DNA of 64,000 nt, taken from positions 1,054,001 to 1,118,000 of the forward strand of contig JADEYG010000015.1 of assembly GCA_016906335.1 (NCBI GenBank). Reading direction: 5' to 3'. Each line of letters opens with the position of its first letter. The first letter of the stretch is position 1. This DNA is from Novakomyces olei. Taxonomy: Eukaryota. The position numbers were made by a program, and so were the translations under genes. The notes beneath the pieces are model-generated. The model worked only from the letters and a program-made list of their open reading frames with translations, had not been told where the DNA came from and made no database searches. This document shows, piece by piece, positions 1 to 64,000 of the stretch.

Positions 1-3000
1 GGCAAACGTAGCCAAACCGAGTATATCCTCGAATTTGAATGAAATTGTACATGAAAAGGACGATATGACTGAGCTCATATCGCCCGATGCTTTACGAGCC
101 ATATACAACAAACCTTTCCCCGTCAAGTACGTGGCCAGCTCAAAGGAAGAGCTGCAAGATATAATCTGGTTGGACATTGCTAGAAGGCAAGTCCCCCGTG
201 TCCATCGACTGATCCATTTAAACCGCAATGTTCATCTCAGCAATTTGCGTAAAACTATCCAGCTGGCAACAAAGGAGTCTAAGCGCTGGCAGTTCCGTAC
301 AAACAAGAACGTCAAGGACCAGCAGTCCAAGGCGAAGAGGGCAATGCGAGAAATGCTGGTGTTTTGGAAGCGACACGAGCGGGAAGAGCGGGATACACGG
401 AGACGTGCTGAGCGGGATGCTGCGGAAAAGGCTCGCAAGGAAGAAGAGGCTCGGGAATCAAGAAGGCAGGCGCGTAAGCTGAATTTTTTGATTACTCAAA
501 CCGAGCTCTATTCCCATTTTGTGGGCAACAAACTGGGCGAGAATGGTAATGGCAGCCAGCCTGCTCCTGATCAATTAGCAGTCACAGACGGAGGAGCAGA
601 TGTGGCCGAGGCCAATGGACCAATTGACTTTGATGCGGATGATGAGCAAGTAATCCATCGGGCGGCAATGAGGAATGCTCAACAGGCAGTAGCTCAAGCA
701 CGAGCAACTGCACAAACATTTGATGCCCCCTCACAGACTGCGGACGGCCAGGGCAACGAATACAATGAGGGCGAAATGAACTTTACAAATCCACAAATGG
801 CCGGTGATATTGATGTTAAACAGCCCTCAATGCTGGCCTGCCAGCTGAAGGAGTATCAGCTGAAAGGCCTTAATTGGCTGGTCAATTTATACGAGCAAGG
901 AATCAACGGGATCCTGGCGGACGAGATGGGTCTGGGTAAGACTGTACAGAGCATCTCTGTCATGGCCTATCTTGCTGAGGCCCATAATATATGGGGTCCC
1001 TTTCTAGTTATTGCCCCGGCCTCTACCCTGCACAATTGGCAGCAGGAGATTACGAGGTTTGTGCCCAATCTACGTGCTCTCCCATACTGGGGCAATGGCA
1101 AAGATCGTAAAGTGCTGCGCAAGTTTTGGTCTCGCAAGAGTCTGCAGTACACAAAAGATGCACCCTTCCATGTTGTCATTACGAGTTACCAGCTCGTTGT
1201 TCAAGACGCACAGTATTTCCAGAAAGTAAGGTGGCAGTATATGATCCTGGACGAAGCCCAGGCCATAAAGTCGAGCCAGAGCTCGAGGTGGAAGAACCTG
1301 CTGGCCTTCCACTGCCGCAATCGGCTGCTGCTTACAGGCACACCGATCCAGAACAATATGCAAGAGCTGTGGGCTCTTTTGCATTTCATTATGCCTACGC
1401 TCTTTGATTCGCATGACGAGTTTAGCGATTGGTTCTCCAAGGACATTGAGAGCCATGCTCAGAGCAATACACAGTTGAACGAGCAGCAGCTGCGTCGGCT
1501 GCATATGATTTTGAAGCCCTTTATGCTTCGGCGGGTAAAGAAGAATGTGCAGAGCGAGCTGGGCGAGAAGATTGAAAAGGAGATCTTTTGTGATTTATCC
1601 CACCGGCAGCGGACACTGTACCGACAGCTGCGGGACAAGATTTCCGTTGCAGAGATCTTGCAAAGGGCCTCTGATGGTGGGAACGATGACGTAGCCAGCC
1701 TGATGAACCTGGTGATGCAGTTTCGTAAAGTGTGCAACCACCCAGACTTGTTTGAGCGGGCAGACGTACGCAGCCCTCTGTGCTTTGGCGAGTGGGTCGA
1801 GACGGCCAGTCTGCTCAGGGAGACTGCACTGTATGTGCCCTATGCTCTGCGCAGTATGATAAAACTGCCTCTGCCCCGGCTGGTCTACCGCGACGGCGGA
1901 CTGCTCACAGAGCCAGGGTACAACTGTGCCGCTGGGTTCAGGGCAAAGTATATCGGCAACTTGCTCAGTGTATGGAACCCGGCACTGAGCAGTACTAACC
2001 TCGCCTCCCTACTAAAAGCCAGCAGCCTGTCTCCGGCAGAGGCCTACAGTATACATAAGCAGTCGCTGGTAGACAGGGCCCTCTGTCTGCAGTTGGACGA
2101 GCGCAGCAGTGCTGCTATGGCACAAACAACTCGGCAGCAATGGATTGAGCAAGACAATAGAGACAAAAAAGACAAAGACAATAGGGCCACGGGGCCCCGT
2201 GGCTCTATCAGACTGGACCAGATAACAGCCTGGCCAGACTACTCGGCCGGCAATGGACCCATGTCTGAGCTTTTGAGTGTGGGCCGACGCGTATTCGCTC
2301 GGGAGCGGCTGAACCGTATTGCGCCAATGTACGATGCCAGTGTGGCTGCTCCACCAGTCGAGGCTATCTGCAGTGACAGGACGTTTGTTACGGAGCAAGA
2401 GCAGCTGCTGTTTAGCCCACTGAGGAAGAAACAGCTGATGGGCCCCAATGAGCTGGACGAAAATGCCGTTTTGTACATGGGACAGGACCCTCCCTTACTG
2501 CCCCACTCGCTGCTACCGGCTCCGAACCTTGATCTGGCCGGGTTCTCGTCCATACGGGTCCCCTCAATGTCTCGCTTCTTATCGGACTCTGGCAAACTGG
2601 CACAGCTGGATAAACTGCTGGCCCGGTTGAAAGTGGACGGGCACCGTGTCCTTATTTACTTTCAAATGACACGCATGATTGATCTGATGGAGGAGTACCT
2701 AACGTACCGGCAGTACCGCTACCTCCGCCTGGACGGGTCCTCCCGTATCTCTGAGCGCAGAGATATGGTCAATGACTGGCAGACGAGGCCAGAGCTGTTT
2801 GTGTTTTTGCTCAGCACCCGTGCTGGTGGTCTCGGGATCAATTTGACTGCCGCTGACACCGTCATCTTCTACGATAGTGACTGGAATCCGACGATAGACA
2901 GTCAGGCAGCAGATAGGGCTCATCGCCTGGGCCAAACAAAGCAGGTTACCGTGTACCGGCTCATTACAAGGGGCACTATCGAGGAGAGGATCCTGCGCCG

Positions 3001-3373
3001 AGCCAGGGAGAAGGAGGAAGTACAAAAAGTTGTTATTTCTGGGGGAGAATACAAGAAGGATGTCGACTTTAGCAAAGGCTCTCGCGAAGTTGTTTCCTGG
3101 CTTTTGGACGACGATGAGCTGGAGTTGCAGGCACAGAGACAGCAGCAAATAGAAGCAGCAAATCCCACGAATGGCAATAAACCGTCGAGGGGTAAGAGGC
3201 AGGCAAGCGGACGCAAGTCTGGAAGCACAGGTGCAGGCGCTTCCACGCCAGCTGGTAACGGAACACTATCTATGGAAGACATGTACCATGAAGGCGAGGG
3301 CAATTTCGACACGGACACTACGCCGTCAGGCGCAGGCACTCCGGCGCGTGTCAGTACAAAGAAGCGGCGGTAG
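1..3373 (+). CDS. INO80: INO80 chromatin-remodelling ATPase (Snf2 family), 5' partial
   Basis: Frame is open from base 2. DBINO segment (RQARKLNFLITQTELYSHF), GILADEMGLGKT, DEAQ, split helicase with long insertion, QAADRAHRLGQ. No intron seen. Confidence 0.96.
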   Translation, partial: ANVAKPSISSNLNEIVHEKDDMTELISPDALRAIYNKPFPVKYVASSKEELQDIIWLDIARRQVPRVHRLIHLNRNVHLSNLRKTIQLATKESKRWQFRTNKNVKDQQSKAKRAMREMLVFWKRHEREERDTRRRAERDAAEKARKEEEARESRRQARKLNFLITQTELYSHFVGNKLGENGNGSQPAPDQLAVTDGGADVAEANGPIDFDADDEQVIHRAAMRNAQQAVAQARATAQTFDAPSQTADGQGNEYNEGEMNFTNPQMAGDIDVKQPSMLACQLKEYQLKGLNWLVNLYEQGINGILADEMGLGKTVQSISVMAYLAEAHNIWGPFLVIAPASTLHNWQQEITRFVPNLRALPYWGNGKDRKVLRKFWSRKSLQYTKDAPFHVVITSYQLVVQDAQYFQKVRWQYMILDEAQAIKSSQSSRWKNLLAFHCRNRLLLTGTPIQNNMQELWALLHFIMPTLFDSHDEFSDWFSKDIESHAQSNTQLNEQQLRRLHMILKPFMLRRVKKNVQSELGEKIEKEIFCDLSHRQRTLYRQLRDKISVAEILQRASDGGNDDVASLMNLVMQFRKVCNHPDLFERADVRSPLCFGEWVETASLLRETALYVPYALRSMIKLPLPRLVYRDGGLLTEPGYNCAAGFRAKYIGNLLSVWNPALSSTNLASLLKASSLSPAEAYSIHKQSLVDRALCLQLDERSSAAMAQTTRQQWIEQDNRDKKDKDNRATGPRGSIRLDQITAWPDYSAGNGPMSELLSVGRRVFARERLNRIAPMYDASVAAPPVEAICSDRTFVTEQEQLLFSPLRKKQLMGPNELDENAVLYMGQDPPLLPHSLLPAPNLDLAGFSSIRVPSMSRFLSDSGKLAQLDKLLARLKVDGHRVLIYFQMTRMIDLMEEYLTYRQYRYLRLDGSSRISERRDMVNDWQTRPELFVFLLSTRAGGLGINLTAADTVIFYDSDWNPTIDSQAADRAHRLGQTKQVTVYRLITRGTIEERILRRAREKEEVQKVVISGGEYKKDVDFSKGSREVVSWLLDDDELELQAQRQQQIEAANPTNGNKPSRGKRQASGRKSGSTGAGASTPAGNGTLSMEDMYHEGEGNFDTDTTPSGAGTPARVSTKKRR

Positions 3374-3494
3374 GCGGCACAGTATTCCATTAATTTCAAC
3401 AGTAAATGGAATATAGTGAAAGGCAAATTGCTCTTTTATTTTGTCCAATACAGTGTCCATACTGGTCAGGCCTAAATCGGGCGTTGAGCAGAGC

Positions 3495-3571
3495 CTGCAA
3501 ATGTCTGCAAATGTCTGCAAATGTCTGCAGATGTCTGCAAATGTCTGCAAATGTCTGCAGATGTCTACAAA
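3495..3571. repeat. 10-bp minisatellite (CTGCAAATGT), ~7.5 copies
   Basis: Tandem copies read directly, with CTGCAGATGT and CTACAAA variants. Confidence 0.95.
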
Positions 3572-3697
3572 CGATAGAATAGGCTGATATTTTGAATAGA
3601 GCTATGGGAGATATTCATCATTGTGCAATCTTGCCACTACACAGGCAGTGCCGTTGCAATTGTAACCAACCGTATACATATTATAAATGACTCTTGT

Positions 3698-3707
3698 TTA
3701 TATATAG

Positions 3708-3739
<32 letters not shown>

Positions 3740-3768
3740 GTATATTAGTTTTAATATATATATATATA
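3698..3768. repeat. (TA)n microsatellite
   Basis: Two TA runs upstream of the Zn2Cys6 gene. Confidence 0.95.
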
Positions 3769-3873
3769 AAATCATAAGACCACAATCAGGGTTAGGGTTA
3801 GTTATAATTGTACCTTTAATGGCAGCCCCGTTTGCGACAAAGGCGAAAGGCACACGGGCCAAAGTGCCGTTAA

Positions 3874-6333
3874 ATGGCGCACGCAGACGTGTCGAGTGAG
3901 GACACGTTAACGCCGCGTCGGCGTTACCGCGGCCTAAAATCGTGTGTGCTCTGCCATCGCCGAAAAATACGGTGCGACCGTGTTTTCCCCTGTTCACATT
4001 GTCGCGATCGCAATCAGCAAGCGCTGTGTCCAGGATTCCATGACGAGGACTCTGTGCTTAAAGCGGCGGCCGGTAATAATCGCGTAATAAAGCACCCTCA
4101 GTCTGAGTCGTGGCGGCTGAAAACGGGTGCCGTTAAGCCAATTGGCGGAGACGTACAGTCTACTCGCAATGGCTCTCACCAAATAGCGCCGACAACGATG
4201 GCTCTTGAAAGCGGCAGTGCCGATAGCGCCGGCAGCACTGACTCGTGTTTTTCCGCCGGCAAAGGCAAAGCCGCGTCTGCTTCCACGACCATCGCACTCG
4301 CGAACCAACGGTCTGGTCGGCGGATGCGTAGTGTGTCTTTGACTGAGCCGGCAATAAAGTATACAGGAGGGACACAGTACTCTTCCTCTCGGCCGAGTTA
4401 TAGAGCCATCAACCATAAACCAAAGCCGTCCGTTGCACGAGTGGAGAGTTTGCCGTCTCAATATAGTCCGACCGAGAGTTTGTCGTCTCAAAGTTTGCCG
4501 ATAGAGAGCTGTCCACCGGAATCCCACTCTTTAGCTCTTTCTCCCACCCTCAAACATGCGCCTCTAACCACCTCCAATCATGCCAATCCTGGAGCCAACG
4601 ACAATGCCTTTGTTGGCCTCAACACGGACCGGCACGGCCATTCACGGACGGTGGGCATTCTCGACGCTACTGACGAAACGGACCCGCCAGCACAGAATGG
4701 GACGGGTTCCTTTATAGCCAATGGCTCTGTCTACTCCGTTGACCCTCTGCTGCCAATGACGGGGACTCCTGTATTCTCCATAAAGGAGCTCAAGGCCGCT
4801 CTTCCACCGGCAGAAACAGCCACCAGACTCGTACAAACTGCCCTCGAGTACACTGACGTCATTGCCCACAGTTATTATCGGCCAGACGTGGAACGGCGGC
4901 TGCCGGGGCTCCGGCAGCTGCCTCACTGCCTCGAAACTCTCTACGCCTACGCTTTCTACTATGCCCTTTTCGCTATCGGCGACCTTTTTGCCGGGGGTAA
5001 GGCATACGTTGAGCACTATACCCGCTCAAAGGCGTGTTTGGCACAGACACAGTTTGTGTCGGACGGCTCAATGGACGCGTTGAACGCTCTGTTTCTGCAT
5101 GTAACACTGCTTACGCATCTGCCTGCAAGGGCACGGTACACGAGGGCAGCGGGCAATTTACTGGCTCTTGTCCACCGTACTGCCATCCTGATGGGCCTCG
5201 ACAAACGTGTGGCGGCCTGGCAATTGCCGCCAGTGGCAGAGGAGACAAGGACTCGGGCCTGGTGGAGTATTGCGGCTGTGGATATGACTCTGAGCTGGAG
5301 TACAGGGCTGCCTCCTCTGACCTTTGACTATGGCTATGTGCCTGTACGCAATTGCTCCGATGAGGAGCTGGGCACTGCTCCAGACTCGGCTGCTATTCCC
5401 AATCATGCCCTGGGCCATGAGGAGCTCCAGGGGTTCGATGCGTGTGCCTCTACTTACTGGCTCTTTTACGAGTACTATGCCTACACCCAGTCGCCTGCTG
5501 CCATTGACTATGACCGTGTAGTAGAGTTGACTGACCGGCTGCAAGTACCCACCCGGGGCCTGGACGTCCGGACTCTGCCTGCCGATCCCAGTATCGGGTA
5601 CGTTCACTTCCGCTTTACCCGCTGGCTGCTGCAAGTAGTCCTGCACCGTCGTTATGTCTTGGAAATGTCCCGCCAGAATCGGCAGCAATCGCAATTGCAA
5701 TCGCAAACTGCTGCCGGTCCTACGTACCTTTATACTATCGCTCTCATGTCCTCAATCACTGCGGCAATGGCGGCAATGATTGAAACGGTAAACGCTTCAG
5801 AGGGGAAAGCAAAGCGATTGCTGTACCGCTCTTCTGTCTACGCAAGAATAACTGCCAGCAGTGCCCTGCTTACTATGAAACTGGCAGTAATGCCCAACAC
5901 TGCTTTGCTCGCGGCCAGTGGACCTCATTTTGCTACAATTGCTGGCTACCTGTCCACGTTCCCTGCCCTGAGATTTGGAGAACTGTACCATGCTTTTTGT
6001 AACGGTACAGAGGCTTTCTTTGCCAGTATGCGCCGGCATCTGGGAAACACATTCACGTCTACACTGCCTACTGCTCAGCAGGATAGTCTGAGGCAGGCTC
6101 AGGCCAGTGACGAGAGCAATTCTGCCGTTGATTATGAATCAGCAGCGGCAGCAGTTCTAATGGAAGCAGCAGCGGGCAATCGTTCGGCGGCCGCGACAGC
6201 GTCGAAGCACGGGTACAATCACCCAGAGAATGGGGCTGACTACAGCGGCGTTGGGGAGGGCGACGATTTTGCTTGGCTGCAGGCAATCGTGTATGGCGAA
6301 ACGGAGATGCTGGACCGCGTTTTGGCCGGCTGA
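3874..6333 (+). CDS. Zn(II)2Cys6 transcription factor with fungal-specific TF (middle homology) domain
   Basis: CVLCHRRKIRCDRVFPCSHCRDRNQQALC cluster; 'AILMGLD...EETRTRAWWSIAAVD..LSWSTGLPP' motif; intronless 819 aa ORF. Confidence 0.93.
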   Translation: MAHADVSSEDTLTPRRRYRGLKSCVLCHRRKIRCDRVFPCSHCRDRNQQALCPGFHDEDSVLKAAAGNNRVIKHPQSESWRLKTGAVKPIGGDVQSTRNGSHQIAPTTMALESGSADSAGSTDSCFSAGKGKAASASTTIALANQRSGRRMRSVSLTEPAIKYTGGTQYSSSRPSYRAINHKPKPSVARVESLPSQYSPTESLSSQSLPIESCPPESHSLALSPTLKHAPLTTSNHANPGANDNAFVGLNTDRHGHSRTVGILDATDETDPPAQNGTGSFIANGSVYSVDPLLPMTGTPVFSIKELKAALPPAETATRLVQTALEYTDVIAHSYYRPDVERRLPGLRQLPHCLETLYAYAFYYALFAIGDLFAGGKAYVEHYTRSKACLAQTQFVSDGSMDALNALFLHVTLLTHLPARARYTRAAGNLLALVHRTAILMGLDKRVAAWQLPPVAEETRTRAWWSIAAVDMTLSWSTGLPPLTFDYGYVPVRNCSDEELGTAPDSAAIPNHALGHEELQGFDACASTYWLFYEYYAYTQSPAAIDYDRVVELTDRLQVPTRGLDVRTLPADPSIGYVHFRFTRWLLQVVLHRRYVLEMSRQNRQQSQLQSQTAAGPTYLYTIALMSSITAAMAAMIETVNASEGKAKRLLYRSSVYARITASSALLTMKLAVMPNTALLAASGPHFATIAGYLSTFPALRFGELYHAFCNGTEAFFASMRRHLGNTFTSTLPTAQQDSLRQAQASDESNSAVDYESAAAAVLMEAAAGNRSAAATASKHGYNHPENGADYSGVGEGDDFAWLQAIVYGETEMLDRVLAG

Positions 6334-6512
6334 GTTGGGGCCGTGTGCTGCGATTATTACACTAGGCTACTAGTATTAATTTCTGTATGATTAACCCTAA
6401 CCCTGACTCGCTACTCCTTGTAATGCTGATAACGCTTGATGCGTAATTTACGTCTTTTTGCGTTGACCTGTAATTTTACACTGCCAATCTATGCGTAATC
6501 GAATACTAAAAG

Positions 6513-7115
6513 TAAAATCTGCAATAAAATCTGCAAATCTACAAATAAAATCTGCAAATAAACCTGCAAATAAAATCTACAAATAAATCTACAAATAAAG
6601 TCTGCAAATAAAATCTGCAAATAAACCTGCAATAAAATCTGCAGTTAAACCTGCAATAAAACCTGCAAATAAATCTACAAATAAAATCTGCAAATAAAAT
6701 CTGCAAATCTACAAATAAAACCTGCAAATAAACCTGCAAATAAATCTGCAATAAAACCTGCAAATAAATCTACAAATAAAACCTGCAAATAAATCTACAA
6801 ATAAAATCTGCAAATAAACCTGCAATAAAATCTACAAATAACACCTGCAAATAAACCTGCAAATAAATCTACAAATAAATCTGCAATAAAATCTGCAAAT
6901 CTACAAATAAAACCTGCAAATAAACCTGCAAATAAATCTGCAATAAAACCTGCAAATAAATCTACAAATAAAACCTGCAAATAAACCTGCAAATAAATCT
7001 GCAATAAAACCTGCAAATAAATCTACAAATAAAATCTGCAAATAAACCTGCAATAAAATCTACAAATAAATCTGCAAATAAAGTCTACAACAAAATCTAC
7101 AACAAATCTACAAAC
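6513..7115. repeat. ~600-bp A-rich satellite of 11-13 bp units (AAA[T/C]CT[G/A]CAAAT)
   Basis: Continuous tandem variants of CTGCAAATAAA and CTACAAATAAA. Confidence 0.97.
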
Positions 7116-7150
7116 CTGTCAATTGCTGTCGGCTTTAAGCCGCAAGACTG

Positions 7151-8449
7151 ATGGCAGAATACACAGTCACTGTGGGCGACTCGCTGTGGGAAGGCAAACC
7201 GGGCCCTCTGATTGGCCGGTTTACCGGGTTCCAGCCGCCCGCGGCCTCGACAGAGTTCCAAGTCGCGGTAGCGAAACACGACCCGTCAAACTCGTCAGGG
7301 CGCAAACGCCAGGCGGTCGTGTGCCACGCGGAGACGGACAGAATCGCGTACAGCGGCAGTCGCGGTGTGAGCAGTGCTCAGTATGACAGTGAGTACTTTG
7401 ACGACTCTGACTGCACTTTTGCCCTCGCTACTTTTGACGCTGATGGGCATACTGTCCTTCTAACGCCGATGCCGATAGTCCCCTTTACACGGAGGGTTAA
7501 GCGGTTAGCGGCCGTTGATGCTGCCGCTGCTACTGTGCGGTCAGAGGCAACGCAGGACGAAAACCCTGCTCAGGCGCGTAAAGATTTGGGTGCTGCTTTT
7601 GGGACGCGTAAACGGCAGCGCGAGATTGAACGGCTCGATGCTAACCGGATCGATTCCTCAATGGTCTTTGGCAACAGCGGAGGGGGCAATGCTCAAAGGG
7701 CAATCGGTGCAGAAATGGACCAGACTCGGCTTGCAACTGCTGCCTCTTCTACCTCTTCTGCCTCTAATTCTATTGTTCCTGTTCACCACGCAGACAGGTC
7801 GAGTGTGGAAGAGGTGTACAATCTGCAAGAGATTTTTGGTCAGCAGCTCCTTGAAGCTGTGCCCGTTAAACGGCTGATTGCCAGCCACTCTGAGGAGAAA
7901 CCGCTGTGGAAACAGCCGTTGTTTGCGGCTTCGCCGTACGTGCAAGCTGCTTTACGCTCTGTGCTGGAAGGCAATGAGCACCCTCCGCTCGCACGGGTGG
8001 GTTACTTGTTCATTATTGCTGTTTTACGGACTATTTTGCGGTACAATCGGCAGGCGGCCAACAGGGAAACGTTTTACTCGAAATTCGGGCCTCTTGTTCC
8101 CCACGCTATTGTCGACCAGCTGATGGAAATGTTTCGGGAACCCGGGGCCGGTGACAGCGGTGAAATGAGCCCGCGAATGCTGGACAAGCTGGTCTGCCAC
8201 ATGTTTGTCGTTTGCCTGCACCACGACGGCTTTGCTGTAGATATTGCTCGGTTCCCGTCTGATTTGAATATACCTCAAAGGCGGATAATCGAGCTGTTTC
8301 GCACCCTGGGCTGCCGCGTAGTGCCGCTGACAGAGACACAGCGGGCCGCTCAGGGGATTAACAAGGCCGATGCTAAAGCTTACAAACGTGCTGTTTTGAA
8401 ATTACCGCTGGATTTCCCTCAGCCGCGTCGCCGAGGAGGCGCAAGGTAG
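7151..8449 (+). CDS. RPA49: RNA polymerase I subunit A49
   Basis: 'ARKDLGAAFGTRKRQR', 'VEEVYNLQEI', 'ELFRTLGCRV', C-terminal 'AVLKLPLDFP' match the A49 family. Confidence 0.9.
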   Translation: MAEYTVTVGDSLWEGKPGPLIGRFTGFQPPAASTEFQVAVAKHDPSNSSGRKRQAVVCHAETDRIAYSGSRGVSSAQYDSEYFDDSDCTFALATFDADGHTVLLTPMPIVPFTRRVKRLAAVDAAAATVRSEATQDENPAQARKDLGAAFGTRKRQREIERLDANRIDSSMVFGNSGGGNAQRAIGAEMDQTRLATAASSTSSASNSIVPVHHADRSSVEEVYNLQEIFGQQLLEAVPVKRLIASHSEEKPLWKQPLFAASPYVQAALRSVLEGNEHPPLARVGYLFIIAVLRTILRYNRQAANRETFYSKFGPLVPHAIVDQLMEMFREPGAGDSGEMSPRMLDKLVCHMFVVCLHHDGFAVDIARFPSDLNIPQRRIIELFRTLGCRVVPLTETQRAAQGINKADAKAYKRAVLKLPLDFPQPRRRGGAR

Positions 8450-8813
8450 ATTGCAACAGCCCAGCGTGTTTTGTGGACTAGTCGAGTGTATATATAGATT
8501 GTAGCATTTAATTTAAAGCATTTAAAAGCGTTCATTTTAAGATTTAAAAGCATTTAAAAGCATTTTAAAGCATCAATTTAAAGCATTTACATGGACAAGA
8601 CTATGGAAAGCAATGGCCAGTGAAAGCAACGGTAAATGCAGGCGGCTGATTCAATGTGTAAGGCAAAACATCAGATCGCAGGAGTAATCTGCCATAGGAT
8701 GAGCCAGTGCTAATGTATTTCGGATTTATCAAGGACCAGTGTCGACAAAGTCAAACTATAAACTAAAAACGCGTTTGCAATAAAGCCAGCAGTGGTATCA
8801 AATCATGTCCTCG

Positions 8814-9456
8814 TCAGGCCGAGTCCATGCATGCTTCAAGGTCGCGTACCATTGCCCTTATACCCGAATCCTTGGGTTCTAGTTCGAGGGCAATAAGCGC
8901 CGAATCGATAGCATCCTTCCATCGGCACATGGCCTTGAGCGCTTGAGCTCGGCGGAAATGAGCTTTAGCAAACTCTGGCCGAATTTCGATGGCAGTGTCA
9001 GCATCAACCAATGCCTCGGGTAGCGAGTCGGCGCCGAGGTAAGCGGCAGAGCGATTACACAGGAGTACAGGCAGCTCTTCCCGCGAAATAACGGCAGGCT
9101 CGAACCAAGGCCGACTGGCCGCCATCCCAAGGGACAGCGAGTACAGTCTAATTGCCTCGGCATGTTTTCCACGCGCAAAGGCAGCATTGCCGCTTTCACG
9201 CATTTTAACAACCTGCACGCCCAGCCGTGGATCCAATTTAATGCCGGGCGCTATTGGCGGAGGCACTGGGCCGCGAAGCATCGAAAAGAAACGCACCATT
9301 TCGTTTACATTTTCAATAGCAGAATTGGCTTCGGGAGCCGAACCCGATACCGAAACTCGTCCTGTTTTGGTATCAGCCGCTAAGGGCAATTCTCCTATTC
9401 CGCGTCAGTGGGACCACAGTCAAGGGCTTACGAAACGTGTCCGATACCGCCGACAT
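8814..9456 (-). CDS. SEC72: TPR-domain ER translocation subunit Sec72-like; 2 exons (intron 9395-9431, 37 nt)
   Basis: ATG at 9456; GTAAGC..CTGAC..TAG intron joins MSAVSDTFR to ELPLAAD; TPR segment 'ESGNAAF...AIRLYSLSLGMAASRPWFEP...NRSAAY'. Confidence 0.75.
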
Positions 9457-9649
9457 TGCAATTGCAATCTGGGTACGAGTGTAAACCGTAACTTAAAATA
9501 ATCAGTAAATTAATTTCAAACTATAAATTTATGATTAATCTAATTAATTCAAATAATTCTACCAGTCTATAATTAATTCAAATTAATTCAAATTAATTCT
9601 AATCTGAATTAAATCTTTATGCTTTAATTATCGTTACGACGCCGTTGCC

Positions 9650-10261
9650 ATGGATCCCAAGGAGGCGGCCTCGCCAACGTTTGCGGCTATGCGAAATGCG
9701 TTGAACCTGCAGGTTCTGCAATTGCACGATCTAGAGATCCATGCAGTGTTGGAGACTTCGTCCTATGTTGTCCTGTACGAGTTTGATGAAGGCCGGGGTG
9801 AATGGGTAACGAGACGGCTAAAGAGATTGTGTTCTAATATACAGATGAAATGTGGGTGCGAGGGCACTTTGTTTGTGTACATTGAACGTAACGGGTCTGT
9901 AAAGTATCTAGTGCTGAACCGGCACTCGCTCACGACTCCGTGCATAGAGGTTGTTGAGAATGCGGATGATAATGATCCTGATATTGTGAAAATGGACGAT
10001 TTTGTAATTCATCGGCAGCCCACAGGCAGAGTTTTGGGTCTATGGATTTTTGAAAAAGATGACAGGGAACGTATTTTCCAGCAACTGGTACGGATTCAGA
10101 AATCAGCTGCTTTCCTGAGACTAGAGCGTGGGCTGCTGCCACGCAAGCAGACTTCTGATGTGACCAAAGCAGCAAACAAGCTCGGGCTCACTTCTGGTGT
10201 AGCCGGTCAGCCTCGCGGCCGGAGTATACCTCTCAGTGAACTTTTTCGCGCTAAAACTTGA
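9650..10261 (+). CDS. DCP1: mRNA decapping activator Dcp1 (EVH1 domain); in-frame intron 9806-9844
   Basis: 'LNLQVLQLHD', 'YVVLYEF', 'EGTLFVY', 'VLNRHS', 'GLWIF'. Confidence 0.9.
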   Translation: MDPKEAASPTFAAMRNALNLQVLQLHDLEIHAVLETSSYVVLYEFDEGRGEWVTRRLKRLCSNIQMKCGCEGTLFVYIERNGSVKYLVLNRHSLTTPCIEVVENADDNDPDIVKMDDFVIHRQPTGRVLGLWIFEKDDRERIFQQLVRIQKSAAFLRLERGLLPRKQTSDVTKAANKLGLTSGVAGQPRGRSIPLSELFRAKT

Positions 10262-11039
10262 ATTTGCGGGGTTAGTGCACCTGTTGGGTGATCGCATTTT
10301 GCACGATTTTCAAACTCCTATCCTAATCGAATGCTGTGCATTCGTTATTATCGTATTTACGGTGTCAAGCGTTTGTGCAAAATGGGCAGCAAAGTCAGAG
10401 TCTGTTTGAAACGATTAAAGGCGTTTCTTCTACAATCCTTCGACATACACTGTGATTCCTGTTTACAAGGGATCTCGCCTGTCGCACATTCTCGGAAAAG
10501 CTCGTGAAGCCACTACTTTTGGAGTGAAAAGGCTGAAGGTTTGGGGCTATGCCGGATAGTATCAGCTTGTACGGTAAATGCAGGCTATATCGACACGTAA
10601 TATATCGGTCGCAGATTTAATAAATCTCGAGCACTACACACCAAACTATAATAAAACAACTTTGCATTTGTACATCAACATTCATTGCTTTGGCATCATT
10701 GCTGCCCTACTGTGTCGTATACTCTAACCCCATCGAGACAAAAAGTGTGCCTCTAATGTTTGTGTATCAGTTCTTTATTTTTTTTAATTAACAGCCGCTA
10801 GTCTCGTAACAATCCTAAAAGCCTATATAAGCTACGGCAAAGCGCTGTCTAAGTTTACACACTCCCATTACAAAATACCGCAAAAAACGCGATTCTTTTG
10901 TCCCATTTTAATTAATTATCCAATTAATAAGATACTGCAGAAGGCTCACAAGCTTACTTGAGCATCCGTGATCTGATAACCACTTGGCTTATCGATTACG
11001 AAATGCATTCAGAGCGCATACATTAATGTATATGCATTT

Positions 11040-13189
11040 ATGGCCGGCATTGAAGGTTCAAAGCGTCCAATAGCCCCGAATGTTGATATTGTGGGCCGCC
11101 AATTGACCCTGAAAATGGTCAGAGCATCAGAGAGCTGCGTTTTTGATGATAATAAAAGATCGGGTTCAAGTGCGGCATTAGTTACAGAGCCCTTAGATGG
11201 TGGTGGACGACAGGGTAAAGAATACTTGGCCCAATGATCACGATCTAACCTTGAAGTCATCCCTCTCTCAAAGAATACCATGCTTTCCGTGGGTCGGCAT
11301 TCAGACTGGTAAGATGGTCATTTTGTTGGTACTAAGACTAGTCAATACCGAATCGGAGCCGCCACTGTGAGCGCATATCAATTTCAAGTGATACCGGTGT
11401 GTAATGCTTCCATGCTCTATGATTTTTAGTCAGCTATTTTGACTTTTATCCGTACTGGAGAGTCTACTATTTCCAAGACTTTGCTTGCTGTCCGTTGGCT
11501 GCGCTTTTGGTTTCAGGTCTGTTTTGCTGAGCGTTCTTCGAAACCTGATTAGTCGTGTATTGGACAAGGCAGCGGGCAAGCGACTGATAACGAGTGTTTA
11601 TTCCAATCTTTATTCGGCTGCCATCCTCTGTGCTTGCCTGCACTACTTTGACATGCCCTGCTTTTATGCCTGCTCTCTATCAATTGGCTCTAGTCCCTAG
11701 CTTTTCCTTGGAGCTTTTTTCGCTATTTGTATGCTTCCTTGCTCATATTAAAAATCAGACTGTTTTCAGTGACGAAATTGATACCATTTTCTATTGCCGG
11801 GACACATCGACTAACGGCACATACGTTAATGGCGTACGTATTCCACAGTACCGTGCATTTATCCTACAAGATGGTGATCGTATCGAAATCAGGAGCAGCC
11901 AAACCTTTACATTTCATCATTGTCGGCAGCATCCCGTCCAGGTTGATCAGCAATTGGCTGTGCCTGGATATGATGTACAGCCGCTGCTGCTAGGCCTAGG
12001 CTCGTTTGCTAAAGTACTGTATTGAAGTTTATCGATATACTCGTGCTTGCTCTCTTGTTGTCGTTTGCTAATCAGAGATATATCTCTCTCGTTGTATTGC
12101 ATCTCGCCGCCAGGCAGCGTGCAAAGCGATTCTCGTTGGAAATACAAAAGAAGGGAGTATGCGACGTTTGTTTGCTAGACGCGAACTACAGGCGCTACAA
12201 GCTCTAGATCACCCTAATATTGTACGCTACTATGCTCACGAGGAAAGCCCTAAGCATTTGTATGCATATAATTCTTTAAAAAACTACTGACGTGCTTAGC
12301 TTGATAATGATGGAACTAGTCTGTGGAGGGGACCTTTTCAGCTTTGTTCAGCAGTCAGGAGGAGCAGTTGCTGAAGATATGGCAAGATTGCTCTCGATGC
12401 AGATACTGCATGCTCTTGAACATTTGCATTTGCGCAATATTGTACATCGGGACCTTAAGCTGGAGAACATTTTACTAGAGCGAACATTTCATGAAAAAGC
12501 TGGCGGAGGTTCCCTCCGTGTAATACTAACTGACTTTGGTGCTTCTTTTCTACAGCCTTCTCCCAACTGTCGCATGAAAACGAAAATCGGAACGGTAATT
12601 AATGCTATCGTGTTTATTGTTTATGCGATTTATTTTATTTAATTCCATCGTCTGAACGCTTTTCTACCAGTCTGAATACATCTTACAACTAGAGGGAGTA
12701 CTCTGCGCCAGAGCTCGTGGAAAATGGCACCAATGGATACGGTCAGGAGGTGGACATCTGGTCCTTTGGAGTAATTTTGTCCTTCTTGTTGACGGGCTTT
12801 GCGTTACCCAAGTTCCCGGGAACTTTACTCCAGAGCAAGTCAGGCTATGACGAGTTTCTAGCACAGCAGTTTGGCAGCCATGAAGGTCCGTGGAGGACTA
12901 CGAGTGAACAAGGTACAATTCTTAAAAGGTTTCTTCTTTATTAAATTTTCTTCTTTATTTGGTTTTGATTCCTTTAGCTTTGCAAGTATTGAAAAGTTCT
13001 GTACGTGTGGATCCAGAGCAGCGTGCATGCTGCACCGAGCTGCTGGCTCTGCCATGGTTCCGAGATCGCCAGCAACAGCTTGACCAGATGTACTATTGCA
13101 TGCTGAAAGCAGCAGATCGAGACGCAATTAGTGCGAAAAAAATAAGCGTGGAACGCAAAAGAAAGCGGTCGCTCTCGCTTGAGCTATAA
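11040..13189 (+). CDS. MEK1: FHA-domain Ser/Thr kinase, Mek1/Chk2-like, multi-exon (~7 introns)
   Basis: Spliced FHA (VGRHSD, DTSTNGTYVNG) and kinase motifs (GLGSFAK, AACK, HPNIV, HRDLKLENILL, DFG, YSAPE, DIWSFG). Start codon uncertain: 11040 or the next in-frame ATG. Confidence 0.8.
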
Positions 13190-13393
13190 CTACCGTTAAT
13201 TAGTAGGACCAGTCGCCATTTTTTCCAATGACGATTCAACTAGAGACAGCAACAAGTGATTTTTGTGTATCCTCAGTTCGATCCTGTGCTCTGGTAGAAT
13301 CGAAACCTGAATAATATCTTTTACGTTTCATCAGTAAAGTCAGTATAGTGACATTTCTGCAAATTAATCATAATTGCCGAAACCTGTGATCCA

Positions 13394-14737
13394 CTAATAT
13401 CTGCTCTGTGCTTCACATACAGCCGTCCATTTCGCAATTATGGCCACAACCACATCAAGTTCTTGTGCAGGTACAAGGAACCATTCACGGTGTTCTGTGT
13501 TGCATCCGCTGCAAGTAATCGGGCTCGGATCGCGGTAAAGCGAGCCAAGTTCGAGATGGATTAAATGCTCTGCTCTATGTGAAAGCTTGCATGCATGATG
13601 AGCAAGCAGTCTCGGCTCGTACCCACATTGCTGAGACCACTGGTACATTCTCCGCTGTACATTCACAGCGCGGCCTACTTTTATATGGAAATGAGTTGCG
13701 CTCTGTCGCTGTCTTTGCTTGCCAATCACTGTAAAAATGTAAATAAATCCCGATATATCTCCAGGCGAAGGCGGCTTGGTCAGTTCAAGCAAAATTGTCC
13801 TTTTCACAGTCTCATCGACCACACGTCCATCAATTGCCACTGCCGAGCAGGGCAGTTTTATTGCAGACGGAGAACACGTTTCCCCCTTTTCTGCCACCAC
13901 TTTTGCCGCCACTACTTTTACCGTCCGCGCTTTTGCCGTCTGCACTTTTTCCGCATGGCTGGGCAAATGATCACTCTGTGCCAGTTTAGAGGGACGCTGC
14001 TCTTTAGAACAAGCGGGGACTCCTTGTCGCTTCGTGTTCACGCAACTCAGAGCGGCCAATGCTCGTGAAAATGCTATATAAATTCGTCTAAGCACATTGG
14101 ATTTTGAAGGCTTGCACTGTGATCCGTAGCCCTTGACGTCATACGCATTTGGCCCTTCGGACAAGGAGGGCCTAACAGAACAGGGGACTGTTTCTCGCGG
14201 GTATTGCCTTGGAGGTTTGGCCCGTACTGACGACTTTAGCGTATTAGCATTTCTCGAATTAGCATTTCTCGAATTAGCATTTCTCGTATTATCCCTCTGC
14301 CACTGAGCTTCACGTCCTCGTATAGCTTTGGCACTAGCATTTCCATTCCCTGTTTGGCCCTTGCCCAGATTAGCGTCCCGCTTGTCCTTGAGCTCCCGCA
14401 AAACTAGAGCAGCTCCCCGAGCCTGTGACCGATGCTGGAAACAAAAATAAGGCTGCAAATGTGCCTCAGCGTCCTGTGCTCCGCATGCAGCAAAAGCCAG
14501 CTTTATCGCGTGAGGCGGAGGCCGTATAGATCGACGACAAGGCCGGCCATTGCTTACTGTGATACCGTGGCAGGTATGTGCCGCAAACTTTGAGTCCGAC
14601 CGGCCAAGCTGCACTAAATTCTGGAATTCTGGCGAAGAGATTTGGAACGCATTCGATCTTGATGATCCGGCACTCATGGCTGAGTAGGATTGTCTGCTCG
14701 CGCTCTCGTGCTGTATATTATATGCATTACCAGCCAC
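13394..14737 (-). CDS. MUG113/T5orf172 (DUF1766, GIY-YIG-like) domain protein
   Basis: 'GFIYIF...IKVGRAVNVQRRMYQWSQQC...AEHLIHLEL...CSGCNTEHREWF'; N-terminal C-x-G-x-T...C...FCFQH motif. Confidence 0.82.
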   Translation of the reverse strand: MAGNAYNIQHESASRQSYSAMSAGSSRSNAFQISSPEFQNLVQLGRSDSKFAAHTCHGITVSNGRPCRRSIRPPPHAIKLAFAACGAQDAEAHLQPYFCFQHRSQARGAALVLRELKDKRDANLGKGQTGNGNASAKAIRGREAQWQRDNTRNANSRNANSRNANTLKSSVRAKPPRQYPRETVPCSVRPSLSEGPNAYDVKGYGSQCKPSKSNVLRRIYIAFSRALAALSCVNTKRQGVPACSKEQRPSKLAQSDHLPSHAEKVQTAKARTVKVVAAKVVAEKGETCSPSAIKLPCSAVAIDGRVVDETVKRTILLELTKPPSPGDISGFIYIFTVIGKQRQRQSATHFHIKVGRAVNVQRRMYQWSQQCGYEPRLLAHHACKLSHRAEHLIHLELGSLYRDPSPITCSGCNTEHREWFLVPAQELDVVVAIIAKWTAVCEAQSRY

Positions 14738-15074
14738 CCAAGACTATTTACTCTGAGACAGTACAGTACCCAGGCTTTTCAGATGCTTTTACCTTGCACG
14801 ACGGCCGTCTACGATCCATCGATTTAAGGGCATTTTTTATTGCTCAATACCTCCCTGACTCGAGTACATGCCGCCACACACTCGCACGGTCGGTCATGTG
14901 TATGCTGTAAACATAATCTACGTGTGGGGAGAATTAACCCTAACTAACCCTAACCCTGAGTATTAAAAATATAATTATTTATAGACCTATTACAATGATG
15001 ATTATTACACAGCCCTATCAGATGAATGACCTACTCTTGAAACTTGCCCCAATGCAGAAAACAAACCCAATAGA

Positions 15075-16250
15075 CTACGCGTTCAGCGCAGCAGGCTCTA
15101 AGCCAGTGCTGTTGAACGCGTACCCATGCTTTTGTAGTAACTCTGTATGCTGCTGCCAGTAAGAGTTCCATTGCCATTCGCATTTATTCTCCACCCAGCA
15201 GCCGGCAAAGTGTACGGCAACACGGCCTTCTTGCCATCCAAGATCTCCACCAAATGGATAGGCATTAATTACGCCTAAAGGTACGAGGCCAAGATGCCTG
15301 CGAAACGCTGTACGCTGTGAGATATAGTGATTAAGTAAGGATTGCTCCTTTTGCCCCAAATCGTGATTGTACCGCCACATGTAAGGATCATCCCACACAT
15401 CTAGTAAAATCTCTGTGAATAAACTGCGTCGAAGAAAAAACGAGCCTGCATTCAGCTCATTGTGATCTTGTGTCATGATAATGTCGACATTGTCAATGTC
15501 TTGAGGCTGTATCTCAGTGTACACTTTGGCAGTTTCGCGCTGCCAATTTAAAAGAGTCGCGTTTTGCAGCCGCTGAGCCAAAACATCGGGTCGCAGCAAG
15601 TAGTCCACAAGATTCATTCTATAGTCCATGATAATTGCGTCTAAATCCAACCACCAAACCCACTGTATTTCAGGATGCTTTAAGAATGTATCGCGTATTG
15701 CCGGTATTTTAGACCACACTGGAGACTTGCCCGGCTCCGCATACTCACTTAAATTTGTGTATACAAACCGGTGTCCATGCAAATCTGCATATTCCTGCCG
15801 ATTGCGTAAAATATTGTCCAGTTTACTCGAGAAAAATGAGTTTGGGTTTCCATCAGCTCCTAAAACAATGGCGATATTTTCCGGTCGGAGAGTATGCGAC
15901 GGCGGGGCCGGTGCGAAAGCGCTGCCATGGGAATGAGACTTTAAGGGGACCTGAATGGTTAGTAGTGGCATTGGACAATGAAAAAAGAAAACGACAAAGG
16001 AGCAAAAACGAAACAAAAAAGAATAACTCGAAACGAAAACGAAACGAAAACGAAACGAAAACGAATCAAACAGGAATCAAAAACGAATCACAAAAGAAAC
16101 AAAAAAAAATCAGGCGCTTACTCTCTCCTTTTCAACAGGATCACGTCGCAAAACTGGTTTTACCGACCCAAAGGTCAGAGAAATTGTGATGACGGCAAAC
16201 AGCGCAAGCCCTAAAAGCAGGAACCGACTTCGAGTAATGGAAAAAGCCAT
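15075..16250 (-). CDS. GT34 glycosyltransferase (Mnn10/Mnn11/Gmh galactosyl- or mannosyltransferase family); intron 15951-16121
   Basis: Exon 1 type-II TM anchor MAFSITRSRFLLLGLALFAVITISLTF; 'WSKIPAIR', 'WVWWLDLDAII', 'LNAGSFFLR', 'HFAGCW'. Confidence 0.9.
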
Positions 16251-17084
16251 TGCCCTTCCGCCGCAAGAGTTCTCTATAACCAATTGCTGATCTTTACACA
16301 GACTGGCGAACGGAACGATTGGGCCAGAATCTCTGGCATTCCTTGATCTGCTGTTGTCGCAGTTCTCCTCGTTTCTTCAAAGCCGATAACCCTTTTCAGT
16401 CCACGCGATTTTTGCATTCTAGAATGGGCAATACCTGCGCGCACGTAAATAGATATGCGCTCGAATAAATAAAAGTAAATCGATTACTTTATCCAGCAAT
16501 TGTATGGGAGAAGTCGCAGACAATGAGAGTGCTACTGTTTAAAGCACTCGTAGATTGTCGGCTATATTATTATTAGGCTTCCCAAAGCCAGTCAACTGGT
16601 ATCCGACCCCACTATACGTCTATTCTGTGCGGCACAGGTACCCGTAATCATGGCGAAATGGTACAAACCAGAAACATAAAATGTCTCCTTAAAGATAAAG
16701 CAGGCACATGGCAGCAAATGTAGTTTAAAACATAGTTTAAAACCTTCCCGTATCTTTGGGTGTCACTGAAGCCGTTCATACAAGCAATATTGGAGATTAG
16801 CGGGTGTATTTGGCAACTATGGTGAGAAATACAAGTGTGTCTTGATTAATTAATTTATTCTCTATGATTGGCTAATTGGGTTTAGCCTGGATTTAGCGCG
16901 CCCGTAATCTGTACCAGGCACGAAAATATAATTGGAGGGTAATAAACCCTAAAACAATGAATAGTACAATATGCAAACCGACGCGTGACAAACGATAAAA
17001 AGCCAACCCACAAATAATAACGAACGCACACAAAGCGCAAATGCCACATCCAAACAAATTTGCCACAAAGCACCGTCTCTAAAA

Positions 17085-18635
17085 CTACACCATAACAATG
17101 CACAAAACCGTCGCAACAGCAATAAGCAATAAAGGCACGCCCTGCGTTACGGCTTGAGATACAAAGTAATCTACGCCTGGAGCGTTGCATGTAACCAGCT
17201 CCGTGCCGCTACGTTCACCATAACCCTGCAAATACCCGATAGTGTGGTTCAGCGGACACCTGAATCCCAGTCCAGTGGGACAAGACGAGGCCAGTGACCA
17301 GCATAGGTCAATGCACGGTTTTATTTCGCGATAAGGTCCGGGCGAGACTTCCTGTGATACAAGAGAATTTCGGGATGTATTTGATCGCAAAACAGTGTAA
17401 GACGCATTCGGAGATACGTCAGTGCACCTCGGAATCATGACTGCACAAAGCCAATTCTTATAAGCGGCCGCACAGTCATTACAGTCTTTAATAACGGAGT
17501 ATCGATCGGCTAAAGAAGCATTGCAATTATGCTGTTGTAGGGTTTTAGAAAAATTCGAATATACTGCAGCCGCACGTGAGTCGTAGAGAGCTGCGAGACT
17601 ATCCGCACCAGGAAATCGGTCCATGTTTCCGGGCACAGCGTAAGCCACTTGCTCACAGAAATCAAGGTCATATATAACACGGCATCCCGTGCTCTCCTTT
17701 GTACGCAGCAACGTTGGGGGATAAGCAATCCCACCTTGCCCGTTAGACGCAGGTAGGGTTAAATAAGCGTTATACGAAGAAGAAGCATTCAACCCGTGCG
17801 CGTAAAACTGCTCCTTTGGGATATCGCCAAGACCGCGCGTTGTCATACTGCGATCTGCATTCGCCCAATTCAAAAGAGCCGCAGATTGTTGCATTGCGCA
17901 AAACGAACGGTGCAAAGCGGATCTCTGCGCACTATCTGCAGCTGGCTGTAAGAAGATTTGAAAATCTGGAAGAACTGAAGTATTGTGCAACCAGGTCAAG
18001 TTGCCCGTACTTAAGAGGGCCGCACTGTAATCAGTATCCTGAACAAAGAGAAACTTTTCCGCGTGGAAAGAGTGTATAGGTGCGCGTGTAGACACACCAA
18101 TTTGGTAGGCAAAAGTATCGTCAGCGTTGCCGGCAGTAGAATTGCTGTCTCCCGTACCGTCAGAGGGAGCTTCTACTCCGATACGGACACTGTACCGCTC
18201 CAAATCATCAGTGGCTCCTGAATCCGCCACGGCTCCCAGATCAAGTGTTATATTCGCCAGTCCATAGACAGTAGGCTCCTGGATCCGTGTTCCATTATTG
18301 ACAAATAGGGTTAGTACACCGCTCTCCGGGGCAGAGCACACGTTCAGCGTTATCCACACAGTTTCATTGATGTACCCTGTAAACTCGTACAGATCAGTGG
18401 CACCGGGAAGGACTGCAGCATTATGAGCAATGCCGTCCATCAATGACGTGGTCGCGTTTGCCTGCCGCGTCCATAGCTGATGTGCCCACTCGCCGGCCGC
18501 TCGCAGATACGTGGCCGCCTCTGACAGTGCATTTGCCTCGGGAAAACCATAATCTTGCACAGGGTTTTTAAGAGACTCTGCTGCTGACGATAAGGTAACA
18601 AGTGCCGCCGTCAGTATTGTGCAGAGGACTCGCAT
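17085..18635 (-). CDS. MID1: Stretch-activated Ca2+ channel subunit Mid1 (Yam8/Ehs1)
   Basis: Signal peptide, many N-glycosylation sites, Cys-rich C-terminus 'FCEQVAYAVP...CAAAYKNWLCAVMIPRC...PCIDLC...SCP'. Confidence 0.9.
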   Translation of the reverse strand: MRVLCTILTAALVTLSSAAESLKNPVQDYGFPEANALSEAATYLRAAGEWAHQLWTRQANATTSLMDGIAHNAAVLPGATDLYEFTGYINETVWITLNVCSAPESGVLTLFVNNGTRIQEPTVYGLANITLDLGAVADSGATDDLERYSVRIGVEAPSDGTGDSNSTAGNADDTFAYQIGVSTRAPIHSFHAEKFLFVQDTDYSAALLSTGNLTWLHNTSVLPDFQIFLQPAADSAQRSALHRSFCAMQQSAALLNWANADRSMTTRGLGDIPKEQFYAHGLNASSSYNAYLTLPASNGQGGIAYPPTLLRTKESTGCRVIYDLDFCEQVAYAVPGNMDRFPGADSLAALYDSRAAAVYSNFSKTLQQHNCNASLADRYSVIKDCNDCAAAYKNWLCAVMIPRCTDVSPNASYTVLRSNTSRNSLVSQEVSPGPYREIKPCIDLCWSLASSCPTGLGFRCPLNHTIGYLQGYGERSGTELVTCNAPGVDYFVSQAVTQGVPLLLIAVATVLCIVMV

Positions 18636-18807
18636 GCTTGGCGAGCATGGGTGACGAAAAGTGTGCTCCGTTAAGGACTCGGGCTCTTTTAATTTGTATG
18701 TAAAACAGTATTATTTTATTGTTTTATTGTTTTTAATATTATTTAATTCTATTATACTAGAGCCTATTGAATAGAATTATAAACTATAATAATAATTAAT
18801 TAATTAA

Positions 18808-18904
18808 TAAACAAACAAACAAACAAACAAACAAACAAATAAATAAATAAATAAATAAATAATTGATTAATTATTTATTTATTCATTCATTCATTCATTC
18901 ATTC
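18808..18904. repeat. Compound microsatellite (AAAC)n(AAAT)n...(ATTC)n
   Basis: Read directly in the divergent MID1/RPT3 intergenic region. Confidence 0.9.
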
Positions 18905-19073
18905 TTATATTCATAATGGAAGAACTGCTAATATTTAGCAAGTAACACACTGTGCCCAAGATTTATTCGTCTCAATGCAATACTATAGTATAGATGATAT
19001 GCGAGAGTATAAGCGATTACGTCTCTATCCTATTCCACTATACATCATCGGGACGCGCAATCAGTCACAGATA

Positions 19074-20291
19074 ATGGCAGTGGTGGAGAAGGCACCAGTG
19101 CCGCGCAGCGGCTTTGCCCTTCCGCCTGATGTTACACAAGAGTCAGATTTATATGCCCGTTTGAAGCGGCTGCAAAAGCATCTGGAAATGCTGAGGCTGC
19201 AAGAAGATTTTATAAAGGACGACAGTAAGAGTCTCAAGCGCGAACTCGTCCGAGCGCAAGAGGAGGTCAAACGCATACAAAGTGTTCCGCTTGTGATTGG
19301 ACAGTTCTTAGAACCGATCGACGGCAATACGGGGATCGTTGCCTCCACAACTGGCTCTAATTACGTCGTCCGTATCCTTTCTACTCTGGATCAAGAACTG
19401 CTAAAGCCATCCGCCAGCGTTGTCCTGCACCGGCACTCTAATGCTCTTGTTGATATCTTACCTCCGGAAGCAGACTCGTCTATAACAATGCTGGGCGATG
19501 ATGAAAAGCCGGACGTAACGTACGCTGACGTGGGCGGGTTGGACGTGCAAAAGCAGGAGATACGTGAGGCGGTTGAGCTTCCGCTCACTCAGGGCGATCT
19601 GTACCGCCAGATCGGCATTGATCCACCACGAGGAGTCTTGTTATATGGGCCTCCAGGTACGGGTAAAACTATGCTGGTCAAAGCAGTGGCAAACAGCACA
19701 ACTGCTAAATTTATTCGCGTGGTGGGGTCCGAGTTTGTGCAAAAGTATCTCGGTGAGGGTCCGCGTATGGTACGCGACGTTTTTCGACTCGCCCGGGAAA
19801 ACGCTCCCGCAATTATATTCATTGATGAAATTGACGCTATTGCCACAAAGCGGTTTGACGCACAGACTGGTGCTGATCGTGAAGTACAGCGTATTTTGAT
19901 TGAGCTTTTGGCGCAAATGGACGGCTTTGACCAGACGAGTAACGTAAAGGTCATTATGGCTACGAACCGTGCGGACACACTTGACCCGGCTCTTTTGCGG
20001 CCGGGTCGTTTAGATCGCAAGATAGAGTTCCCCGTGGCTGATCGTCGTCAGCGAAGGCTTATTTTCTCTACTATTGCGGCCAAGATGGCGCTTTCGCCCG
20101 AGGTTGACCTTGATTCTTTTATCCTGAGACCAGATGCTACAAGTGGCGCACAAATTGCGGCTATTATGCAAGACGCTGGCCTGCTTGCGGTAAGAAAGTC
20201 GAGAAGTGTCATACTGCAGAGCGATATTGAGGAAGCATACCAGCGGGGTGTGAAGCCCTCGGACCAAGATACACCCGAGTTTTACAAGTAA
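19074..20291 (+). CDS. RPT3: 26S proteasome AAA ATPase Rpt3
   Basis: '[19 protein letters not shown]', GPPGTGKT, '[15 protein letters not shown]'. Likely start 19074; an upstream in-frame ATG lies at 18975. Confidence 0.96.
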
Positions 20292-20444
20292 AGGAAACGT
20301 TTTGAAACGTTGTTTATTCATGAATGCATCATAGTAACATCCTTTCATGGCACGTAGGCTGTAAGAAGAATAAAGAGGTACACTAATAGTAAGGCATTGT
20401 ACAACGGCTCCGCCGGCATTAAATTTTAACTTGAGCTTGGAGGA

Positions 20445-21128
20445 TCAGCGAGTCAAGGCACCAGGCCGTTCCTCATCGATTTGCCCAATTTCTAGGGGAA
20501 CCTGAATATCGAGCTTTGTCTTGTTAGTCTCTCCTTTCCTTGGCAAAACTCACATTGAGATACATTGTACGAGAGGGAACGACAACGCGTAGTCCACGGG
20601 GCTCAAATATAGACTTGTTGCACTCGTCCACGTACGCGTCCAGCTGGCGCAGAGTACGGTTAACGTGGCGCGGCATAATGTATTCGCTCAGGGAAAGCGT
20701 CCATACGCCGAGACAGCATTCGAGCACGTTGAGCCAGTGCGATGGTGAAAACGCCAGATCCAAGCGCGTATTGACTTGGCTTATAAAACGCGTTAAATCT
20801 TCACTTGGTAAAGATCCCTCCAGGGCGTGAGGGAAGGCGGTACTAAACTGAGGCGTCCAGTCTCCGTTTACTGTGTAGTCGCGCTCAATACGGACTACAT
20901 AATCACTAATGCCGCCGCTAAAGGCATTGAGTTGAATCCCTTGCCGCGGCGCTGGCGCCTTTTCGCGGCGCCCGATATCGTTGGTGGCGGCCGCGTCTGG
21001 CACGGTGGCAGTTGATCAAAGAACGGAGTCGAGCTGCGCTGTCTGACTCTGGATCATTAGCAATGAATAATCAAGACTGCTGCTTTGATCGGGTAATAGA
21101 CTCACGGGCCCCGTGTCCGTTTATCCAT
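20445..21128 (-). CDS. ERF4: Erf4/Golgin A7 family Ras palmitoylation subunit; 5' structure unresolved; 3' intron 20514-20553
   Basis: 'VVRIERDY...PQFSTAFP..LEG...FISQVNTRL..AFSP...N...EPRGL...MYLN|LDIQVP'. Confidence 0.75.
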
Positions 21129-21790
21129 GGCTGTATTACAAGTAATGTAAATCGTACATGTACTTTTTATACGTGCAAGCTAGTTGGCATAATAACTGCG
21201 ATAACAACTAGTTGAAGTAATTAATATTATTATTATATAATTGATATTATATAATTAATATTATATAATGCCTATAGATGACCGCGTACGAAATAATTTC
21301 CCATTACTTTCTGTAATGCTCTGCGCAATCCAATGAAAATGCAACTTGATAGACCACTCTGCCCCATATATAATATTTGCGCTACGCGTAAAGTCTCGCT
21401 GAATTAATATTAATACGTCTATTGATTAATACGTCTTTTAATTAATACGTCTAATAACTACTAAACAATTGAGGTTGTGCGCTCACAGGCAGCAGGATTT
21501 GGGACCATCCTCAAGCGGCACCGACAAGATCGTTCCAACAATTGTCTGTAAGCCAATTCAGCTTGTGCTCTGAGGCAAAAGCATTTAGAAAAAGGCCTGA
21601 CCGAATAAGGGATTGGAAGCATAGGATAGTATTCACTGTAAAAGGGGATTCAGCCACGGCGAAAGGGCTCTAAATTAAGGTAATTGCCAGGAACGGTGTG
21701 TTTGCAACACGTGCAAAGCCGGGCTGTTGGGCCAATTGCGTCACAGAATTAATTGCTTTTTAGCGCCAATCGCTGTGAGGTTGATGTGCC

Positions 21791-24111
21791 ATGTCATTAG
21801 CGTCCACAATGTCGGCGGGTGGGACAGCGCCTGACTGGATTGCAATTCAGTCGCGAACCTTTACCAAATGGATGACAAGCAAGCTCAAAGATACGGGGCT
21901 TTTCTCTGATGACCAACTTGCAACGCTACCAGATTCAATGACGAACGGTGTTGCCCTGATTCAGTTGCTGGAAAATATTGGCGGAGAGCCTTTGGGACGG
22001 TACAACAAGGCACCGCGTTTACGCGTACAGAATATGGAAAACGTTAACCTTGCACTTTCTTATATCAAATCGCGAAAAGTACCGTTAACCAACATTGGGG
22101 CAGAAGGTAGGTTTGGCGTTTTATTTTATTTTATTTTGCATATAACTCTTCTTACGCCATAGATATTGTTGATGGAAATCTCAAACTTATCCTGGGCCTG
22201 CTTTGGACGCTTATTCTACGATTCACTATTGCGGATATCAACGAAGAAGGCCTAACTGCTAAGGAAGGTCTCTTACTCTGGTGCCAGAGGAAAAGCCATG
22301 GCTATCGGCATGTCAACATTACAGACTTTAGTTCAAGGTAATATCAACAGAGAATAGAACAATATGTTTTCTCGCTGCTTATTGTTTCCGTCTGAATTGA
22401 TACGGGATTTGTCTTTTGTCGTTGCTCATTTTTGATTACATTTTCCAATTTCGATGAATAAGCATTTAATTATTCAGTTATCCACTACTGGTTTTCTATC
22501 CTTGCGCTAACACTCTAGCTGGTCGAATGGTCTAGCATTGTAATACCTCTTCGTTTACAAAATTTATTTCTAATCTTTCAAGCTGCGCGTTAATTCACCG
22601 GTATCGTCCAGAACTGATCGAGTACAATTCTCTGTCGCCGTCGAAGCCACGCGAAAACTTGGCTCTAGCTTTCCGTCTAGCTGCTGAAGAGATTGGTATA
22701 CCCCAATTGCTCGATGTGGAGGATGTGTGTGACGTTGTATACCCGGATGAGCGGTCTATCATGACATACGTTGCTCAGTATTTCCATGCGTTTTCGGAGC
22801 TTGACAAGTATCTTACTGCTGGCCGTCGTATAGAGGCTTTTGCGGACAATTTGAAAAGCGTCTATTCAATGCAGACTGATTATGAGCGAAGATGCAAAAT
22901 TCTGCTGGAAGGCGTTACAGAGCAAATTGCCGCGTGGAGGCGGACTACGTTTACTGGAACATACGGAGACGCAAAGAGCCAGTCCACTTGTTTTACGAAA
23001 TTTAAGCTCGGGAAAAAGCGGGACTGGATAAGGGAAAAAATAAATCTCGAATCTCTTCTAGGCAACGTGCAAACAAAACTAAAACTACTCTCAATGCAAG
23101 AGTACGAACCGCCTAATAACCTTGCGCTATTAGAGCTGGAGCAGCAGTGGAAATTGTTATCGTCGACTGAAGCTAGTCGTGCAAAACAAATAAATGGGAA
23201 TATTAGAGAGTGAGTCAGAACGTTATCAATTTCTAACTTTAATTTCAAAATTGGAATTAGATTTTACTTTTTTTTTTTTTTTTTTAATTTGAATTTTGCT
23301 TTTTCTTGCTGACATACGCAGAATCAAAGAAAACTTGCGCAAAGCTTTTGCCGATAGTGCAAACGATTTTGCGCTAATGATAACTACTTTGTCTAATAAT
23401 CTAACGACACTAGAAGGAGACATTGAGGAGCAACTTGGTACTGTGAACTATCTGTTTGAACACATGGAGCCATTGAGTGGCGAAATGAAGACGATGCATA
23501 ATTTAGATTTGCAGTGCAAAGAGGCAAATATTGATGAAAATGATTATACAGTTTACACATATGAAGATTTGGAGTATGAATTCAAGTTGGCGTTTGACGC
23601 AATAACAAAGAAAAAGCAGTTCTTGGAGGGTCAAATTATAGCCGGTCAGCGGTCACAATTGACGGAGAGCCAATTGGAAGAGTTTGATCAATGTTTCCGG
23701 CATTTTGCGCGTGGCGCTGGTGTATTAAACAAGACGGATTTCAAAGTTGCTCTGGCCAGTTTGGGTCTTTTGTATGATGACCGGGATTTGGATGATATCC
23801 TAGTAAATTTTGGAGCGAGCGATTCAACACAGGGGATCAGCTATGAGCAATGGATCGGGTTTCTTGTGCACGAAATGGAGGACAATTCATCACCGGAACA
23901 GGTACTACTTGCCTTTCGTGATGTTGCAGATGGAAAGGCGTATGTGACTGTGACGGATTATCGAGAATCCCGTATAAAGCCTGGCACTATAGCATTTTTG
24001 GAACGCGAAATGAAGCATTGTATCTTTAAAGAAAACAGTGAAGTCGGCTATAATTATATCGATTGGATGCGCTCAAAGCTTTCAGATGAATATTTGAACG
24101 GCGACGAGTAG
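21791..24111 (+). CDS. ain1: Alpha-actinin (2 CH domains, spectrin-like repeats, EF-hands), multi-exon incl. 21-nt exon 22519-22539
   Basis: 'IQSRTFTKW', '[28 protein letters not shown]', '[11 protein letters not shown]', '[14 protein letters not shown]'. Confidence 0.93.
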
Positions 24112-25139
24112 AATTACCGGCAAGGGGAAAATAAATGTGTTTTTGTATTCATTAGTCTGCGAAGTTTGAGTATGTGTAATACGACAAGTATTGTTCGATT
24201 ACGTCTTTTGATATTGTGTGTTATTCATTAGTCTTTCAACTAAATCATGTCTTGTTTTAAACCCCGAGTGTCTGTGTCGTCACTGTCGAATACTGCAATT
24301 TTCGATTACGACTTCATCTTTAGCATGGGCACTGCAACAAGGAATCCCGCCATTGGAGCTCTGTCTGTGATTAAAATATCAAACCTATACTCACTACACT
24401 CTGATTCTCGTATTTCAATCAACACGAATGCTATTAGACTAGAACGTATGCCAACGATAGGATCGTGTAGCATCGTAGGAATCTATAGGATCTTCAGACC
24501 AACCCGATTTATTTAACATTATATCGGCTCCTTAGAAAGGTCTCTTCTTTACTTTGACTGTATAATTGCTTCACTCCATAATTCAGTATGGGTTTCCCCT
24601 TTCCTTATTATTGCTAGAGCACGGTAAAGCATCGCTATCGTCCTTTACTTCGTCTACAATATGCATAAACTCTGTTTAGCTAGCTGGCTGGCTTGATATT
24701 AATTACAATACTATCTATCGCTCGCATTGGGCGTACCCAATCTCGTTGGAAAAACCTGAAAATATAGTTCAAAAATATAGTCCCATATATTGAATGTAGG
24801 ACACATACAACGAAACAGCACTTTACACATTAACTGTCTATATTTGTACATAAATATTTGATCGTGTTTTTACTAGATAACACAGAAACCCGTTTTTATT
24901 AGATTATTTAGAAACCCGACCACACTATATATTAATTTAATAAAAACAAGTCCACAAATCCCGTACAAATCAAACTCTATCATACAAATCAGTCGCTGCA
25001 GAAAAAAGGACAATAATTGGTGTATACATACATATATAGCGTAAGGCGCTCAGGCAAACATCGGGTGTGTCGTCGTCCGAGGCGTGTAGCGAAGGATAAT
25101 TTCCTCCTATCTTTTGTTGGCGCAGCTCCATTTACAGCC

Positions 25140-28100
25140 ATGAGTATCACAAACACTGAAGCTGCGGCAGCTGAGGGCTCGGCGCAGGCTGCTCCTGTGA
25201 TCGAAGTGCCGCTGCGTGACGGCACCGCGTCAATTGAAATTGATACAAGCGAGTTGCCCGAAGATATCTTGGAAATCACCGAGGTCTTGGCTACAGAGGA
25301 AGCTCCAGCTCGGATTTGGTTACAGTTTGCCGTAATGTGAAATACGCGTTTGCTATTGCTAACATTCAATAGAACGAGTACCGGCAGCGCGGCATGGTCA
25401 ATCATGCAATTGATCTGCTTACTCAGGGGATCAACTGTATGCTTTTGAGACTCAATTTGCCTCTTTTCTTTGGATTTTTGCTTTGGATTTTTCTTTGGAT
25501 TTTGCTGTTTGGGTTTGGATTTTATTTAAAGTTGCCTTTCCCATATCCAGTATCAATGTTTACTGTTTCGCCATGTCATTACCCTTGCCAGTTTATTCTC
25601 TGCTATGGTCTCTAATAATCAGCCTCTGTGAACAAACAGTCTCCGGAAGAGGCTCCGTTCTACGCTAATTTGGCGGCTATTTATCTTGATCAGTACCGAA
25701 ATACTTCAGGTAAGGGGACAGGCAAGGGCCATACGCTAATGCTTGCAGCATCCAATGAATCACGTGAAAAGCTACGAGACTCTTTTATTGCATCCCTCAA
25801 CGAATCCAGCCAGCTGTATCCGGAGTGGAACATGAACACGCTTCTACAGGGCGTATGGGCGTGCATGCAAATGCCGACAGATCGCTCAGCTGTTGCGGCG
25901 GCTGTTCAGCTATTGGGAGTTAATAGGACGGGTTCAACCAAAAATCTACCAAACAGTCTGTTATTACTTTTTTGCAAGGCTCGAGTACTTTTATTTCGAG
26001 AGAATTACAAGGCGGCATTGAAGCTGTATCAAAGCATTTTGATTACACAGCCCAGTATCAAACCAGATCCCCGCATTGGTATCGGACTATGCTTTTACAA
26101 GCTTGAGAAATATACCGATGCTGCTCTTGCTTTTGAACGGGCTTTCGAACTTGACCCAACGAATAAACACGTCATTACGCTCTTGGGCCTCTCGTATGCT
26201 AATGAAGCGTTTCGAAATGTCAATAGCCCTGGGTTCTTAAAGCTGTATGGTCAGGCGCTAAAGCATATTCAGCACGCCTTCAAGATCGATCCTCAGTATC
26301 CAGCTCCAGCAATATTCCTGGCTGGCTATATGTTTTCAAAAAAGAACATGGACGCAGTTGTCAAGCTTACACAACGCGTTATTGCCAACACAGAAATGCC
26401 GTTATTGCTTTGTGATGCACATTGCTGGCTGGCTAGAGCCTATCAGCAGATGGAAATGTTTGATCTTGCTGCGGTTAATTACCAGAAAGCCAAAAGTCTG
26501 TCAGAGAAAAATATCTTTGCTCAGGTGGGGTTGATTCAGGTACAAATACTGCAAGATGACTTGACCAATGCTCGTCTCAACCTTGAACGCCTTGTCGATA
26601 GCAATAATCGCTGCATCGAAGCTTTGGTAATTTTGGCTGCGATATTAATCAAAGAAATATCGAGTACAAGCCACCCAAATCATCAAACGGTAAGCAAGGC
26701 AAAGCATTACCTAGACCGCGCCCTGTTTCTCGCAAAATCAAATGACCATGCAATCTTGCAGATGCCTGCTATTTACATTATGCGTGCTCAGCTGCTGGAG
26801 CGCGAAAAGCCATTAGAGTGCCTCAAAGATTATGAGACAGCTTTAGACTTGCAGATTGCGCGCAATGGTGTAGTCCCACCCCAGCTCTTGTGCAATTTCG
26901 GTGTCATTAATCAGCAACAAGGTCGGACAGACATTGCGTTGGAGATGTACGATAAAGCTTTGCAAAGCCTGGATTCTAGTATCCACGATGAGACGCAAAT
27001 CGACCAAATTTCCACAACTGTTCAATTCAATATTGGCCGATGTTATGAGCAAATGGGCAAATTAGACCAGGCAATAGCAGAGTACAGAAAAGTGTTGGAT
27101 CGTCATGATGACTATGCTGATGGTAAGAAAGCAACTGCAACTGCAACTGTAACTGCAACTGCAATTGGCTTGGCTTTTGTTTTTTGTGTACTGCGATTGG
27201 CCTTTAATAGGTTGCTTTCATTTTGCTTTTCTTTGGTGCATTGTTCTTGTACCTCTGCATCTGCCCATTTGTCCTTTTATTATATCCTATATTTTAGTTC
27301 ATTACCTATTTTCAATCTTAATTTAAATTTGTATCTATTTATTTTATTTCTATGTTTATTTTTTATGTTCTCTTCATCCGTTCAAGCTAACAAACGCAAG
27401 CACGTGTTCGCGTGTGTGTCATTGAACTAAGTCGGCCAACGGAGAAAACGTTCCGAGAAATAAGAAAACTCATGGAATCGGACAGCGACAACCCTGAAAT
27501 TCGTGCCTTTTTTGGGTGGTATTTGAGCAAGCAAAGACGGAGATTAACAGAGGAGCCTGAGATTCGGCATTGTCAGCAAACCTTAAGGCACTGGAAAGAC
27601 GATGGCTATGCTTTGACTCAGCTGGGCAACGTGTACATGTCGCAAGGACGCGAGTCCCCTTCTGGCGACGAAGCTAAAAGGCAAAGACTGTACAACAAGG
27701 CCATGCAGATGTTTGAGCATGCTCTTAAAATGGACCCTCGCAATTCTTATGCTGCTCAAGGAGTGGCCGCGCTTCTGGCCTATAATCGTCAGTTTCCCAA
27801 GGCAATGCTAATCTTTAGCAAGCTACGGGAGACGTCGCGGGATGTTACGACGCTGATAAACTTGGGTCACTGTCTGGCAGAGTTGAAACAATATGAGCGG
27901 GCCATTGAATTGTATGAAACTGCTCTTAAAGTGCAAGGAAACAAGGATATATACGGATTAAACTCCTACTTGGGCCGTGTCTGGATCCAACGTGGTCGTG
28001 AGGAGAAGAGCATACCCTCCTTAGAGCAAGCTCTGCACTTTGCCAAAGTGGCCGCCGAAGGGGACAAGGCTAACGATTCTCTGCGGTTTAATGTTGCCTT

Positions 28101-28944
28101 TGTCGAGTTCCAGAGTGCCGAAGTAATCCGCAATCTGCCCGAGGCTAAACGCACTGTGAGTGATTTGGAACATGCAATGGAGCTTTTGAATTCTTCCATT
28201 TCTATCCTGACAGAGCTCCAGCAGTCCAAGAATATGCCTTATTCCGCCACAGATCTAGATCAGCGCGTAAAGCAGCTGAGCACTTCTCGACGGCAATTAG
28301 AGCGAGCGTTACAGAGTCAACGGGAGTTTGAGGCGTCTTCACGGGCAAAGATGGAAGAGCTGAGACAGTTTCGGCTGAAGGAGAAGGAGAGACTTGAAAA
28401 TGAAGCTAAGGAGCGTGCACGTGCAGAGCAAGAGCGGGAAATGGCTCTGGCAGAAGAGCGGCGAAAGATTCAAGAAGAAATGGCTCAAATAATCCGGGCT
28501 CGAAAGGAGGAAGCAGAGCGGTTAGAGAGGGAGGAAGATGAGGATGCAAATCAGCGGCCAAAGAAGAAACGGGACGGCAAAAAGAAACAGCAAGACGATT
28601 TTATAGCTGGAGGGAGTGATGAGGAAGAGGAAGCACAGTCTTCTTCAGAAGAGGAGAATGGGCATGGCCAAAAAGAAGAAGAAGAAGAAGAAGAAGACGA
28701 CGACGATGCAAAGGGAGAAGAAAAGGGGGAACAGTTGTCGGCAACAGATACAAATGGTGACTCTAAAAACGAGCAGGAAGAACGCGAAACCGACGCTGAG
28801 CAACGTTCGTCGGCCAAACGTCAAAACGAGAAGACCGAGGATTTGTTTGGTGACGACGACGAAGACGACGACGATGTTACTGTACATCGTAAAAAGAAGA
28901 CAAAAGTTCTGTCAAATGAGACTGTCGAGAGTGACGATGAGTAA
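25140..28944 (+). CDS. CTR9: Paf1 complex TPR subunit Ctr9 (Tpr1), 4 exons
   Basis: N-terminal 'IEVPLRD..IEID..ELPED', 'PDPRIGIGLCF', 'DPRNSYAAQGVA', 'LRFNVAFV', acidic/basic tail; three GT-AG introns. Confidence 0.93.
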
Positions 28945-29496
28945 AAAAAATAATTTTGTGATGGAATTTACATCTGTATTCAAGGTGCGGCGAGAATTGG
29001 CTGTACTTGATCGGCTTGCTTGCCCTGTTTGCCTATTGGCAAACATGAATAGATCAATTGAGATATACGAGTATCTACAGGAAACAATGGTCTAGGATTT
29101 TGTAATGATGATTGATTGCTGTGCAAAGTAAGACCGGAAATAAGTGGTACTGGGCGCCGTCAAAATTGAAAGAAGAGTTGCAATTATATGAAGAAAAAGA
29201 TTACTAGCAAAGAACGACTATTAAGTAGCAAGCAATAGAATCATGTAAAGCAAGCAATGAAAAAAGAACGAAACACGAAACACGAAACACGACACGGCAC
29301 GGCCACTATGCACAAGCGGCAAAAACCTGATACTTTACGGTGTGATACGTCGAGCGGTTGGGACAGAAACCGTTATGGATCTGTTCCATTGATTTCTTCC
29401 AGTACGACCTGCCTCGTTCCGTTGGTTTGGCAAGTAAGAGACCATTCTCGACTTGTCCACGTCCTTCATTGTTAGCGCGCGTGCAATAAATAACAG

Positions 29497-30567
29497 TTAT
29501 ATTCTTACCCAGGCTCCAGTACTTGCACGTTTCCCCAGTACGTACTGATTACAGTGCTCAATAAGTCGGCGGGTTCTTTGCTCAATACTCCGGCGGTACT
29601 CAATCAGCTCTCTAAGGCTAAAAGTCGAGAGCGCAAGTGAGCCCTTTTTGCCACCGTTTTCCATAGGTACGGATGATAAAAGGCTGACTGGCTTTCCCGT
29701 AGGCCATTCGTCTGGCGTTTTCTCATTAGCATTATTGCTGTCGGGTTCCTGTGGCCCAGGATTGTGCTGCTCTGCTTTCATGCCTTTCTTGTTGCCTTTG
29801 ACTGTCGCAAAATTTGGTTTAGGGCCAAAGATTTTCATATCTCTGGATTCAGTGTCAATGTCTCCTTCATCTTTACCACTGTTTCCTTCTTTTTTGCTAT
29901 CGTCAAGCTTTTCTGCTTCATCAAGAGGCTGATCGTCAACGGCTCCCTTATTACTGCAAGCTACACCATTGCCATTCAACGGCAATTCAGTATCAGCTCT
30001 CCCTGGAGATCCGACCTGGTCCGTGGTAGAGCCGTCCCTGTAGACCGTAATGTTCCCCTTTGAAGGCTCATTTGCCGCGCCCAGAGTAGCATTGGCATTC
30101 ATCATCTTCCCAGGGACATTCGTGGCAGACTCCTGCTGAGCCGTTTCCTCTTTAGCACCGAGCAGAATTCTACGTAACTCTCGCATGCTCAGGTAGTCTT
30201 GGGAAGCGCTCGAACGAGCCCCAGTTTTAGAGGGAGGCAAATTACCGTCTCGAAAAACTGGTGTGGGAGCCGTTTCTAGCGACGCTTGAGGGACTAGAGG
30301 CTCTGCGGAATTGAGCCTTTGATCGAGCGCCGAAAGCACATCAGAGAAATCTGTCTGAGCATCAAGTGCGTCTGCCGCAACTTCGACCTTGGGAGCCCTT
30401 GAGATTTTACGTTCAAGCTTATGAAAGGCACTTAGACCTCTGTGCCTTGCCCGCTCAAGGTATTGACTGCCGTCGGGCTTGAGCCATTTCCCGGAACGCG
30501 TAAGTATACGAGAAAACGCGGTTTCGCGATAGCCTTCACGCTGAAGAAAGGAAAAACAGCCCGTCAT
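29497..30567 (-). CDS. Hypothetical protein, low complexity; probably has further 3' exons
   Basis: 356-aa ORF ending in a GTAAGA donor with CTAAC..AAG acceptor near 29465; no family recognised. Confidence 0.55.
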   Translation of the reverse strand: MTGCFSFLQREGYRETAFSRILTRSGKWLKPDGSQYLERARHRGLSAFHKLERKISRAPKVEVAADALDAQTDFSDVLSALDQRLNSAEPLVPQASLETAPTPVFRDGNLPPSKTGARSSASQDYLSMRELRRILLGAKEETAQQESATNVPGKMMNANATLGAANEPSKGNITVYRDGSTTDQVGSPGRADTELPLNGNGVACSNKGAVDDQPLDEAEKLDDSKKEGNSGKDEGDIDTESRDMKIFGPKPNFATVKGNKKGMKAEQHNPGPQEPDSNNANEKTPDEWPTGKPVSLLSSVPMENGGKKGSLALSTFSLRELIEYRRSIEQRTRRLIEHCNQYVLGKRASTGAWVRI

Positions 30568-31084
30568 TGGGGGCGGTACTTTTCGCCTACACTTAAAGGA
30601 GGAATCAGCCTCTCAATTGTCCAATTGGACTCTGTATACGACAGCTAACCGGTCCAGTGCTGGGTATTGCCCTCGATTCGAATTGGTCATTATTGTCCGC
30701 AATCTTTGCGCGGAATTAAAGGGACCGATCAAACCAATGATTCGACCGGAAAAGCTTCCATTTTGCTTCATAATCGAACCAGATTTCTTTGATTAAAGTC
30801 CACGCGCTCATATGACCGACCGATTCGGGTCGGGATGTCCTGTGTCACATGATCCGGGGCATTTGATCGCCATATTTTGCGGCAATTTATCTATCGCTCT
30901 CGGCAATCATCGCCAAAGCGGCAGCTGTGATACTTGATATATGTGTACGTAATGGACCACGTCAATCTTGTATTGTTAAATGTATATTTAAGTAAATGTA
31001 ACGAATTACCTATATATTGGCGGCATGTGTAAATATAATTTTATTCAAATAAATTCGAACTCGAATTAAAATTGAAATGATATA

Positions 31085-31170
31085 AATTAAATTCAAACAA
31101 ATTAAATTAAATTAAATTAAATCAAATTAAACTAAATTAAATTAAATTAAATTAAACTAAATTAAAATTA
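31085..31170. repeat. (AAATT)n repeat
   Basis: Read directly, ending ~40 bp upstream of the DUF89 ATG. Confidence 0.85.
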
Positions 31171-31207
31171 AAAAGAGGGCGGGCGAGCGACGAGTCATCG
31201 AATAGTC

Positions 31208-33019
31208 ATGACGCATCTTACCAAGGCGCTGTTTGAAAGCATTGACCCGCCTGCCAGTAATTTAATCTACCAAATTTTTTCTAATTGCCATAGAGCCTTA
31301 CTGGACGGGTGATAAGGCATCGTTTGCTTACACATCAGCCAAAGACCGTTGGCCGGTGATCCTGACGGGTGCGGACAGCAATTATTCGCTTTCTAATATA
31401 CAGGCATCATTGATGACGTTACGCGGACCATCGGTGACAGCGAAAACGAGCAAATTGTAAGTGAAAGCTCAAAAGACTCAAATAAAAGATTCGAATTACC
31501 CAGAGGGAAAGAACAAGAACGAATGTAATTCGGGATATGGGGAAGAAAGAAAAAGGGCGACCAGAAGCTAATTGTAACAAAGATCGATCAAGGCAAGCGC
31601 ATAATTGAAGAGGTGGCCACTCTTAAATATGAGATTGAGCACAACAAGCCGTTGTCGTAAGCCTGGTATAATCTCATAAAGGCTGACGACAGTCCCTTGC
31701 ATGGAGACGGCAAAGACATTGAAGAGTACAACTTTGAGCTGTCCCTTCTGCAAACCCCGACCTGGTTCAATGTGCCCTGGCTCTTTTCCGAATGCTACAT
31801 GTATAGACGCGTTCGCGTTAGTATGACATCGCGTTCCGAATGGCGCAATTACGATCCTTTTGCTCGACAAAAGGAGGAAACACTTCGGCAGTCAGCTAAT
31901 GCCGTGCGGGAGTTGACTGATCGTTTTATACATTTGTGCGAGTCCCGGAGCAGTATCACGGATCCGGAGGCGCTGCGCCTTGTTTTTGTGGAAATGATTG
32001 AGGTTTGCTTGTGGGGAAACGCTACGGATTTATCGCTTCTCACTTCAGTCACGTACGATGACCTCCAAAAGCTTCAGGGCAGCAAAGCAGTACAAGAGTC
32101 TCGTGCAAATATTATTTGTGACGACTTGGATGAGGCCTGGCTTCATATTTCGGGGCATAAAGCAAGTCGTATTGATATTGTACTGGACAATGCGGGGTTT
32201 GAGCTTTTCGTCGATATGGTCATGGCTGCTTTTCTGCTGGATTTTGGTCTCGCTGAAACTGTCGTATTGCATCCTAAGTCTATGGTAAATTTGTTTGCTA
32301 TTATCTTTTGCATCTTTTCTTTCTTTCTTTCTTTTTTTTTGTTTTTTTTTTTTTTTTTTTTTTTGAGAAATTTCTTTTCCGAAAAGTACGTCTGACCAAG
32401 TTTAGCCATGGTTTGTTTCTGACGCTATGCCCAAGGATATAGCTGGCATGTTTACGTCTCTTACAAGCCTTTTTCCCGGCGAAAACAGCAACAAGTTGGC
32501 CGGGAAGTGGGCTCATTATCATAGCGAGGGCTCGCTGATCATCCGGTCAAACGATTTTTGGACAACTGGTATTGAAAAATTATCAATATTAAAAAAATAA
32601 TAAAAACAATAAAAGATAGCGCCTAAAATCTAAACCAGCGTTGATACACAATCGCTAATGCAAAAGGCCATAGCTTTTGGCGAACGCAAGAGTTTGCACC
32701 GGCGCTTTTTGAAGACCTCAAATCTTCGGATCTGGTAGGCAGGATTGATTTTGCTGCCGTTTTCTCATTCTTTTAGGTTATGTTCAAGGGGGACCTAAAC
32801 TACCGTAAGCTTACAGCTGATGCGCAATGGCCGCGGACGACTCCATGGGCAAAAGCCATTGGAAGTATGACGCAAATAAACAATTTGGCATTACGTACTT
32901 GCAAGGCGGACGTGTGTGTAGGACTGGCGGCTGGAAAAGAGCAAGAGCTTGATGCCAAGGACGCAAAATGGGACAGAGACGGGAAATGGGCTGTTTTAAT
33001 GTTTAATAAAAAGCAGTAA
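31208..33019 (+). CDS. DUF89/ARMT1-like damage-control phosphatase, ~8 exons
   Basis: 'RWPVILT', 'WFNVPWLFSECYMYRR', 'LWGNATDLS', 'LDNAGFELFVD', 'PWFVSD', 'FKGDLNYRKL', 'LRTCKADV'. Confidence 0.92.
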
Positions 33020-33116
33020 AAGTTTATAAATATAAATGTTGAGCCCAACCAAAATTGTTTCAATTTACGCTTCTAGACAAATAAAATTCTAGCCAAAATC
33101 TAAGTTTGAATGTCAA

Positions 33117-34516
33117 TCAGACCGAGTATTTGTTTCGCAAGGTCTCGACTATGCGATGCACTCTAGATGGCAGACGATATAGCAAAAAAGCAGCGATCGG
33201 GACTACGTAAATCTGCTGCACTTCTAACGCGCTTCGAAGCTCAACGCGCGTTCCAATAGGAGGCAAGTCAGGTCTCGTTGGGAACGCACCCTTTGCATAA
33301 AAGAAATCCAGCATACTATCCTTTTCAGCCCAGCGTTCCCGTAGCCACTGAGAAAATAGATGGCTATCGGCCAAAGGAATTTCAGACACAAGAAAGCGGC
33401 GTACGTGAATATGAACGCCAGGAGGAGGACGGCCCTCAATGTACGTCGACCATAACGTGTACTTGGTGCCAGCATACTCGGAAGCATCAACTCCGTCAAA
33501 CGCAAAAGTGAAGTCGTAGACATACTTGACGCTGGCCTCTAGCTGCTGCAAGCAAAATTGCAAGCCCGTAGTCCGAGGAATAAGGACATGTCGGTAGGGC
33601 GCTATATCTTCTTTTTTCGCGTAAGCATTGCTGCGTGCACGAGTAGTGGGAGACATGTTTGTGCCTTCGGGATAGATGAGCAGCGACATGGCTTCGTGCG
33701 GTGCAGAAACCCGGTGCAAGTGCCGCGCAATTAAGGGCTTGTCCACCTTCCACGAGCGACTAAGAAAGACTTTTCATAAGTATGGCATGAACAGCAGAAG
33801 GCGAAGACTAAATTATCTAAATTATAATAAATGAATAAATAAATAATTAATTAATTAATTAAAAAAGAAAAAAGAATAAACGAAAATAAATATTCAAAAA
33901 AGAGAAAAAACACATACTAAAGTTGTAAAATTTCATGCCGACACCGAGCACTGGAATGTACTGCAGACTCTTTTTCAGTATAATATAAATTGAATTGTGC
34001 AGCTTGGCCGTGTACAGGATCCACCACATGTAGAACCAATCCGCGTCTAAAGTTAGACAGAGCTTTAAATTTCGCTTACAAATTTGGTGATTCGATATCA
34101 TAACCAAACGATGCGGCAGATCGATATCAACTAGCTCAGAATCCGCAACAGGTCGCGTTATTGTGCTGTAGATTGCCGGATCGTCCGCGTATATTGTAAT
34201 TGGAGAAGGCGCGAACCATTGTGTTAAGCTGACCGCGATCAGTCCAAACGCGCCCTTTGTACGATCACTGGAGGAATTAGCAAATCACGCGAATAACAAT
34301 ATGAGCATACATGTAAGCGCGAAACCAGTTTTTGCTGAATATCCTAAGCGGCAAGCCGAGTAATTGTGTGGCCACAATACAGCAGCAGGCTGTGCTAAAA
34401 TAAGATATAAAAAGTGATAGCCGAAGCAAAGCCTTAATCCGCAACGATAGCGGAGGCGATGCTTGACCCTCACTATTTATGCTGCTCGTCTGGCTGCTGC
34501 CGTCAGCTAAAACCAT
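33117..34516 (-). CDS. PlsC-domain lysophospholipid acyltransferase (Cst26/LCLAT1-like), 4 exons
   Basis: 'ISNHQIY|ADWFYMW', 'ILKKSLQYIPVLGVGM', 'FLSRSW', 'IYPEGT', 'VLIPRTTGL'. Confidence 0.9.
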
Positions 34517-35596
34517 GTGTTCCGGAGTGTGATTTATCTCCTTATCTGCACATTGATGAACTCCGAGAGGTTATATAATACACAATTTATTATTTTATCG
34601 ACTATGTATTTTATCTACTATTTATTCTACTTTTATTTTATTTATTATTTATATTACTTGCTATTTATTTTATCTACTATTTATACTACTTTTATTTTAT
34701 TTATTATTTATATTATCTACTACTTAATTTATTTACTACATATTTAGCACCTTCTTTTTCCTCACTTATTTACTAATTATCTATCTCATTTTCAGCGTCT
34801 TCGCCTCATACATTTATTACGAATAATCTTGTTAGAGCCGCAGTAACCGTTGAGCAAACCTATAATAAAATAAAGAATATGTTAATCTCACTATTCGGTC
34901 ATCATATAGTATCATCGTATACTACTACTATTCACAAATGTCATTAGTTGCATTACATTGCGCGTATTCCGACCGTCGAAACCGATCCCAACGAAACAAA
35001 TACGCTCCAAAAAAAATCAGGAAAATGCATTCTGACTCCAAAAGCGGCAGATATGCCAACACTCTAGTGGCGTTCGGGCTCAAAATGAGGATGGAGCGAA
35101 GATTACAGTCTTTACACACTTTTGACCGCTCGTTTGTCTGATGCAGACAGCCACAATCTGCTTATCCTTAATCAAAAAGATTTCAAAGCCGGTCACAGCC
35201 GGTCTTGCTCTCAATATCGTCACCAAACTCAGCAGAGGAGGGAAATACGCTGTCTCGTCCACAACGCACTACGCCGGCAAAACTGTCCGTTCTTTCGAAC
35301 CGCACTTTTTGTGTTCACAGCGATTACAAGCAATTGCTGCGGCTTTCATGGCTTCATCCCGGATTTAAGCAACCCAGCTCTTGAATCCAGAGGGATACAA
35401 AAAGCCAAAAACTGCAAACGTTCTGAAGTTTATGACATTGCAAAGAATTTCAGTTGCGACTCAATATTCAGGCATTTTGGGATACCATCTCCATATCCAC
35501 AAGCTCTGCAGGCTGAGCGTTTAATATAAAAATATAATTGATGAACTTGTTAGATCAGACGAAGCGTACGGCTAAACGTACGCCGCACCCACAAGA

Positions 35597-36775
35597 TCAT
35601 TCTCCCGTGGCTGTAGGCAATGGATATTGCTTGATGGAATAACTGAATGAAGAGCCTCGAGGGCTATTGCTTCCGTCGCAAGAATCTGTTTCTTCAAAAA
35701 TAGTCAGCCTGCGATGTTGTGTATGTTCGATGTTTGTCATATCTGCCATTGCTGCTGGCATATCAAGAAAAAATGCCGGCGTGTCCTCAGACTGCTTTGT
35801 CGATGCGCTGCGCTTGCCAATTGTATACTCTGAAAGTATAGAAATATTGTGACTAGGCTCAGCTCTTGCAAGTTTGCTTGCATTTGAAGCTTCGTAGGCA
35901 CGTGTGTCCAGCGGATCAATCTCATCTGTTTCCAAGGGAGAGTCCAAAGATTGCCTGTGGTCAGACAGCACTCTAGTACTTTGACCACTGTCCTCTGGCA
36001 ATAGCCGAAGCCGGCCGTCTTGCATGTCTCTTGTCCCACTAATAGCACTTCTCCTTTGCTGCAGTGAGCACACTGTGGCCTCTGGACGATGCTGAGAAAG
36101 CAGTCTCAACGCCGGCGATACTTCGGCTGAAGGCGAAGACGAACCGGCTGCAGAAAGCTGTACTTTGCCTAAACTTTCAGGCGCTGCTAACCTGTTGAGT
36201 AGCGTACCCAGACGATTAAGGCAGCAGGCTTGTGCCTGTGGATGCTGAAGGACGATGACTGCCTCGGCACTTTTATCGCTCAAAGCAATCCGGCAGCGTA
36301 TTTGAGGGGCTCCGTCAGTCAGGGCATTTTCAAAAACGACTTCTTGCAAGCACCTAAACACCAATCCGCCTTGTCCTAAATCATTATCTGTTTCCTCGTT
36401 CGGTCCAACAAAGGCAGTCTGCAAAGGCAGCTCTGTCAATTTTAGTCGCAGAGCTCCGTAGTCATCCGCTAGTAAGAGTTTACAATGGCAAAACGCGTAT
36501 CTTTTGCCGCCAGGACGTGAGCCATTGCCATGGCCCATATTACCGCCGAGTGCGCGGAAAAGCCGACGCTGGTAAGATTTATAATTAGAATGTAAAGAGT
36601 GCCGCCGAATATTTTCGATCACGTCCTTTAGTAAAGAAGGACTCTCTATTCGAACAAGCCATTGTGTCTTTGAAACATGAGCAAGGTTGTGTTTACCACA
36701 GCACGAGCAAAATGATTTTGAAGAGTTTGCAGTGATCTGCCTGCTGTCTCTGTGTCGTGGCAGCATCCAGAGCAA
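35597..36775 (-). CDS. Hypothetical protein; 5' exon(s) uncertain
   Basis: 392-aa open frame; intron-like CTAAT..AAG upstream at ~36810; no family recognised. Confidence 0.5.
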   Translation of the reverse strand: MLWMLPRHRDSRQITANSSKSFCSCCGKHNLAHVSKTQWLVRIESPSLLKDVIENIRRHSLHSNYKSYQRRLFRALGGNMGHGNGSRPGGKRYAFCHCKLLLADDYGALRLKLTELPLQTAFVGPNEETDNDLGQGGLVFRCLQEVVFENALTDGAPQIRCRIALSDKSAEAVIVLQHPQAQACCLNRLGTLLNRLAAPESLGKVQLSAAGSSSPSAEVSPALRLLSQHRPEATVCSLQQRRSAISGTRDMQDGRLRLLPEDSGQSTRVLSDHRQSLDSPLETDEIDPLDTRAYEASNASKLARAEPSHNISILSEYTIGKRSASTKQSEDTPAFFLDMPAAMADMTNIEHTQHRRLTIFEETDSCDGSNSPRGSSFSYSIKQYPLPTATGE

Positions 36776-38450
36776 GATGGCAAGACAGGTTTTACGACGA
36801 GCTTTTGCCTTTAAAATTAGCGGACAGATGGGTGTTTGGAAAATAGCCCGTTTGTTTTCGTTGTTTGATTGATTTTATTTATTTATTGATTTATTGATTT
36901 TACCTTTGCTCATTTTGTGTCTTTATTTCATTCTTAGTGGAGAATGTGTTTATATATATGTTTTACTTGCAAATATTAATGTTTAATCTGACCCGTACCG
37001 GAAACCGAAATGAGACATTTCCGGTGTTCGCCACATTTCCTAAAACGATTGTGTCAGGCGTGGAAATTAAACAGAAAGCGGAAACCAGGTGAAAGTAGCG
37101 AAAAAATGAAAAAGATTTTTACTTTAGCAGAAGGGGAGACAATAAAACTAGTGAAACAAAATGAGGAGTACGTAATACAATAGGGGTGATCATGTGTGAA
37201 TTCTTTAATTGATCGGTTCTTTTGCCTCCCTCCTCTTTTGCTTGTCATAAACGCTCTGACTTAAAATGCCTCTCCGCACTAGAACATGCAAAAAATACGT
37301 AATTATTTCCCTGTTTGCAATCTGTCAAAGTTTATGCCAAATTCATGCCTTCCTTTCTCTCCTTGAAGGAGCTAGAGATCGCAACTTAAGCGTCGTTTTG
37401 GCTATTGAGATCTAGAGCGTTACGTATAGACACGCAGGGCGAGTATAAGGAAACATAAGGTGCTACAGTATAGTAACAATGCTAATTGGACCGTTTCTGT
37501 ATAAATTTTTCTGTCTAGTCAATGTTCTCAGCGAACCCCTTTTGACACCTGTGTAGAGCGTCAAATTGTGACTTGAAATCGATCGAAATAGAAACTCGCT
37601 TACTATTTATAAAGCAGGAAAGTCGCTAAGTCGGTTTGTTAGTCAACGAATCTGTCAGGGTTTTCTTTTATTAATCTCAAATTTCGTGATTTTGTCGCTG
37701 ACCGAGATGGAATTGTTCCCTTGTGCACAACCGAGTTCGGTAGCCGACGTGGCCAGTCGGCACCAATCTGATAGTGCTTTGATCGCAGGCTGGTGTCGAA
37801 GAGTCAGTTTTGTTTCCCTAAATTTGAATACATTATAAGTCTGTCGCGCTATTAATACTGTACAATGGAGGAAGTCAGTGATTCTGGAAGTGTAAAGCAT
37901 TATCACCTTTATCATAGACAACCCACAGATGATAACATTGATATAAACCAACAGAGAGATCTTATTTAGAGATGATTTTACATGGCTTGTAATACTCTAT
38001 TTGATGCGAGGCTGATTGCTCGACTATCTGCAGATTTTGGGTTCTTTCAAAAGCGTATCTAATGCAAAATGTTATAAGCAAGAAATATAATAACAAATCC
38101 GAACACCGAACAGCATGTGTATGGAATATATTATTAAACATGTACCACATTGTCAAGAGAAACGATTCAAATGCAAATGACCAAATTGTTGGAAGTATTT
38201 TTGATCTTGCTTCTATTCATTTCTCGTTTCTTGTTTCTCGTTTCTCATTCTTCATAATTTTTTACTATATTTATCTGTTTATTAATATATTTATTTCAAT
38301 TTATTATTCAATTTATTAATCAATTTATTATTCGATTTATTAATCAATTTATTAATCAATTTATTATTCTATTTATTTACCTATTTACTCGAATTTTTTT
38401 CACGATTTTATGGTAAATTATGCAAAGGCGCCTTCCACAACCATTGCAGC

Positions 38451-40550
38451 ATGCTTAGCTCTTATCAACGTCTGGGATTGCTGCTGCGGAGACTACATTT
38501 ACTAGACCGCTGTAGTGCGCAGCTGCATACGAGCTCATGGCGTAGCAATGCTCGATCCGATAGCACATTCGGCCAAAAACTGGGCAAAATTGCCGAATCG
38601 AAAAGAAGAGAATCTGCATCATCATCGCATACTCCCAATCAATCCACGCACAAAAGGGGTCGGCCGCGCAGTACAGCGTCGCGATCAGCAGCGACTAATC
38701 GCAAGGCGTCTAACGCGAGAAGGAGGAGCAGTTCGATACCAGAACTGAATGCGAGACCGGACAGAGTGACTGCTAATAGCACTGACTCGGCGGCATTTGT
38801 CGAACCAGCAGACCCTGCAAACAAGGCGGCGAAACCAAAGAGCAGTAGTGAAAAAAAGGAAGCTTTTCCTCTAAATATTGATTCTCAATCGTGCGGGAAA
38901 CCGGTCCCTGCTGACCCGAAAGAACTTTCTCATCAGAAACCGCCTGCTTTGGCTCATGGTTTAGACCGTGTCCTGTTTAACCCGGGGGTTTATCTTTTGC
39001 AAGATCCAAGGTCAAAAGTCTACAATTTTGATCCGTATCTGCAAGAAATTATGCAGAATGAAGAGTTTGATTTCGATGCACTAGAAGACTACGTTACATC
39101 CTCCCGGGACACAAAGCTACATGCTCTTGCAAAGAAGAATGGCTCGACGTTTACGGGATCGACTAGCACTCTGACGGGTGTTCTTTCTCAGCTACATCAT
39201 CTGCTTTCAAATTGGCGTAAAATCAATACTTCACAATTGAGCCAAAGCTATAGCAAAGTCCGTAGCGAATTTGGAGGCCATGTTCGAGCTCCATGCGCTG
39301 TTTTTTTGCGTTACCGAGACGGTGTTTACTCTGTTGATGCGGATAAATCAGGAGAGATGGATAGTGCTACAATACTGACAATGATGGGTCGGTCCATGGA
39401 GCGAATGCTAACAAAGACACCAGAGGTATTTGAAAGGTACCGCAAGATTACAGACGACGGGCGCTCTGAAGCAACGATGAATGGCCCTGATTCTTTTGAG
39501 AAGGAAGCGGATGTTCATCACTACACAAGATTTGGTAACATTTTAATGCGTGCTCAACTGGACTGCTTTGACCATCGGCTACCTGGGTCTGGTGTTTTTG
39601 ATCTAAAGACGCGTGCTGCCCTGGGAATCAGACTTAATATTAGGGACGCACGTACCCATTCAGGCTATCAGATATCATCGCTAAAGGGCCTCTTTGAATC
39701 GTTTGAGCGTGAGTATTTTGACATGATTCGCAATGCTTTTCTCAAGTATAGTCTGCAGGTTCGCATTGGACGGATGGATGGAATTTTTGTTGCTTTTCAT
39801 AATACTGAACGTATTTTTGGGTTCCAGTATGTTCCACTTGAAGAGATGGATCGTAGCTTACACGGCAATTCTTACGTGGCGGAAAAGGAATTTGTCATGT
39901 CATTGGCCATGCTTAACCGATTATTGCAACAAGCAATTGAACGTTATCCGGGCAGGTCAATTCGTTTAATGTTCCAAACAATGCCAGAAGAATCTGGGTC
40001 ACAAGGACCCACAATGCGATTATTTATCGAACCCATTGATGACGAAGAAATTGATCGCCGACAGACTACGAGTCTGTATGCCATGTTCAACGAAGTTGCC
40101 AATGAAAAACAACCAACCGATACCCAAAAAAATGCTTTAGAGAAGCTTATTGGTAACAATGAGATGGAGGATTTGACGTATATCCATATCCATGGCACTA
40201 ACGTTGTCAATGGCCAAGAGGTCAGTCCCTCCGACTCTCCCTCTATTACTGGTGATCAAACCAAATGGAACTTTTTGTACAATATGCAGGCTACTAGCAA
40301 TGCGAACGAAATACCAAGTATTGCCTCGATGTACCGGAGTGCTGATTACCAGCGACTCGATTTCTTCCAGCACAGTTTGTCTGCTGGTAAAAAGCAATCG
40401 CGTATGCAGCGACGACTTTTGCGGTTTGCTCAGCGCGGCCGCAAATGGTTGGAAGAGACGAAAGCACAGCAAGCGGATAATGAGCCGATACTGTTCCGTC
40501 CTAATTTTGCGCATGATTTTACACCGAGCACGGAAAAGACAGACGCTTAA
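38451..40550 (+). CDS. PET127: Mitochondrial 5'-3' RNA exonuclease Pet127
   Basis: Basic presequence; 'LAHGLDRVLFNPGVY.LQDPRS.VYNF', 'MRAQLDC', 'VFDLKTRA', 'LKYSLQVRIGRMDGIFVAFHN'. Confidence 0.95.
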   Translation: MLSSYQRLGLLLRRLHLLDRCSAQLHTSSWRSNARSDSTFGQKLGKIAESKRRESASSSHTPNQSTHKRGRPRSTASRSAATNRKASNARRRSSSIPELNARPDRVTANSTDSAAFVEPADPANKAAKPKSSSEKKEAFPLNIDSQSCGKPVPADPKELSHQKPPALAHGLDRVLFNPGVYLLQDPRSKVYNFDPYLQEIMQNEEFDFDALEDYVTSSRDTKLHALAKKNGSTFTGSTSTLTGVLSQLHHLLSNWRKINTSQLSQSYSKVRSEFGGHVRAPCAVFLRYRDGVYSVDADKSGEMDSATILTMMGRSMERMLTKTPEVFERYRKITDDGRSEATMNGPDSFEKEADVHHYTRFGNILMRAQLDCFDHRLPGSGVFDLKTRAALGIRLNIRDARTHSGYQISSLKGLFESFEREYFDMIRNAFLKYSLQVRIGRMDGIFVAFHNTERIFGFQYVPLEEMDRSLHGNSYVAEKEFVMSLAMLNRLLQQAIERYPGRSIRLMFQTMPEESGSQGPTMRLFIEPIDDEEIDRRQTTSLYAMFNEVANEKQPTDTQKNALEKLIGNNEMEDLTYIHIHGTNVVNGQEVSPSDSPSITGDQTKWNFLYNMQATSNANEIPSIASMYRSADYQRLDFFQHSLSAGKKQSRMQRRLLRFAQRGRKWLEETKAQQADNEPILFRPNFAHDFTPSTEKTDA

Positions 40551-40925
40551 AAATGGATACCATTGGTGCTGGCGGGTTTGCTTGGCAGAGTTAAAATTAT
40601 TTTTCATAGAGTTTATAGACTTGGAAATACAAAAGGGTATAAAAATTAATCACTGGCAATGACTATATTTTCTTCATGATTGGCGTGCCGAAATGGAACC
40701 ATATTTTGTTTTTGGCAAGAGAAATTTACAAAACCGCAGCTCTGATACCATAGACTTCGTACGTAGTATGCGTGAAACGAATATTAGCAAAAAAATTACA
40801 TTTATAAATTGATTAATACAACGCTCAATGATAACTTGTAAAGGACGTAATAAATGCTTCATGCAACTCGTTTCGACATCAGTCCAACGATGCATAAGCT
40901 ATAGATGCCACTTGTGTTTTAAACG

Positions 40926-41428
40926 TCAAAAGAAATGAATCTTGGATCACGAGGGATCCCGGTACGTGGATCTATATCATTGTTTTCCATTCTGGATCGA
41001 ATATTAGCAAAACGGCATTAAAAATCAAATTAAAAAACACACAAAAAAAAAAACCGCAACTACCTTTGTTGATTCAAAATACGTCGAGCTTCATCAAACT
41101 CGCAGCCACGTTCGCGCATAATACGAGCGATTTCGCGTTTGCCTGCTTCTTCCAAACCTCCGCGTGTATCGCCAGCGTTAACATTCTCATACAGATTGAA
41201 GGCAGATGATGTAAACCCCGAATCAATATCGCCAGCAAAAGTGGAAAGTCTTGAATATCTGAAGCGGTCACGCAGTCTTGAAGGTATCAGTCGAATCACA
41301 TATGTTCGCAAAAAGTAGAGTACTAGATTTAGTTTAGTAAGCGCCTTCCAACATAATTCCCACAACTTACGCGTGCCGAATACGATGATAGCAAACGTTA
41401 CATACGACAGAATATAGTGCGTACGCAT
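40926..41428 (-). CDS. DUF2015 (UPF0357/YCL012C-like) small membrane protein, 3 exons
   Basis: 'TFAGDIDSGFTSSAFNL..N...GDTRGGL', 'FDEARR', last exon 'GIPRDPRFISF*'. Confidence 0.85.
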
Positions 41429-41572
41429 TGCATTTACTCTTGTCGAGCTTAGTGGCTCTTCCCTACACTCCGGAAAAAGAGCTCATAACACTGTTTTGAA
41501 GCGAAATCATGCACAGCATGGAGTAGCGTCAACCATTCAAAGATAGGACACAGTAATATATTATGAATACGC

Positions 41573-41575
<3 letters not shown>

Positions 41576-41657
<82 letters not shown>

Positions 41658-41659
41658 AT
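41576..41659. repeat. (AAAT)n microsatellite, ~21 copies
   Basis: Perfect run in the divergent DUF2015/NUP170 promoter. Confidence 0.97.
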
Positions 41660-41833
41660 ACATATACATTATTTTAGCAGCTGCTGCATTTGCTGGAAAC
41701 TGAACACATCAACACAAGCAAAAGAGCAATTGGCTCAGAGTAGGTTGGTCTTTCATTCAGGGCAGCGTCTGCTGGCGCACGCGCGAAAAGGTTTACTGCA
41801 ATTTTTTGAGCAGCCTGAAATTCGGCTCCTAAT

Positions 41834-44800
41834 ATGGCGCAATTCGACGGTATCGATCGCCTTGAGCTGGATGCGCTTCAGCTGGCTGCAAATGCGGTAG
41901 ATGCGGGCATTCAGTATGACAGCCGGTACCCTGAAATTGGTGAAGGCGCAGGACGTATGCTTTTAGGCTTGTACCGTCTTTTTTTACTTTTTAGCTTTTT
42001 TTGATTTTAATTTTTGTCTTGAGATCTAACTCTGGCTCTAGACGGTTCTTCTCGCGAATACAGTTTGCCTACTTCACCAAACTGGCAGCCCTTTGCATTA
42101 AAGCAAGCTTTCAGTATCCCCGATACTATTTTTGAGCAGTATAATCGTATGCTTTTGAACATGCTCTTTACAAAATTAACAATTTTATTTAGGCACAGAA
42201 TGTTTTACACAAATTGGTCTATTTGCCGATTTACACCGGGCTTGGATCACTGTTGATAATCGGCTTTATACATGGAATTTCATGACAGGGAAAAATTTTC
42301 AGGCCTATGAAGATTTGCCGCATACTATAACCGCTGTAGCCCTTGTTGAGCCCCGGCCTGATGTGTTTGCTAGCAATATCACTGGCCTCCTCGTGCTGGC
42401 TACCACGTCTGACATTTACCTTTTGGGTGTCTCTGCACAATCGCCCCAAGAAGATCTTGTATTTTATTCTACACATATGAGCGTTGCCGCTGGCAGTGGT
42501 GTGCTGGTAGACAAGATTGTGGGAACGAGTTCGGGTCGAATCTTCTTCACGGCTAAAGCTGATTTAAACGTGTATGAAATTGCCTATCAAAAAGAGGAAG
42601 GATGGTTTTCAAAGCGGTGCTCCAAAATTACTCGTACCAAGAATGCTCTGGATAGTTTTGTCCCCAGTTTTTTCTCCTCCTCAATGAAAAACAAGGAGGC
42701 CGTTGTACAAATTGCCGTCGATGACTCTAGGTCATTGTTGTATACACTGTCTACCCGCTCGATTCTCCGATGCTACTTCCTGTCACGGGTAAACGCAAAC
42801 ACGTTTGAGCATTGCGTGACGTTTAGCTATGCCAATTTTGTCTCGCACGCAGAAATGGCAAACGTGAATTCTCCCCTGTTAGATATCCGAAAGACTAGCA
42901 TTGTATCAATCTCTGTTATTCCCAAGTCAGCCTCTAAGCAGATATTTATTGTTGCAGTAACTTCTACGGGCTGCCGACTGTATATCTGCGCTGGACGGTC
43001 AGGGATCATTTACTCGGGCGGCGTCGATGCTCCTCCAAATACAATGCAATTGTCACATGTTAGATTGCCTCCTCCAGCAACATCCACCACTGATGCAAGC
43101 TTGACTTCACCTCTGGGTGTTTCCAGTGGAGCACAGCTTGCACTTCGCCCGTCTGGCTCTGCCTCTTCAGCTGCTGCCACGCGTTTCAATCAAATCAGTG
43201 GACCTGGAGCAATCAAACCGGTAAACTCCAATCCTTCAGCAATGGCAATTGGTACAGACGCCCCAAAGAGTCTGAACTCGAGCAGCCTTTCACAAGTTTT
43301 CCCCTGTGGCTCTTTTCTTTCCATTCCGCGGCAGAGGGAAACAGACGATGGTTCTGCTGTGCAGTTGTTTGGAGCTGCTCCTGAGATTGGCAGAATCGCC
43401 ATTGCTAGCCAGGCTAAACTGCCCTTTTTCATTATGGAGTCGGGTAATTATGTCAGTATCCAGGGCTTTGTCCAAGCGATTGGAGTACTCGGAGGCAATA
43501 AGAATGGCACTTTTAGATACTGTTCCCCCAACGAGCTGGCCCGGCAATTTGATTCGGCTCCGCTCACGATTGTTGTGCTTACAAATGCCGGTGCTTATGT
43601 GCTCACTCGTCGGCGGCCAATTGAGGTCCTGGCCGGAGCGATTAGAGCAGCTTTAAGCCGGACTTCGGGTGCAGCAGACGCTGAACTACGGCATTTTGTG
43701 GACACTGTTGGCCGCACTGAAGCCTGTGCTATCAGCCTAAGTCTTGTTGTTGGCGAAGATTTCAAAAAAGCCTCTGAAAACAGCAGTACAGCGTTTGATG
43801 GAGGAGATTTTTTCTCGGCAGGAGACTCGCTTGATCTTGCTCGCCGGTGCTTTATCGAGTATGGAGGCCGGGCGCAAACGGACGAGAATGTGGCCAATGC
43901 TATAGGCAGAGATATGCCCTCGCTTTTTGAATCCGTCAGGCTCTCTGGCCGCCACGACGGGCTGGCTCTGTTCCTTGCCAGAGTTCTTTGTGCAGTCTGG
44001 ACCCGTCCTTGCCTAAAGTTGGCTCCCAGTGCCAGTGTTCCCGGCCAGGCTCGTGTGTACCAGTCAAACCTGCCTGCAAGTGCTCTGCGGCACATCCAAT
44101 CCTGTCTAGTATCCGTTGTACAGTTTCTGGAGGAGAACAAGAGCTTTATTGAGGGCCTTTCTGGGCCAGAAAGGATAACTGACTCTGCGCACGGTGTCGA
44201 GATTGCTCAGCAGGCAGAGCATCGTGGCATGCATGCTCTGCTTGTCTTTACAAAACGAGTGATTCAGGCAATCTCTTTCCTTCAGCTCTTGTTTGAGGAG
44301 GACGTTGTGCATTTAGATGCCACTATCTGCCTCTTGCCGGACGTGCAGAGGTCTATACTTTCTCTAACTGTTCGTGGTCTTGTATGCTCTGCCGCTGGCC
44401 AGGAGCAGGCCAAAGAGATTGTTAACGCTATCGTCAATCGCCATATTGCTGCTGGTGCTAATATAGACAGTATTAGCGGGGCCCTTAGGGAACGTTGTGG
44501 AGCCTTTTGTAGCGCTGACGATGTCCTTGTCTACAAGGCCACTGAGCTTGTACGCAAAGCCAAGCAGCAGCCTGATGATGACATTGGCCGGGCAGCACTG
44601 CTGCAGGACAGTCTGAGGCTGTTTAAAAGGACAGCGAGGCAGCTGACACTGGCAAACTTGAGTGAGGCTAGCGACGAGTATACTGCTCTCAACTTCCATC
44701 CAGGCGCAATTGAGCTGGCTCTTGAATTCGCAAATGCAAAGGACCCAGAGAACTATGGGTTTGCTTACATGTTGGACAATAGCCAGTCGGCTAATGATTT

Positions 44801-46157
44801 TCGTAAAAGTGCGTACGATATGCGTCGTGCTTGCTACAGTCTAATATTCCAAATACTGCACGAAACTGACCTGCTCGCGGCTGACTGTGACGAGCGCCAA
44901 TTGGCCTCTGCCACTGGACTACAGTTACAGGAGGCAGAAAACCCTGGTCGACTTGTGAGGGAGGCGAGTTACCGTGTAGTGCTCGAGAGTACTGACCCAT
45001 TCCTGCACGACTGCTACTACGAATGGCTGATTGCCGGTGGAGCAGCTGCCCGGCTACTGACGCTAAACACGGTTTACGTACAAGGCTTCCTCGAACGCAA
45101 AAGTGCGGGTCTCGTGGATGCACAGTCTGTGGAGCTGGCAGAACTGCTTTACCAGCTGCATGCAAAGAACAGCAATTTTCTGGAGGCAGCACGGACTCTG
45201 CTCGTGCTGGCCAAACGCAGGACTGAGCCTGAGCAAGGGTTGACGGCTACTCTCTCCCTTGGCCAGCGTATAACCTTTCTGAGTCTCGCAAAAAATTACT
45301 GTGGATGCTTTGTTCCACAGCACGAGCGTACAGCCCTCAACGAGCTGCTGCTAGAGATCCAAGAGTTGCTGGATGTGGCGGCAGTTCAGGACGATTTGCT
45401 CTCTGCCATCAAGGCAGAATGGAGCAGCAGCCAGAGCCTTGGTGGCTCTGGCACAACAGACAGGGCCAGAGGCAACGAGTCTATAATTAAGGAGTTGGAT
45501 ACGGGAGGCATTCTCTCACTGACAATCCTGTTCAACGAGTACGCTGACCCTCTGGCGCTGTACGAAGTGTGCCTATCCATTCTCCATACTGCAGACTACA
45601 AGGACTCTGTCCTTGTGCAAGAGTACTGGCTAAAGTTATTGGAGCAAAAGCTGCAGCAGGGCCAGGAGCAAGGTGCCGGGAGCGAACCGCTCGTGGAGGC
45701 AGTCAGACGGCTGGCGATTATGTTTGCCTCCTCACAGGTCGTGTTTACTGTACAGGACATTTTGCCCTTGCTTGAAAGGTTCCGCCTTGAGCATTTGAGC
45801 AGTCTGCGGGAGGAACGCAATGCTCCCTGGATCCCACAGTCTCTGCTCGAGGCAAATATTGCTCACGAGCTGGTCTATGCCGTACTGGATGAAATGTATG
45901 ATGCCCGGGAAGCTCCTTTAGCCGGCTCTAAATCCGCTCTGGCGGCTATTGTTTCCGATATCGTTTACGTACTGCAGAGCTGGTGCGCCGGGAACGCTTG
46001 GGGGCCGTATGGGCAGACGAGCGGGAACAAGGAGAACCTACCCGTGCAGGCTATACGCTCTGCCTTGCAAAAGTATTCTGCTGCAGAGATTGGCAATGGC
46101 GATTTGCAGACAGATATTCGGGAAAGGATACGGAGACTACAAGCGACCCTGCAGTAA
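41834..46157 (+). CDS. NUP170: Nucleoporin Nup170/Nup157 (Nup155), two 5' introns
   Basis: 'IPDTIFEQYN', 'GLFADLHRAWITVDNRLY.W', 'EEGWFSKRCSK', 'SGRHDGLALFL', 'LRERCGAFCSADD'. Confidence 0.93.
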
Positions 46158-46365
46158 ATGGTACTGTCTTGCCTCATTGCGCGTTACGTTTCGGCTTTTC
46201 ACTCTGGTTTAGACGTGTGGATTGCCGCTACCGCGAACCAAGAGATATGGCAGTGTGTGAATAGTCGTACTGAGCATAGTAAAAATGTACTAGATGATGG
46301 TCAAATGAATACGAGCAATTGATATTGCAACTGTGTATAAGCTGGCTGCCATTAGTTTAATATAA

Positions 46366-46525
46366 ATAATAATAATAATTATTATATTATTATATTATTA
46401 TATTATTATATTATTATATTATTATATTATTATATTATTATATTATTATATTATTATATTATTATATTATTATATTATTATATTATTATATTATTATATT
46501 ATTATAAAAGTATTATTATATTATA
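46366..46525. repeat. (TATTA)n minisatellite, ~25-30 copies
   Basis: Near-perfect run upstream of eL28. Confidence 0.97.
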
Positions 46526-46600
46526 TCTTTTGCAGAGCTACAAAAGCAGTCACGCTCACAAACAAAATCATATCAAACACAAGCGACTGCAAACACCAAA

Positions 46601-47047
46601 ATGTCGACCAACTTTAGCAACGACCTCGCGTGGATCGTGACACGGCGCACGTCGCGCTTCAATGTGACTCACCGTGAGAGCGGTGGTTTCCGTTTCTCTA
46701 CGGAGCCGCTCAACTTGAAGAACGTTGCCGCGCCGCAATTGTCGGGACTTTCATCGGATCAGGCGTACGGCTTGGACTTTGATGCTGCACAGGACCAGTA
46801 TGTGCTTTCGCTAAAGAACGCGGACAAGACTTTCAAGCCAGTCGAGTCCCTGACCAAGATCACGCTGGACAAGGGCTTGTCGGGACGCGAATTGGCTTAT
46901 CGCGTTCAGCAGGAGACGACTGACAAAGATTACCGTGCTGATCTGAACCGTGCAGGTGTAACCCGCGCTCTCCGCTTGGCACGTGCCCAAAAGCCGGCCA
47001 AAGAGCCTTTCGCCAAGAAGCAGCGCGGACGCGGCCGAAAACATTAA
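46601..47047 (+). CDS. RPL28: 60S ribosomal protein eL28 (L28e), intronless
   Basis: 'SNDLAWIVTR', 'FSTEPLNLKN', 'YRADL...RA', basic tail. Confidence 0.85.
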   Translation: MSTNFSNDLAWIVTRRTSRFNVTHRESGGFRFSTEPLNLKNVAAPQLSGLSSDQAYGLDFDAAQDQYVLSLKNADKTFKPVESLTKITLDKGLSGRELAYRVQQETTDKDYRADLNRAGVTRALRLARAQKPAKEPFAKKQRGRGRKH

Positions 47048-47744
47048 GCATTAGATGTTGAAAATTTACACACGTATTACATATACTCTTGTGCACCCTA
47101 ATAAATAATCCCAAGATTGTGCAATCCGCATGATTGGAGTGACCAGTGCGTTCCAGTGCTGCCGAGTGCTGCCCAGTGTATGGCATTCACTGGACGCTAC
47201 GATTGAATACATTAAACTAAAAGAATTGCTTCTACATTGACCACAATTCGTGCAGTCGCTAGTAGACGTCATTCATAAGCACTGCACAATTAATTACCAC
47301 TGACTAGTGAATTACTCTGTAATTTATTAAATACAGTTGAATTTATCTGCAATATTGGCCTGTATAGTGTGTTGGCAGGATAATAAATTGTTACCAACGT
47401 TGACGTCGTATACCGACTACACTGTACCGCAACACTGTACCGCAACCCTACCCTACTTCCGGACAAACGGTCCAGTACGCAGAAAACCCTGCCCAACCTG
47501 CCCCATATTTTTCGAGGGCGCGTGAATCACAAAAGGCGCGGGGAAATACGAGTTTGGGCGGGGCAGCGAATAGAATTGGGTGCGTTAAGCAATTGCTTTT
47601 GCAGGTGTCCCTTTGGCTTATAATAATATCTTTAATAATATAAATATTAATTCACAATATATTTCGTCGTAAATACCGTCTTGTCCGTCCGTCTGCCTGC
47701 ATTGCAAATCTCGGGCCTTTCCCCTTAGCGGCACGTAAATAACT

Positions 47745-49681
47745 ATGGTCAAAGCTGTCGTTCTTGGCGCGTAAGTTATTTGCCCAAGTTTGCCTTTGGC
47801 CCTACTAACTGGTGCAGGTCAGGTGTGTAAGAGTGCCGTCTGCTGTATTGTACTAACCGATACTCGCGTAAAAGGCGGAATCGGCCAGCCTCTGTATGTG
47901 CCGTGAGACTAGAGCAGGCGTACTCGTTGCAAAACCCTATACTCTTGCTGCCTGCTGCACGTGACTTGCAATTGGGCTCAATGGCATTCGCGCAGAGTCT
48001 ATCAGACGATACTGCTCTGCTATGACGCTTAGCGGGACAGCTTTGTCTGGTGGGATACGACTCTTCATGCCACCCACTATTGCGCTCTCAGTTTACGTGC
48101 AAACACAGCTCGCACAAGGGTCTTGCTCTAGTCGCTGTTTGATCTAATCACTTTTCTTTCTAACTTTATCAGATCGCTTTTGCTCAAAACCTCTCCGCTT
48201 GTTGATTCATTGGCACTTTATGATATCGTCAACACTCCCGGCGTAGCGGCAGATTTGAGGTAAACCCTAACCCTGCACTCTTTTCTACTCGACTGTTTTT
48301 GGTCTCTTTACTCGGTTTTGCAGTTTGTTTGCAGTTGTCTGCAGTTTGTCTGCAGTTTGTCTGCAGTTTTCACTCTGCTCTGAATATCAGAACAATCTCG
48401 TCTAGCGTAATTACTGATTACAGCCATATCTCTACGCCCGCTGTGACGAAAGGATATTTGCCCAATCAGAATGGAGGCATTGAAGCCGCGCTCGACGGTG
48501 CCGACGTCATTGTTATTCCCGCGGGAATTCCCCGCAAGGTGATCCGCTCCCCCGTCCATCGGCAATCAATGGCTAACCTTCCGTCTTGTGCAGCCGGGAA
48601 TGACACGTGATGACTTGTTCAATACAAACGCGAGTATTGTAAAGGGCCTGGCTCAATCGATCACCAAATTTGCTCCCAAGGCATTCGTTCTTGTCATCTC
48701 CAACCCGGTTAATTCTACAGTGCCCATCGTTGCCGAAATCTTCAAGGAGGCTGGAACTTTTGACCCTCGTCGCCTGTTTGGCGTAACGACGCTCGATGTC
48801 GTGCGTGCATCGACATTTGTCGCCGAGGCTGCGGGTATAAAAAACCCTGACGATATTTTCGTGCCTGTAGTTGGCGGACACTCGGGGGTGACAATTCTGC
48901 CTTTGCTCAGCCAAACTAAACCGGCCGTGAAATTGGACCAGCCAACGATCGAGGCGCTTACTCACCGCATCCAGTTTGGAGGTGACGAGGTCGTCAAGGC
49001 CAAAGACGGAGCTGGAAGTGCTACACTTTCTATGGCTTTTGCCGGGTTCAAGTAGGTTGCACTTTAATTACGTCCAATTTCTCATATAAATTGCTACAGT
49101 TAACTTGCTAACAATCACAGGTTTGCTGAGCAGATTATAAAGGCCGTAAAGGGCCAAAAGCATGACGTGCAGCCCACTTTTGTTTACCTACCAGGCGTAC
49201 CTGGAGGCGAAGCTATCGCAAAGAAGTTTGGCGTCGATTTCTTCTCCGTCTTGGCTGAACTAGGCGTAAGTAAACCCGATCTTTGCATTCGCCATTTGTG
49301 TTTAGTATTTTGTGGTTTGCTTGTAATATTTGGGGTTGTCTATCATTTCAATACACTTGCTCTTATAGAGCAGATTTTTTATGTCTCGTTTTTTTTTGAC
49401 CTGTCTCTTTTTCACGATTTCGATATTTGATATATTGTTCGTTTAAGCCCAAGTGGCGCTCAAGCGGCCTCTCTTGTTCGTTTGCATTTTTTTAAATAAA
49501 TTCATACGATTTAATCGTAGCGATTGATTCACTAATACGACAGCCTGACGGTGTTGCAAATGTTGAGCCATTTGGCAAGCTTTCTTCGTATGAAGAAGGA
49601 CTGTTCGACCAGGCTATCACAGACCTAAAGAGCAACATTGACAAGGGCGTCAAGTTTGTTCATAGCCCGCCTTCAAAGTAA
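47745..49681 (+). CDS. MDH: NAD-malate dehydrogenase with no presequence (cytosolic type), 8 exons incl. 5-nt and 19-nt exons
   Basis: Spliced [22 protein letters not shown]; '[17 protein letters not shown]', '[10 protein letters not shown]', '[10 protein letters not shown]', '[13 protein letters not shown]'. Confidence 0.96.
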
Positions 49682-50183
49682 GAGTAGTCTTTGAAAGCAC
49701 CAATATTTGCGGCACAATAGACCGCGATCATATTCTTGTTTAATTGATTGGCCCACTATATAAATGGTTAAGCAGCAAGTATGTATAGTTTGTTCATTAA
49801 TGCGATTTGCCAAGTATAGTATTCTATGTAGACGGGCAGTTGAAGATACTGAGAGCAAGATAGCAAGAAAAGTATGTTGATACATGAAAATAAGTATTTG
49901 AACTTGATAAACGTACATAATGTGTATAGTGAGTATGTGGACGTAGAGCAGTAGAACGAGAAAAAGTATTATGAACATATATAATGTTTAATATAGACGA
50001 TGAGACAGATAGAAAACGTGAACAATCACGCGTCCGAGAGGAAATAATACGTAATGCACACGCCGACGGGGACAAGTGACTTGAGGTAATATCGTACACG
50101 GATTATAAATAAATTAGAAACCCAAAAAAAAAGTGTTAAACATAGATATCGATGTAGTTTTTGTGACCAGAAATGCAATATAA

Positions 50184-52387
50184 TCAAATCATCTGGTCCA
50201 AAGCTCTCCTCACATCTGGCACGTATACCAAGTCTTCAAGAACGGGTATCAAGTCCAAAAGCTCCGTATCATGTGCATCGTTGAACCTATTTGATTAATC
50301 CCTATATTCAGCGCCAAATCTTACCAGGACGAAATAGGCAACGCATTCTGGGGATGAAATACATAGCTTGCCGGTGAATTGTCCATTATAATGATACTCT
50401 CTAACGGTCGCCCGAGCAGCGCGAGATGCTTTACATAATTGCCGTTATGATTTACGCAGGCTTCGCGAAACAAACGATGCCGTACCACTTTGTGTGAATC
50501 CAGCATATCCAGTACAGGATCAGCGTACTAAAATGTTAAAAACTGATTCAGTAGCAAGAAAAATAAGAATAAGAATAAAACGAATTAACAAACAATCTCA
50601 ATTAAAAGAGATACTCAGACCTTTGCGAGAGAAGCCGTGAATACAACAATCTCATAGATCTGTCCCATTCGTTTCAGAAACTCGTCTACGCCAGGCCGTT
50701 TAATCACGTATACATTATGAAAAATGCCATCAATCTCCACGGGTACTACGTAATCTGGCTGTGCCAACATCTAGGCGATTAGTGATGAAACAAGTTTTTT
50801 TCGTACCCTAAAAGACGAATGAACCAGGGTTTCGTCTAAATCTAAAACAAGGCATTTCCTTGGCTTGTCACGCTCGGTTTTCATTGGGAGAAGAGGAGAT
50901 CTCACCCGCTGATCGTTAGTTAAGAAGCTTGATGGTAATTTATGTACAAAGAATAATAAATAAAACAAAAAAAGACAAAACAAAGGCTTGAAAGCTTTTT
51001 GCAAGCGTATACAAGCAGAGATTTACAATCAAACGCAAATAAAACTGTTAAACCCTTACGTGATCATAATCGGCCAGCAGTAACGTCTGTAAATGGTCCT
51101 GGTGCTGCTTCACATAAGCATCCTGTGAGTCATCTGTCTCTGTGCCCTGGACAGGTGCCATTTCCATACTGTCCTCGGAGGGCGGTGTAACCTCTCTCGA
51201 GGGCACTTTGGGCTCAGACTCGTCTACAAAAAGCGATTGCTGCTGCGATGGGTCCAATGATTCTCTGGAAGGTACAATCACAGATTCTTTCGAGAGCCGT
51301 GATGATGATCTCGAGACTCCAGACTCTGGGCGTGGCCTTTTAAATGGATCTTCCACATATGCTCCGTCCTCTATTGCCCCTGAAGCAGAACCCGGGGTCG
51401 GGTCCTCAGTGTCCCGAGTAATTGTTATTGGCGGAGCCAATGGAGAAGGGACTGCTAAATGTGACTTTTGAGAGGCTTTTCGCTCAACATCCCTACCTTG
51501 CTGCTGAGTGTAATGGTGAGGCGTTCTGTTTTCTCGTTCTGGCAGTTTTGTAGACGCATGCTTTGTATTTCTGTCATAATCTTGCTTTTCCACCGGGGCC
51601 GTAGAAAGTGATTCTTCACTGTATTCATTAGACACGCAACAGCAACCAAAACATGATTTCAAACTTTCAAAGAAACCACCGCCCGATTCGCGTTTTCCGC
51701 CACGAATTTCCCGGTGCTGTTTGCTCTGCAAATTTGAAACGGGCCTTTTTGGCACATGGGCAGTCTCTTTTTCTTTTAAGGTTTCGCCTGTTTGTCGTAC
51801 ACCAGTATTTGGCTTTTGATCGTCTTTTTTACCCGGTTCTTCAGAGCCGTGTGGGCGTTGGCCTTCAATAGGAGATGAAGTGATGTGGTTCGCCAGTTGC
51901 TGACCCGCAGCATTCGATGGCGCAACAGTGTCATCCTTGGCCTTTGTTTCTACCGGAGCACTCGACAGAGGACCAGCAGAAGATCCAGCTGCTGTTCCTG
52001 CCGCTGCTGCCTCTGTGTCAGCTGTACTGAGAGGAGCGCTCTTGTCTCTTGAAACAACAAATGTATCGTCGAGCAGACTCGGCTGCTTGTCCTTATAATA
52101 CTCAGCTAAATAAAATTAGTCTCTTTAAAATTATAATAACAATAATAATAACATTTTTTTTTAATTTAATTTAATTTTGTTTTTGTTTTTGTTTTTAAAT
52201 TTGTTTTTAATTTAAAGCAAAAAATGAAAAGTGTGATAGTATTACGTCCAGCTGGGGGTGACAGGGGAGTCGCTTGTTCGACTTGTGGCGGTACTTGAGC
52301 TACAGCCGACGAGGATGCATCGATGGTTGCAATATGATTGTCATCATGCTCGCTCGGGCCGGCGCCCGCAGCGGCATTGACACTCAT
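50184..52387 (-). CDS. PSR1: Psr1/SCP-type (FCP1-like) HAD phosphatase, ~6 exons
   Basis: '[15 protein letters not shown]', '[13 protein letters not shown]', '[11 protein letters not shown]', '[13 protein letters not shown]'; Cys cluster 'SCFGCCC'. Confidence 0.88.
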
Positions 52388-53297
52388 AAATTTCAGGTTA
52401 CGGCTCCAAGTGCCGTAACCTTAATTGCTAGTGCCGATGAGAACAGCTGGCAAGCGAGAATAGTATCGAACGGTCGGCCAACCAAAACAAACTCGAGAAA
52501 ATAGGTTCGGCAGCCGATCCAGCAAAAATTAATTAGTGGCGCACTTAGTGCCGTAGCATGCACGCCTTTTACCGGTTAAACGAGTCACGAGCAATGACCA
52601 GTGCTTCTCCACAGAAGCGTAGGCTCGTCTATTGCGAGTGCGAGCGCATTCAAAACAAAAAGTAATCACGATCTTGAACCAATACAAATTGGCCAAGAAA
52701 TAAAAGTGCGGTCTGCACAGGAAATGGCTGTGTAAAAGGTGCCCGCGCAGTCAAAGCGGATAGTAATTTCGGCACTGTTGGCCGTAATTCGCTATTCACG
52801 CTCGTCTGATCGCCTTTGTTCTGCGTCGCTTGTTTATCGTTTTGTATATAAATTGTTTGTATACGTTTGCCTATACAATTTGCCGATTTCAAATACTTTG
52901 GGGATAAATTGTATTATACGATATTTATTATGCATATCATTATTATAGACCTCCTACATTGCACACAGCGATACTTGGTTCTAGAATCAATATTATATAG
53001 GGGTTACTTGCAAGCATATAAGCCCTAACTAACCCTAAAGCAGTACTTTTAAGATTATTTTTTATTTATTTAGAGTATACATTAACATCGAGTCCTTGTA
53101 GTCAAGGCGATGATATAGGACAGCCATTGATACTCGAGGAGAGGGAGATGAAACACGTAAACTTACGCACCTCTGAATCCCTACAAAGCAGTCTCAGTTT
53201 CCAATGCATGCATATTTATTAATCAGAAGACTGCTACCGCAATACTATCAATACTTGCTCGTCCACACCCGGTCTAGTCATGGAGAGACCAAACCTT

Positions 53298-55787
53298 TTA
53301 GTCTAATTTTAGTGAAGAAGATGCCATCCGGGACAGGGAAGAGTCAAGTCCGTGAGCCTGAGACTGGGTCCTTTGAACTTGAGCATGCTCTGCACTCCCA
53401 TCTGCGGCTGTGCTCTGGTCTTCATGGCTATCAAGGCTCTCGGCATCGCTTTCTTCAACAGCATCACTATCCTCAGCCTCATCATCATCATCATCATCTT
53501 CTTCTTCATCTTTATCCTGATCACTGCCTGCTGGTGCAGTATAATTCTTGCCCGTGCTTTGTGGCAATTTACCCTTTTTCTCAAGCTCCCCGTCTCCATC
53601 GTCGTCGTCGTCGAGAGGAGGCAGAGGAGTTCGCCAGTAAGCCAAGTCAGTGTACTGCGCCTGTTCGCCACGCACAGACGAGAATCCTTCCAGAGGCGGG
53701 AAAAAATGGTCTACTAGATCATTGATACGAATGTACGAACTATCGTACCCACGCAGCTCAAACAGCTCCATATGTACTTGTCCGTAAGAGTTTATAGTGA
53801 AGATACGCGAGGAGGGCACTCCGACAGATCGGTACGAGACAGCGTCAGTCAGCCGATTGCCAAAGCCTGCGTAAAAGGGGTTCCGAGACGATCCAAACAG
53901 GTTCAGCAGGTCACGTAAACAGGCCATTTTGAATACCTCTGGTTTCCTCAGGACTACTTCCCTTCTCAGTGCTGCCAGAGTTCGATCCGGGGATAAGATT
54001 ACCGGGCCTAACGGCATATGGTAGTTGTCCTGCTCAATGTTACGCAGGTACTGCCGCGTTGTATCCGCCAGGCCGGCAGATCGGCTGGTCAGGTAAATCA
54101 TGCGATACCCGTTCCGGCAGATATCAGAGTACAATTTGGCCACGCCCGGGTGAGTCCAGTCCCGGCCGGCCCATGTCAACAGATGGCCCAATGCATCAGA
54201 CTTTGTTATTGTTCCATCAATGTCGGATATCACAATGGCATCGTTATAGTTCCAGAGGAAAAGGTAGGCCACACAGGTGGCCTTGCCTGAATTTACACTA
54301 AACTTGAGCTTGTTCATTCCCTCAGCCAAATCAAGCGCTTTGAGCTGCTCTGATGTAAGCCGCAGAGTTTTGGCAAAATTTTTACTTCCTGCCGCTGCAC
54401 CATGGGGGAAGGCTTCCTTTTGTTGGGCTGATGCAGCGGCAGTATGGCTCTCCTGCCGGTAAGCCTGGGTTTCCGAATCGGATTTCCTTCGCTGGTGCAG
54501 CGATGGCTCTTTCACAGGAGAGTCTGTGATTGCAGTCGCTGCAGGGGCACTTGGATTTGAGCCTGAAGGAAGCTGAGGCTGGCATGATCCTGCTTCTGTG
54601 TCTGACAATTTTTGTGTACGTCGACGCTCTGCATCACGCTTAGCGTCCTCACTGGCGTATATCCATATATTGCCCTCTGGCCCATAGCCAATCAAGTTTT
54701 TCAGTTCATCGTTCTCACCGAGCAAATCCTTTTTCAAAATTTCTTTGGCCAGTTCATGGCTGTTCACCATTTCGTCCTGGTCGTACTTGTAGCCACGCAT
54801 ATCGAGAATAATGTCACCCTCTTCATTGATTACAGTGGGGATCTCTTGTCCGTTTAGCGTTCTACTCAAAACCGCATCCAGCCTTTCCTTCAAACGCGAT
54901 GCTGTTTTCTGGTCCCGTCTGGGGGACGTCGGACGGCCAAATGAATGGGTCGAATAATTGCCCATACTCTGACTCCGATCTCGTCCAAACCTTTGCTGGG
55001 AAGACGTATCCGCAGTGTCCCTTACACTCGACACAGACCAATCACCGCTGGCTGGGCGTAGTTTAAATGTGTCCTCTTCATCGTCACTGCTCACAGGGTC
55101 ACCGATCTCCTTTCTGAATTCTACATCGTGTCGGCCCAGCTTGAGCAGGTGGTCCTGCTGTGTCTCGTTCAAGTCCAAATACTCGGGCTCCGTGGATGAC
55201 TTGTATTAGCATTGAATAGGGTAGAATGCGACTAGTGTAGAATGCGACTAGATCTAGAGTGAAATGGGAGAAATAAATAAAAGTCACGCACCGTAGTACT
55301 CTGAGCCGAAGGACTGGAAGCCGGAGAAATCACTGGGCTCGTTTGTAGCTCGGCAGGAATCGCTGCTTCTGTTTCAAAAACAAAAAATGCCTCGCCGCCA
55401 TCGCCAAGCTTCATAGAGTAAGGCACGCGCTTGCCATTCACGCTAAACTCGACCCGTTTCTCAGACGGCCGTAGCAGAGAAAATTTTCCAAAGCGGACAT
55501 GGAACGGCGAGCAAGCCAGCTCGCCATCCGGCTGCCTTACTACGATAACATCAATAGCCCCAGACAGAGTCGCCTGTAAACAAATTAGCCGCATTAAACA
55601 AGTCTCAAGACTAAACGCATGAGCAACTTACGGGATTGATGGAGTTCCATGTTTGTGCGACTGTGCCATTAGTAAATCGGTAAAACAAACGGTCAAAGGC
55701 AAACAGAGGTAAGGAGTTGTTAGACTAATAATGAAAAGACAAGCGGCATTATATACCTGAGCCAAAGGCGCGTCCTACAAACTGCAT
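53298..55787 (-). CDS. PAH1: Lipin / phosphatidate phosphatase (Pah1/Ned1), 4 exons
   Basis: N-LIP 'MQFVGR...[14 protein letters not shown]...SPFHVRFGK'; C-LIP '[12 protein letters not shown]', 'YAGFGNR'. Confidence 0.95.
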
Positions 55788-56310
55788 CTCGGTAGCGCGC
55801 CAATACTCCCGTCAAAGCACTTTTTTAAAAACGGGTAACACTGCACATGCTTGAAAAAGGGACAAAGGGCGCGTTCTTGCCGTCGCCCGCACGGAATATG
55901 CTGTGAAGGGATCGGTTCTTTTGCCTCGACAACCGTCCCAGAGAACGTTTGTCAGAATGACAGTAATTTATGTACTCTATTTATTATCTATCAGTGTACC
56001 AGAAAAAATACCCTATTCCCTATACTGTACAACAATTTAATTCATTTCATTTTTTCCTACAAAGGACACTCTTGACATTAGAGGATGAGGGATTTCATGT
56101 ATTTGCTTCGTAGGAGTTTTTGACCTTCTTGCGTCTTGCAAAATCTCGTTAATTGCTCACAAAATAGGTCTGTAGCAATTTTCCAAGCCCGTTTTATGCT
56201 GCACATATTTGGGTAATGACCTAAATTTAGATACGAGCCGTTATTGGATTAAGGTTTATTTTCGATCAGGATAGTAAGCCTTCAAGTATGAGGAACGTAC
56301 TGTAATCGAC

Positions 56311-56419
<109 letters not shown>

Positions 56420-56803
56420 TTTAAAAGCCGTAGATGACTTGTATCATTGCAAATCTGAGCGCAACAAAGATCTTCAAAATTAGAGAATCTTTGGGCTTAG
56501 ATTAGATAAAGGAGTCTCCAAACAATTCTCGTCCGTTGATGGGCTCGACGGTACAGTGTTTTTTTGACCTACTAAGCGAGACCCAAAAAATAAATATTTT
56601 AGCTTTTTGAACTAAAGGTTCATCAATTTGATTTTATTTTAAGGTACGATGACAGGCACAAGGACGTATCGAGCAATCCAGACTCGAGCCGTTCCATACT
56701 GCTTGAGTTTTAATGCACTTACTAAATACTACCAGGTTTTGAATCTTAATCTCTGCTTAAACGACATGCTTGGATATAGAAGTTTACGCCCCGATCGGCA
56801 AGC

Positions 56804-59728
56804 ATGAATGAGTTTGCAATGTTCCTGCTGGCGCTCGCCAGTGGGTGGCTCCTTTACCGTGTTTTTGTGCTGTTTACGTCATCGAATGATGTGCTGATGA
56901 AGTCACTCGGCATTGATTACCCGCTCCCGCCATTAGTCTCGCTGGATGCAATCACCTCAGACTCCGTTTCGATCCACTGGCGTAGTGAACGAAATATGGG
57001 AGGGCTGAAGAAATATTCGGTTTATGTAAATGCAGAGCTACGACGTGAACTGGACCCGAAGGAGACAAGTGTTACTATTTCCGAACTGAAGCCGGACATG
57101 CGCTACTCTGTAAGGCTTTTAGCAGTTAATGAACAAGACTTATCGAGTCAAACGCCCCCGATCGTGTTCAAGACAAAGTATCGCGAAATTCTGTCCAAGG
57201 CTGCAGAGCCGTCTGGCGCTGAAAGTCTATCGTCTCATGAAGGGGAGAATTATGTTCAATCTCTTGCTGGCAAGGCAAGCAATGCAATCAGTTCCATTGG
57301 TGCAATTAGTGGTGATGGAGGTGGTGACAGTACTGAAGACATACTAGCGTCGTGCGAAATACTGTCCCGGTCGTGTCCAAATTCAGTTGTCGTCACTCCG
57401 GAGCAGGAAAAAAAGCTGATCTCGATGCGCAAGGAAGTAGACGAATCAACGTTACGTGTCAAGCAGATGAAAGCAGAGCTTGAGCGGACAGAAAAAGGTT
57501 TTCAGCAGGCGGAAGACAAACTTGAAGAGGAAGTGGAAGCTTTACGTCAGCAGCGTCGAGAAATGGAGGCGTCTTCTGGTAAATTAAAATCTGAAATTAA
57601 AACACTCGAGCATCACAAGTCCCAGGCGGATATAGCAAAAAGCAAAGTTGATCGCAGCATTCATGAGGCCAAAAGTGCCATACAACGATTAAATGGCGAG
57701 AGTGAACGTTGGAAGCAGCGTATTGCCAAGCTCTCTACTGAACTGGCCTCAGAAACCAAGGCACAAAAAGAGACTGAAGAAGCGTATCAAGCCGCTCAAG
57801 CCAAATGGGACGAGGAGTTTGTTGATTTAAACAATCTATTATTAAAATACGAGGAGGAGAATAGGCAAATACGGGCAAAACTAAGGGAGGAAGAGGCCTC
57901 CGCGCAGAAAGCGCCAATTGATTCTCTTGAAATCACAAACGACACGCCTCTTCCGGGAGACGAGGACTGGGCCAGAGATCAGTCTATCCTTGCTCGTACG
58001 TACGAAGAAAAATTCTTACAGTACCATAAAGTGCAGGCACAGTATAATGCAGCACTGGAGGAAAATTTACGAAGAAATCAGTTACAGCAACAGGTGAAGA
58101 AGAGCATCCATCACTCGGCTACTTCCTCTCTACCCTTCCAGCAGCAAATTGGCTTGCAACAAGCCCCACAATTACGTCAAGATTACGCAGCAGCAGGCGG
58201 CCAAACGCTTCTAATACCCGCAGATACCACCGCATTAAACCAGTCACAGCAGCCCTCGCCTCTAGGGCCGCCTTGGCACTCTGCAAGCTCAGGTTTAGCA
58301 GGAAATCGCTTTGATTCGAATGCCACTAGTCCAAGCTTTGCTGCAGATAACAGCAACGGCAGTTCAAGAATCAGTGCTAGTACACTGATCCCTTCGCATT
58401 TGTTTGATGGTACACCAAGTGCAGTTGGTCGACTCGTGGAACGATCAAGAACTTCATCGCCGAGCCCGCACCTGGACAAAAAATCGCTTGCCAGTGTCGG
58501 ATCGCCCGATAACTCGTCTGAATCTTCCCGTCAATCAAACAATACTCCCGACCTTGGACTCGTACAAAGCCATGCAAACTCGCCTCTGTCTTCAGTGCCG
58601 GGAAATGTCTCGCCCTCTTCATCCTCCCTCTTTAGCAGTTCGCAGCTATTGCTCCAGCACTCTTTGCACAACTCTGCCACCCTTCATAGTGGCGAAAGTA
58701 CGCACAGTAACAGCAATAGTAATAGCAGTTCTGCCGCTGCTGCTGGAAATGGAAGCACTGATCACCAGGCTGCACCGGCAGGCCAATCGAAACGGTTTCC
58801 CTTCTTTGGGAATCGGAACAGTATTAATCTGTTCAAGCAGCGAAATACTTCGTTAGACTCTGCCACCAGTAATGCATCATCGTCTATTGGACCTGTCAGT
58901 GGGCCTGTCGTGGGCAGTCTTTCCGGCGTTCAGACCCGTTCTTTCCCGAGAAAGAGCAATGATCTGCCTCCAATTGGCAGTCGGGCTCGGCAGGGCAGCG
59001 CTAGCTCTCTCGGAGCCAACCCTCCGTCCATACGCGTGAGCAGTAATAATTCGGGACTTGATGAAAAACACCCCGATTCAAAGTCTAGATTCTTGGCTCT
59101 CTTTTCCGGTAAAAACCCTAAACCTGGACCAACTGGATCTGGAGCATCTGCAAGCGGACCAGGAGCCGGAGGAAACTCTCCGTCAGGAAGTTTATTCCCT
59201 ACACAGTCGCGCGGTTCAACAGACGCTCTGGCTCTGCCTCGTCCTTCACTGGACTCCTCTTTATCCTTTGGATGGCCTACAGAGGGAGGAAGGCTTGCAC
59301 CGGCAGAATCATCCGGCTCTACCTGGCATTTTGATTCGTCGCTTACCCGCCCGTTGGCCACGTCCTCACCTGCTCATTCTGTCAGTCAGACACTCGAAAA
59401 TTCGGATTATGGTGCAAATAAAGTTGGAGGTAACAACGATGCGGATGATACAGTGGGCAGCTTTGGTGGCAGTGTGGGCGGTCTGAGTTTCTTGGACCGT
59501 AAATCATCAAAAGAATCAACGCTTAGCTCAGCCAAAAGCAACAAGTCACGATTGAATTTATCCAGACGGACGAGTTCAAACCGGATGAATGGCATTTTCA
59601 CGTTCTTTAAAAGCAACAGCAGCGGAAGCAGTAATGCTCCCACTGAATCTGCGGACGAAGTTCATACGTCTCCGCAGCAAGAACATGGACTTGAGCCTCG
59701 AGCGAGCTGCGATGGTTCCCCGTCCTGA
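56804..59728 (+). CDS. N-terminal TM + fibronectin type III + coiled-coil + Ser-rich tail protein (possibly YEL043W-like)
   Basis: Hydrophobic N-terminus; FN3 'SVSIHW...YSVYVN...ISELKPDMRYSVRLLAVN'; heptad-rich middle. Confidence 0.75.
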   Translation: MNEFAMFLLALASGWLLYRVFVLFTSSNDVLMKSLGIDYPLPPLVSLDAITSDSVSIHWRSERNMGGLKKYSVYVNAELRRELDPKETSVTISELKPDMRYSVRLLAVNEQDLSSQTPPIVFKTKYREILSKAAEPSGAESLSSHEGENYVQSLAGKASNAISSIGAISGDGGGDSTEDILASCEILSRSCPNSVVVTPEQEKKLISMRKEVDESTLRVKQMKAELERTEKGFQQAEDKLEEEVEALRQQRREMEASSGKLKSEIKTLEHHKSQADIAKSKVDRSIHEAKSAIQRLNGESERWKQRIAKLSTELASETKAQKETEEAYQAAQAKWDEEFVDLNNLLLKYEEENRQIRAKLREEEASAQKAPIDSLEITNDTPLPGDEDWARDQSILARTYEEKFLQYHKVQAQYNAALEENLRRNQLQQQVKKSIHHSATSSLPFQQQIGLQQAPQLRQDYAAAGGQTLLIPADTTALNQSQQPSPLGPPWHSASSGLAGNRFDSNATSPSFAADNSNGSSRISASTLIPSHLFDGTPSAVGRLVERSRTSSPSPHLDKKSLASVGSPDNSSESSRQSNNTPDLGLVQSHANSPLSSVPGNVSPSSSSLFSSSQLLLQHSLHNSATLHSGESTHSNSNSNSSSAAAAGNGSTDHQAAPAGQSKRFPFFGNRNSINLFKQRNTSLDSATSNASSSIGPVSGPVVGSLSGVQTRSFPRKSNDLPPIGSRARQGSASSLGANPPSIRVSSNNSGLDEKHPDSKSRFLALFSGKNPKPGPTGSGASASGPGAGGNSPSGSLFPTQSRGSTDALALPRPSLDSSLSFGWPTEGGRLAPAESSGSTWHFDSSLTRPLATSSPAHSVSQTLENSDYGANKVGGNNDADDTVGSFGGSVGGLSFLDRKSSKESTLSSAKSNKSRLNLSRRTSSNRMNGIFTFFKSNSSGSSNAPTESADEVHTSPQQEHGLEPRASCDGSPS

Positions 59729-59985
59729 ATTTATTTATCTCTATAGATAAGGTCGAATACTGCGTTTGTGTTTTGTAATATCATCCTGAGGGTTAGGGTT
59801 TATTGAAGAAAATGAATGCATGAATTCTGGACTTTTGAATTCATGCGTGCGCTGCTTGTCACAAAAGAAAATAATTAATCATATTGTATGTTCATTCCGC
59901 ATTCACAGTCCCTCCATCCGTGCGCGTACTAGTACGCGCACAAATATAGAATTATTCAGCGTCGAGGTCGCACGCCTGTCAAAGT

Positions 59986-60384
59986 TCAATCAAGATCCCA
60001 ATTAGCCTCTCGCGAAAGTCCCGCGAGCGCAAACAAATTGTCGCCAGTAGCGGCAGTGAGAAATCGCACCGAATTGCCCTGTATTGTTGCTGTATAATTT
60101 GCCAGCGCCTCTGTAAGAATCCATCGCTCGGCAGACGATATACGTAGGATCATTTGCTCTCTGATAATAGGCCCGTACGTACGCTTGTGGACATTTACCA
60201 CGTTTCTGCGAGCCAACAGCTCTGCTGCGACGTCAATTGACTCGCCAAAAAAGGATCTGACTGCCTGCGAAAGTAGGAACAGTATTTGAGAGTCTGACAA
60301 TGCGAAATCGCTCTTTTCCTCCTGACAGACAATATCTACACGCACATACGCAAACGGCACAGCCGCAAGCTTTTTGAGTCCCAT
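59986..60384 (-). CDS. Small protein, possible RNase P/MRP subunit Pop8
   Basis: Pattern 'LLSQAVRSFFG...ELL...ILRIS...ALANY...GDNLFAL' resembles fungal Pop8 from memory; ATG at 60384. Confidence 0.55.
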   Translation of the reverse strand: MGLKKLAAVPFAYVRVDIVCQEEKSDFALSDSQILFLLSQAVRSFFGESIDVAAELLARRNVVNVHKRTYGPIIREQMILRISSAERWILTEALANYTATIQGNSVRFLTAATGDNLFALAGLSREANWDLD

Positions 60385-60680
60385 AGCATGATTCGAGACG
60401 CGTTTGATCCTCGCGAAATGTAAATTACCAAGAAAAAGAATAATTTTAATCACAATTAAGTCACATCTTAGTCACATCTTAATCATATTGTTTCCAGCTT
60501 AGACTACTGCACTGCGGGATACAAGCAATAATACAGCAGTCTGCCTAACAAAATCTCAACCGATAATTATACTTTATACTGCCGCCTGAAATTATCCTAT
60601 AATATCGCCTTTCTCCTATCTGCCTGCTATCTCTAATTCTTTTTGCTTGAGCTAATCTTGTCATATCGATAACGACGCCA

Positions 60681-62592
60681 ATGGCTCCAGAGGGGAAGTC
60701 GGGCCAGCAATTATGGGGCGGCCGGTTCACGGGTACGCATAGTTTTAAATTTATAATGCTTACATCTAGGCCAAACTGACCCTTTAATGACGGCTTATAA
60801 TGTATGAAATGAAACCAGCAACTTTTTTTTTTTTTTCTCTTTTTGCTTTTTTTTTTTTCCTTTTTTTGGTCATTCTTACAAAGCCAGGAATCAATTCATT
60901 ATGATAAACGTATGCACTCGGCCGATGTACGCGGGTCTCAAGCGTATGCTCGTGCAATGTGCAAGCGTGGCATTTTGACAGAAAACGAACGTGATGAAAT
61001 CATACGAGGACTGGACGCAGTAGAGGCCGAATGGGCGGCTGGCAACTTTACAATACGGTCGACTGATGAAGACATTCATACGGCCAATGAGCGACGGCTG
61101 GGCGAAATAATTGGAACAAACATCGCTGGCAAATTGCACACTGGCCGTTCTCGCAATGATCAAGTTGCCACCGATATGCGGATCTGGCTACGAGAAGAAG
61201 CGGACAAGCTTATTGCTGTACTCAAAGAATTCATTAAAATCACAGCCTCTCGAGCCGCGAACGAAATAGACGCTCTAATACCGGGATACACTCATTTGCA
61301 GGTAGGCTTACCATTGCTTCCATTATATATTTTTGAATTTTTTTAGAGACTTGAGCTAAAATACAGCGCGCCCAACCCATACGCTGGGCGCATTGGCTCT
61401 GCTGCTATGCCTTTTACTTCAAATCCGATTTGGAACGTCTTGAACAGCTTCGTAAACGTATCAATCTGTTGCCTCTCGGGGCTGGAGCACTTGCAGGAAA
61501 CCCGTTTGCTGTTGACCGCGAGTTTCTACGTGAGCAACTGGGTTTTGATGGAATCATTATGAACTCTTTGCAGGCAGTCAGCGATCGAGATTTTGTAGCT
61601 GAGTTTTTGTACTGGGGCTCACAAACGATGAATCACATTAGTCGTTGGGCGGAAGACTTGATTATTTACAGCACAGCCGAGTTTGGCTTCATAACACTCG
61701 CTGATGCCTATAGGTATGATATTGTTGTCACCTTCAGAACATTGTTTCCTTTTGGCCTTATAATGCACTTGATACTTTTCACATCTATCGTGGGGTTTAC
61801 CATATTTCTGTGTCTTAGCTTCTAATCTTTGCTCCTTAATTTACGTTTTTCTTCTAATTCATAGTACTGGCAGCAGCTTGATGCCACAAAAGAAAAACTC
61901 AGACAGCTTGGAGCTTTTACGAGGAAAGAGCGGTCGTGTGTTTGGTCAGCTGGCAGGATTCCTTATGACGCTAAAAGGTGTTCCGAGTTCTTATGATAAG
62001 GACTTGCAGGAGGACAAGGAGCCTTTATTTGATTGCGTAAAGACATTGAGTGATTCTCTTTTAATCGCTACTGGCGTGCTGTCCACTCTGAGTATTCACG
62101 CGGACCGCATGAAGGCTGCTCTTACTATGGATATGCTGGCAACTGATTTGGCTGGTGAGTTGAGAACCTTGCTCTTTTTGTATCAAAAGCTATCTGTATA
62201 ATGAATATGTTTGATTACTTTATTTTGTCTGCTTTTAGACTAAATCAGATCAAGATTTGTTTTCATTTTTTTTTATTTCTTTTTTTAATTTCATACATTG
62301 TTAGATGTTTAATTATCCCGCTAATGTTCAAGATTATCTCGTACGCAAAGGTGTACCCTTCCGTGAGACTCATCATATCAGCGGATCGGCAGTTCGTCTG
62401 GCGGAAGAGCAAAAGCTCTCCGGAATTGACAAGTTATCTTTGGAAGAACTGAAACGGCTCCATCCGGCCTTTGACAACGACGTTTGCAGTGTTTTTGACT
62501 TTGAGGCGAGTGTAGAACGTCGCACTGCCATTGGAGGGACAAGTCGTGAATGCGTGCTTCAGCAGCTTCAAGTGCTGCGAGATTTTGCTTAA
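60681..62592 (+). CDS. ARG4: Argininosuccinate lyase, 6 exons
   Basis: 'LWGGRFTG', '[12 protein letters not shown]', '[14 protein letters not shown]', 'PGYTHLQ|RAQP', '[10 protein letters not shown]'. Confidence 0.97.
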
Positions 62593-62832
62593 ATGTACCA
62601 TAAATAAATGTACAATTGTGGACAGAGTTCATAACGAGAGTGAAGCTCGCATCGTTTTACTGTAAACTCGATTTTTTTGTTGGCAATCATCAAGTCTGTT
62701 TTAAATTTAAACAATTTTATCAAATTATTTATCTATATTTTCGTATTTATGTTTATATCCAATCTTTGACGATATTACATACACGTATTATAAACTATCC
62801 ATGATTCAAATCAAATGCATCACGCTTCCGTA

Positions 62833-64000
62833 TCAAACTGCCTGCATTTCCACTTGCTCGTAACCTTGCGCCCTAACCCTAAACAAATGCCTCCAATCGG
62901 CCCCTGAGTATAGGATACGCGTTACACGATGCCACCAGGGCACAGGCCCATTGGCCCGATGAGCCGCGAAATTCGGTTTCTGCCAGAACCTGAGCAGGAG
63001 ACTGCTGCATACAACAGATACACTGGAAAGTGCCATTGCGGCTCCCGCCATCATTGGATGCAGGGAAACACCAAACGGAACAAAGATGCCCATGGCAAAA
63101 GGTACAGCGATTAAATTGTAGCAAAAAGCCCACAATAAATTAAGTTTTATGCGCCGGAAAATCGCTCTTGAAAGCACAATTGACGCAGGAATATCGAGTA
63201 GATCGTCCCTCATTAATACGATACTGGCAGCGTCCATTGCCACGTCTGTGCTTGAAGCAAATGCAATACCTATGTCTGCAGCAGCCAGGGCCGGAGAGTC
63301 GTTGATTCCGTCGCCCACCATTGCCACTGCCTTGCCTCCTCTATTATTATTCAATTCTGCTTGGAATTTTTGCACTAGATCCTTCTTCCCTGCAGGCAAA
63401 ACGTCGCCAAAGACTCGATCAGTATCAATCCCCACTTGCCGGGCCACGTGCAAGGCGACCCGAGTACTGTCTCCAGAGACAATGCCGACACGGATTCCCA
63501 GCTGCTTCAGCACCTGCACTGTACGAGCTGCCTGAGGCCGTAGAGAGTCCCCGAGGATACAAGATCCGGCGTACGCGCCATCAACACCCAAACAAACGTG
63601 CGTGTATCCACTGGCCTCTGCGACAGCCGCCATTTCGTCAAAGACGGGGGTAAAGGAGTACCCATCCTCGGCCAAAAACGAGGGCTTGCCCACGAGAAAG
63701 GTGTGCGTGGCGGAACGTGCGCGCACGCCTTTGCCAGGCACTGCCTGCAAACTGTATCCAACAAAAGGAGAGTCCGGGTCAGTATTAGGGTTAGGGTCAA
63801 AATTAGGGTTAGGGTCAGTATTAGACTCAGGGTTAGGGTCAATATTAGAGTTAGGGTTAGGGTTATCATTTCCCAGTTTATTGCCCAGCTTTTCTAGCGC
63901 AATTGCCCTGAGAGCAAGGCCGATAGGGTGCTGTGTCGCACTCTCGACCTGATAGATGTACTGCCAAAACTGCAGCTCGTCAGCCAGCGTAGTGGCCGAG
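62833..64000 (-). CDS. CCC2: P1B Cu-transporting ATPase Ccc2, 5' partial
   Basis: Frame is open from 63999: 'QHPIG', 'VPGKGV', 'SGD', 'MVGDGINDSPALA', 'YNLIAVP', 'MALSSVSVV'. Confidence 0.93.
   Translation of the reverse strand, partial: SATTLADELQFWQYIYQVESATQHPIGLALRAIALEKLGNKLGNDNPNPNSNIDPNPESNTDPNPNFDPNPNTDPDSPFVGYSLQAVPGKGVRARSATHTFLVGKPSFLAEDGYSFTPVFDEMAAVAEASGYTHVCLGVDGAYAGSCILGDSLRPQAARTVQVLKQLGIRVGIVSGDSTRVALHVARQVGIDTDRVFGDVLPAGKKDLVQKFQAELNNNRGGKAVAMVGDGINDSPALAAADIGIAFASSTDVAMDAASIVLMRDDLLDIPASIVLSRAIFRRIKLNLLWAFCYNLIAVPFAMGIFVPFGVSLHPMMAGAAMALSSVSVVCSSLLLRFWQKPNFAAHRANGPVPWWHRVTRILYSGADWRHLFRVRAQGYEQVEMQAV
63773..63865. repeat. Telomere-like (TTAGGG) 18-bp-unit repeat inside the CCC2 coding sequence
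   Basis: On the minus strand, GACCCTAACCCTAATACT-type units x4-5. Confidence 0.9.

What the first reader, a model, noticed from the sequence alone, without database searches (positions are those of the whole stretch)
47894..48172. MDH intron 3 folds into one ~227-nt nested hairpin that collapses it to normal intron size
Most long introns here are AT-rich simple repeats. This 279-nt intron is GC-richer and non-repetitive, with a colinear series of nested complementary segments: GACTAGAGCA 47907-47916 / TGCTCTAGTC 48124-48133 (perfect 10 bp); CTCTTG 47942 / CAAGGG 48115; TGCACGTGA 47956 / TTACGTGCA 48093; GCAAT-TGGG 47968 / CCCA..ATTGC 48073-48083; TGGCAT 47982 / ATGCCA 48067; AGAGTC 47994 / GACTCT 48059; ATCAGACGA 48001 / TTGTCTGGT 48043; CTGCTA 48017 / TAGCGG 48030 closing a 7-nt loop. 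Many pairs are G-U wobbles, which points to selection at the RNA level. Only 13 nt 5' and 39 nt 3' lie outside the rod (~52 nt), close to the short-intron size in this window. Inference: a splicing-regulatory structure for the adjacent micro-exons, an intron-hosted ncRNA or small-RNA precursor (an ANANNA box AGACGA at 48004 and ACA triplets near 48103-48116 loosely fit H/ACA), or an introner/MITE-like insertion.
Basis: partly seen in the sequence, partly recalled or inferred. Interest (0 to 1): 0.78.

Follow-up and report, generated by a model that had tools for sequence, protein, structure and literature searches.

The report
Long hairpin inside a fungal MDH intron
One unusually long intron of a fungal malate dehydrogenase gene is predicted to fold into a single long hairpin, most likely the worn remnant of an inverted-repeat DNA insertion that splicing tolerates, and nothing found here shows it has a function of its own.

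Summary
The structure is there. 47894-48172 is a 279-nt intron (GTATGT...CTAAC...CAG) of an 8-exon malate dehydrogenase gene.

It beats shuffled sequence only moderately:
- MFE z = -2.9 (7 of 1000 shuffles fold as well).
- Rod length: 5 of 1000 shuffles reach it.
- DNA-level arm complementarity: 5 of 2000.

Comparably long predicted rods occur at three other places on the + strand of the same 64 kb, one of them inside a long ORF.

Both strands fold equally well (-90.9 and -91.8 kcal/mol), with 9 versus 11 G-U pairs. No Rfam hit falls in the intron, there are no C/D boxes, and the proposed H box is paired. No second copy turned up in the window or in the contigs of the likely source run, so it is not an active introner or MITE family.

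The basal 12-bp stem does meet the published positional rules for a yeast "zipper stem", at the lower limit. However, an equally long intron of the same gene (278 nt) has no such stem. No relatives or RNA data were available.

Best reading: a decayed palindromic insertion in a lineage-specific intron, tolerated because it zips shut. Interest is low to moderate.

The parts
47894..48172 (+). Intron 3 of the malate dehydrogenase gene (279 nt, phase 2 in the Leu codon of GIGQPL|S)
   Evidence: Sequence read. The spliced 8-exon model gives 330 aa that aligns over residues 1-330 to a full-length fungal MDH. There is no RNA evidence.
47894..47899 (+). 5' splice site GTATGT
47907..48133 (+). Imperfect inverted repeat that forms the predicted RNA rod (two arms of about 110 nt)
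   Evidence: MFE and centroid structures, helix list with pair probabilities, DNA-level arm alignment with 5 of 2000 shuffles as good
47907..47918 (+). 5' strand of the basal 12-bp stem (zipper-stem-like)
   Evidence: Cofold dG -18.7 kcal/mol, pair probability 0.72. 6 of 700 shuffles have an equally stable stem in an allowed position.
48122..48133 (+). 3' strand of the basal 12-bp stem
48023..48029 (+). 7-nt apical loop of the rod
48160..48164 (+). Branch-point box CTAAC (branch A at 48163), 9 nt from the 3' splice site
48170..48172 (+). 3' splice site CAG
47875..47893 (+). Exon 3 (19 nt), immediately upstream of the intron
   Evidence: gene model
47818..47822 (+). Exon 2, a 5-nt micro-exon (GTCAG) needed to keep the reading frame. 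An 8-nt variant that uses the next GT is also in frame.
48173..48259 (+). Exon 4 (87 nt), immediately downstream of the intron

Best explanation
Intron 3 of this MDH gene is a single-copy intron at a position I found in no other MDH locus. Its central 227 nt are a decayed inverted repeat. The most likely history is that a palindromic piece of DNA (a foldback or MITE-like element, or a repair-generated hairpin) landed in what had been an ordinary intron of about 52 nt, and has since drifted to about 77% arm complementarity with many indels. In the pre-mRNA the two arms pair into one rod. [quoted passage not shown] On this reading the rod is a by-product that makes the insertion tolerable. It is not a regulator, a snoRNA or a mobile introner family.

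Shown: the fold and its robustness, moderate excess over shuffles, strand symmetry, single-copy status, stem geometry.

Inferred: origin by insertion, and tolerance through zipping.
For: - The rod is reproduced and stable: MFE -90.9 kcal/mol, 85 pairs, mean pair probability 0.81, kept in longer contexts.
- The arms are complementary at the DNA level without counting G-U: score 12 against 4.4 +/- 1.8, 5 of 2000 shuffles.
- The two strands fold equally well, -90.9 (z = -2.87) and -91.8 (z = -3.22). Transition-type mismatches are balanced: G:U on the + strand 5, A:C on the + strand 7. G-U pairs are 9 of 85 against 11 of 90. This is what neutral decay of a DNA palindrome predicts, and it is not what selection on the + strand RNA predicts.
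- The 13 + 39 = 52 nt outside the rod carry all the splice signals and match the gene's short introns of 47, 52, 55 and 69 nt.
- The intron position is not shared. 71 of the 80 metagenomic MDH loci cover this site, and 0 of the 71 have an intron there. 24 break 5 nt upstream at Q|P, and 1 breaks at P|L.
- The basal stem meets the published zipper-stem position rules, so splicing should tolerate the insert.
Against: - There is no clear target-site duplication. The flanks GCCGTGA and GCTGTTT share only 4 of 7 bases.
- No second copy exists anywhere I could look, so no donor element is known.
- No close relative was available to show an 'empty' 52-nt intron. The best MDH identity was 76% among proteins and 74% among metagenome loci.
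- The second sample, X2, is identical over 47820-48554, so there is no variation to read.
- The statistics are only moderate. Similar rods occur elsewhere in the window, including inside a long ORF, so chance is not excluded.
- Balanced G:U and A:C counts rest on 12 sites.
Confidence: 0.42

Rival explanations
1. Chance. This is an ordinary long intron whose sequence happens to fold into a long rod, picked out because the reader scanned a whole 64-kb window.
For: - GC-adjusted MFE is unremarkable against natural 279-nt windows: 104 of 1594 are as low.
- Rods of at least 66 bp occur at 4 loci on the + strand alone. One lies inside the Pet127-domain ORF at 40241-40519 (76 bp, z = -1.5).
- Nominal p values are only 0.003-0.009.
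- 824 of 1000 shuffles bring the 5'SS and the branch point as close.
Against: - Three correlated statistics all fall in the top 1% of shuffles.
- The rod fills the intron almost exactly between the splice signals.
- It is the most stable of the non-AT-repeat rods in the scan (residual -14.0 against -8.1 for the one at 40241).
- The gene's two other long introns show nothing like it (z = -0.85 and -0.70).
Confidence: 0.25
2. Selected zipper structure. [quoted passage not shown] That would allow efficient intron-defined splicing of a 279-nt intron sitting next to 19-nt and 5-nt exons.
For: - The basal 12-bp stem starts 13 nt from the 5'SS and ends 29 nt from the branch A, for a total linker of 42 nt. 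That is inside the 42-85 nt range, with the at-least-10 and at-least-20 nt limits used to define yeast zipper stems (passages of PMC12350175).
- Only 6 of 700 shuffles have one as stable.
- The structural branch-point distance of 22 lies within the range reported for efficiently spliced yeast introns, 18-28 (passages of PMC2536676).
- Very short neighbouring exons make intron-definition constraints plausible.
Against: - Intron 7 of the same gene has the same length (278 nt) and the same 5'SS-to-branch distance (269 nt). It has no zipper stem and folds no better than shuffles. Intron 4 (164 nt) likewise.
- There is no strand asymmetry and no excess of G:U over A:C.
- A 12-bp stem would be enough, so an 85-pair rod is not explained.
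- The linker sits at the very bottom of the allowed range, and is 39 nt if counted to the CTAAC box.
- No covariation or RNA data were available.
Confidence: 0.2
3. Intron-hosted non-coding RNA: a snoRNA, or a Dicer-type small-RNA precursor, processed from the excised intron.
For: A long, nearly continuous RNA duplex is the kind of substrate a Dicer enzyme cuts (general knowledge). ACA and ANANNA strings are present.
Against: - No Rfam family matches the intron at E <= 10 on either strand.
- There is no C box or D box.
- The candidate H box at 48004-48009 lies in a helix with pair probability 0.99. Forcing the H and ACA boxes unpaired costs up to 10.5 kcal/mol and still yields a single rod, not hairpin-hinge-hairpin-tail.
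- Equal folding of both strands argues against an RNA-level constraint.
Confidence: 0.05
4. A member of an active or recently active multi-copy introner or MITE family.
For: It is longer than neighbouring introns and has a stable predicted fold, as described for fungal introner-like elements (passages of PMC3609843). It has a perfect 10-bp terminal inverted repeat. Its position is not shared with other MDH genes.
Against: - There is no other copy in the 64-kb window (blastn, word size 7; best other hits are 11-17 nt, E >= 2).
- In the 17.8 Mb of contigs of run X1, laid at 80% likeness or more, only the source contig covers the intron. The same run did yield a 54-nt paralogous MDH piece and a 32-nt AT-rich piece elsewhere on the stretch, so short matches were detectable.
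- There is no clear target-site duplication.
Confidence: 0.03

Closest known systems
Zipper stems of Saccharomyces cerevisiae long introns (RPS17B, RPL7B and others)
   Same: [quoted passage not shown] The stem is more stable than in 99% of shuffles.
   Different: Here the whole intron interior is one 85-pair rod, not a short stem enclosing branched structure. The organism is a distant, Taphrinomycotina-like fungus whose normal introns are about 50 nt. A same-length intron in the same gene lacks any such stem. No probing, mutational or conservation evidence exists.
Introner-like elements (ILEs) of Dothideomycete fungi
   Same: It is longer than regular introns, has canonical splice signals and a stable predicted secondary structure, and sits at a position not shared with other lineages.
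   Different: ILEs are defined by many near-identical copies. This intron is single-copy at 80% likeness or more in the data available.
Internally symmetrical (stw)introns of Hypoxylaceae
   Same: The intron aligns with its own reverse complement. Arm identity is about 73-77% in both cases. No flanking tandem duplication is seen. The donor G, branch A and acceptor G lie outside the pairing. Neither has an Rfam family.
   Different: The Hypoxylaceae introns are families of sister copies with 45-55 nt terminal repeats and a conserved 10-nt palindrome, and many are nested twin introns. Here there is one copy, arms of about 110 nt, and no internal second intron.
MITEs and foldback transposons inserted in introns
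   Same: A perfect 10-bp terminal inverted repeat, a hairpin-forming body, and a size of about 230 bp.
   Different: No target-site duplication is recognisable and no other copies were found.

Membership tests
Zipper stem (as defined in PMC12350175) | [quoted passage not shown] | tested here: met
   The stem 47907-47918/48122-48133 starts after 13 nt. It ends 26 nt before the CTAAC box and 29 nt before the branch A. The definition was read in passages of the paper.
Zipper stem (as defined in PMC12350175) | Total linker between the stem, the 5'SS and the branch point is 42-85 nt | tested here: inconclusive
   42 nt counted to the branch A, exactly the lower limit. 39 nt counted to the start of the CTAAC box. 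I could not tell which count the paper uses.
Zipper stem (as defined in PMC12350175) | At least 6 bp with high helix confidence, and more stable than in shuffled controls | tested here: met
   12 bp, dG -18.7 kcal/mol, predicted pair probability 0.72. 6 of 700 shuffles are as stable, and 153 of 700 have any zipper stem of 6 bp or more. Confidence is computational only, with no DMS data.
Zipper stem (as defined in PMC12350175) | The stem promotes splicing (mutation and rescue) | not testable with these tools
   No RNA run was listed for this organism. This needs experiments.
Introner-like elements | Many near-identical copies in unrelated genes of the same genome | tested here: not met
   No second copy in the window. 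No other contig of run X1 (17.8 Mb, likely the source) lies on the intron at 80% likeness or more. No whole genome was held.
Introner-like elements | Longer than regular introns, with a lower folding energy | tested here: met
   279 nt against 47-69 nt for the gene's four short introns. MFE z = -2.9.
MITE | Terminal inverted repeats flanked by a target-site duplication | tested here: inconclusive
   A perfect 10-bp terminal inverted repeat is present. The flanks GCCGTGA and GCTGTTT share 4 of 7 bases, so there is no convincing duplication.
MITE | Multi-copy family | tested here: not met
Box H/ACA snoRNA | Hairpin-hinge(ANANNA)-hairpin-ACA tail architecture with single-stranded boxes | tested here: not met
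   The fold is a single rod. The candidate H box at 48004-48009 is paired (probability 0.99). Constrained folds with the boxes unpaired remain a single rod. No Rfam hit at E <= 10. The architecture itself is recalled from general knowledge.
Box C/D snoRNA | C box (RUGAUGA) and D box (CUGA) near the ends | tested here: not met
   No match to either motif, or to one-mismatch C-box patterns, on the + strand of the intron. The motifs are recalled from general knowledge.
Internally symmetrical (stw)introns of Hypoxylaceae | Families of highly similar sister introns with 45-55 nt terminal inverted repeats | tested here: not met
   Self-complementarity is present, but there are no sister copies. Features were read in the abstract and section 3.5.
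Hairpin small-RNA precursor (mirtron-like) | Discrete small RNAs mapping to the two arms | not testable with these tools
   No RNA holder was listed.

The most novel reading that the evidence does not exclude
The rod is a maintained splicing device in an undescribed deep-branching ascomycete lineage. By zipping a 279-nt intron down to the 52-nt geometry that this organism's intron-defining spliceosome expects, it would make recognition of the adjacent 19-nt and 5-nt micro-exons possible. It may itself have started as a hairpin-type introner that created this lineage-specific intron.
Probability: 0.12. Interest if true: 0.5.

Novelty: new member of a known kind. Interest (0 to 1): 0.25.

Why it matters
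If the rod were selected, it would extend the yeast zipper-stem principle to a distant fungal lineage with very short introns and micro-exons, where the limits of intron definition are tight. If it is a relic insertion, it is one more snapshot of how introns grow, or arise, from hairpin-forming DNA. As the evidence stands it is a well-formed but single, unreplicated example. Its main value is as a candidate to revisit once genomes of relatives or RNA data exist.

Tried and rejected
- **Whole-genome copy search.** No genome is held for this window. I used blastn within the window and contigs of public runs instead.
- **RNA evidence.** No RNA holder was listed among the 4 runs found, so splicing, intron retention and small RNAs could not be examined.
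- **Variation and covariation.** The only independent holder, X2, is identical over 47820-48554. X3 and X4 touch only a short AT-rich piece at 47629-47665.
- **Orthologous introns.** The protein search (best 76% identity over the 152-aa exon) and the metagenome scan (best 74%) found no close relative. The 80 loci fetched served only to compare intron positions.
- **Earlier notes of this scan.** Nothing on this genome, its look-alikes or this sequence.
- **Automatic intron catalogue of the window.** A permissive version gave 115 mostly spurious candidates. A strict one gave 13 and missed the MDH 5' introns. I dropped it and used the MDH gene's own seven introns as the comparison set.
- **Two-strand window scan.** It timed out. 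Only the + strand was scanned.
- **tRNA scan of the window.** No genes found.
- **Alternative 3' splice adding a PTS1-like tripeptide after the C-terminal ...PPSK.** The regex found none.
- **Literature on hairpin introns in Taphrinomycotina, or intron gain by inverted repeats.** Two listings added only the Hypoxylaceae paper already in hand. I make no claim about what is or is not in print beyond these searches. Supplementary files of the papers were not seen.

Full report
**What is there**

The interval 47894-48172 begins GTATGT, carries CTAAC at 48160-48164 and ends CAG. Removing it, together with six other GT...AG intervals (47, 52, 164, 55, 69 and 278 nt), gives a 993-nt reading frame. 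Its 330-aa product aligns from residue 1 to 330 with a full-length fungal NAD-malate dehydrogenase at 67% identity. The motif GIGQPL|SLLLK is joined exactly across this intron. The interval is therefore an intron by homology. No RNA run was available to show it directly.

The host is a fungus. Other ORFs in the window carry Zn2Cys6, Pet127 and Mid1 domains, among others. A 1325-aa Nup170-like ORF has its best named hits in Pneumocystis, Schizosaccharomyces, Protomyces and Neolecta, at only 34-38% identity. That indicates a deep, Taphrinomycotina-like lineage with no close annotated relative.

**The fold**

RNAfold gives an MFE of -90.9 kcal/mol, and the centroid structure is nearly identical. 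They form one nested rod from 47907 to 48133 with a 7-nt loop at 48023-48029, interrupted only by internal loops and a 3-bp side hairpin. Mean probability of the 85 MFE pairs is 0.81. The apical half is above 0.85 in almost every helix, and the basal 12-bp stem is at 0.72. When the intron is folded inside 515-nt and 824-nt stretches of pre-mRNA, 66 of 85 and 81 of 85 pairs persist.

**Is it more than chance?**

Against dinucleotide shuffles, yes, but moderately:
- MFE z = -2.87, with 3 of 200 shuffles as good; z = -2.9, with 7 of 1000.
- The longest unbranched stem-loop has 66 pairs, against 23 +/- 10 in shuffles. 5 of 1000 reach it.
- A Watson-Crick-only alignment of the left arm with the reverse complement of the right arm scores 12 against 4.4 +/- 1.8. 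5 of 2000 reach it.

These statistics are correlated.

Against real sequence the picture is weaker. I folded 1594 windows of 279 nt (step 40, + strand only; the two-strand run timed out). Of these, 104 have an equal or lower GC-adjusted MFE. 7 windows, at 4 loci, have rods of at least 66 pairs: this intron, an AT-rich repeat at about 46281-46600, position 161, and 40241-40559 inside the Pet127-domain ORF. The rod at 40241 has z = -1.5. A reader scanning 64 kb should therefore expect to meet a few such rods. What sets this one apart is that it is the most stable of the non-AT-repeat ones, and that it fills an intron almost exactly.

1. *G-U wobbles as a sign of RNA-level selection.* The + strand fold has 9 G-U among 85 pairs, and the - strand fold has 11 among 90. 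The - strand folds as well as the + strand (-91.8 kcal/mol, z = -3.22). In the DNA-level arm alignment, mismatches that are G:U on the + strand number 5, and those that are A:C on the + strand (that is, G:U on the - strand) number 7. There is no strand asymmetry, so this argument fails. The pattern is what neutral decay of a DNA palindrome would give.

2. *'Collapse' to normal intron size.* The geometry is as described. 13 + 39 = 52 nt lie outside the rod, and the gene's short introns are 47, 52, 55 and 69 nt. But the shortest-path distance from the 5' splice site to the branch A in the MFE structure is 22, and 824 of 1000 shuffles give a distance as short or shorter. Compaction as such is not special.

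   [quoted passage not shown] The basal stem 47907-47918/48122-48133 (12 bp, -18.7 kcal/mol) qualifies at the lower limit, with a linker of 42 nt counted to the branch A. 153 of 700 shuffles have some zipper stem of at least 6 bp. 47 have at least 12 bp. Only 6 reach -18.7 kcal/mol.

   Against necessity, intron 7 of the same gene is 278 nt long with the same 269-nt distance from 5'SS to branch point. It has no zipper stem and z = -0.70. Intron 4 (164 nt) has none either, with z = -0.85.

3. *H/ACA or other ncRNA.* cmscan of 47000-49500 against Rfam at E <= 10 returned two weak hits, both outside the intron. There is no C or D box. ACA occurs at 48037, 48103, 48105 and 48114, and ANANNA at 47906, 47911, 48004 and 48055. 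The proposed H box at 48004 lies in a 10-bp helix with pair probability 0.99. Forcing box pairs open costs 1.4-10.5 kcal/mol and still yields one rod, never hairpin-hinge-hairpin.

4. *Introner or MITE.* blastn of the intron against the window (word size 7) finds only itself. No whole genome is held. Run X1 (17.8 Mb of contigs, probably the source of this DNA) was laid at 80% likeness or more on 47600-49300. Apart from the source contig, it gave only a 32-nt AT-rich piece and a 54-nt piece of a paralogous MDH exon. Nothing lay on the intron. A second sample, X2, carries the locus with no differences over 47820-48554, so there is no variation to analyse. The element is therefore not a recently active family.

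**Intron position**

71 of the 80 metagenomic MDH loci fetched (best identity 74%) cover the GIGQPLSLLLK region. None has an intron at this site. 24 break just before PLS, which is the widespread Q|P intron 5 nt upstream. One breaks at P|L. 46 are contiguous, many of them probably transcripts, though 13 are loci longer than 2.5 kb. As far as this distant sample shows, the position is lineage-specific.

**Reading**

Four facts are explained most simply by an old palindromic DNA insertion into a short, lineage-specific intron:
- DNA-level self-complementarity with no strand bias;
- a perfect 10-bp terminal inverted repeat;
- single-copy status;
- a residual 52 nt that looks like a complete short intron.

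The resulting RNA rod would be a tolerated by-product, and it happens to satisfy zipper-stem geometry. I put this at about 0.42, pure chance at 0.25, a selected zipper at 0.20, a processed ncRNA at 0.05 and an active repeat family at 0.03.

The intron's G+C of 0.49 exceeds that of the two other long introns (0.41 and 0.35). It lies within the range of the short ones (0.33-0.58), so it does not discriminate between the readings.

**Comparison with what is known**

In how it would work, the closest match is the yeast zipper stem (PMC2536676 and PMC12350175, passages read; RPL7B from the listing). In form, the closest matches are two fungal intron types:
- Introner-like elements, described as multi-copy, longer than regular introns, stably folded and quick to degenerate (PMC3609843, passages).
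- The internally symmetrical (stw)introns of Hypoxylaceae, with terminal inverted repeats of about 73% identity, no flanking duplications, no Rfam family, and symmetry that is not required for splicing (PMC8469720, abstract and section 3.5).

The present intron fails the multi-copy criterion of both. I therefore describe it as resembling them, not as a member.

**Verdict**

This is a real and robust predicted hairpin of moderate statistical weight, with no evidence of function or mobility. It is a new example of a known kind of thing, and its interest is low to moderate.

Noticed in passing
window 47818-47822: The MDH reading frame needs a 5-nt micro-exon (GTCAG), or an in-frame 8-nt variant that uses the next GT. 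It sits between introns of 47 and 52 nt and is followed by a 19-nt exon. This is a very small exon for a fungal gene.
   Followed up: partly
window 49266-49543: Intron 7 of the same gene is 278 nt, almost exactly the length of intron 3. It is T-rich (G+C 0.35), branched and no better folded than shuffles (z = -0.70), with no zipper-type stem.
   Followed up: yes
window 48260-48423: Intron 4 (164 nt) holds 4.7 copies of an 11-nt tandem repeat, TGCAGTTTGTC, at 48319-48369. It begins with two telomere-like CCCTAA units (about 48264-48275).
   Followed up: partly
window 40241-40559: A predicted rod of 67-76 pairs lies inside the Pet127-domain ORF (38286-40550), with z = -1.5. I used it as a control. 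It shows that long MFE rods arise in sequence with no reason to be structured.
   Followed up: yes
window 46308-46573: A very AT-rich tract (G+C 0.14) with about 18 copies of ATTATTAT lies just downstream of the Nup170-like ORF. It gives the longest predicted rods in the window scan (78-88 pairs), simply because the repeat is self-complementary.
   Followed up: partly
window 63776-63865: Degenerate TTAGGG-like repeats (about 13 units, 64% matches) lie near the right end of the window. This may be a subtelomeric or interstitial telomere-like tract.
   Followed up: no
window 6513-7114: A 600-bp minisatellite with nested periods of 12, 24 and 61 nt (unit TAAAATCTGCAA). Other long microsatellites are (ATT)37 at 56312-56423 and (AAAT)22 at 41576-41664.
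   Followed up: no
window 48962-49015 (run X1, record 3): A second contig of the likely source run matches 54 nt of the large MDH exon with 5 differences, so the genome probably has a paralogous MDH gene. Its intron structure could not be read.
   Followed up: no
L064:2749-2776: One metagenomic MDH locus has a GTACGT...TAG interval of only about 28 nt between the Pro and Leu codons of GIGQP|LSLL, 2 nt from the position of the intron studied here. It is probably a tiny intron in an unrelated eukaryote.
   Followed up: no
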